This document shows, piece after piece, positions 1 through 8,688 of a DNA stretch of 8,688 bases. This stretch comes from Escherichia coli. Its GTDB lineage: Bacteria; Pseudomonadota; Gammaproteobacteria; Enterobacterales; Enterobacteriaceae. The stretch lies in the NCBI RefSeq assembly GCF_003334335.1, contig NZ_QOWQ01000068.1; one strand, 5' to 3'. The translations under genes and the position numbers were made by a program. The notes under the pieces are model-generated. The model made no database searches and was not told the origin of the DNA. It saw only the letters and a program-made list of their open reading frames with translations. Numbering within the stretch: position 1 is the first letter of the stretch; each line of letters opens with the position of its first letter.

Positions 1-158
1 GCAAATCCGAAGGCCAGACGGGCACACTGAATCATGGCTTTATGCCGTAACATCCGTTTGGGATGCGACTGCCACGGCCCCGTAATTTCTCTGCCTTCGC
101 GGGTTTTGAATGGTTCGCGGCGGCATTCATCCATCCACTCGGTAACGCAGATCGGATG

Positions 159-283
159 ATTACCGGTTCGCTACCAGGGAAGAACGGGAAGGAAAGGTGA
201 GCACGAATCTGATTTTCAAGGAGTGTCGCCAGAGTGCCGCGATGAAGCGGGTGTTGGCATTTTATCGCGGCAATTTTCAATAG
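159..283 (+). pseudogene. ren: ren C-terminal remnant (lambda Ren-like); no usable N-terminus
   Basis: Frame 2 reads ..YRFATREEREGKVSTNLIFKECRQSAAMKRVLAFYRGNFQ*, which parallels the lambda Ren C-terminus (..YYRFATREEREGKMSTNLVFKECRQSAAMKRVL..). Upstream in the same frame there are stops at 83-85, 107-109 and 143-145, and resemblance to lambda ren starts only at about 159. Confidence 0.7.
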
Positions 284-320
284 ACTATGTACATAAAAAT
301 ATCATTTTTTTAATACATGT

Positions 321-512
321 CTAATTATTGGACGAAATTGGTTTTTGCTTTGGTTTAGTTAGCCTAGCAATCAAGCCAGAGGCAATAATGATGATCCAAG
401 CAATTTGATGCAATGCTACTCCAATATAAGAACCTTTATAGATAATAAAGGCATAGATCGCTAGAAACGAAATAAATATCCATAACGAAAGTTGATAAAT
501 TTTGGCGCGCAT
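321..512 (-). CDS. Small hairpin (2-TM) membrane protein, 63 aa, unknown function
   Basis: The ATG at 512 (MRAKIYQ..) is preferred over the TTG at 527. There are two about 20-residue hydrophobic helices separated by KGSY, and a basic C-tail (RLTKPKQKP). There is a weak GGA upstream. No family recognised; the resemblance to YiaA/YiaB two-helix proteins is only faint. Confidence 0.5.
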   Translation of the reverse strand: MRAKIYQLSLWIFISFLAIYAFIIYKGSYIGVALHQIAWIIIIASGLIARLTKPKQKPISSNN

Positions 513-768
513 ATTTAATCCAATCAATCAGAAAGACGAGTAATCATAGAGGTACTATCACCCGGGTAACTATTGCTATTATGAACGGATAGGATAGAGG
601 CTTCAATAACATATGCATCAAGTATGATGGAATATGTAGGTGAAAATGACTTGTGTCAAATTTGTGGAAATGAGTACCATGTTTCTCTGAAATTGATGTC
701 GTTAATGGCTAGTGATAGTGAACTTTTTTACTTTATAATTCCTTTGGTTATAACAATAAGGTAAATTT

Positions 769-1329
769 ATGAAGAAGATAATATTATTAGCCATGATTAT
801 TGGTTCTTTAACAGGTTGCGCTAGTGTGCCACCATTGAATTTTTCAACACCTAACGTGGGAGTTAGCCAGAAAAAAATAGATGCTGAAATTAAGTCATTA
901 ACGGTATCACTTGCTCGTCCAGATGAGCAGAAAGGGGATATCACTGCTGGTATGGAGGCTATAACTCCAATTTGGCGTGAATCTTTGCAGGAAGCACTCG
1001 ACCGAATGACTATTTTTCGTGATAGTTCACCAAATACGGTTAGCTTAAATGTTAAAGTGTTGGCTCTTGACGTTCCTGCTTTTGGTGTTTCAATGACAAC
1101 TAAAGCAATTGCAAGGTATGAAATAATCAACCGTGCGAATGGTGATATTATATATACGCAGGATATTGAGTCTACCGGTACTGTTCCAGCCAGTTACGCA
1201 TTCTACGGTATTGTTCGAGCACGCGAATCTGTTAATCGCGCGGTGCAAAACAACATAACGCAGTTCTTGCAAGCATTAGAAAGTGTTGATCTTTCTCGTC
1301 CAATGTTTCCTGTTAGGGTAGCTAAATGA
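769..1329 (+). CDS. Orphan outer-membrane lipoprotein, 186 aa
   Basis: The signal peptide carries the lipobox LTG|C17, with Ala at +2. An AAGG lies 8 nt upstream of the ATG. The stop overlaps the next start (ATGA). The mature part looks like a mixed alpha/beta domain. Its architecture loosely recalls YajG-type lipoproteins (tentative, from memory). Confidence 0.8.
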   Translation: MKKIILLAMIIGSLTGCASVPPLNFSTPNVGVSQKKIDAEIKSLTVSLARPDEQKGDITAGMEAITPIWRESLQEALDRMTIFRDSSPNTVSLNVKVLALDVPAFGVSMTTKAIARYEIINRANGDIIYTQDIESTGTVPASYAFYGIVRARESVNRAVQNNITQFLQALESVDLSRPMFPVRVAK

Positions 1330-1778
1330 AGCGATTATTCGTAATTGCTCCACTCTTAGTGTTGGTTGGATGCGCACAAAATATATCGCCAAATAGTTAT
1401 TCTGTTGGCTCTGTGGGCATGGTTAATCGAACTATCGCTGGTACAGTTATTAGTGCTAGGGGGGTTGATATCAGTGGGACTTCCGCGTTAGGCGGGACTG
1501 CTGGGGCTGCCGTGGGGGCAACCGCTGGTTCTGCGCTTGGTGGGGGAGTTCGTTCTAATATCGTTGGTGCCGTTGGTGGTGCAGTCATTGGTGGTATTGC
1601 CGGGGCAGCAATCGAATCTTCAGCAACAAAACAAACAGGCATGGAATATGTTGTCGAAACTGAGAATGGGAATTTAATGACCATTGTTCAAGGCAAAGAT
1701 CCGTTATTTACTCAAGGAAGTAAGGTCCTTGTTTTATACGGAAACCCTTCTCGCATAATAACAGACCCGCGTCACTAA
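1326..1778 (+). CDS. SlyB/Pcp-family glycine-zipper outer-membrane lipoprotein (17-kDa-antigen type), 150 aa
   Basis: Lipobox LVG|C16. A Gly/Ala zipper spans residues about 51-96 (GTSALGGTAGAAVGATAGSALGGG..GAVGGAVIGGIAGAAI). The C-terminal beta segment GMEYVVETENGNLMTIVQGK..KVLVLYGNPSRIITDPR is collinear with E. coli SlyB (..GVELEIRKDDGNTIMVVQKQ..RVVLASNGSQVTVSPR). An AGGG lies 7 nt before the ATG. Confidence 0.85.
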   Translation: MKRLFVIAPLLVLVGCAQNISPNSYSVGSVGMVNRTIAGTVISARGVDISGTSALGGTAGAAVGATAGSALGGGVRSNIVGAVGGAVIGGIAGAAIESSATKQTGMEYVVETENGNLMTIVQGKDPLFTQGSKVLVLYGNPSRIITDPRH

Positions 1779-1818
1779 CATACCTTTTGATTTTGTAAAA
1801 TCAATTCGTAATAATAAA

Positions 1819-1851
1819 GTCATCGGAGCTTGAACAACTCCGGTGACTTCT
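1819..1851 (+). terminator. Possible terminator or boundary hairpin after the lipoprotein operon
   Basis: GTCATCGGAG (1819-1828) pairs with CTCCGGTGAC (1838-1847) as a 10-bp stem with one G-U pair and a 9-nt loop, followed only by TTCT. A perfect AT-rich inverted repeat TTGATTTT/AAAATCAA lies at 1787-1804. The weak U-tract keeps confidence low. Confidence 0.3.
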
Positions 1852-1870
1852 GCGCTAAACGGGGACGTTT

Positions 1871-1972
1871 ATGCGCACATACAATCCAAACTCTCTTCTC
1901 CCTTCACAGATGCAGAAATGCACCTGCGATTTTTTGCATCCAGCGTCTGACCTCTGCGGAGGTGAAGCGTGA
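1871..1972 (+). CDS. ylcH: Small DLP12-type protein YlcH, 33 aa
   Basis: The ATG at 1871 gives [33 protein letters not shown]. Length and position (immediately upstream of ybcN and overlapping it by GTGA) match my recollection of K-12 ylcH. Confidence 0.6.
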
Positions 1973-2424
1973 ACCTACCACAAGATGGCATCAAACTGCA
2001 TCGCGGTAACTTCACCGCTATCGGCCAGCAGATCCAGCCTTATCTGGAGGACGGAAAATGCTTTCGCATGGTGCTTAAACCGTGGCGTGAGAAACGCAGT
2101 CTTTCCCAGAATGCACTCAGCCACATGTGGTACAGCGAAATCAGTGAATACCTCATCAGCAGGGGGAAATCGTTCGCTACCGCAGCATGGGTAAAAGATG
2201 CTCTCAAACACACATACCTCGGTTATGAAACCAAGGACCTGGTTGATGTCGTAACCGGCGAAATCACTACTATCCAGTCGTTACGCCATACCTCCGATCT
2301 TGATACCGGAGAGATGTATATCTTCCTGTGTAAGGTTGAAGCCTGGGCGGTGAATATTGGCTGCCACCTGACTATTCCGCAGAGCTGCGAGTTCCAGCAG
2401 CTCCGCGACAAACAGGAGGCGTAA
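1969..2424 (+). CDS. ybcN: NinB/Orf-family recombination protein (DLP12 YbcN), 151 aa
   Basis: GTG start at 1969. The sequence [43 protein letters not shown].. matches remembered YbcN/NinB. It sits at the head of the nin operon. Confidence 0.9.
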
Positions 2425-2594
2425 TGGCTACACCGCTTATTCGTGTCATGAACGGACACATCTACAGAGTACCAAATCGTCGTAAGCGTAAACCGGAGCT
2501 GAAGCCTTCCGAAATACCAACACTGCTCGGATATACCGCCAGCCTGGTTGATAAAAAATGGTTGCGACTGGCAGCAAGGAGGAGTCATGGCTGA
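2424..2594 (+). CDS. ninE: NinE, 56 aa
   Basis: This ORF is below the track cutoff. TAATG overlap with ybcN. The translation is [56 protein letters not shown], which matches remembered NinE. Confidence 0.85.
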   Translation: MATPLIRVMNGHIYRVPNRRKRKPELKPSEIPTLLGYTASLVDKKWLRLAARRSHG

Positions 2595-2877
2595 TTTGAG
2601 AAAAGCAGCGCGTGGTCGGGAATGCCAGGTAAGAATCCCTGGCGTATGTAATGGCAACCCTGAAACGTCTGTACTGGCACATATCCGGCTGACTGGATTG
2701 TGCGGCACCGGTACGAAACCGCCAGACCTGATTGCCACCATTGCATGTTCTGCCTGCCACGACGAAATCGACCGCCGCACACATTTTGTCGATGCTGCAT
2801 ATGCAAAAGAATGCGCGCTGGAAGGTATGGCGAGAACACAGGTTATCTGGCTGAAAGAGGGGGTTATTAAGGCGTGA
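2587..2877 (+). CDS. ybcO: DUF1364-family putative Zn-dependent nuclease (DLP12 YbcO), 96 aa
   Basis: The ATG at 2587 ([23 protein letters not shown]..) gives the 96-aa K-12 length. It has CxxxxxxC ... CxxC-H cysteine/histidine motifs. It overlaps the ninE stop by 8 nt. Confidence 0.9.
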
Positions 2878-3236
2878 ATACCTACAGCATCACATTACCC
2901 TGGCCTCCGAGCAATAATCGCTATTACCGCCATAATCGCGGGCGCACACACATCAGCGCAGAAGGGCAGGCATACCGCGATAACGTCACCCGAATCATTA
3001 AAAACGCAATGCTGGATATCGGCCTGGCTATGCCAGTGAAAATCCGTATTGAGTGCCACATGCCGGATCGCCGTCGCCGTGACCTGGATAATCTGCAAAA
3101 AGCCGCTTTTGACGCACTCACCAAAGCAGGTTTCTGGCTGGATGATGCTCAGGTCGTTGATTACCGCGTTGTGAAGATGCCTGTTACCAAAGGTGGGAGG
3201 CTGGAACTGACCATCACCGAAATGGGGAATGAATGA
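2874..3236 (+). CDS. rusA: RusA Holliday-junction resolvase, 120 aa
   Basis: GTG start overlapping the ybcO stop (GTGA). The sequence [49 protein letters not shown].. matches remembered RusA, including the catalytic acidic cluster. Confidence 0.95.
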
Positions 3237-3373
3237 TGTTTGAGTTTAATATGGCAGAACTTCTTCGCCACCGCTGGATGCGCCTGCGCTTATATCGTTT
3301 CCCCAGTTCTGTTTTGACCGATTACCGAATACTGAGGAATTACGCCAAAACCCTGACAGGAGCAGGAGTATGA
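3233..3373 (+). CDS. ylcG: Small DLP12-type protein YlcG, 46 aa
   Basis: This ORF is below the track cutoff. ATGATG start overlapping the rusA stop. The translation is [46 protein letters not shown]. Size and position match K-12 ylcG. Confidence 0.6.
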
Positions 3374-3458
3374 AGTCAGAGATAACAATCAACTAATACT
3401 GTTTTATTGATTTTTGCTTGTAATTGGCGTTCTGGTCTGATTTTAGTGGAGTAAGTTG

Positions 3459-3842
3459 ATGCGTGATATTCAGATGGTTCTTGAGCGTTGGGGAGCGTGG
3501 GCGGCTAATAATCATGAAGATGTGACCTGGTCGTCCATTGCCGCCGGTTTTAAGGGATTAATTACTTCAAAAGTAAAATCTCGCCCGCAATGTTGTGACG
3601 ATGACGCGATGATCATTTGCGGGTGCATGGCCCGTCTGAAAAAGAACAACAGCGATTTGCACGATTTATTAGTAGATTATTATGTAGTCGGTATGACATT
3701 CATGTCACTGGCAGGTAAGCATTGCTGCTCTGATGGTTATATCGGGAAAAGGTTACAGAAGGCTGAGGGTATAATTGAAGGGATGTTAATGGCATTAGAT
3801 ATCCGGTTAGAGATGGATATCGTTGTTAATAACTCTAATTAA
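3459..3842 (+). CDS. quuD: Q-family late-gene antiterminator (DLP12 QuuD), 127 aa
   Basis: The ATG at 3459 is preceded by GGAG 7 nt upstream, so the track's TTG at 3456 is not needed. [18 protein letters not shown].. matches remembered QuuD. It sits between the nin genes and the lysis region. Confidence 0.9.
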
Positions 3843-3863
3843 TATGCCAATTGTTTACTAAAA

Positions 3864-3893
3864 ATTATTAAAAATGGGGCGTTGAGACGCCCC
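3864..3893 (-). terminator. Rho-independent terminator of nmpC/ipeX
   Basis: A GGGGCG/CGCCCC stem (3876-3881 / 3888-3893) has a 6-nt loop. On the minus strand it is followed by AUUUUUAAUAAUUUU. On the plus strand it is followed by an A-run, so it works only for leftward transcription. Confidence 0.55.
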
Positions 3894-4030
3894 CAAAAAT
3901 AAAGGGTAATATATAACAGAAGGTTTATATAGTTAGAAGCAAGGTTGTGCTCCTAAAGGAAGTGGCTTGAGGGAGCCACTTATATGTTGGGGAGGCAAAG
4001 CCTCCCGCAACATATCTTTTAGTAATCAAA
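3864..4030 (-). ncRNA. ipeX: ipeX-type regulatory 3'UTR/sRNA of the porin transcript
   Basis: About 165 nt of untranslated minus-strand sequence lies between the nmpC stop (4031) and a terminator at 3864-3893. It holds two further strong hairpins: AGTGGCT/AGCCACT at 3961-3980 and ATATGTTGGGGAGGC/GCCTCCCGCAACATAT at about 3982-4014. IpeX was described as lying in exactly this interval downstream of nmpC/lc. The boundaries are approximate. Confidence 0.55.
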
Positions 4031-5113
4031 TTAGAACTGGTAAACCATACCTACAGCAACGATATCATCGGTAGCAACGCCAGATGCTTTCGTGAAATCG
4101 CTCTTATCAATCAGGTTGATTTTGTAATCAACAAAAGTGGACATATTTTTGTTGAAGTAATAGGTTGCACCTACATCAATATATTCAACCAGGTCCTGAT
4201 CACCCCACGCACCCAAGTCTTTTCCTTTAGATTGCAGGTAAGCAACGGACGGACGCAGACCGAAGTCGAACTGATATTGTGCAACTACTTCGAAGTTTTG
4301 TGCTTTGTTGGCAATATGGTTATTACCAAAAACAGTCATGTTCTGGGTTTCAGAATAGGTGGTAGCCAGATAGATGTTGTTCGCATCATATTTCAGACCA
4401 GCTGCCCATACTTCAGCATTTTGACCAGATGCATTCAGGCTGTTGTTACCGTAGATAACCTGATTATTAGTGCGGTCAGATTTAGCATAGGTTGCACCTA
4501 CACCGAATCCTTCATACTCATAAGTAGTGGAGAAACCGAAACCATCACCATTAGCTTCAGTTACGTCAGTGCGGTCATTTTTACCCTGATACTGAGCAGC
4601 AAAGTTCAGACCATCAACCAGACCAAAGAAGTCATTGTTACGATAAGTTGCAACACCTGTGGTGCGACCAGTCATGAATACATCTGTTTGGGTCCAGGTA
4701 TCGCCACCGAATTCTGGCAGAACGTCGGTCCATGCACCAATATCGTATGCTACACCGTAGTTACGGCCATAATCGATGGAGCCGTAGTCACCGAATTTCA
4801 GGCCAGCGAAGGCAAGACGGGTTTTATCTTTGGAGGAACCTTGAGATTCAGCGCGGTTGCCTTTGAATTCATATTCCCACTGACCGAAACCAGTCAGTTG
4901 ATCGTTGATTTGGGTTTCACCTTTGAAGCCAAGACGGGCATAAGTAGTATCACCATCATCTGCATCATTAGAGGAGAAGTAGTGCTTAGCATTAACTTTC
5001 CCGTACAGATCCAGCTTGTTACTGTCTTTATTATAAATTTCAGCTGCCTGAGCAGACATCGCCATCAGTACTGATGCAGCTACAGCAGAAATTGCCACTG
5101 TTAATTTTTTCAT
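4031..5113 (-). CDS. nmpC: OmpC/PhoE-family general porin NmpC (Lc-type), intact, 360 aa precursor
   Basis: The start at 5113 ([23 protein letters not shown]|AEIYNK..) has a signal peptide and an AAGGG SD. The sequence has porin hallmarks (..LDLYGKV.., ..GFGQWEYEF.., C-terminal ..VGMVYQF). The 20 extra N-terminal residues in the track ORF lack a signal-peptide context. Confidence 0.95.
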
Positions 5114-5540
5114 CGTGAGCCCTTTTTTTGAACTATTATTAAAAAATGATGTCACTGCGCGATAAATATTCATCTAATCAATGTGATTATTTCAAGATGT
5201 AAGTTTTGGTTTCTCATTTGATTTGTGAAGTAGATCTCTATTTTTATCTGAACTTTTTCTATCGAATCCTATTCATGGCTCTTGGCTGAATAAAAATAAA
5301 TCTATTAGCCAATTTATATTAATGGCTGTTATTTATAAGTGCTCTATAATTTGAAGATTCAATTTAAACCAGCTAAAAATAACGCTGGAAATTATTTGTT
5401 GGTTATTTGTTGAGATTTGCTTATGTATTTGTAGTGGTGTTTTCAATACTCGGTAGCATTCTCGCAAATATCATTTAGTGGTTTACGTACGTAAAAAATT
5501 GGTTATGCTGTTAAGAGTGGTTACTTCGTCACACAGCTTA

Positions 5541-5572
5541 AACCCGCCGTCGAGCGGGTTTTTCCATTTTTT
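5541..5572 (+). terminator. Rho-independent terminator upstream of the lysis genes (tR'-like, expected target of Q)
   Basis: An AACCCGC/GCGGGTT stem (5541-5547 / 5554-5560) is followed by TTTCCATTTTTT. No plus-strand gene precedes it. This fits the short-leader-plus-terminator arrangement known from lambda pR'-tR'. Confidence 0.55.
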
Positions 5573-5700
5573 GAGTCTCGATATTAGCTGATAACCCAAT
5601 ACCTGAGTTATTCACTGACTCCGAGTCTGTTACGTTTCTGCTTTTTTGCGATACGTTGTATTCCCTCAATTTACACCCGCTTTGTCTGCGAGGTGGGGTT

Positions 5701-5916
5701 ATGAAATCCATGGATAAGTTAACAACGGGTGTCGCCTATGGCACCTCAGCAGGTAGTGCCGGTTACTGGTTTTTACAGCTGCTCGATAAAGTCACGCCCT
5801 CACAGTGGGCAGCAATAGGTGTGCTGGGTAGCCTGGTATTTGGCCTGCTGACGTACCTGACAAACCTTTATTTCAAGATTAAAGAAGATAAGCGCAAGGC
5901 TGCGAGAGGTGAATAA
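5701..5916 (+). CDS. essD: Phage-21-type pinholin (S21-like), 71 aa with dual-start motif
   Basis: The ATG at 5701 follows [54 protein letters not shown] matches remembered EssD/S21. The second Met at codon 4 gives the classic holin/antiholin pair. Confidence 0.9.
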
Positions 5917-6413
5917 TGCCTCCATCATTACGAAAAGCCGTTGCTGCTGCTATTGGTGGCGGAGCAATTGCTATAGCATCAGTGTTAATTACTGGCCCAA
6001 GTGGTAACGATGGTCTGGAAGGTGTCAGCTACGTACCATACAAAGATATCGTTGGCGTATGGACTGTATGTCACGGACACACCGGAAAAGACATCATGCT
6101 CGGTAAAACGTATACCAAAGCAGAATGCAAAGCACTCTTGAATAAAGACCTTGCCACTGTCGCCAGACAAATTAACCCGTACATCAAAGTCGATATACCG
6201 GAAACAACGCGCGGCGCTCTTTACTCATTCGTTTACAACGTGGGTGCTGGCAATTTCAGAACATCGACGCTTCTTCGCAAAATAAACCAGGGCGATATCA
6301 AAGGCGCATGTGATCAGCTACGTCGCTGGACATATGCTGGCGGTAAGCAATGGAAAGGTCTCATGACTCGTCGTGAGATTGAGCGTGAAATCTGTTTGTG
6401 GGGTCAGCAATGA
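5916..6413 (+). CDS. rrrD: SAR (signal-anchor-release) endolysin, T4-lysozyme/R21 family, 165 aa
   Basis: TAATG overlap with the holin. The N-terminal Gly/Ala-rich weakly hydrophobic segment ([18 protein letters not shown]) is a SAR domain. E35, D44 and T50 sit at the R21 catalytic-triad positions. Confidence 0.95.
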
Positions 6414-6871
6414 ACAGAGTAACCGCGATTATCTCCGCTCTGGTTATCTGCATCATCGTCTACCTGTCATGGGCTGTTAATCATTACCGTGATAACGCCA
6501 TTACCTACAAAGCCCAGCGCGACAAAAATGCCAGAGAACTGAAGCTGGCGAACGCGGCAATTACTGACATGCAGATGCGTCAGCGTGATGTTGCTGCGCT
6601 CGATGCAAAATACACGAAGGAGTTAGCTGATGCGAAAGCTGAAAATGATGCTCTGCGTGATGATGTTGCCGCTGGTCGTCGTCGGTTGCACATCAAAGCA
6701 GTCTGTCAGTCAGTGCGTGAAGCCACCACCGCCTCCGGCGTGGATAATGCAGCCTCCCCCCGACTGGCAGACACCGCTGAACGGGATTATTTCACCCTCA
6801 GAGAGAGGCTGATCACTATGCAAAAACAACTGGAAGGAACCCAGAAGTATATTAATGAGCAGTGCAGATAG
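6410..6871 (+). CDS. rzpD: i-spanin Rz, 153 aa
   Basis: The ATG at 6410 overlaps the endolysin stop (ATGA). There is an N-terminal TM helix, then a coiled-coil-like charged region. The sequence matches remembered RzpD. Confidence 0.9.
6630..6812 (+). CDS. rzoD: o-spanin Rz1 lipoprotein, 60 aa, embedded in the +1 frame of Rz
   Basis: Lipobox VVG|C20 and a proline-rich mature part ([16 protein letters not shown]). The gene is wholly nested inside Rz, as in lambda and phage 21. Confidence 0.85.
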
Positions 6872-6896
6872 AGTTGCCCATATCGATGGGCAACTC
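6871..6896. terminator. Perfect 11-bp hairpin between convergent Rz and bor (bidirectional stop or stability element)
   Basis: GAGTTGCCCAT-ATCG-ATGGGCAACTC fills most of the 31-bp gap between the two stop codons. There is no clear U-tract on either side, so intrinsic termination is uncertain. Confidence 0.45.
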
Positions 6897-6902
6897 ATGC
6901 AA

Positions 6903-7196
6903 TTATTGTGAGCAATACACACGCGCTTCCAGCGGAGTATAAATGCCTAAAGTAATAAAACCGAGCAATCCATTTACGAATGTTTGCTGGGTTTCTGTTT
7001 TAACAACATTTTCTGCGCCGCCACAAATTTTGGCTGCATCGACAGTTTTCTTCTGCCCAATTCCAGAAACGAAGAAATGATGGGTGATGGTTTCCTTTGG
7101 TGCTACTGCTGCCGGTTTGTTTTGAACAGTAAACGTCTGTTGAGCACATCCTGTAATAAGCAGGGCCAGCGCAGTAGCGAGTAGCATTTTTTTCAT
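6903..7196 (-). CDS. borD: Bor serum-resistance outer-membrane lipoprotein, 97 aa
   Basis: MKKMLLATALALLITG|CAQQTFTVQNK.. has a lipobox and matches remembered lambda Bor/BorD. It sits immediately after Rz on the opposite strand. Confidence 0.95.
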   Translation of the reverse strand: MKKMLLATALALLITGCAQQTFTVQNKPAAVAPKETITHHFFVSGIGQKKTVDAAKICGGAENVVKTETQQTFVNGLLGFITLGIYTPLEARVYCSQ

Positions 7197-7486
7197 GGTG
7201 TTATTCCCGATGCTTTTTGAAGTTCGCAGAATCGTATGTGTAGAAAATTAAACAAACCCTAAACAATGAGTTGAAATTTCATATTGTTAATATTTATTAA
7301 TGTATGTCAGGTGCGATGAATCGTCATTGTATTCCCGGATTAACTATGTCCACAGCCCTGACGGGGAACTTCTCTGCGGGAGTGTCCGGGAATAATTAAA
7401 AACGATGCACACAGGGTTTAGCGCGTACACGTATTGCATTATGCCAACGCCCCGGTGCTGACACGGAAGAAACCGGACGTTATGAT

Positions 7487-7897
7487 TTAGCGTGGAAAGA
7501 TTTGTGTAGTGTTCTGAATGCTCTCAGTAAATAGTAATGAATTATCAAAGGTATAGTAATATCTTTTATGTTCATGGATATTTGTAACCCATCGGAAAAC
7601 TCCTGCTTTAGCAAGATTTTCCCTGTATTGCTGAAATGTGATTTCTCTTGATTTCAACCTATCATAGGACGTTTCTATAAGATGCGTGTTTCTTGAGAAT
7701 TTAACATTTACAACCTTTTTAAGTCCTTTTATTAACACGGTGTTATCGTTTTCTAACACGATGTGAATATTATCTGTGGCTAGATAGTAAATATAATGTG
7801 AGACGTTGTGACGTTTTAGTTCAGAATAAAACAATTCACAGTTTAAATCTTTTCGCACTTGATCGAATATTTCTTTAAAAATGGCAACCTGAGCCAT
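7487..7897 (-). CDS. ybcV: DUF1398-family protein YbcV, 136 aa (the longer 177-aa reading to 8020 is less likely)
   Basis: The ATG at 7897 ([11 protein letters not shown]..) has GGAAGG 8 nt upstream. The track's start at 8020 is a GTG with no SD. The sequence matches remembered YbcV and the lambda right-end ORF. Confidence 0.8.
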
Positions 7898-8182
7898 TGG
7901 TAAAACCTTCCATGTGATACGAGGGCGCGTAGTTTGCATTATCGTTTTTATCGTTTCAATCTGGTCTGACCTCTTTGTGTTTTGTTGATGATTTATGTCA
8001 AATATTAGGAATGTTTTCACTTAATAGTATTGGTTGCGTAACAAAGTGCGGTCCTGCTGGCATTCTGGAGGGAAATACAACCGACAGATGTATGTAAGGC
8101 CAACGTGCTCAAATCTTCATACAGAAAGATTTGAAGTAATATTTTAACCGCTAGATGAAGAGCAAGCGCATGGAGCGACAAA

Positions 8183-8389
8183 ATGAATAAAGAACAATCT
8201 GCTGATGATCCCTCCGTGGATCTGATTCGTGTAAAAAATATGCTTAATAGCACCATTTCTATGAGTTACCCTGATGTTGTAATTGCATGTATAGAACATA
8301 AGGTGTCTCTGGAAGCATTCAGAGCAATTGAGGCAGCGTTGGTGAAGCACGATAATAATATGAAGGATTATTCCCTGGTGGTTGACTGA
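8183..8389 (+). CDS. ybcW: Small lambda right-end protein YbcW, 68 aa
   Basis: [33 protein letters not shown].. matches remembered YbcW and the lambda right-end ORF. Function unknown. Confidence 0.75.
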
Positions 8390-8553
8390 TCACCATAACT
8401 GCTAATCATTCAAACTATTTAGCCTGTGACAGAGCCAACACGCAGTCTGTCACTGTCAGGAAAGTGGTAAAACTGCAACTCAATTACTGCAATGCCCTCG
8501 TAATTAAGTGAATTTACAATATCGTCCTGTTCGGAGGGAAGAACGCGGGATGT

Positions 8554-8688
8554 TCATTCTTCATCACTTTTAATTGATGTATATGCTCTCTTTTCTGACG
8601 TTAGTCTCCGACGGCAGGCTTCAATGACCCAGGCTGAGAAATTCCCGGACCCTTTTTGCTCAAGAGCGATGTTAATTTGTTCAATCAT
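8554..8688 (-). CDS. ylcI: YlcI/DUF3950-type small ribbon-helix-helix-like protein, 5' end cut by the window edge
   Basis: Reading the minus strand from the window end gives (M)IEQINIALEQKGSGNFSAWVIEACRRRLTSEKRAYTSIKSDEE*, with the stop at 8554-8556. From memory of lambda and K-12, the real start lies about 20 codons beyond the window. The SAWVIEACRRRL helix looks RHH-like. Confidence 0.6.
   Translation of the reverse strand: MIEQINIALEQKGSGNFSAWVIEACRRRLTSEKRAYTSIKSDEE

Follow-up and report, generated by a model that had tools for sequence, protein, structure and literature searches.

A lipoprotein gene pair with a SlyB-like member in a hypervariable cassette slot of lambdoid prophages of Escherichia coli

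In the 8,688-nucleotide stretch of Escherichia coli DNA analysed here (contig NZ_QOWQ01000068.1, in its entirety called the window), the segment from about position 259 to 1786 is a composite moron in a hypervariable slot of lambdoid phages. It combines the small gene orf63 with an operon for two predicted outer-membrane lipoproteins of 186 and 150 amino acids, the latter SlyB-like. The pair probably forms an outer-membrane complex that remodels or reinforces the envelope of the lysogen, providing robustness, reduced access of superinfecting phages, or both. The features referred to in the text are as follows.

1 to 161, minus strand: recT remnant, left flank, outside the island (as annotated by PGAP in NZ_CP104384, a genome with 100% identity)
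161 to 283, plus strand: ren remnant, the C-terminal ~40 codons, stop codon at 281-283 (PGAP "protein ren, missing N-terminus"; tblastn matches to full Ren)
about 259 to 1786, no strand: cargo island as redefined here, all that varies between alternative slot contents (junction alignments)
321 to 512, minus strand: orf63, 63 aa from ATG, two predicted membrane helices (hydrophobic windows), antisense to the early-right operon
712 to 739, plus strand: sigma-70 promoter-like site GTGATA-16-TATAAT, 10/12 consensus match, 30 nt upstream of the 186-aa gene, a candidate for its own promoter
769 to 1329, plus strand: gene of the 186-aa predicted outer-membrane lipoprotein, lipobox LTGC with Cys17, Ala at +2, C-terminal ...RPMFP tail
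1326 to 1778, plus strand: gene of the 150-aa SlyB-family glycine-zipper lipoprotein, lipobox LVGC with Cys16, Ala at +2, start overlapping the upstream stop
1787 to 1870, plus strand: right-hand junction element, ~85 nt, upstream of ylcH, common to all 21 slot classes (alignment)
1871 to 1972, plus strand: ylcH-like orf33, backbone
1969 to 2424, plus strand: ybcN, the NinB-position gene of DLP12/phage 82 type, backbone (NCBIfam PRK09741, 2.1e-83)

A preliminary description of this DNA had placed a cargo segment between the ren remnant and ylcH, which the positions of ren (161-283) and of ylcH and ybcN (1871-1972 and 1969-2424) confirmed. The edges it had given, 284 and 1871, each lay too far to the right, by about 25 nt at the left edge and about 85 nt at the right one, as homology ends at about 259 within ren and resumes at 1787. 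In the left-junction alignment the slot classes part ways after ...GCGGGTGTTGGC, and the last ~8 codons of ren with the stop codon (about 259-283) are specific to the cassette. On the other side, positions 1787-1870 are conserved backbone, found in 2,796 of 5,426 complete E. coli genomes. The island itself is present in only 280 of the 5,426, at 99% identity or more and in the same context every time, and its assignment to cargo instead of conserved lambdoid backbone was therefore upheld. The content given for the slot in K-12 was also right, the order in DLP12 being renD-emrE-ylcJ-ybcK-ybcL-ybcM-ylcH-ybcN. Direct and inverted repeats at the island edges comprise only short families and one 12-nt inverted repeat spanning the left break (235-246 / 261-272), possibly by chance.

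According to the PGAP annotation of NZ_CP104384, a deletion joins the recT remnant to the ren remnant. Because this deletion took out the immunity and replication genes, the prophage in the window is defective. Other carriers of the island are a prophage that appears intact and the phage PhiR30_1 (host E. coli C), whose complete genome has been deposited. A search of the island against 72,556 plasmids gave no match, distant mode included, and no Rfam family was found in the window at E<=0.1.

With ybcN as anchor, the contents of the slot were catalogued in 64 viral contigs that have the ybcN junction in common. At least 21 distinct contents lie between common breakpoints, all with a low GC of 0.33-0.43, and all end at the same junction element; the proposal that the slot is a cassette-exchange hotspot holds. 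Known defence genes, which had been suggested as something to look for in such a catalogue, are present in alternative cassettes: KwaB of the Kiwa system (7e-149), PD-Lambda-1 (5e-198), a NACHT protein and PRTase-CE+NADAR. The known defence genes in the slot further include a Pua-like/metallophosphatase and HAD pair, a HEC-07-like gene and a match to PADLOC "Hydrolase" (4.5e-57). The slot also carries non-defence cargo, namely an inverse autotransporter (adhesin) and the efflux gene EmrE, and position alone therefore cannot fix the phenotype of a cassette. In one contig (L093) two cassettes are stacked, with a duplicated junction fragment between them. Since the slot, now mapped with exact breakpoints, holds Kiwa, PD-Lambda-1 and NACHT as well as several uncharacterised gene sets (ORFs of 221+319, 225, 168 and 210 aa are examples from unannotated cassettes), it is a practical place to seek new lysogen-protecting functions.

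The island sits between conserved backbone genes and is absent from most close relatives with the same backbone. It resembles lambdoid morons and the cargo of prophage hotspots (lambda rexAB, bor and lom; P2/P4; DLP12 emrE-ybcKLM) in its place between backbone genes, its deviant composition, its patchy distribution and the defence systems found in the same slot. Unlike the recognised defence cargo of prophage hotspots, its own content is a pair of envelope lipoproteins. Lambdoid phages and DLP12 have been described to undergo relaxed homologous recombination with each other, the nin region included (PMC3945230), and the slot cassettes are probably swapped by homologous recombination through their conserved flanks. 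Neither the slot between the ren 3' end and ylcH-ybcN nor a catalogue of its cassettes was found in the searchable literature.

The composition of the island differs from that of its flanks, as for a moron cassette. Over 284-1870 the GC content is 39.8%, against 51.5% in the nin genes, and third codon positions show the difference more clearly (GC3 0.30-0.34 in the island versus 0.49-0.61 in ninB, ybcO and rusA). A sharp drop to 25-35% GC had been estimated before. The direction was correct, but this range fits 284-768 only (32%, lowest 200-nt window 28.5%) and is too low for the other two thirds of the island, where the two lipoprotein genes have 40.5% and 47.2% GC and a glycine-rich stretch reaches up to 56%.

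The island had been said to hold three unrelated genes, all predicted to go to the envelope. Envelope-type sequence was indeed found in all three ORFs (two lipoboxes, two hydrophobic helices). Two of the genes proved to be a conserved operon, and the third, on the minus strand at 321-512, is a separate module. This gene, orf63, is left unannotated by PGAP; 29 E. coli cluster members and phage PhiR30_1 have it as a called gene. An exhaustive HMMER search found three remote homologues of the same length with a conserved motif, one of them in another lambdoid prophage, where it stands between the O/P replication genes and the nin genes, immediately ahead of the latter, without the lipoprotein pair. 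The possibility that orf63 belongs to the lipoprotein module was rejected, as it occurs in none of the 55 bacterial loci of the pair, Klebsiella DNA homology starts exactly at 769, and the homologue in the other prophage stands alone. orf63 (pN 0.32 versus pS 0.72) is thus an independent phage-borne module.

The stop codon of the 186-aa gene and the start codon of the 150-aa gene share the 4 nt ATGA at 1326-1329, and the two genes form a translationally coupled, conserved operon. They are adjacent in 50 of 55 species-level loci, which are distributed over Gamma-, Beta- and Alphaproteobacteria; the operon encodes a divergent SlyB with a dedicated, co-evolving partner lipoprotein, widespread in Proteobacteria. 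The PMFP tail motif of the partner is present in 61 of 62 paired homologues and in none of nine unpaired ones (Fisher p 1.3e-10, a value that ignores kinship, the unpaired sequences coming from about six lineages). Because these nine occur without a SlyB-like neighbour, the 186-aa protein can work alone or with another partner. Between lineages the pair is under strong purifying selection (pN 0.10-0.19 versus pS 0.72-0.87); conservation within the species says little, because the E. coli copies are at least 99% identical.

The pair is of bacterial chromosomal origin. In Stenotrophomonas it has a housekeeping context (TBDR, pair, ispH-lspA-ileS) with flanks common to 10 Stenotrophomonas species, and in Xanthomonas it adjoins pgaABCD. 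That such loci are mostly hidden prophages of the same types was considered and rejected, phage neighbours being present in only 4 of the 55. The pair has been taken up by temperate phages at no fewer than three different places in the genome: in the slot between ren and the nin genes in E. coli phages, in the late tail operon with the tape-measure gene on one side and the gpM gene on the other (contigs L167-169), and 43 nt downstream of a cI-type HTH+S24 repressor gene and co-directional with it (contig L172). No paper naming the protein accessions or PHROG ids was found in the searchable literature; a description in Brenes & Laub 2025 (Cell Host Microbe 33:1004), which we take to be the source of the PhiR phages, is possible.

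Judged by its sequence, the 150-aa protein is a clear SlyB homologue and a paralogue of the host slyB product. A phmmer search against the PDB aligned residues 2-149, that is the full length, with residues 3-155 of SlyB (7ojf_A, E 1.3e-14). The same chain was the sole Foldseek match at E<=0.001 (E 2e-7, prob 1.00, TM 0.57-0.61) for a model with a low pLDDT of 63. The glycine zipper 2TM family PF05433 scored 21.1 bits (E 3e-4), under its curated cutoff of 24.2, while PF13488 or PF05433 is present in many close homologues and the Gly/Ala zipper pattern is conserved. The lipoprotein signal (MKRLFVIAPLLVLVGC, followed by AQ) has no inner-membrane retention residue at +2, and Cys16 is invariant in 24 homologues. 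The protein belongs to phrog_13877.

With SlyB, a PhoP-regulated protein of E. coli and Salmonella (PDB 7OJF/7OJG), the 150-aa protein shares the lipobox, a short strand region, the glycine-zipper helical hairpin and a C-terminal beta domain, all in the same order. It differs from SlyB in being phage-encoded and in an identity of only ~27-33%, and its gene, unlike canonical slyB, invariably follows a dedicated gene for a 186-aa lipoprotein, with the stop/start overlap. SlyB encases OmpF/C and LamB-class porins as well as BamA, and the family of SlyB and its relative YfgH stabilises the outer membrane under EDTA/SDS stress. The earlier statement that the island content has no described function needs amending to this extent, since the SlyB homologue has a published structure and role; for the pair as such it stands, no description being found in the searchable literature.

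The 186-aa protein has an LptE/PqiC/PelC-type alpha/beta fold, with a four-stranded sheet, two helices packed on it and a lipid anchor. Its identity to any solved structure is 7-15%, and it differs from the class of LptE, PelC, PqiC (DUF330) and the CsgG N-domain, and from YajG, in the family-specific C-terminal PMFP tail that is tied to the SlyB-like partner. Databases name it either "YajG family lipoprotein" (PGAP) or "UDP-N-acetylglucosamine acyltransferase". An hhalign comparison with E. coli YajG gave a probability of 82.8% and an E of 9e-6 over 121 columns, a score inflated by the signal peptide in the alignment. NCBIfam returned no family match, the YajG family included, and a Pfam search with 25 members of the family, which has ~500, found the lipid-attachment motif and nothing else at E<=1, hence no YajG (PF03923) either. 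The acyltransferase name, which denotes a cytoplasmic left-handed beta-helix, was rejected on account of the lipoprotein signal, the alpha/beta fold and the lack of a hexapeptide-repeat Pfam match. It is a widely propagated annotation error and is flagged here for the whole family.

By homology, the SlyB-like product would be inserted in the outer membrane through its glycine-zipper helical hairpin and may assemble side by side into rings around lipid patches or outer-membrane proteins. The fold of the 186-aa protein recurs in lipoproteins that attach to outer-membrane machines or encircle them, namely LptE, PelC, PqiC, the N-domain of CsgG and the ring domain of TraT. We infer from the gene linkage and from the correlation between tail and partner that the two lipoproteins act as one outer-membrane complex, with the conserved PMFP tail as the likely contact. 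Expressed from the prophage, such a complex would remodel or reinforce the outer membrane of the lysogen, which could gain a sturdier envelope, less access of superinfecting phages to outer-membrane receptors, or both. None of the three island proteins matched a PADLOC model at E<=1, their PHROG families are of unknown function, NCBIfam matches to IglE, DapF and YiaD lay far under their cutoffs and were disregarded, and a viral structure library returned only weak, low-TM matches (CsgG-like, ERF/Rad52) that were uninformative.

A purely protective role towards the envelope, in which the pair supplements host SlyB, helps the cell withstand bile, cationic peptides, chelators or serum in the manner of Bor/Iss and has no anti-phage role, is a real possibility, if not a probable one. 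It is in line with the membrane-stabilising action of the SlyB and YfgH family, with the stable chromosomal operon of Stenotrophomonas beside lspA and a TonB-dependent receptor, and with the bor/iss and porin genes carried by the same prophage type. However, E. coli already has slyB and it is hard to see what a ~30%-identical paralogue would add, and a generic housekeeping role leaves unexplained why phages repeatedly captured the pair at lysogeny-expressed or hotspot positions. That same repeated capture, by unrelated temperate phages, argues for a dedicated anti-phage barrier, in which SlyB-like rings and their partner enclose or cap receptors or entry proteins and block adsorption or DNA entry, much as FhuA is blocked by T5 Llp or phi80 Cor and conjugative mating by TraT. 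The several defence systems among the same-slot cassettes, the porins and BamA known to be encased by SlyB, and the position directly downstream of the repressor in L172, like that of rexAB in lambda, point the same way. A precedent is TraT, a chromosomal lipoprotein that plasmids have co-opted independently for exclusion (PMC11733297). We nevertheless consider a dedicated barrier somewhat unlikely. PADLOC gave no match, neither a sequence match nor a convincing structural one was found to Llp, Cor or any phage protein annotated for exclusion, the pair lies mostly on chromosomes, among housekeeping or exopolysaccharide genes and not in defence islands, and the adhesin, efflux and other non-defence cargo is housed in the same slot.

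A function in the lytic cycle would be either to keep progeny off the debris of lysed cells, as proposed for T5 Llp, or to modulate outer-membrane disruption at lysis. In E. coli the early-right operon holds the pair ahead of the nin genes and Q, so that it would be transcribed in lytic growth, and in L167-169 it lies within late genes. Yet it is dispensable, being missing from most close relatives with the same backbone; it is intact in defective prophages incapable of lytic growth, such as that in the window; and in other bacteria it is mainly chromosomal, all of which makes a lytic role very unlikely. That the island is passenger DNA, which recombination has swept along in a promiscuous slot and which is currently functionless in E. 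coli, would agree with the near-identity of the E. coli copies and with the decay of the prophage in the window. This is scarcely credible in view of the two intact genes in 280 genomes and a complete deposited phage genome, the purifying selection between lineages, the retained translational coupling and the independent captures.

The reading of the pair as an envelope-remodelling complex can be set against known exclusion lipoproteins. TraT, the surface-exclusion lipoprotein of IncF plasmids, blocks conjugative mating; it is a decameric ring with a helical membrane barrel made of one polypeptide, versus two genes here. It has no sequence similarity to the pair, and Foldseek matches of the SlyB-like model to it (E 0.3-0.5) were not significant. 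T5 Llp and phi80/N15 Cor are described as phage lipoproteins that block FhuA. Like the pair they are small, phage-encoded outer-membrane lipoproteins, and they are reported to target an outer-membrane protein from its inner-leaflet side; unlike the pair they are single small proteins for one receptor each, and no sequence or fold kinship with it was detectable. More specifically, the pair might be a hetero-oligomeric "split TraT-like" ring, a SlyB-type nanodomain with a capping partner that would close off receptors or entry proteins to superinfecting phages as a novel type of anti-phage shield, recruited at least three times from a bacterial envelope-maintenance operon; we regard this as an unlikely, speculative variant. 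It is a recent insight that glycine-zipper lipoproteins of the SlyB type build protective nanodomains in the outer membrane, and the pair offers a simple two-gene system for asking whether nanodomains alter passage or binding at the cell surface, phages included.

Signals for expression were sought within the island and at its right-hand junction. The consensus scan that yielded the candidate promoter at 712-739 (-10 at 734-739, with a start site expected about 7 nt further on) found 6 sites in total, not above the 4.8 +/- 2.3 in shuffles. A scan for a classical terminator after the operon found none; the hairpin at 1713-1731 is coding, inside the SlyB-like gene, and was therefore not taken as one. 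The regulatory-looking junction element holds a promoter-like motif TTGATT-17-AATAAT (scan match 1787-1815), a TTGATT...AATCAA palindrome, a 12-bp hairpin (about 1817-1849) and a further hairpin over the ylcH ribosome-binding region, and its predicted RNA fold has -31.2 kcal/mol (z -4.9). The phage 82 record X92588.1 annotates a putative -35, a -10 and a "possible regulator-binding site" at this element.

The preliminary description placed a cargo segment between ren (stop codon 281-283) and ylcH (from 1871), and this segment is present. Its account of the K-12 slot is also right; the gene order there is renD, emrE, ylcJ, ybcK, ybcL and ybcM followed by ylcH-ybcN. Slot contents were sampled from 80 viral contigs encoding YbcN at ≥95% identity; because these are only the best 80 of at least 599 matches, class frequencies are not a census. 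An anchor on Ren or P was found in 64 contigs, and clustering of the DNA between anchor and YbcN gave 21 classes. At the right edge, all 21 classes meet at one element of ~85 nt starting with TTGATT (window position 1787), and the sequence 5' of this hexamer is specific to each class. The element is the right breakpoint common to all cassettes. On the left, similarity between classes ends within the last ~8 codons of ren (~259), so that the ren tail, with its stop codon, comes from the cassette in each case. With these breakpoints the island spans ~259-1786, which shifts the edges first placed at 284 and 1870. The features of this region are as follows.

1-283: recT remnant (minus strand) and ren remnant, meeting at 161
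321-512, minus strand: small ORF, 63 aa, with two hydrophobic helices
712-739: candidate promoter, a consensus match only
769-1329, plus strand: gene for a 186-aa lipoprotein (LTGC, Ala at +2)
1326-1778, plus strand: gene for a 150-aa lipoprotein, its start overlapping the preceding stop via ATGA
1787-1870: junction element 5' of ylcH, with a TTGATT...AATCAA palindrome, promoter-like -35/-10 sequences, a 12-bp hairpin and another hairpin over the ylcH ribosome-binding region

The slot was suspected to be a cassette-exchange hotspot, and the 21 alternative classes bear this out, being hypervariable between the same flanks. The present island occupies 11 contigs plus one stacked variant. The other contents include an inverse autotransporter with an alpha/beta hydrolase (13 contigs), PRTase-CE with NADAR (7 contigs plus one degraded copy), emrE-ylcJ-ybcK with a hydrolase (6 contigs), a VasI-like secreted protein (5 contigs), Bro/P22-type antirepressors, an HEC-07-like protein, a NACHT protein, a 102-aa lipoprotein and several ORF sets without family. 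Known defence genes, for which a search of the slot had been suggested, are among them: besides the NACHT protein and PRTase-CE with NADAR, these are Kiwa (KwaB, 7e-149), an HD protein with PD-Lambda-1 (5e-198), and a Pua-like metallophosphatase paired with a HAD hydrolase (PADLOC 'Hydrolase', 4.5e-57). Three contents are directly visible in deposited phage genomes. No Pfam family was found for the proteins of several cassettes, of 221 and 319 aa (L143:3943-5582), 225 aa (L081:6812-7489, minus strand), 168 aa (L090:7300-7806), 210 aa (L138:7158-7790), 102 aa (the lipoprotein, L119:7147-7455) and 204 aa (a membrane protein, L086:3135-3749, minus strand). The last adjoins KwaB and is probably KwaA. 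Such cassettes are candidates for uncharacterised lysogen-protecting functions.

One contig (IMG/VR 2529293246_000003, L093:4379-7902) carries two cassettes stacked in one slot, in the order island, partial ylcH/junction copy, Bro-type antirepressor, 169-aa ORF and normal ylcH-ybcN, as would be expected of recombination at the junction element. An additional partial ylcH copy is also present in L138, L143 and L117. Together, these arrangements suggest that recombination takes place at the junction element itself, although it may instead act as a promoter, operator or attenuator. Experiments have demonstrated that lambdoid phages exchange DNA with DLP12, nin region included, by relaxed homologous recombination (PMC3945230). 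The RNA fold of the element contains three hairpins (z = -4.9), and the phage 82 record marks in it, before orf33, a putative -35 and -10 together with a 'possible regulator-binding site'. A 12-nt inverted repeat, TGCCGCGATGAA / TTTATCGCGGCA (235-272, 92% complementary, arms 14 nt apart), spans the left breakpoint in the 3' end of ren and may be due to chance.

The island was described as holding three unrelated genes, which holds for the small ORF only, as the other two form a conserved pair: of 55 species-level loci, 50 have the SlyB-like gene 0-123 nt after the 186-aa gene. The small ORF is absent from the PGAP annotation but was called by the authors of the PhiR30_1 genome. Three remote homologues of equal length with a motif in common emerged when 1.84 billion representatives were searched exhaustively with HMMER. 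One of these comes from a different lambdoid prophage, where it follows the O/P replication genes and directly precedes the nin genes, likewise antisense and without the lipoprotein pair. None of the 55 bacterial loci that hold the pair has the ORF, and its pN of 0.32 versus a pS of 0.72 fits a coding sequence. It is therefore treated as a real phage gene separate from the pair. At the nearest non-E. coli locus, in Klebsiella oxytoca (71% DNA identity), similarity begins exactly at start codon 769 and stops near 1759. The island is composite.

The 186-aa protein matched no family in Pfam or NCBIfam. Its homologues, more than 500 with 52-87% identity, come from Klebsiella, Serratia, Edaphovirga, Xanthomonas, Stenotrophomonas, Luteimonas, Bordetella, Comamonas, Massilia, Micavibrio and others. 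The name 'UDP-N-acetylglucosamine acyltransferase', widespread in NCBI/UniRef records (e.g. P0001, P0003 and P0021 among the homologues) and in the PhiR30_1 annotation, is contradicted by the signal peptide and the fold. E. coli YajG is a remote match (hhalign 83%), in part via the signal peptide. Only 4 of the 55 loci share neighbours with phage contexts, so the pair is primarily a bacterial envelope operon. In Stenotrophomonas it has a FecIR/TonB-dependent receptor cluster on one side and ispH-lspA-ileS-ribF on the other, a neighbourhood that hints at a possible link to a specific outer-membrane receptor or to lipoprotein processing; ten species of the genus have a flank in common. In Stenotrophomonas sp. 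MYb238 (L188:2929-8815) the pair directly follows the FecI/FecR/TonB-dependent receptor cluster and adjoins lspA, the lipoprotein signal peptidase gene. It adjoins pgaABCD in Xanthomonas nasturtii, and its surroundings in Bordetella and K. oxytoca are toxin-antitoxin, transposase, umuDC and stress genes.

Phages have taken up the pair at no fewer than three different places. One is the ren-nin slot of E. coli. Another lies between the tape-measure and gpM-like minor tail genes (L167:4665-9397, L168 and L169), in a lambda-like tail operon that is an unusual site for accessory cargo. The third, on Xanthomonadaceae-type contigs, is co-directional and 43 nt downstream of a cI-type HTH+S24 repressor, the position held in lambda by rexAB. 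PHROG gives each pair protein its own family of unknown function. In Serratia marcescens (L062), a tape-measure fragment follows the pair.

The 150-aa protein aligns to SlyB across its full length (E 1.3e-14) with a conserved glycine zipper, and its sole significant structural match is SlyB of the SlyB13-BamA complex. Purifying selection acts on both genes (pN 0.10-0.19, synonymous sites saturated). The 186-aa family ends in a near-invariant tail, (K/R)P(M/L)F(P/S), present in 61 of 62 homologues with a partner (the exception being RPIFS) versus none of nine without, the latter representing about six lineages (Fisher p 1.3e-10, kinship ignored). Of all the evidence, this co-variation speaks most strongly for a direct link in function, probably a physical one. 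Lipoproteins with the fold of the 186-aa protein are typically docked on, or ring, outer-membrane machines, and on this ground a two-component outer-membrane complex is proposed, in which the PMFP tail would be the joint. Such a complex may alter the outer membrane of the lysogen, with two about equally plausible and not exclusive phenotypes: a more robust envelope, or the exclusion of other phages, whose receptors or entry routes would be shielded. For exclusion, TraT, a ring-forming lipoprotein of chromosomal origin independently co-opted by plasmids (PMC11733297), is a precedent. Morons, prophage hotspots and SlyB are already known. A dedicated SlyB-like/LptE-fold pair was not found in the searchable literature, outside which the likely PhiR source (Brenes & Laub 2025) lies; nor were the tail/partner co-variation, the repeated phage capture of the pair or a mapped ren-ylcH slot with breakpoints found in that literature.

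The 8.7-kb window is a degraded lambdoid prophage of Escherichia coli, and its nin, Q, porin, lysis and bor genes are of the DLP12/phage-82 type. Its first 2.5 kb is 100% identical to several complete genomes, and the whole 1-2500 query, recT/ren junction included, is covered in at least 19. In strain JNQH498 the prophage adjoins ybhC, not the argU site of DLP12, and the recT remnant runs straight into what is left of ren, its last ~40 codons, so that the genes for immunity and replication are missing. A single deletion accounts for the loss of everything from the recombination genes up to and including most of ren. The same cargo follows a full-length ren in another, apparently intact prophage and recurs in Escherichia phage PhiR30_1 (complete genome), which was propagated on E. 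coli C. Among 5,426 complete genomes, the island alone occurs at ≥99% identity in 280, always between the same flanks, and the final ~85 nt, the junction element, has matches in 2,796.

The expected drop in GC content was recovered by computation, with 39.8% for 284-1870 versus 51.5% for 1871-3236, but the 25-35% estimated by hand holds only for 284-768 (32%, with a minimum of 28.5% over 200-nt windows). GC is 40.5% and 47.2% in the two main genes and rises to 56% in the glycine-rich part. Foreign composition is clearer in third-position GC (0.30-0.34 versus 0.49-0.61) than in overall GC. Every slot content is low in GC (0.33-0.43). The nmpC/ompD-type porin gene (4031-5173, minus strand, uninterrupted in the window) has 43% GC, the porin-essD spacer (5174-5655) 33% and ybcV (7487-8020, minus strand) 33%; the island is therefore not the only part of the window with foreign composition.

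Follow-up and report, generated by a model that had tools for sequence, protein, structure and literature searches.

A small gene encoded antisense to the early-right operon of Escherichia coli lambdoid prophages and its predicted inner-membrane hairpin product

We analyzed a stretch of 8,688 nucleotides of Escherichia coli DNA (the window) and conclude from comparative evidence that positions 321 to 512, on the minus strand, are a real protein-coding gene under purifying selection in that reading frame only. The conclusion follows because diverged homologues have the same length and start and because the selection is confined to the ORF frame. Our best reading of the whole, to which we assign a probability of roughly 60%, is an independent moron-type gene for a membrane hairpin protein that sits at an insertion hotspot, is probably made in lysogens, and may act in phage exclusion or membrane modulation.

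The window spans the early-right through lysis regions of a lambdoid prophage, and identical DNA lies at the lambda attachment site beside ybhC in many strains. RefSeq annotates this identical DNA, in order, as a recT fragment, a ren fragment, two lipoprotein genes, ybcN (a ninB homologue), ninE, ybcO, rusA, ylcG, quuD, a porin gene, essD-rrrD-rzpD, bor, and ybcV. The small ORF is the only sizeable one in the interval from the ren stop at 283 to the start of the first lipoprotein gene at 769, and it sits immediately past the ren stop, at the left edge of a low-GC insert. The features around it are as follows.

161 to 283, plus strand: 3' remnant of ren, convergent with the small ORF and marking where the early-right replication module ends (from the RefSeq annotation of the identical DNA)
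321 to 512, minus strand: coding sequence of the 63-residue two-helix protein, ATG at 512 to 510 and TAG at 323 to 321 (ORF list, homologues, pN/pS, and AlphaFold2)
513 to 768, no strand: AT-rich spacer of 256 bp between the small ORF and the lipoprotein operon, GC 0.29 to 0.37, holding candidate promoters of both
769 to 1778, plus strand: two-gene lipoprotein cassette (186-residue YajG-like protein and 150-residue glycine-zipper protein), an independent cargo in the same slot

Strains 042 and N1420 and phage PhiR30_1 have an intact ren gene. The gap between ren and ninB is 73 bp in lambda, compared with 1685 bp in the window (ren stop at 283, ybcN start at 1969). GC content is 0.29 to 0.44 in the insert and about 0.5 in its flanks; more locally, it is 0.29 to 0.39 over positions 301 to 900, against 0.49 to 0.55 in ren and the nin genes. 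Some part of positions 1 to 1900, including the ren and ybcN-proximal flanks, matches 3745 E. coli genomes, and the insert is present in only 280. These features, additional DNA separating genes that related phages have side by side and a deviant base composition, are two of those that define a moron according to Juhala/Hendrix, as summarized in PMC3594210; the definition also calls for a promoter and terminator belonging to the gene itself and for expression from the repressed prophage. The sequence-only reading had proposed that the gene might be an independent moron at the edge of an island, divergent from the lipoprotein operon across a 256-bp AT-rich spacer. The arrangement is as it described, and the gene is still best described as an independent moron-like unit bordering a low-GC insert of a lambdoid prophage.

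Relatives of the protein are few and diverged. An exhaustive HMMER search of 1.84 billion cluster representatives returned three distant relatives of 60, 75, and 63 residues (37 to 50% identity), while a word-indexed search of 5.8 billion proteins returned near-identical E. coli copies only. Further homologues came from a profile search and from locus scans of viral, genome, and metagenome collections, for a family total of about 10 distinct diverged sequences with 33 to 52% identity. These fall into three to four subgroups: an E. coli type, a Klebsiella type (P0126 and P0129), a Klebsiella/Enterobacter type (P0130, L063-L070, and L077-L082), and the singletons P0128 and P0127. All are 59 to 63 residues long except P0127, called at 75 residues from a start that was probably placed too early. 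A motif common to the homologues, Y-[IL]-G-V-x-L-[HN]-[QE], opens the second helix, and a basic tail closes the protein. A scan of 185,579 species-representative genomes found one locus, and tblastn with two family members identified PhiR30_1 as the only isolated phage carrier among 50,697 phage genomes. One homologue (L041) adjoins an Mla-type ABC transporter, and no phage genes are visible on its short contig. Among complete E. coli genomes, the spacer and ORF occur together in 280 of 5426 (5%), always at 99% identity or more; the common 1-bp indel is in a poly-A run past the stop, and one strain has the change A3T. We take the sequences to make up a rare, very small, unnamed, and newly recognized family of genes in lambdoid prophages of E. 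coli, Klebsiella, and Enterobacter.

Could the ORF nevertheless be a chance one in an AT-rich spacer, with no product? AT-rich DNA readily translates into I/F/L/K-rich pseudo-transmembrane peptides, and RefSeq does not call the small ORF in any copy inspected, although GenBank submitters sometimes do (e.g., XSB42264.1 in phage PhiR30_1). When the 485-bp spacer was shuffled, 6 to 9% of the shuffles gave an ATG ORF of at least 63 codons; ORF length is not significant on its own, and we rejected it as evidence for a gene. Polymorphism among the E. coli copies, all at least 99% identical, likewise has no power to decide whether the ORF is coding. The diverged homologues do have that power: their start, length, and motif are conserved, and only in the ORF frame does pN/pS fall to about 0.1. 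L033 and L038 differ by 16 synonymous and 7 nonsynonymous changes (pN/pS 0.14; Fisher P = 5e-7), L063 and L064 by 23 and 7 (pN/pS 0.09; P = 3e-12), and four further homologue pairs gave pN/pS of 0.07 to 0.14. Control values of pN/pS for the remaining two sense frames and for two antisense frames were about 0.9 to 4; the antisense frame that mirrors third positions gave about 0.2 but contains 4 to 6 stops. A chance ORF is thus already refuted by the comparative data, unless the homologues prove to be artefacts, and we find it hardly credible.

The homologues also fix the start codon. All begin M-R/Q-x-K at the aligned position (the MRAK type, where x is A, V, or T), and in L033 a stop directly precedes the ATG; by this alignment, the start is ATG 512 rather than the in-frame alternative TTG 527, which would give a protein of 68 residues. 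The choice between the two had been left in doubt by the sequence-only reading, which had also described a two-helix, N-in/C-in hairpin with a basic tail and no recognizable family, and had proposed topology prediction and HMM searches as checks. On the hairpin, the basic tail, and the lack of a named family, the follow-up agrees with it. Kyte-Doolittle hydropathy over 15 residues has maxima of 2.6 (residues 10 to 24) and 2.2 (residues 37 to 51), and AlphaFold2, run on a four-sequence alignment, predicts a helical hairpin of helices 2 to 26 and 29 to 52 with a mean pLDDT of 71. The C-terminal tail, RLTKPKQKPISSNN, is basic. Charges of +2 at the N terminus, +1 in the loop, and +4 in the tail fit an N-in/C-in topology, and the homologues are alike: in phage-borne members the N terminus carries +2 to +3, the loop 0 to +1, and the tail a net +2 to +6. 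The positive-inside pattern is weakest in L041, whose tail has a net charge of 0. The product is best modeled as an inner-membrane hairpin of about 60 residues, with the N terminus and the basic C-terminal tail predicted to be cytoplasmic and a periplasmic turn of 2 to 4 residues.

Known families offered no name for this protein. Scans of the window protein against Pfam, NCBIfam, PHROGs, and PADLOC gave no significant match (best phrog_17225, E = 0.096), and its homologues gave only subthreshold hydrophobic matches in the same scans (SdpI/YfhL, DUF998, and an NMN transporter). An exception is P0130, which weakly matches the PADLOC "4TM effector" (E = 1.8e-4; 18.7 bits), probably through transmembrane composition. 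PADLOC had no match for the window protein at E up to 1 or for P0126, the closest Klebsiella homologue, at E up to 0.1. Neither a sequence search of the PDB nor a Foldseek comparison of the AlphaFold2 model with viral structures returned anything meaningful, an Rfam search of positions 1 to 2000 at E up to 1 returned no RNA family, and the literature searched on PhiR30_1, on the peptide sequences of the small protein, and on the ren-ninB hotspot held nothing specific.

The predicted shape, with two helices, N-in/C-in topology, and a charged C-terminal tail, is also the general shape of phage-21-type holins, and a class II holin, an antiholin-like protein, or a lysis-timing factor might be considered. 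The phage 21 S class II pinholin, which corresponds to essD in the window, shares with the small protein (as predicted) the two helices, the N-in/C-in topology, the basic tail, and a size of about 70 residues. However, the small gene lies 5 kb from the essD-rrrD-rzpD cassette, outside it, on the other strand, and far from the endolysin gene, and it has no dual-start motif. The phage already has its own S21-type holin at 5701 to 5916; hhalign of the family profile against that holin gave a probability of 0.3%, and no holin family in Pfam or PHROGs was matched. A lysis-related role is, in our view, highly improbable.

Signals that could make the small gene a self-contained unit were predicted on both sides of it, all on the minus strand.

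281 to 323, minus strand: AU-rich hairpin of 43 nt, a candidate terminator, spanning the stop codons of the convergent ren and small ORF
519 to 521, minus strand: weak Shine-Dalgarno-like GGA, 6 nt upstream of the ATG, where homologues have GAGAC (prediction)
543 to 548, minus strand: alternative -10-like element TATGAT, 30 nt before the ATG (from upstream comparison)
578 to 606, minus strand: promoter-like TTGAAG-17-CATAAT, giving a leader of about 59 nt (prediction from consensus scans and upstream comparison)
631 to 659, minus strand: second promoter-like TTGACA-17-CATATT, further upstream (prediction from a consensus scan)

The number of promoter-like sites in the region is not above shuffle expectation. 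Enterobacter/Klebsiella-type homologues carry TTTGCA-17-CATAAT at an equivalent distance, about 56 nt before the ATG, a conservation that is confounded in the Enterobacter type by overlap with the theta start codon (see below). In L033 and L038, whose synonymous divergence is about 0.6, an identical 17-nt block surrounds a TATAAT located 33 nt before the ATG, although the rest of the 71-bp spacer has diverged, and the TATGAT at 543 to 548 is positionally equivalent to this block. A relic of a theta-gene start at 578 to 612 was also considered and rejected, the alignment being too short and weak; it may instead reflect a shared -10 element. A pattern search for LexA boxes found none. On the 3' side, the fold of positions 262 to 335 has an energy of -13.9 kcal/mol (z = -2.9), and the hairpin in the window is AU-rich and has no clean U-tract. 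In the homologues, a G+C-rich hairpin directly follows the stop in 4 of the 4 flanks folded; those of the Klebsiella type carry a short U-run, and in the L064 type the repeat reads GGCCACU...AGUGGCC. The same inverted repeat could be recognized by eye in the rest. Together with the ORF, the predicted promoter-like sites, weak ribosome-binding site, and hairpin would make the gene a self-contained unit.

The position of the gene is constant. At all phage loci with readable flanks, it follows the replication module, precedes ninB/DUF1367, YbcO, RusA/NinG, and Q, and lies on the strand opposite the early-right (pR) operon. The replication module upstream is of the lambda O/P type, with ren, in the E. 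coli copies and of the DnaC or DnaB type in others. The 5' neighbor changes, too. In Klebsiella/Enterobacter-type phages, it is a divergent homologue of the DNA polymerase III theta subunit (PF06440) about 65 to 72 bp away; in L077, two unrelated genes, for a 183-residue membrane-anchored protein and a 122-residue secreted protein, lie between the small gene and theta; and in E. coli the lipoprotein pair fills the place of the theta homologue. Because the neighbors differ between relatives and the lambda ren-ninB gap is only 73 bp, the space 5' of the small gene is best explained as a cargo hotspot, with the small gene at its edge as the most constant resident.

This constancy bears on a mainly regulatory alternative, in which a leftward transcription unit, running head-on into the early-right operon, would lessen the read-through that reaches the nin genes and Q or set its timing, and the peptide would be secondary. 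The lambda antisense transcripts paQ and oop are precedents for such a role. At every phage locus the gene is antisense and upstream of Q, irrespective of the cargo, and the convergent genes are separated by a hairpin at the place of the lambda tR2 terminator region. Yet strong purifying selection on the amino acids and the conserved length show that the protein itself is selected; interference could be an added effect. As the main function, regulation seems quite unlikely to us.

A second alternative makes the small protein the inner-membrane component of a three-gene envelope module, co-regulated with the lipoprotein pair from the 256-bp divergent region. The sequence-only reading had likewise suggested an inner-membrane arm of the lipoprotein module. 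Such a module would account for the divergent arrangement across one AT-rich spacer, for the predicted envelope location of all three products, and for the presence of both the small ORF and the pair in the same 280 of 5426 E. coli genomes. That linkage has no independent weight by our sequence comparison, since the block is at least 99% identical throughout and reflects one recent common descent. Elsewhere, the two part company. The 186-residue YajG-like lipoprotein has hundreds of relatives, and in each place opened its gene and that of the 150-residue glycine-zipper partner form a two-gene cassette. This pair occurs in the absence of the small gene in at least three other contexts (L028/L029, L030/L031, and L032): on a Klebsiella oxytoca chromosome, flanked by an SRAP gene and a cold-shock gene, in Edaphovirga, and in another phage between the tape-measure gene and gpM. 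At these three cassette loci tblastn did not find the small ORF. The nucleotide homology that these copies have with the window starts precisely at the lipoprotein ATG (769), and the spacer at 513 to 768 is not common to other copies of the cassette. Conversely, the small gene is found with no pair in L033-L040, L063-L070, and L076-L082, and no homologue outside E. coli, including those of the Klebsiella/Enterobacter type, has lipoprotein neighbors. A constant association with the pair, which had been proposed as a check, thus appears in E. coli, as a single block, and fails in the diverged copies. Because the small gene and the pair each travel without the other and the homology stops at 769, the inner-membrane arm is not borne out, and membership of the small gene in a lipoprotein module is not supported by the sequence comparison. 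The comparative data have already largely refuted the three-gene module, which we consider very unlikely.

Gene placement also suggests when an independent moron-type gene of this kind might be expressed. In lambdoid phages, the early-right operon is silent in the lysogen and strongly transcribed after induction. Since the small gene faces this operon and has candidate promoters of its own, it would most likely be made from the repressed prophage, and head-on transcription from pR after induction would shut it down. If it is expressed in the lysogen and shut off on induction, the product would be a lysogenic-conversion (moron-type) protein. It could act at the inner membrane, either blocking entry of a superinfecting genome or modulating a host membrane protein. 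Because no similarity to known exclusion, immunity, holin, or toxin families was detected, this functional assignment is drawn entirely from analogy and gene placement; inner-membrane exclusion or modulation of a host membrane protein is, tentatively, the likeliest activity. A bolder version is somewhat less likely still: the family might represent a novel kind of membrane effector gated by lysogeny, made while pR is silent and switched off at induction purely through gene geometry, that excludes superinfecting lambdoid phages at DNA entry or acts as an abortive-infection membrane toxin, its seat marking an early-region hotspot as in the P2/P4 defense hotspots.

The same geometry could be turned toward a small toxin that damages membranes, resembling type I toxin-antitoxin systems or serving as an abortive-infection effector. 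Antisense transcription or a weak ribosome-binding site would keep its level low, and in certain circumstances it would kill the cell or arrest its growth. The protein is small and very hydrophobic with a basic tail, its predicted ribosome-binding site is weak, it is located in a prophage, the pR operon transcript overlaps its gene in antisense, and one subgroup has the weak "4TM effector" match noted above. Type I toxins such as Hok/Gef, Ldr, ZorO, and those of the RalR type are likewise encoded by small hydrophobic peptide genes in prophages overlapped by antisense transcription. They have one helix, however, whereas the small protein is predicted to have two, and no cognate antisense small RNA or Rfam family was found in positions 1 to 2000, nor was a promoter dedicated to such an antisense RNA identified. 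Type I toxins typically have a long structured leader, whereas the leader predicted here is short, and the "4TM effector" match does not extend to the window protein or its closest Klebsiella homologue. Moreover, pR is off in the lysogen, so antisense control would be missing exactly when the cell must survive. We regard a toxin of this kind as unlikely, and prefer the moron-type membrane protein.

Among known moron products, the closest analogy may be with HK97 gp15, the first to be described, an inner-membrane protein that blocks genome entry of superinfecting phage (PMC3594210). The two proteins are of similar size (62 residues for gp15 and 63 for the small protein), and both are membrane inserted, the latter by prediction. 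Like the small gene, for which the signals are predicted only, the gp15 gene is extra DNA in a lambdoid operon with its own transcription signals, and it is expressed from the prophage. In contrast, gp15 (YebO-like) has one N-terminal transmembrane helix and a long hydrophilic tail and is encoded in the tail operon, on the same strand as its neighbors; hhalign of the family profile against gp15 gave a probability of 0.2%, with no gp15/YebO homology and no Pfam match. T4 Imm and P22 SieA, inner-membrane proteins of small or modest size, likewise act on the incoming genome, blocking the entry of phage DNA, and T4 Imm, too, has two transmembrane segments. The likeness to the small protein is one of size and membrane location; no similarity was detected, and gene position and regulation differ. 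Lambda bor and lom are accessory lysogenic-conversion genes with their own promoters inside lytic operons, an independence of expression that the small gene would share. Their products are outer-membrane proteins or lipoproteins encoded in the late region, whereas the small gene lies in the early-right region and specifies an inner-membrane-type hairpin. The bor gene of the window (6903 to 7196) is likewise encoded against the flow of its neighbors.

Small membrane proteins are systematically missed by genome annotation, and the gene described here is an example under clear purifying selection. That it always lies antisense between the replication module and the nin genes points to a function in the prophage state, and a precedent exists in HK97 gp15 and similar small inner-membrane moron products, which proved to exclude phages. 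The ren-ninB junction is flagged as a cargo hotspot for lipoproteins, a theta homologue, and other genes, and it could be mined for further lysogenic-conversion and defense genes. Since PhiR30_1 is an isolated, plaque-forming carrier (on E. coli C), the function of the small protein is directly testable.

The prophage copy in the window is defective. A recT fragment is joined directly to the final 123 bp of ren (window 1-283); the deletion has therefore removed the regions for immunity and replication (cI, cro, O, and P) from this copy. In other strains, a lambda exo gene abuts the same ren remnant, and the region is intact in strains 042 and N1420 and in the isolated carrier phage PhiR30_1. 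The window also carries a prophage porin gene:

Window 4031-5173, minus strand: ompC/nmpC-like prophage porin gene, a 380-codon open reading frame (ORF)

The first 20 codons of this ORF are probably an over-extension. The porin gene is intact in the window; in some strains it is a pseudogene, interrupted by an internal stop.

Rare E. coli variants of the small antisense-encoded membrane protein (P0003, P0004, and P0005) were also recovered. One has its Ile run shortened by an in-frame one-codon deletion, another differs at the C terminus from residue 50 on, giving 85 aa, and another is truncated to 42 aa; the 85-aa and 42-aa forms probably stem from rearrangements or contig ends. Among more distant homologues, P0130 (L039 1057-1236) had a weak PADLOC match to the "4TM effector" model (PDLC00721; E = 1.8e-4; 18.7 bits). 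Since this match was absent for both the window protein and the homologue P0126, it probably reflects transmembrane composition. A diverged member of the family lies on a 2.8-kb contig:

L041 2182-2364: gene for P0127, diverged small-protein family member

As called, P0127 is probably too long by 15 residues at the N terminus. Its gene is divergent from a Mla-type ABC transporter, consisting of a permease with an N-terminal extra domain and an ATPase. Because no phage genes are in view on this contig, a non-phage branch of the small-protein family may exist.

Lambdoid prophages of the Klebsiella/Enterobacter type carry a gene for a DNA polymerase III theta-subunit homologue (PF06440; E = 7e-36). 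It is the first gene past the small antisense ORF in three loci:

L033 5672-5929: theta homologue
L064 4693-4944: theta homologue
L077 1200-1457: theta homologue

In the window, positions 578-612 (ATTATGAACG...CTTCAATA) resemble the start of the theta homologue (ATTATGAACGACTTCAATATTGC) that flanks the small gene in these relatives. This stretch may be left over from a theta gene that has since been replaced, or it may belong to the promoter of the small gene as a shared -10 element; the match is too short to decide between the two.

Between the small gene and the ninB homologue ybcN, the window carries:

Window 769-1778: lipoprotein pair, 186-aa YajG-like and 150-aa glycine-zipper proteins
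Window 1871-1972: 33-aa hypothetical protein (RefSeq annotation), flanked by the second lipoprotein gene and ybcN

The end of the 33-aa protein gene overlaps the ybcN start. The lipoprotein pair is a mobile two-gene cassette, found also in a Klebsiella oxytoca chromosome, in Edaphovirga, and in another phage, where it is inserted between the tape-measure and gpM genes (loci L028, L030, and L032). Many records name the first lipoprotein gene "UDP-N-acetylglucosamine acyltransferase," apparently a misannotation that has been propagated.

From phage to phage, different cargo occupies the space that separates the small gene from theta or ninB. Whereas window 513-1968 holds the lipoprotein pair, L077 1200-3157 encodes a 183-aa membrane-anchored protein and a 122-aa secreted protein, and in L038, another locus with a small-protein homologue, theta is followed downstream by DinI and small ORFs. 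These differences in cargo among phages suggest that the replication-nin junction is an accessory-gene hotspot.

Follow-up and report, generated by a model that had tools for sequence, protein, structure and literature searches.

A mobile lipoprotein gene pair in an Escherichia coli prophage that may encode a hetero-oligomeric SlyB-type outer-membrane assembly

SlyB is grouped with YfgH, OsmB and YiaD among the glycine-zipper lipoproteins, and E. coli slyB presumably stands alone on the chromosome. A second set of envelope lipoproteins shares the LptE/PqiC/PelC fold. This fold turns up repeatedly, both in lipoproteins that form rings or plug barrels on the inner face of the outer membrane and in proteins that bind anionic glycolipids. 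SlyB and YfgH have been described as ring-forming lipoproteins that stabilise the outer membrane and that, when EDTA or detergent stress sets in, surround lipid together with outer-membrane proteins (preprint 10.64898/2025.12.22.696046). PDB entry 7ojf is SlyB13-BamA. TraT of the F plasmid (9fs5/9e2v) combines an LptE-like core and a two-helix outer-membrane hairpin in a single chain and assembles into a decameric ring (PMC12658005). SlyB-type lipoproteins have been described recently as outer-membrane stabilisers in times of stress, and they have been treated as stand-alone proteins. Here we describe a SlyB paralogue that is encoded next to a dedicated partner with a predicted LptE-like fold. 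The pair lies in a prophage within an 8,688-nucleotide stretch of E. coli DNA, which we call the window (Table 1). We propose, at odds a little better than even (about 0.55), that these two genes form a mobile operon for an obligate outer-membrane lipoprotein pair, probably a hetero-oligomeric stabilising assembly of the SlyB type. We found no description of the pair in the literature.

Table 1. Features of the prophage cargo island and its lipoprotein gene pair (positions in the window)
Feature	Position	Strand	Description
AT-rich cargo island (moron)	284..1784		insert in a DLP12-like lambdoid prophage, flanked by ren and ylcH/ybcN
Small hydrophobic ORF	321..527	-	68 aa from TTG; inside the island; shorter hypothetical CDS in PhiR30_1
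Sigma-70-like promoter candidate	712..739	+	GTGATA-16 nt-TATAAT, 30 nt 5' of the A ATG
Gene A	769..1329	+	186-aa lipoprotein ORF; lipobox LTG before C17, Ala at +2
Gene B	1326..1778	+	150-aa SlyB-type glycine-zipper lipoprotein; lipobox LVG before C16, Ala at +2

The two reading frames overlap in the tetranucleotide ATGA, where the TGA stop codon of A (1327-1329) shares bases with the ATG start codon of B (1326-1328). A GGG-containing, Shine-Dalgarno-like stretch lies within A, 8-11 nt 5' of the B start. The A lipobox reads MKKIILLAMIIGSLTG followed by C17-A18, and the B lipobox reads MKRLFVIAPLLVLVG followed by C16-A17. The lipobox cysteine was invariant across 44 A homologues and, as C16, across 34 B homologues, and over 500 homologues of each protein were found at E <= 1e-3; A and B are therefore genuine genes, not ORFs that arose by chance. 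The overlap, the two lipoboxes and the alanines at +2 had all been reported in the first-pass annotation and were confirmed by reading the sequence, and its proposal of a co-transcribed pair of genes for outer-membrane-type lipoproteins was likewise supported. Judged from these sequence signals, both proteins are predicted to be lipidated and to reside in the outer membrane. The ATGA overlap was limited to the E. coli and Klebsiella copies; the other copies had a short intergenic spacer of roughly 0-60 nt, as judged by tblastn alignment ends.

The genes sit in an island with a GC content of 32-45%, compared to ~51% in the flanking phage genes (40% over positions 283-1950). On the left the island is bounded by the end of ren at about position 283. 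On the right, homology to ~3800 other ybcN-carrying E. coli genomes resumes at 1782-1786, only 4-8 nt past the B stop codon. The same ren-ybcN slot in the DLP12 prophage of K-12 holds emrE-ylcJ-ybcK-ybcL-ybcM instead. The cassette was present in 280 of 5426 E. coli genomes, always in this slot, and the pair also occurs in phage PhiR30_1. By its distinct composition, sharp boundaries, variable slot and candidate promoter, the cassette reads as a phage moron. The promoter candidate agrees with the consensus at 10 of 12 positions and has a perfect -10 hexamer; it is a consensus match only, and the promoter scan overall was not enriched (6 sites against 4.8 expected from shuffles). No PhoP box with <= 2 mismatches was found at 528-768, between the small ORF and the A start, which gives no indication of SlyB-like regulation. 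The nearest PhoP-box matches lie beyond the small ORF (307-357) and inside A (794-810), and the window's single perfect box (7249-7265) is upstream of bor. Inspection by eye revealed no convincing sigma-E promoter.

Other elements of the prophage were considered alongside the pair. The small ORF had no match in PHROG and PADLOC searches and was found only in the E. coli island copies, being absent from all other A-B loci; its membership in the module is doubtful. A stem-loop at 1818-1848 was rejected as the terminator of the cassette because it belongs to the backbone common to cassette-less prophages and its U tract is absent. A spanin-like role for the pair was also rejected, since the window contains Rz/Rz1 genes of its own (6398-6871 and 6630-6812) and the pair is mostly found outside phages.

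To the first-pass annotation, a SlyB-like gene with a fixed partner on a prophage was a new arrangement. The survey of homologous loci did not bear this out: the cassette is conserved, and the one in the E. coli prophage is just another copy of it. Most A-B loci lay outside phages, in accessory DNA belonging to alpha-, beta- and gammaproteobacteria and to Chthoniobacteraceae, in varying genomic contexts, and the A and B sequences were about 60% identical across bacterial classes. The cassette had a lower GC content than its flanks in 42 of 66 loci (median difference -5 points), which indicates horizontal movement.

The partnership itself held throughout this range. Among 76 genome loci found with A as the seed, 70 had B immediately 3' of A and in the same orientation, and A was 5' of B in 77 of 78 evaluable metagenome loci seeded with B. 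Reciprocal adjacency thus amounted to 92-99% in several bacterial groups, even though the cassette has been transferred horizontally more than once. These counts uphold the earlier claim of a fixed partnership, and the two genes clearly do co-occur elsewhere. No third conserved gene was found at these loci: 148 neighbours in 38 loci fell into 114 Pfam families, each present in no more than 4 loci. Four distant members of the A superfamily on short contigs had no B-like neighbour. The two families have also diverged to a matching extent (mean divergence 0.39 for A and 0.40 for B), and their distance matrices were correlated (r = 0.72; 0 of 500 Mantel permutations above 0.14). Such adjacency and matched, correlated divergence, together with the perfect tail-partner association described below, speak against the reading that A and B are independent lipoproteins, merely co-transcribed and with neither physical nor functional interaction. 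We sought natural A-B fusions among longer A-family members and found none, the extensions being unrelated to B; this counts in favour of independence, and we nonetheless regard that reading as very improbable.

The same survey bears on what the pair might do for a prophage. The first-pass annotation had suggested that it could cage the phage's own NmpC or a receptor porin, and an exclusion device of this kind would sequester a porin, FhuA, BtuB or LPS and so mask receptors from phages or colicins. The cassette does occupy a prophage cargo slot, divergent A homologues occur on 19 non-E. coli predicted viral contigs in IMG/VR, and SlyB rings can enclose outer-membrane proteins, as in SlyB13-BamA. 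Lipoprotein exclusion factors are moreover a known phage strategy, of which Cor and Llp are examples. However, most copies are in non-phage chromosomal contexts, and neither a porin or receptor gene nor any other gene travels with the pair, so that caging found no comparative support. The sequence identity across classes is unlike that of receptor-specific exclusion proteins and argues for a universal envelope target, against a strain-specific receptor. Searches for known anti-phage defence and exclusion proteins gave 0 matches in PADLOC, and the corresponding PHROG families (12521 and 13877) have no known function. On balance, superinfection exclusion or receptor masking appears unlikely.

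Protein B is, by sequence, a full-length SlyB paralogue. A phmmer comparison aligned B residues 2-149 with residues 3-155 of SlyB in 7ojf (E 1.3e-14), and hhalign matched B to SlyB end to end (98.8% probability, 149 columns) and to YfgH over 110 columns (96.4% probability). The AF2 monomer model of B was only moderately confident (pLDDT 70), and a Foldseek search of the PDB with it returned 7ojf_A as the sole match at E <= 0.001 (E 3.2e-8, TM 0.57/0.61), which assigns a SlyB-like fold to the model. Its predicted architecture consists of a strand, two helices (55-71 and 75-101, forming a hairpin at 55-101) and a C-terminal beta domain. Together these comparisons bore out the SlyB relationship proposed for the downstream protein. 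The window copy scored below the Pfam gathering cut-offs for PF05433 (21.1; cut-off 24.2) and PF13488 (16.9; cut-off 25), and many close B homologues carry a precomputed PF13488 match.

Protein A had been described as belonging to no family. This stands for curated libraries, as searches of Pfam and NCBIfam gave no match, but calling A an orphan would be wrong, since it falls into a large, unnamed family of lipoproteins with 971 clusters. A profile search of PDB sequences with A found nothing. Conserved features of the protein are an N-terminal tether, PPLNFS.PNVG.S, and a C-terminal PMFP tail at residues 178-181. The predicted model of A is confident (pLDDT 86, pTM 0.80) and places two helices on an antiparallel beta sheet, which for a lipoprotein corresponds to the LptE-like fold group. 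On this model the fold is of the LptE/PqiC/PelC alpha/beta type, which is broader than YajG. A fold search of viral proteins in BFVD returned only weak, uninformative matches, e.g. CsgG-like and ERF/Rad52-like.

Two database names for A were not supported. The protein is currently called "YajG family" by PGAP, and a loose YajG-like architecture had also been noted in the first pass. We observed that the hhalign probability for A against YajG was 75-88% with signal peptides and collapsed to 7.8% for the mature parts, with a YajG profile that is shallow (all retrieved YajG homologues were > 85% identical). None of 117 A-family members (44 + 73 scanned) matched PF03923 (YajG), and NCBIfam NF008637 aligned with A in the signal-peptide region only (E 0.17). 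The relationship to YajG was therefore rejected. The other name, "UDP-N-acetylglucosamine acyltransferase" (LpxA), would stand for a cytoplasmic enzyme built as a left-handed beta helix of hexapeptide repeats, and it is at odds with the predicted alpha/beta fold, the lipoprotein signal peptide and the absence of Hexapep matches in all 117 members. We also considered YfgI, the neighbour of yfgH in K-12, as an analogue of A and found it to be unrelated (hhalign probability 1.3%).

The predicted fold suggests a further possibility, that A handles lipid or LPS as an accessory like PqiC or LptE while B serves as its anchor or membrane site, the pair acting in glycolipid transfer or binding and not in forming nanodomains. 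The neighbourhoods argue against this, as MCE/Pqi, Lpt or other transporter genes were nearby in no lineage. A is only 6-13% identical to LptE/PqiC-type proteins, did not match PF03886, and yielded a single weak PF04390 match among 73 family members (E 0.018). Membership of A in PqiC/DUF330 is contradicted by the missing Pfam match and by the lack of adjacent MCE/Pqi transporter genes. We therefore consider a lipid-handling role improbable.

The C-terminal tail of A ties the two proteins together more closely. Of the distinct A proteins, those encoded with B had a P[MLIVF]FP tail in 128 of 128 cases, and those encoded without B in 0 of 10. Decayed remnants of the tail were found at two loci that lack B (PMPP at L061 and LMPF at L046). 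This correlation, which rests on ~7 independent losses of B, two of them at pseudogenised loci, points to a physical A-B partnership, with the tail as the probable binding site. Alternatively, the tail may have disappeared through general decay once B was gone, and not because a binding site was given up.

In the SlyB-type assembly that we favour, B would be held by its lipid anchor, with the glycine-zipper hairpin inserted in the outer membrane and a small beta domain in the periplasm. By homology to SlyB, it would oligomerise laterally into rings or discs around lipid and outer-membrane proteins. A would most likely dock on B by its C-terminal P-M-F-P tail, perhaps also by the N-terminal tether, and would cap, nucleate or specify the SlyB-like ring as part of a hetero-oligomer. 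Ring formation by A and B, and their physiological role, we infer by analogy. The prophage would carry the operon as cargo with its own candidate promoter, so lysogens would gain an extra outer-membrane stabilising module and, with it, tolerance to LPS or lipid-asymmetry stress. What is known about SlyB and YfgH makes stabilisation the best supported of the possible roles. We note that E. coli already has slyB and yfgH, which we counted against this model; any added benefit to the lysogen is thus purely presumptive.

A bolder version of the hetero-oligomer is possible, though we hold it only tentatively. Here A and B would build an undescribed ring in which a SlyB-type helical palisade is capped or lined by the LptE-fold lipoprotein. 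Such a ring would be a two-chain counterpart of TraT and a portable envelope shield, spread between classes on mobile DNA. The threats named for such a shield are membrane-active stress, complement, and contact-dependent or phage attack. A closer equation with TraT takes the pair for a TraT-like surface assembly split in two, with A as the LptE-like core, B as the two-helix hairpin and a decamer-like hollow ring as a physical barrier, placed on the outer membrane or in it; this would confer resistance to serum or complement, or keep out conjugation or contact-dependent attack. We give this equation little credence. The match between B and TraT was not significant (E 0.08-0.2, TM 0.2-0.28), A matched many other LptE-fold proteins better than TraT, and sequence similarity to TraT was absent.

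If A and B co-assemble, as the SlyB-type model proposes, the very few alpha-helical assemblies of the outer membrane would be joined by a new architecture, and envelope-hardening modules would be shown to move as lysogenic-conversion cargo. Because ~5% of complete E. coli genomes carry the cassette, it offers a tractable test system. In addition, the analysis puts right two misleading names given to A in databases and delimits a large family of lipoproteins for which Pfam has no model.

Compared to known systems, the pair is closest to SlyB (7ojf/7ojg). B shares with SlyB the lipobox, a conserved N-terminal segment, the glycine-zipper hairpin with its GGG-x-R turn, the C-terminal beta domain and a terminal P-R. 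It differs in its sequence (identity roughly 26-33% in alignments), in forming a separate, tightly conserved orthologue group, in being horizontally mobile and not a core gene, in being preceded nearly always by gene A, and in the absence of a PhoP box 5' of A. Like the lambdoid morons bor, lom and DLP12 emrE/ybcL/ybcM, the cassette is AT-rich and sharply bounded, occupies a known cargo slot, has a candidate promoter and encodes envelope proteins; unlike them, it consists of two genes that travel as a unit and are widespread beyond phages as well. With YajG, A has in common a lipoprotein length of ~190 aa and a compatible order of secondary-structure elements (hhalign), whereas E. coli yajG adjoins ampG and not a glycine-zipper gene. 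From LptE, PqiC (DUF330, 2iqi), PelC and CsgG-type proteins, A is set apart by the low identity given above, which extends to all of these, by its own conserved tether and PMFP tail, by falling outside the Pfam models of all these families, and by the lack of barrel or transporter genes nearby. TraT is made of the same two building blocks as A and B and is likewise carried by mobile elements, but in our pair the core and the hairpin are on separate chains, and the structural matches are too weak to place the pair in the TraT family.

We observed that genes A and B of the AT-rich island overlap as ATGA, and the two lipoprotein ORFs read by the first-pass annotation, with their lipoboxes and Ala at +2, were correct as described. 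With >500 homologues each and a lipobox Cys that is invariant in both alignments, A and B are real genes. B had been called a SlyB relative, and this was confirmed by a phmmer search against all PDB sequences (SlyB 7ojf/7ojg, E = 1.3e-14, aligned residues 2-149) and by a profile of 34 B homologues, which aligned with SlyB end to end (98.8% probability) and with YfgH over part of its length only (96.4%). The AF2 model of B (pLDDT 70) combines a strand and two long helices (55-71 and 75-101) with a C-terminal beta domain, and 7ojf, the SlyB13-BamA complex, was the model's sole significant Foldseek match in the PDB. The window copy scores slightly under the Pfam glycine-zipper thresholds, which many close homologues exceed. 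B is a SlyB paralogue and, taken alone, an addition to the known SlyB-type proteins. A B homologue of 109 aa in a candidatus Porisulfidus MAG (L062, 8554-8883), encoded directly after A, has kept the lipobox, N-terminal segment and C-terminal beta domain and has lost the entire glycine-zipper hairpin. It could be a natural test of the hairpin's contribution.

A matched no family in Pfam or NCBIfam, in line with the first-pass view that it could not be assigned. Its description as an orphan did not stand: an exhaustive profile search recovered 971 clusters at E <= 1e-3, mostly lipoproteins, and A is thus part of a large lipoprotein family that has no name. Database entries label A "UDP-N-acetylglucosamine acyltransferase" or, in newer versions, "YajG family lipoprotein". 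None of 117 scanned members had hexapeptide repeats; a lipoprotein signal peptide is present, and the predicted fold is alpha/beta. Since neither sequence nor predicted fold supports the acyltransferase name, it looks like a propagated misannotation; it stands in many NCBI and UniRef entries and in the PhiR30_1 record. The loosely YajG-like architecture proposed earlier was not upheld, as no scanned member matched PF03923 and the hhalign probability of A versus YajG fell from 75-88% to 7.8% after signal-peptide removal. Three distant A-domain proteins, P0419 (644 aa), P0442 (539 aa) and P0470 (264 aa), start with a conventional signal peptide that lacks a lipobox Cys. Long charged coiled-coil-like C-terminal extensions occur in P0419 and P0442, and a PMFQ or PMYQ motif is retained after the A domain in P0419 and P0470.

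The co-occurrence survey that had been proposed for the pair found A and B together almost throughout. With one genome per species, a B homologue lay directly downstream of A on the same strand in 70 of 76 A-seeded loci. A B-seeded metagenome scan gave 80 loci, and A preceded B in 77 of the 78 whose upstream sequence was long enough. Pairwise distances of A and B were correlated across 142 distinct pairs (r = 0.72; 0 of 500 Mantel permutations above 0.14), and divergence was equal in both proteins (0.39 and 0.40): A and B are passed on and transferred as a unit. At the C-terminus, paired A proteins share a conserved ...VD..(K/R)P-M-F-P tail. The downstream region could be evaluated for 138 distinct A sequences; the P[MLIVF]FP tail was present in 128/128 with B downstream and 0/10 without B (Fisher p = 2e-15; the samples are non-independent, with about 7 separate losses, two of them pseudogenised loci). 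Decayed remnants were seen in B-less loci L061 (PMPP) and L046 (LMPF). Distant A-superfamily members mostly lack the tail, and none of the four checked, on short contigs, had a B-like neighbour. Because the tail tracks B and is mostly missing in distant members, the simplest reading of these sequences is that it is the B-binding element. Independence of A and B is contradicted by their adjacency, the tail-partner association and the correlated divergence, and we consider the A-B partnership well supported. No natural A-B fusion was found among the longer A-family members examined. The post-lipobox segments of A (PPLNFS.PNVG.S) and B (NISP..YSVGSVG.VNR) are unusually conserved for lipoprotein tethers; neither has regular structure in the models, and a part in oligomer contacts would fit. 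In two B-less Photorhabdus loci (L046 and L049), translation of the DNA about 1.0-2.0 kb downstream of A gives a VHCRTGSLE peptide repeated at regular intervals, which resembles a CRISPR array translated as if it were coding.

The A-seeded loci came from gamma-, beta- and alphaproteobacteria, Chthoniobacteraceae and one Desulfobulbaceae MAG. No conserved third gene was found beside the pair. When 148 neighbours from 38 diverse loci were sorted by Pfam, they fell into 114 families, each in <=4 loci; the commonest (XRE-type HTH domains, Peptidase_S24 and phage integrase) suggest a slight mobile-element flavour. Contexts differed: the cassette lies near umuDC and stress genes in Klebsiella oxytoca, beside toxin-antitoxin and transposase remnants in Bordetella, and within a variable region in Luteimonas. 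Cassette GC was below that of the flanks in 42 of 66 loci (median difference -5 points, maximum -19) and above it by >=3 points in only one. A homologues at 44-73% identity were also present on about 19 non-E. coli IMG/VR contigs. The varied contexts, low GC, viral contigs and lack of a conserved third gene show A-B to be a self-contained, horizontally mobile two-gene cassette, captured at times by prophages. The pair is thus old and widespread, and its first-pass framing as a phage-specific, prophage-borne novelty does not hold, as its contexts are mostly non-phage. The same distribution makes it unlikely that A and B cage a receptor or exclude superinfecting phages, as first suggested; roughly 60% identity is kept across bacterial classes, and the neighbour survey showed no porin or receptor gene that travels with the pair.

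The window corresponds to the early-right and lysis genes of a lambdoid prophage of the DLP12 type, in the order ren 3' end, AT-rich island, ylcH/ybcN (ninB-like), ninE, ybcO, rusA, ylcG, quuD, intact porin gene, essD, rrrD, rzpD/rzoD, bor and ybcV. Phage PhiR30_1 is annotated with the same arrangement. We found the cassette in 280 of 5426 complete E. coli genomes, 99-100% identical, always chromosomal and always in the ren-ybcN slot (280/280). Island GC is 32-45%, versus about 51% in adjoining DNA. Because K-12 DLP12 holds emrE, ylcJ, ybcK, ybcL and ybcM in this slot, the slot is a cargo hot spot. The promoter is graded a candidate only, as the sigma-70-like scan was not enriched over shuffles. 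Both stem-loops 3' of B lie within backbone common to prophages without the cassette, and so may represent tR-type signals that the phage itself has upstream of ylcH/ybcN. No PhoP box was found upstream of A. The E. coli PhoP/Mg2+ stimulon is reported to include borD (vboR), and the repeat near bor is probably that known site; the PhoP signal in the window belongs to bor, not to B. The porin gene, whose K-12 homologue nmpC is interrupted by IS5, is a separate cargo gene, and the neighbour survey revealed no link to the pair in other lineages. The 68-aa ORF, likely encoding two membrane helices, is hypothetical in the PhiR30_1 annotation and was confined to the island's E. coli copies; nothing in PHROG or PADLOC matched it.

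Positions and properties of features in and around the cassette
Feature	Position	Strand	Remarks
Hydrophobic ORF, 68 aa	321-527	-	Small, very hydrophobic; in island, upstream of A and divergent from it
Candidate promoter, sigma-70-like	712-739		GTGATA-16 nt-TATAAT; consensus match; 30 nt upstream of A
A	769-1329	+	Lipoprotein signal LTG/C17-A18
B	1326-1778	+	Lipoprotein signal LVG/C16-A17
Right edge, sharp	1782-1786		Homology to the many cassette-less ybcN-bearing prophages restarts, 4-8 nt past B stop
Stem-loop, 7-bp stem	about 1787-1804		3' of B stop
Stem-loop, 11-bp stem	1818-1848		z = -3.2 vs shuffles; without U tract
Porin gene	4031-5173	-	Intact, ORF 380 aa; 365-aa porin, about 1.1 kb, in matching genome's annotation
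bor	6903-7196	-	
PhoP box, perfect direct repeat	7249-7265	-	TGTTTAGGGTTTGTTTA; 53-69 nt upstream of bor start codon

Our literature search found no description of the A-B pair, PHROGs lists both proteins as of unknown function, and a PADLOC scan gave no match for either. What is new is that B is obligately paired with an LptE-fold partner and that the pairing is mobile. For SlyB and the related YfgH, both glycine-zipper lipoproteins, protection of cells against EDTA, detergent and similar stresses has been described (10.64898/2025.12.22.696046), as has oligomerisation into outer-membrane discs or rings enclosing lipid and outer-membrane proteins (10.64898/2025.12.22.696046; 7ojf PDB title). 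By homology, B would oligomerise and protect in the outer membrane in a SlyB-like manner. Structure comparison showed that the A fold recurs in lipoproteins at the inner face of the outer membrane, and this fold type is also found in binders of anionic oligosaccharides (PMC12658005). TraT combines an LptE-like core and two transmembrane helices in a single chain (PMC12658005), which makes a split TraT-like barrier built from A and B an attractive analogy, but structural matches to TraT were weak. A lipid-handling role for A is disfavoured by the neighbour survey, in which no transporter genes were associated. We favour, at a probability of roughly 55%, a reading in which A docks on B via its tail, the two build a hetero-oligomeric assembly of a SlyB-type ring and a dedicated LptE-fold subunit, and the prophage carries them as envelope-hardening cargo for lysogenic conversion. 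The case for A-B is solid, testable and touches an active topic; the ring and its physiological role we infer from the behaviour of SlyB and YfgH together with precedents for the A fold, which forms rings in PelC, CsgG and TraT, a barrel plug or binder in LptE and a trans-envelope cap in PqiC.

Follow-up and report, generated by a model that had tools for sequence, protein, structure and literature searches.

SlyB (E. coli b1641; PDB 7OJF/7OJG) is a PhoPQ-induced lipoprotein that forms rings around outer-membrane proteins and lipid nanodomains, and the title of the 7ojf entry describes it as encircling BamA and porins. It is a recent model for compartmentalisation and protection of the outer membrane in Gram-negative bacteria, and the functions of its paralogues, YfgH and the Yersinia copies, are only beginning to be told apart. 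These paralogues are outer-membrane lipoproteins with a glycine zipper of two transmembrane segments, and they indicate that SlyB-type proteins diversify into non-redundant forms (bioRxiv 10.64898/2025.12.22.696046; 10.64898/2026.06.08.730324). In Yersinia SlyB, mutation of I65, V69 and F73 abolished phospholipid binding, and polymyxin-induced oligomerisation also depended on this triad (bioRxiv 10.64898/2026.06.08.730324). TraT, a lipoprotein of the F plasmid, combines an LptE-like core with two transmembrane helices in a decameric ring, and confers surface exclusion and serum resistance (PMC12658005, PMC11733297).

The window analysed here, an 8.7-kb stretch of E. coli DNA, contains a gene for a SlyB-like lipoprotein preceded by a gene for a second lipoprotein (Table 1). 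Whereas slyB is monocistronic, adjoins slyA in the canonical locus anmK-slyB-slyA and has a PhoP box, the SlyB-like gene comes second in a coupled pair, lies on mobile DNA and lacks a PhoP box. The two genes constitute an obligate two-lipoprotein operon and a horizontally mobile cassette; this operon and its recurrent carriage by temperate phages are new. The cassette is distinct in that a SlyB-type protein has evolved with a fixed lipoprotein partner, has lost the residues that hold phospholipid and has spread on phages and islands across three proteobacterial classes. None of the names found in the source records fits its proteins: these include "hypothetical protein", "17 kDa surface antigen", the erroneous "UDP-N-acetylglucosamine acyltransferase" and the putative "YajG family lipoprotein".

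Table 1. Features located in the 8.7-kb window
Feature	Position	Strand	Description
Cargo insert (moron)	257..1784		1.5 kb, between ren and ylcH/ybcN; delimited by blastn against K-12 DLP12
Hydrophobic ORF	321..527	-	68 aa, inside the insert; cassette membership uncertain
Sigma-70-like promoter candidate	712..739	+	GTGATA-16-TATAAT, 30 nt 5' of the first cassette gene; 10/12 positions fit the consensus; from a consensus scan match only
Partner lipoprotein	769..1329	+	186 aa; lipobox LTGC, Cys17, Ala at +2
SlyB-like lipoprotein	1326..1778	+	150 aa; lipobox LVGC, Cys16, Ala at +2; predicted outer-membrane
Glycine-zipper hairpin, two helices	1476..1613	+	residues 51-96
Hairpin helix 1	~1488-1541	+
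Hairpin helix 2	~1557-1613	+
Subfamily-invariant Arg76	1551-1553	+	in the hairpin turn
nmpC/ompD-type porin gene	4031-5173	-	intact
bor	6903-7196	-
PhoP-box match	7249-7265	-	~55 nt upstream of bor

A full-length homologue of SlyB

The SlyB-like protein is homologous to SlyB over its full length. BLASTP aligns its residues 1-149 with residues 2-155 of E. coli SlyB (33% identity, E=7e-13), phmmer against the PDB recovers SlyB 7ojf (E=1.3e-14, residues 2-149), hhalign pairs it with SlyB at a probability of 98.8%, and the sole significant Foldseek match is 7ojf_A (E=3e-9, TM-score 0.5). BLASTP, phmmer and hhalign bear out the initial annotation of the protein as SlyB-like and collinear with SlyB, the correspondence starting at the lipobox and reaching as far as the PR motif at the C-terminus. 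Both proteins possess the lipobox, an N-terminal strand, a two-helix Gly-zipper hairpin with an arginine in its turn, a C-terminal beta-domain and a ...PR end. An AlphaFold2 model, of mediocre confidence (pLDDT 69), has helices at residues 55-71 and 75-101, a preceding strand and the C-terminal beta-domain. The protein falls in PHROG 13877, of unknown function. It scores 21.1 bits against the Pfam model PF05433, where the curated cut-off is 24.2 and E. coli SlyB reaches 31.1, and 16.9 bits against PF13488 (cut-off 25); a PF05433 match at E<0.01 is found in 26 of 30 members of the subfamily. These sub-threshold Pfam matches are genuine, and the resemblance to SlyB exceeds what composition would produce by chance.

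A recent copy of the host slyB is rejected by the 33% identity, by the location of the nearest relatives in other genera and by the genomic context, as neither slyA nor anmK was found near the SlyB-like gene in any locus. The initial annotation's reading of the protein as something other than a near-identical host copy is therefore upheld. The Yersinia SlyB paralogues are 62-67% identical to SlyB, against 33% for the protein studied here. A YfgH-like identity was likewise rejected (E=0.009); the yfgH gene also precedes a second gene, yfgI, which follows 15 nt on along the same strand (E. coli K-12, L061 4793-5866).

The glycine zipper had been placed exactly, at residues 51-96 of the plus-strand ORF. 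This stretch, GTSALGGTAGAAVGATAGSALGGGVRSNIVGAVGGAVIGGIAGAAI, contains 15 Gly and 12 Ala, that is 59% Gly+Ala versus 15% in the rest of the mature protein. The Gly/Ala ladder is thus real, but it is not "almost uninterrupted" as had been stated: there are two G-x3-G ladders, G56/60/64/68/72 and G81/85/89/93, with a GGGVRSN turn between them. The local rise in GC content, attributed earlier to the Gly and Ala codons, is indeed due to codon positions 1 and 2, where GC reaches 74%, while GC3 stays low (39% in the zipper, against 32% elsewhere in the gene and 30% in the partner gene before it). The Gly-rich stretch is the membrane hairpin of a distant SlyB-type lipoprotein.

A conserved zipper between diverged flanks, as the initial annotation envisaged, is not what the alignments reveal. 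Identity to SlyB is 26% in the N-terminal region, 37% in the zipper and 31% in the C-terminal region; 16 of the 17 identities within the zipper are Gly or Ala, and only 1 of its 19 non-Gly/Ala positions is identical. Divergence so even across the regions is the pattern of an old, evenly diverged paralogue. Nor are the flanks free to change, since within the subfamily they are as invariant as the zipper or more so (8/34 N-terminal and 20/54 C-terminal positions, as against 13/46 in the zipper). The conserved segments include SPxxYSVGSVGxVNR and MEYV..NGNLMT..LYGSPSRII.DPR. The triad I65/V69/F73 in helix 1 of SlyB aligns with T58/A62/T66 of the SlyB-like protein, and across the subfamily these three positions are occupied by T/G/A/S, A(L) and V/T/A, respectively. 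Helix 1 consists almost entirely of small residues and is much less hydrophobic than its SlyB counterpart, and helix 2 is more hydrophobic. As small or polar residues replace the triad, the further supposition that the ring scaffold is kept cannot be assumed. With its triad replaced and its first helix less hydrophobic, the SlyB-like protein may form no lipid nanodomains of the SlyB kind.

A translationally coupled pair conserved across three proteobacterial classes

The SlyB-like gene is one half of a two-gene operon and not the lone gene that it had been taken for. Its ATG overlaps the TGA of the partner gene (ATGA, 1326-1329), and both encoded proteins have a lipobox without Asp at +2, which is a signal for sorting to the outer membrane. 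Of 50 genome loci that contain a SlyB-like relative, 41 have the partner gene directly upstream in the same orientation. The other nine comprise one contig end, one gene fragment and seven full-length relatives without a partner, five of them at 44-49% and two at 56-58% identity. The partner occupies this upstream place also in all 4 distinct contexts recovered by a look-up of the exact protein and in 33 of 34 IMG/VR loci. A 4-nt overlap of stop and start codons is seen at 29 of 40 genome loci, and in 39 of the 40 no more than 26 nt separate the genes. Distances among the SlyB-like proteins track those among the partners (Mantel r=0.71 between the matrices), a value reached by none of 2000 permutations. 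Neither clustering of every flanking ORF nor a Pfam survey of 145 neighbouring genes disclosed a third recurrent gene; the neighbours vary, and include SecA, ribosomal protein S2, transposases and antitoxins.

Relatives of the SlyB-like protein number 581 in a large protein collection, many at 63-77% identity in Klebsiella, Edaphovirga, Pantoea, Salmonella, Pusillimonas and Rugosibacter. An exhaustive search yields 2,200 cluster representatives that form a continuum, and no more than 17 of them reach E<=1e-30. Prophage copies are not set apart as a clade: relatives at 55-77% identity occur on the chromosomes and in genomic islands of Beta-, Gamma- and Alphaproteobacteria. Many positions are invariant in both the SlyB-like and the partner proteins. 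With dN at 0.11-0.32 and synonymous sites saturated, a condition under which dN/dS is mostly not computable, purifying selection on both genes follows from low dN beside saturated synonymous change. The two genes are therefore translationally coupled, co-inherited and under purifying selection across the three classes.

Two sets of loci depart from this architecture. In a Janthinobacterium MAG (L025, 8001-9808) the SlyB-like gene appears to be split, with residues 1-134 encoded at 8001-8405 and the last 17 about 1.35 kb downstream, likely as the result of an insertion. Partner-less relatives at 44-49% identity in Limnobaculum, Leminorella and Pragia (L040, L042, L049, L053) share a syntenic chromosomal context; as this context is not that of slyA/anmK, they represent a separate group of SlyB-family paralogues.

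The partner, for which we recovered 512 homologues, matches no family in Pfam or NCBIfam, and only a PHROG of unknown function matches it. It is predicted to adopt an alpha+beta fold of the LptE/PqiC/PelC type, the model having two helices on an antiparallel sheet and a lipid anchor. Most of the named homologues among the matches listed are labelled "UDP-N-acetylglucosamine acyltransferase", as in NCBI and UniRef records. Given the lipobox, the lack of an acyltransferase domain and the LptE-like fold, this label looks like a propagated annotation error. Membership in the YajG family also finds no support in Pfam/NCBIfam: none of 33 partner family members has a match at E<=1 to PF03923, the YajG model, against which E. 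coli YajG itself reaches 176.8 bits, and hhalign to YajG is weak (probability 76%). Indeed, in contrast to the LptE, PqiC (DUF330), PelC and YajG-type lipoproteins, none of the 33 members matches any Pfam/NCBIfam model. The partner is unrelated to YfgI, and no LptD, MCE or Pel genes were found near the cassette.

Prophage setting and other carriers

The window belongs to a lambdoid prophage of E. coli that resembles DLP12, and spans its early-right and lysis region, which confirms that the SlyB-like protein is prophage-encoded. Its gene order is the 3' end of ren, the two lipoprotein genes, ylcH, ybcN, ninE, ybcO, rusA, ylcG and quuD, followed by an intact nmpC-type porin gene, essD, rrrD, rzpD/rzoD, bor and ybcV. 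In a complete genome with the same prophage, the element, which has a complete set of lambda-like genes, is sited at tRNA-Arg (argU), and the induced phage PhiR30_1 has the same region. In blastn comparisons with K-12 DLP12, homology ends at position 256 and restarts at 1785. The equivalent slot in K-12 holds a 4-kb emrE-ylcJ-ybcK-ybcL-ybcM segment, which the insert replaces here. GC3 is 30-39% within the insert versus 46-62% in the flanking phage genes. Among 5,426 complete E. coli genomes, 280 (~5%) contain the insert at >=99% identity, chromosomal in every case, and PLSDB plasmids gave no match to the cassette.

With a site empty of the cassette in K-12 DLP12, a deviant GC3 and a promoter-like signal, the pair has the features of a prophage moron, and as low-GC cargo with a promoter-like site it resembles the outer-membrane morons Bor, Lom, Cor and Llp. 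A search for a PhoP box upstream of the cassette (528-768) gave no match, which means that regulation of the SlyB type is absent. Control by PhoP or sigma-E was rejected, as there is no convincing upstream site and the matches across the window are at chance level. The 68-aa antisense ORF inside the insert is annotated only in phage PhiR30_1 and matches no family. It was discarded as a part of the module after tblastn found it in only two E. coli-type loci (L001, L002) among L001-L059.

Elsewhere in the window, a perfect PhoP-box match, TGTTTAGGGTTTGTTTA, precedes bor and is the sole site with zero mismatches. The porin gene is intact (Porin_1, E=4e-153), whereas the K-12 DLP12 copy is split by IS5; the prophage therefore has three outer-membrane cargo units, namely the lipoprotein pair, the porin and Bor.

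Of the 34 IMG/VR loci, 12 come from other phages at 57-76% identity, and all 12 retain the partner. Further contexts of the cassette include an integrase/AlpA island, an IS66 region and the nin region of a Salmonella prophage. In this last element (L008, 3388-10580) the cassette lies in a nin-type region with ParE/PaaA2, PemK/MazE, YoeB/YefM and HigB toxin-antitoxin pairs. Most of the copies in reference genomes are found among unrelated, often housekeeping, genes and not in phages.

In phage lambda, rexAB sits just downstream of cI, a classic place for exclusion genes, and RexAB acts at the inner membrane. The same place after cI is occupied by the lipoprotein pair in L086-88, L093 and L054, where it lies 43-79 nt downstream of a cI-type repressor gene with HTH and S24 domains, in the same orientation. 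The arrangement in L093 is that of lambda cI-rexAB: upstream is a cro-like gene in divergent orientation, the SlyB-like gene is followed by a strong terminator, and in the interval from cI to the pair neither a promoter nor a terminator was detected. In L087 this interval contains a weak hairpin, and in L029, L092, L094 and L097 the repressor gene is convergent with the pair, within 1.4 kb. In E. coli the cassette does not adjoin cI but belongs to the rightward early operon, at a distance of 3.9 kb from cro. Thus the cassette is cargo in a known slot of the DLP12-like prophage, and stands beside cI in several unrelated temperate phages. Rex, Bor, Lom and Cor have no relation to the pair in either sequence or fold.

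Proposed function and competing explanations

The reading that we prefer is that the pair is a mobile operon for an outer-membrane complex, expressed in the lysogen, that would reinforce or shield the envelope. As deduced from sequence comparisons, this function appears to us evenly poised between right and wrong. The SlyB-like protein would oligomerise through its zipper into outer-membrane rings, as SlyB does, and the partner, with its predicted LptE/PqiC/PelC fold, could dock on the conserved N-terminal segment and the C-terminal beta-domain. Such docking would create a two-component ring complex from the building blocks that TraT has in a single chain, an LptE-like core and a two-helix membrane hairpin. 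Made in the lysogen, the complex would probably act on universal lipid or LPS components and not on one receptor protein. The lysogen might thereby better withstand envelope stress, antimicrobial peptides or serum, and incoming phages might be excluded as a result. A broad function is favoured because the proteins remain at 55-75% identity between members of the Alpha-, Beta- and Gammaproteobacteria, whose outer-membrane proteins and phages are not alike.

The main competitor is a dedicated system of superinfection or surface exclusion, in which the ring would mask or sequester a particular receptor, or block DNA entry, in the manner of TraT, Cor and Llp, and so guard the lysogen against phages or conjugation. 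Temperate phages from several hosts carry the pair, which directly adjoins a cI repressor in at least seven loci, and this position keeps the exclusion model alive. The copy in the Salmonella prophage sits among toxin-antitoxin pairs, the building blocks match those of TraT (PMC12658005), and SlyB itself encircles BamA and porins. However, neither protein matches a PADLOC defence model at E<=1, so a known defence system was rejected. Moreover, hhalign finds no relation to TraT (3.6% for the SlyB-like protein, 2.5% for the partner), and the conservation seen between classes is very strong for a protein supposed to track a specific receptor. It is this conservation, along with the many locations outside phages, that leads us to prefer a general barrier or stabilising role, and we regard dedicated exclusion as rather unlikely. 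A bolder proposal, slightly less probable again, is that temperate phages have in the pair an unrecognised outer-membrane system for superinfection or surface exclusion, a "split TraT" made of an LptE-fold lipoprotein and a SlyB-type glycine-zipper ring. It would be co-transcribed with cI in several of these phages and would seal or sequester entry sites in the outer membrane of the lysogen.

That the protein is a stand-alone, prophage-specific SlyB paralogue, its ring scaffold kept and only its client-binding surfaces changed, would account for the collinearity with SlyB and the retained Gly ladder; the obligatory partner, the occurrence outside prophages, the divergence of the non-Gly/Ala zipper positions and the loss of the lipid-binding triad make it improbable. 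We give still less credence to an export conduit, with the partner as a periplasmic ring of the PelC, PqiC or CsgG kind and the SlyB-like helices as an alpha-helical pore through which a lipid or polymer would cross the outer membrane. The neighbourhood holds no conserved gene for a transporter, an MCE protein, a synthase or any other partner, and the rings of SlyB contain lipid and protein instead of an open pore (bioRxiv 10.64898/2025.12.22.696046). Family resemblance alone favours a recent duplication of host slyB, or functionless cargo that hitch-hikes while decaying, and this last explanation can practically be dismissed, in view of the distance from host SlyB, an intact cassette at near-identity in 280 genomes, dN far under a saturated dS and an operon architecture kept across classes.

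If the proposed envelope-reinforcing complex is real, SlyB-type rings could be two-component machines, and the cassette would offer a compact transferable module for probing the contents of such rings. Were it to protect lysogens, be it from stress, serum or phage entry, an outer-membrane function would be added to the genes expressed beside the phage repressor. In the literature, searches with the RefSeq protein accessions and PHROG numbers of the pair found no paper naming these proteins, and a search combining glycine zipper, lipoprotein and superinfection exclusion found none either.

As for TraT itself, it is one polypeptide versus the two found here, and the resemblance lies in architecture and not in family membership. 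Homology was rejected at the level of sequence, the Foldseek matches (E 0.12-0.33) being not significant in addition to the low hhalign probabilities. The TraT Pfam model, PF05818, gives weak sub-threshold matches in 4 of 30 members of the SlyB-like subfamily, and we also observed a sub-threshold match of YfgH to this model (E=2e-6).

What the first reader, a model, noticed from the sequence alone, without database searches (positions are those of the whole stretch)
3864..5113. Uninterrupted nmpC (Lc-type) porin with its ipeX 3'UTR
In K-12 the DLP12 porin gene is broken by IS5. Here the ORF is complete, with a signal peptide, porin motifs and a C-terminal YQF. Downstream lies about 165 nt of highly structured UTR ending in a leftward-only terminator. 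That is the interval reported to hold ipeX, which lowers OmpC and OmpF expression. This prophage can therefore plausibly both supply a new porin and repress the host porins, swapping the receptor surface.
Basis: partly seen in the sequence, partly recalled or inferred. Interest (0 to 1): 0.55.

Follow-up and report, generated by a model that had tools for sequence, protein, structure and literature searches.

The report
Intact prophage porin with IpeX tail
This is an unbroken copy of the well-known lambdoid-prophage porin gene (NmpC/Lc type) with its known regulatory RNA tail, IpeX; it is ordinary, except that the tail turns out to be strongly complementary to the ribosome-binding sites of the host porin genes ompC and ompF.

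Summary
Window 4031-5113 (- strand) is an intact 360-aa classical porin. It is 90% identical to PA-2 Lc and to reconstructed K-12 NmpC. The 166 nt after it (3868-4033, -) are about 97% identical to the annotated K-12 ipeX (574365-574531). This stretch folds into five hairpins (z = -8.1) and ends in a terminator that works on the - strand only. The cassette lies leftward between Q and the lysis genes of a DLP12-like prophage. It is common: the UTR is found in 2510 of 5426 complete E. coli genomes and in 36 phage records.

One lead appears to be new. IpeX nt 106-134 (window 3925-3897) can form 24 base pairs with ompC -31..-7, over the SD and the MicC site. The total energy is -15.8 kcal/mol, against -16.8 for MicC. 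It can also pair with ompF -14..+10, the MicF site. These two rank 1st and 2nd among 192 E. coli translation-start regions. This segment is the invariant part of 30 ipeX variants. The accessible literature reports no such complementarity, so this is a testable prediction, not a demonstrated mechanism.

The parts
4031..5113 (-). Porin gene of the NmpC/Lc type: 360 codons plus stop, uninterrupted.
   Evidence: ORF and translation. Pfam Porin_1 full length, E = 3e-153. NCBIfam OmpC subfamily above its cut-off. 90.1% aa identity to PA-2 Lc and to reconstructed K-12 NmpC, 60% to OmpC, 58% to OmpF.
5045..5113 (-). Signal peptide, 23 aa: [23 protein letters not shown], followed by AEIYNKD.
   Evidence: Identical to the sig_peptide annotated in the PA-2 lc record J02580.
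3868..4033 (-). ipeX homologue: 166 nt running from the porin stop codon through the terminator U-run. It is the 3'UTR of the porin mRNA.
   Evidence: 5 differences in 167 nt from K-12. K-12 ipeX coordinates 574365-574531 R, 167 nt. Fold z = -8.1. No Rfam match at E<=1 anywhere in the window.
3982..4015 (-). Hairpin 1 of IpeX. It has a G+C-rich top, GGGAGGC-UUU-GCCUCCC.
   Evidence: MFE and consensus fold. It holds the only compensatory change seen: the closing C-G becomes U-A in E. albertii.
3960..3981 (-). Hairpin 2 of IpeX.
   Evidence: Variation is confined to the loop side of the stem.
3933..3956 (-). Hairpin 3 of IpeX.
   Evidence: The window's G (A in K-12) keeps the pair as G-U.
3910..3931 (-). 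Hairpin 4 of IpeX: seven A-U pairs with the loop ACCUUCUG.
   Evidence: All natural changes are on the 5' arm and break pairs. The loop and the 3' arm are invariant in 30 distinct variants.
3897..3925 (-). Predicted antisense segment, AACCUUCUGUUAUAUAUUACCCUUUAUUU. It is complementary to the ompC and ompF ribosome-binding regions.
   Evidence: Duplex predictions and rankings. Unique in the window. It overlaps the region of IpeX reported accessible in vivo, nt 128-142.
3870..3893 (-). Intrinsic terminator of the porin transcript: stem GGGGCGU/ACGCCCC, loop CUCA, then AUUUUU. It is effective leftward only.
   Evidence: Scan. Natural variation sits almost entirely in the loop.
5114..5480 (-). Porin promoter and regulatory region, AT-rich. 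The CRP site annotated in the PA-2 record maps to about 5221-5241.
   Evidence: 98% identical to the PA-2 upstream region. CRP features of J02580. PnmpC is an active sigma-70 promoter in K-12 (PMC11677980). The transcription start was not mapped here.
3459..3842 (+). Q antiterminator gene (QuuD type), convergent with the porin gene. It marks the left border of the cassette.
   Evidence: Pfam Phage_antitermQ, E = 3.5e-53. RefSeq name quuD in identical genomes.

Best explanation
The window holds a DLP12-like lambdoid prophage. Its leftward gene cassette between Q and the lysis genes encodes an intact NmpC/Lc-type general porin and, as that gene's 3'UTR, the known small RNA IpeX.

Most likely mechanism:
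1. The porin promoter transcribes leftward in the lysogen. It is sigma-70 dependent with CRP sites, and it does not depend on the phage late programme.
2. Transcription stops at the one-way terminator, 26 nt short of the Q stop codon.
3. The mRNA yields a secreted 16-strand trimeric porin. The residues that differ from Lc/NmpC cluster at about 180-270 and in the C-terminal quarter. I take these to be mostly outer-loop residues, but I did not map them onto a structure.
4. The 166-nt UTR acts as IpeX, either within the mRNA or after cleavage in the single-stranded A/U-rich stretch just after the stop codon. Five hairpins protect it.
5. Inferred here: the loop and 3' arm of hairpin 4 plus the following linker (window 3925-3897) pair with ompC mRNA at -31..-7 and with ompF mRNA at -14..+10. 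That covers both Shine-Dalgarno sequences, blocks initiation, and lowers OmpC and OmpF. The phage porin's own mRNA is not targeted.

The net effect is replacement of host porins by the phage porin.

Steps 1-4 rest on near-identity to the studied PA-2/DLP12 systems. Step 5 is a computational prediction. I give about 0.9 to the identification and about 0.6 to step 5.
For: Identification:
- Intact full-length porin.
- Position and orientation identical to DLP12 and PA-2.
- UTR 97% identical to annotated K-12 ipeX.
- From Q to Rz the window is 95-100% identical to DLP12 per 100-nt bin (98-100% in most bins), apart from the 3' two-thirds of the porin ORF, an indel-containing bin at 5600-5699 and the alignment end.
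- Reviews state that ipeX is made from the porin promoter within the porin transcript, is processed, and represses OmpC and OmpF.
- PnmpC is active in K-12.

Pairing:
- IpeX with ompC: 15 contiguous pairs, extended to 24. Hybrid energy -26.1 and total -15.8 kcal/mol after opening costs.
- IpeX with ompF: hybrid -18.2, total -10.1.
- The same pipeline recovers the known MicC-ompC (-16.8) and MicF-ompF (-11.3) sites, and the IpeX sites overlap them.
- ompC and ompF rank 1st and 2nd of 192 translation-start regions. The 189 decoys average +4.4 with sd 4.5, and the best decoy scores -8.7. ompA, reported unaffected, scores +0.5.
- None of 66,632 windows across 400 kb of K-12 sequence reaches the ompC hybrid energy; the minimum is -21.0.
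- The segment is invariant in 30 distinct variants except for two single-sequence changes in the linker, and hairpin-4 changes fall only on the opposite arm.
- It overlaps the in-vivo accessible region published for IpeX.
- The ompC leader is at least 99% identical in 5368 of 5426 E. coli genomes.
- The window's own porin mRNA scores +4.9.
Against: - No expression data exist for this prophage. From memory (Prilipov et al. 1998, not readable here), intact nmpC in E. coli B is quiescent under laboratory conditions.
- As I recall its abstract, the primary IpeX paper (Castillo-Keller et al. 2006, not held) reports no complementarity to ompC and suggests a mechanism other than simple pairing. [quoted passage not shown]
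- ompC and ompF are paralogues with similar start regions, so their two top ranks are not independent.
- Energies come from a home-made accessibility-corrected scan, not a validated target predictor.
- In a longer 3' context of the mRNA the cost of opening the segment rises from 3.7 to 7.6 kcal/mol.
- Conservation of the segment is only suggestive, because the whole UTR varies little.
- Covariation support for the fold is minimal: one compensatory pair and a covariation term of -0.04.
Confidence: 0.85

Rival explanations
1. IpeX works as reported but not by antisense pairing. The structured RNA would titrate or recruit a protein (a sponge for an RNA-binding protein or a nuclease adaptor), and the complementarity found here would be incidental.
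For: The review wording says the mechanism does not rely only on complementarity. IpeX is described as Hfq-independent. Four stable hairpins upstream of the segment have no assigned role. The published target scan that used the accessible region did not list ompC or ompF.
Against: The ompC duplex is as strong as the proven MicC one and sits on the same site. Nothing in 400 kb of background sequence matches it. The two known targets rank 1st and 2nd of 192, and the known non-target ompA does not score.
Confidence: 0.25
2. The porin cassette is silent in this lysogen. The ORF and UTR are intact but not expressed enough to change the outer membrane, so no porin swap occurs in practice.
For: From memory: nmpC of E. 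coli B is intact yet quiescent, and lc is under catabolite repression. CRP sites are annotated in the PA-2 record and conserved here. ipeX levels vary little among clinical isolates and did not explain OmpC levels.
Against: The same promoter is active enough in K-12 to drive IS5 transposase. ipeX RNA is detected in K-12 transcriptomes and in clinical isolates. From memory, PA-2 lysogens do make Lc and lose OmpC.
Confidence: 0.3
3. The structured intergenic stretch is only a transcription insulator between the convergent Q and porin genes. Its conservation would reflect recent common descent, not selection for a regulatory RNA.
For: The flanks are as conserved as the UTR, 98-100% against DLP12. 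There is almost no covariation.
Against: A single terminator hairpin would be enough, yet four more hairpins and a 29-nt antisense segment are kept, including in E. albertii at 88% identity. Published genetics assign porin repression to this DNA. The UTR stays with the porin where Q is absent.
Confidence: 0.1
4. The region downstream of Q holds the + strand late promoter, Q-utilisation site and first terminator. The hairpins would belong to that late leader, not to the porin UTR.
For: In phage 1H12, whose Q gene is about 90% identical, a promoter-like TTGCTG-17-TAATGT and a terminator follow Q directly. Hairpin 1 read on the + strand is followed by CTTTT.
Against: No + strand promoter-like site lies between 3843 and 5656. 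Nothing in the window resembles the 1H12 leader. The UTR travels with the porin where Q is missing. A block of about 55 nt ending in a + strand terminator (5511-5566) is shared with phages SfII and cdtI immediately upstream of their lysis genes. That fits a late leader lying after the porin cassette, not before it.
Confidence: 0.05

Closest known systems
PA-2 lc and K-12 DLP12 nmpC porin genes (GenBank J02580; b0553)
   Same: Same slot and orientation between Q and S/R/Rz. Identical signal peptide and identical first 180 or so residues. 98% identical promoter region and about 97% identical 3'UTR.
   Different: Overall protein identity is 90.1%, with two small deletions (360 aa against 365). 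The substitutions cluster in residues about 180-270 and the C-terminal quarter, so the surface probably differs. Unlike K-12, there is no IS5.
IpeX small RNA of DLP12 (MG1655 574365-574531, 167 nt)
   Same: Same position, from the stop codon to the terminator. Same five hairpins. 162 of 167 positions are identical, and the predicted antisense segment is identical.
   Different: Four substitutions and one 1-nt deletion, all outside the antisense segment. Here it is contiguous with an intact porin ORF, as in PA-2. In K-12, IS5 separates it from most of the gene.
MicC and MicF (chromosomal antisense RNAs for ompC and ompF)
   Same: The predicted target sites overlap: MicC on ompC -31..-14 and MicF on ompF -12..+8. 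The predicted energies are comparable. Like IpeX, both are encoded next to a porin gene.
   Different: There is no significant sequence similarity to either. IpeX is a 3'UTR element, not a free-standing gene. Its antisense segment is internal (a hairpin loop plus linker), not at the 5' end. Its effect on ompC is reported to be Hfq-independent.
Chromosomal OmpD-like porins of Salmonella, Citrobacter and Enterobacter
   Same: They are the closest non-Escherichia relatives of the protein, at 74-79% identity.
   Different: None carries an ipeX-like 3'UTR. Among 80 loci from species-representative genomes, only E. coli and E. albertii do.

Membership tests
NmpC/Lc prophage porins (general bacterial porin family, Pfam PF00267) | A complete 16-strand porin domain. 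| tested here: met
   Porin_1 match 1-337 of 337, E = 3.1e-153. Full-length matches to solved OmpC, OmpF, PhoE and OmpK37.
NmpC/Lc prophage porins (general bacterial porin family, Pfam PF00267) | An N-terminal signal peptide and a C-terminal aromatic residue (the ...YQF sorting signal). | tested here: met
   The first 23 aa are identical to the annotated Lc signal peptide. The C-terminus is VGMVYQF.
NmpC/Lc prophage porins (general bacterial porin family, Pfam PF00267) | Encoded leftward between Q and the lysis genes of a lambdoid prophage. | tested here: met
   Q at 3459-3842 (+), porin at 4031-5113 (-), holin at 5656-5916, endolysin at 5916-6413, and Rz, Bor. Same order as DLP12.
NmpC/Lc prophage porins (general bacterial porin family, Pfam PF00267) | Close sequence relationship to Lc/NmpC rather than to OmpC, OmpF or PhoE. 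| tested here: met
   90.1% to Lc and NmpC, 94% to the CFT073 allele, 99% to the yedK-adjacent allele, 60% to OmpC, 58% to OmpF.
NmpC/Lc prophage porins (general bacterial porin family, Pfam PF00267) | Produced in the lysogen and forms pores. | not testable with these tools
   Needs outer-membrane protein profiles or conductance measurements.
IpeX sRNA | Lies between the nmpC/lc stop codon and the Rho-independent terminator. | tested here: met
   Window 3868-4033. Terminator at 3893-3876 plus a U-run. K-12 coordinates.
IpeX sRNA | Sequence identity with the K-12/PA-2 element. | tested here: met
   162 of 167 positions identical to K-12 and PA-2.
IpeX sRNA | A stable RNA of about 167 nt accumulates, processed from the porin transcript. 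| not testable with these tools
   Stated in a review. Needs Northern blot or 3'/5' RACE in this strain.
IpeX sRNA | Lowers OmpC and OmpF but not OmpA. | tested here: inconclusive
   Prediction only. Strong duplexes with the ompC and ompF start regions and none with ompA. No experiment.
IpeX sRNA | A match to a curated RNA family model. | not testable with these tools
   No Rfam match at E<=1 anywhere in the window. The ~97%-identical ipeX homologue scores nothing, so Rfam appears to hold no IpeX model; I did not check the family list directly.
MicC/MicF-type antisense sRNAs (works-like comparison) | Complementarity to the translation-initiation region of a porin mRNA. | tested here: met
   24 bp with ompC -31..-7. 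A 10-bp core plus flanks with ompF -14..+10.
MicC/MicF-type antisense sRNAs (works-like comparison) | Sequence homology to micC or micF. | tested here: not met
   Local alignment scores fall within the shuffle range: 211 and 357 of 2000 shuffles score as well. IpeX is therefore not a member of these families.
MicC/MicF-type antisense sRNAs (works-like comparison) | An Hfq-binding 3' module: terminator hairpin with a long U tail preceded by an A/U-rich single strand. | tested here: inconclusive
   An A/U-rich linker, UUUAUUUUU, precedes the terminator, but the tail has only five U. The effect on ompC is reported to be Hfq-independent.

The most novel reading that the evidence does not exclude
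IpeX is an ordinary antisense RNA after all. One 29-nt segment (the hairpin-4 loop, its 3' arm and the linker) would carry overlapping anti-ompC and anti-ompF sequences. These occupy the same mRNA sites as the chromosomal MicC and MicF, without detectable sequence homology to them. In that case the phage blocks translation of both host porins directly. The long ompC duplex would explain why that effect needs no Hfq, and the shorter ompF duplex why that one does.
Probability: 0.55. Interest if true: 0.45.

Novelty: already known. Interest (0 to 1): 0.25.

Why it matters
As a genome feature it matters little. Intact NmpC/Lc-type porins with ipeX are common in E. coli prophages, and the porin-swap idea has been in print for PA-2 for decades.

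Its value is as a reminder that nearly half of complete E. coli genomes carry a phage cassette able to change porin composition. That bears on phage and colicin receptors and on antibiotic entry.

The predicted pairing would matter modestly more. The mechanism of IpeX has been left open since 2006, and the duplexes proposed here can be tested directly with a few point mutations.

Tried and rejected
- Rfam scan of the whole window at E<=1 gave nothing, which suggests Rfam has no IpeX model.
- The primary papers (Castillo-Keller 2006; Prilipov 1998) are not in the library. Their content is cited from memory or through reviews.
- Covariation test of the fold on 30 distinct variants: only one compensatory pair and a covariation term of -0.04. 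The structure therefore rests on folding energy alone.
- Unrestricted RNAduplex on the full-length RNAs gave meaningless long duplexes. I replaced it with windowed duplexes plus opening energies. My first script timed out.
- Homology of IpeX to MicC or MicF: not significant.
- A + strand late promoter inside the UTR: no promoter-like site, and no similarity to the late leader of phage 1H12 despite its about 90% identical Q gene.
- ipeX-like UTRs downstream of OmpD-like porins in other genera: none found.
- Small ORFs in the UTR: only 26-35 aa, with no support. The 280-aa + strand ORF at 4232-5074 is a shadow of the porin gene on the opposite strand.
- I first labelled the yedK-adjacent allele 'yedS'. 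The locus is beside yedF-yedK, and I withdraw the yedS label.
- The count of genomes with at least 80% coverage cannot be read as a count of intact genes, because IS-split copies are joined into one place (see H1).

Full report
**What is there**

On the - strand an ORF runs from ATG 5113 to TAA 4033-4031 and encodes 360 aa. The ORF listing extends it to an upstream in-frame ATG at 5173. PA-2 Lc and K-12 NmpC both begin at the MKKLTV methionine, which has AAAGGG 8 nt upstream.

The protein matches Pfam Porin_1 over the whole model (1-337 of 337, E = 3e-153). It passes the NCBIfam OmpC-subfamily cut-off (518 against 484 bits). It aligns end to end with solved OmpK37, OmpC, PhoE and OmpF structures. 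The first 23 residues equal the annotated Lc signal peptide, and the protein ends in VYQF.

The neighbours are those of a DLP12-like lambdoid prophage: NinB-like, YbcO, RusA, then Q (3459-3842, +), the porin (-), P21-type holin, endolysin, Rz, Bor (-) and DUF1398. In K-12 the same gene is split by IS5.

**The downstream region**

The 166 nt from the stop codon to about 3868 fold into five hairpins. MFE is -61.8 kcal/mol against -31.3 +/- 3.7 for shuffles, so z = -8.1. The last hairpin (3893-3876) is a G+C-rich stem followed by AUUUUU. The terminator scan finds it on the - strand only, and on the + strand the stem is followed by CAAAAATAAA.

The stretch differs at 5 of 167 positions from the K-12 nmpC-quuD intergenic region and from the sequence after PA-2 lc. 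A published supplementary table gives ipeX as MG1655 574365-574531, reverse strand, 167 nt. That is exactly from the U of the nmpC stop codon to the terminator.

**How common it is**

The 1.5-kb query of porin plus flanks matches 4069 of 5426 complete E. coli genomes. Seventy-one records match at 99% or better. It also matches 36 phage records, including PA-2 and a 434 derivative that picked up the K-12 region.

The UTR alone is present in 2510 genomes at 90-100% identity. Among 80 porin relatives from species-representative genomes, only E. coli and E. albertii carry it. The OmpD-like orthologues of Salmonella, Citrobacter and Enterobacter (74-79% protein identity) do not.

**Anatomy of the cassette**

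Compared with DLP12 with IS5 removed, the window is 95-100% identical per 100-nt bin from Q to Rz (98-100% in most bins). The exceptions are 4030-4750, the 3' two-thirds of the porin ORF, which drops to 70-92%, an indel-containing bin at 5600-5699 (83%) and the alignment end. Identity returns to 98-100% at the stop codon.

At the protein level this gives 90.1% identity to Lc and NmpC. The changes and two small deletions cluster in residues about 180-270 and the C-terminal quarter. I take these to be mostly outer-loop residues but did not map them onto a structure. The allele is 99% identical to one that lies beside yedK, without Q, in two other strains. There the UTR is still attached to the porin, so the UTR belongs to the porin, not to Q.

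Phage 1H12 has an about 90% identical Q gene, but a lipocalin gene occupies the same slot in the same orientation. The Q-S interval is evidently a general landing place for leftward accessory genes.

**Where the late promoter is**

I checked whether the hairpins could belong to a + strand late leader. In 1H12 a promoter-like TTGCTG-17-TAATGT and a terminator follow Q directly. The window has nothing similar and no + strand promoter-like site before the holin.

Instead, a block of about 55 nt (5511-5566) is conserved. It ends in a + strand terminator (5540-5561, then TTTTTCCATTTTTT). It lies just upstream of the lysis genes in DLP12, SfII and cdtI phages, in each case after leftward genes. This is the likeliest late leader. 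Late transcription therefore probably does not cross the porin or ipeX. This is inference from conservation only.

**What is known**

Reviews state four things about ipeX:
- It is a 167-nt RNA of DLP12.
- It is transcribed from the phage porin promoter as part of the porin transcript and then processed.
- It represses OmpC and OmpF.
- Its action does not rely only on complementarity, and it is described as Hfq-independent.

The nmpC promoter is active in K-12, and ipeX RNA is measured in K-12 and in clinical isolates. The primary paper is not in the library. As I recall its abstract, the lc 3'UTR causes the loss of OmpC in PA-2 lysogens, no complementarity to ompC was found, and the ompC effect, unlike the ompF effect, did not need Hfq.

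**A lead that goes further**

I scanned IpeX against mRNA start regions using windowed duplex energies plus the cost of opening both partners. The accessible part of IpeX is hairpin 4 (seven A-U pairs, loop ACCUUCUG) and the following linker.

ompC:
- IpeX nt 106-120 (AACCUUCUGUUAUAU) forms 15 contiguous pairs with ompC -21..-7 (AUAUAACAGAGGGUU), covering the Shine-Dalgarno sequence.
- Nt 126-134 (CCUUUAUUU) pair with -31..-23.
- Together that is 24 pairs, with hybrid energy -26.1 and total -15.8 kcal/mol.

ompF:
- Nt 108-130 pair with -14..+10, with the core UAUUACCCU against AGGGUAAUA.
- Hybrid energy is -18.2 and total -10.1 kcal/mol.

Controls:
- The same procedure recovers the known MicC-ompC (-16.8; ompC -31..-14) and MicF-ompF (-11.3; ompF -12..+8) duplexes. 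The IpeX sites overlap them.
- Among 192 translation-start regions, ompC and ompF rank first and second. The 189 K-12 decoys average +4.4 with sd 4.5, and the best decoy scores -8.7. ompA scores +0.5, ompN +3.1 and the window's own porin +4.9.
- In 66,632 windows covering 400 kb of K-12 sequence the best hybrid energy is -21.0. Nothing approaches the ompC value.

Other support:
- The segment is unique in the window.
- It overlaps the region of IpeX reported as accessible in vivo, nt 128-142.
- It is invariant in 30 distinct natural variants, apart from two single-sequence changes in the linker. The changes in hairpin 4 all fall on the other arm and weaken the hairpin.
- The ompC leader is at least 99% identical in 5368 of 5426 genomes.

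Caveats:
- ompC and ompF are paralogues, so the two ranks are not independent.
- The scoring is my own and not a validated predictor.
- Opening costs rise in a longer mRNA context.
- The UTR varies too little for conservation to be decisive.
- IpeX shows no significant sequence similarity to MicC or MicF. It would work like them without being related to them.

The prediction fits the reported Hfq pattern: a long duplex for ompC and a short one for ompF. It remains a prediction.

**Verdict**

The feature is a common, already described prophage cassette. Its interest is low as a discovery. It is raised slightly by a specific, cheaply testable hypothesis for how IpeX acts.

Noticed in passing
window 5484-5571 (+), core 5511-5566: A conserved block of about 55 nt, GTTAAGAGTGGTTACTTCGYCACACAGCTTAAACCCGCCGTCGAGCGGGTTTTT, ends in a + strand intrinsic terminator just upstream of the holin gene. 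It is shared with DLP12, Shigella phage SfII and phage cdtI, always after leftward genes. It is a candidate late-gene leader and first terminator (the target of Q). The second CRP site annotated in the PA-2 record (about 5516-5536) falls inside it.
   Followed up: partly
window 4030-4750 (-): A mosaic patch. Most of the Q-to-Rz stretch is 98-100% identical to K-12 DLP12, but the 3' two-thirds of the porin ORF is only 70-92% identical. Identity returns abruptly at the stop codon. This suggests replacement or diversification of the divergent part of the porin alone.
   Followed up: partly
L006 and L007 (E. coli DLL7555 and 2015C-4136CT1), locus positions 1416-2700: A 99% identical porin with its ipeX-like UTR sits beside yedF-yedK. 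It is followed by ybcM, ybcL and emrE, with no Q or lysis genes. This is a stranded remnant of the cassette at another chromosomal site.
   Followed up: partly
L004 (phage 1H12) 3538-4218: The Q gene is about 90% identical, but the slot after it holds a leftward lipocalin (Blc) gene instead of a porin. A promoter-like site and a terminator follow Q directly. The Q-S interval takes different leftward accessory genes.
   Followed up: partly
L001 (K-12 DLP12) intD start region, -28..-7: The IpeX antisense segment also gives a strong hybrid with the ribosome-binding region of the prophage's own integrase gene (hybrid -24.2, total -8.2 kcal/mol). That is the fourth best of 192 start regions in the accessibility-corrected scan and the best by hybrid energy alone.
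   Followed up: no
window 769-1778 (+): Two adjacent lipoprotein-like ORFs of 186 aa and 150 aa. Both start with a lipobox-type signal, and the second has a weak glycine-zipper match. They lie upstream of the nin-region genes, at about the position where K-12 DLP12 has ybcL and ybcM. No Pfam family passes its threshold.
   Followed up: no
window 4232-5074 (+): A 280-aa ORF lies on the strand opposite the porin gene. It is a shadow ORF. A similar 'ORF1' or 'hypothetical protein' is annotated in the PA-2 and 434B records.
   Followed up: partly
H1 (NZ_AP045180.1) and L008 (E. coli JB2): Other strains show independent disruptions of the same porin gene. One has an IS1 insertion. The other has an IS5-like element that removed most of the ORF and the first 124 nt of the UTR. 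This gene is hit by insertion sequences repeatedly.
   Followed up: no
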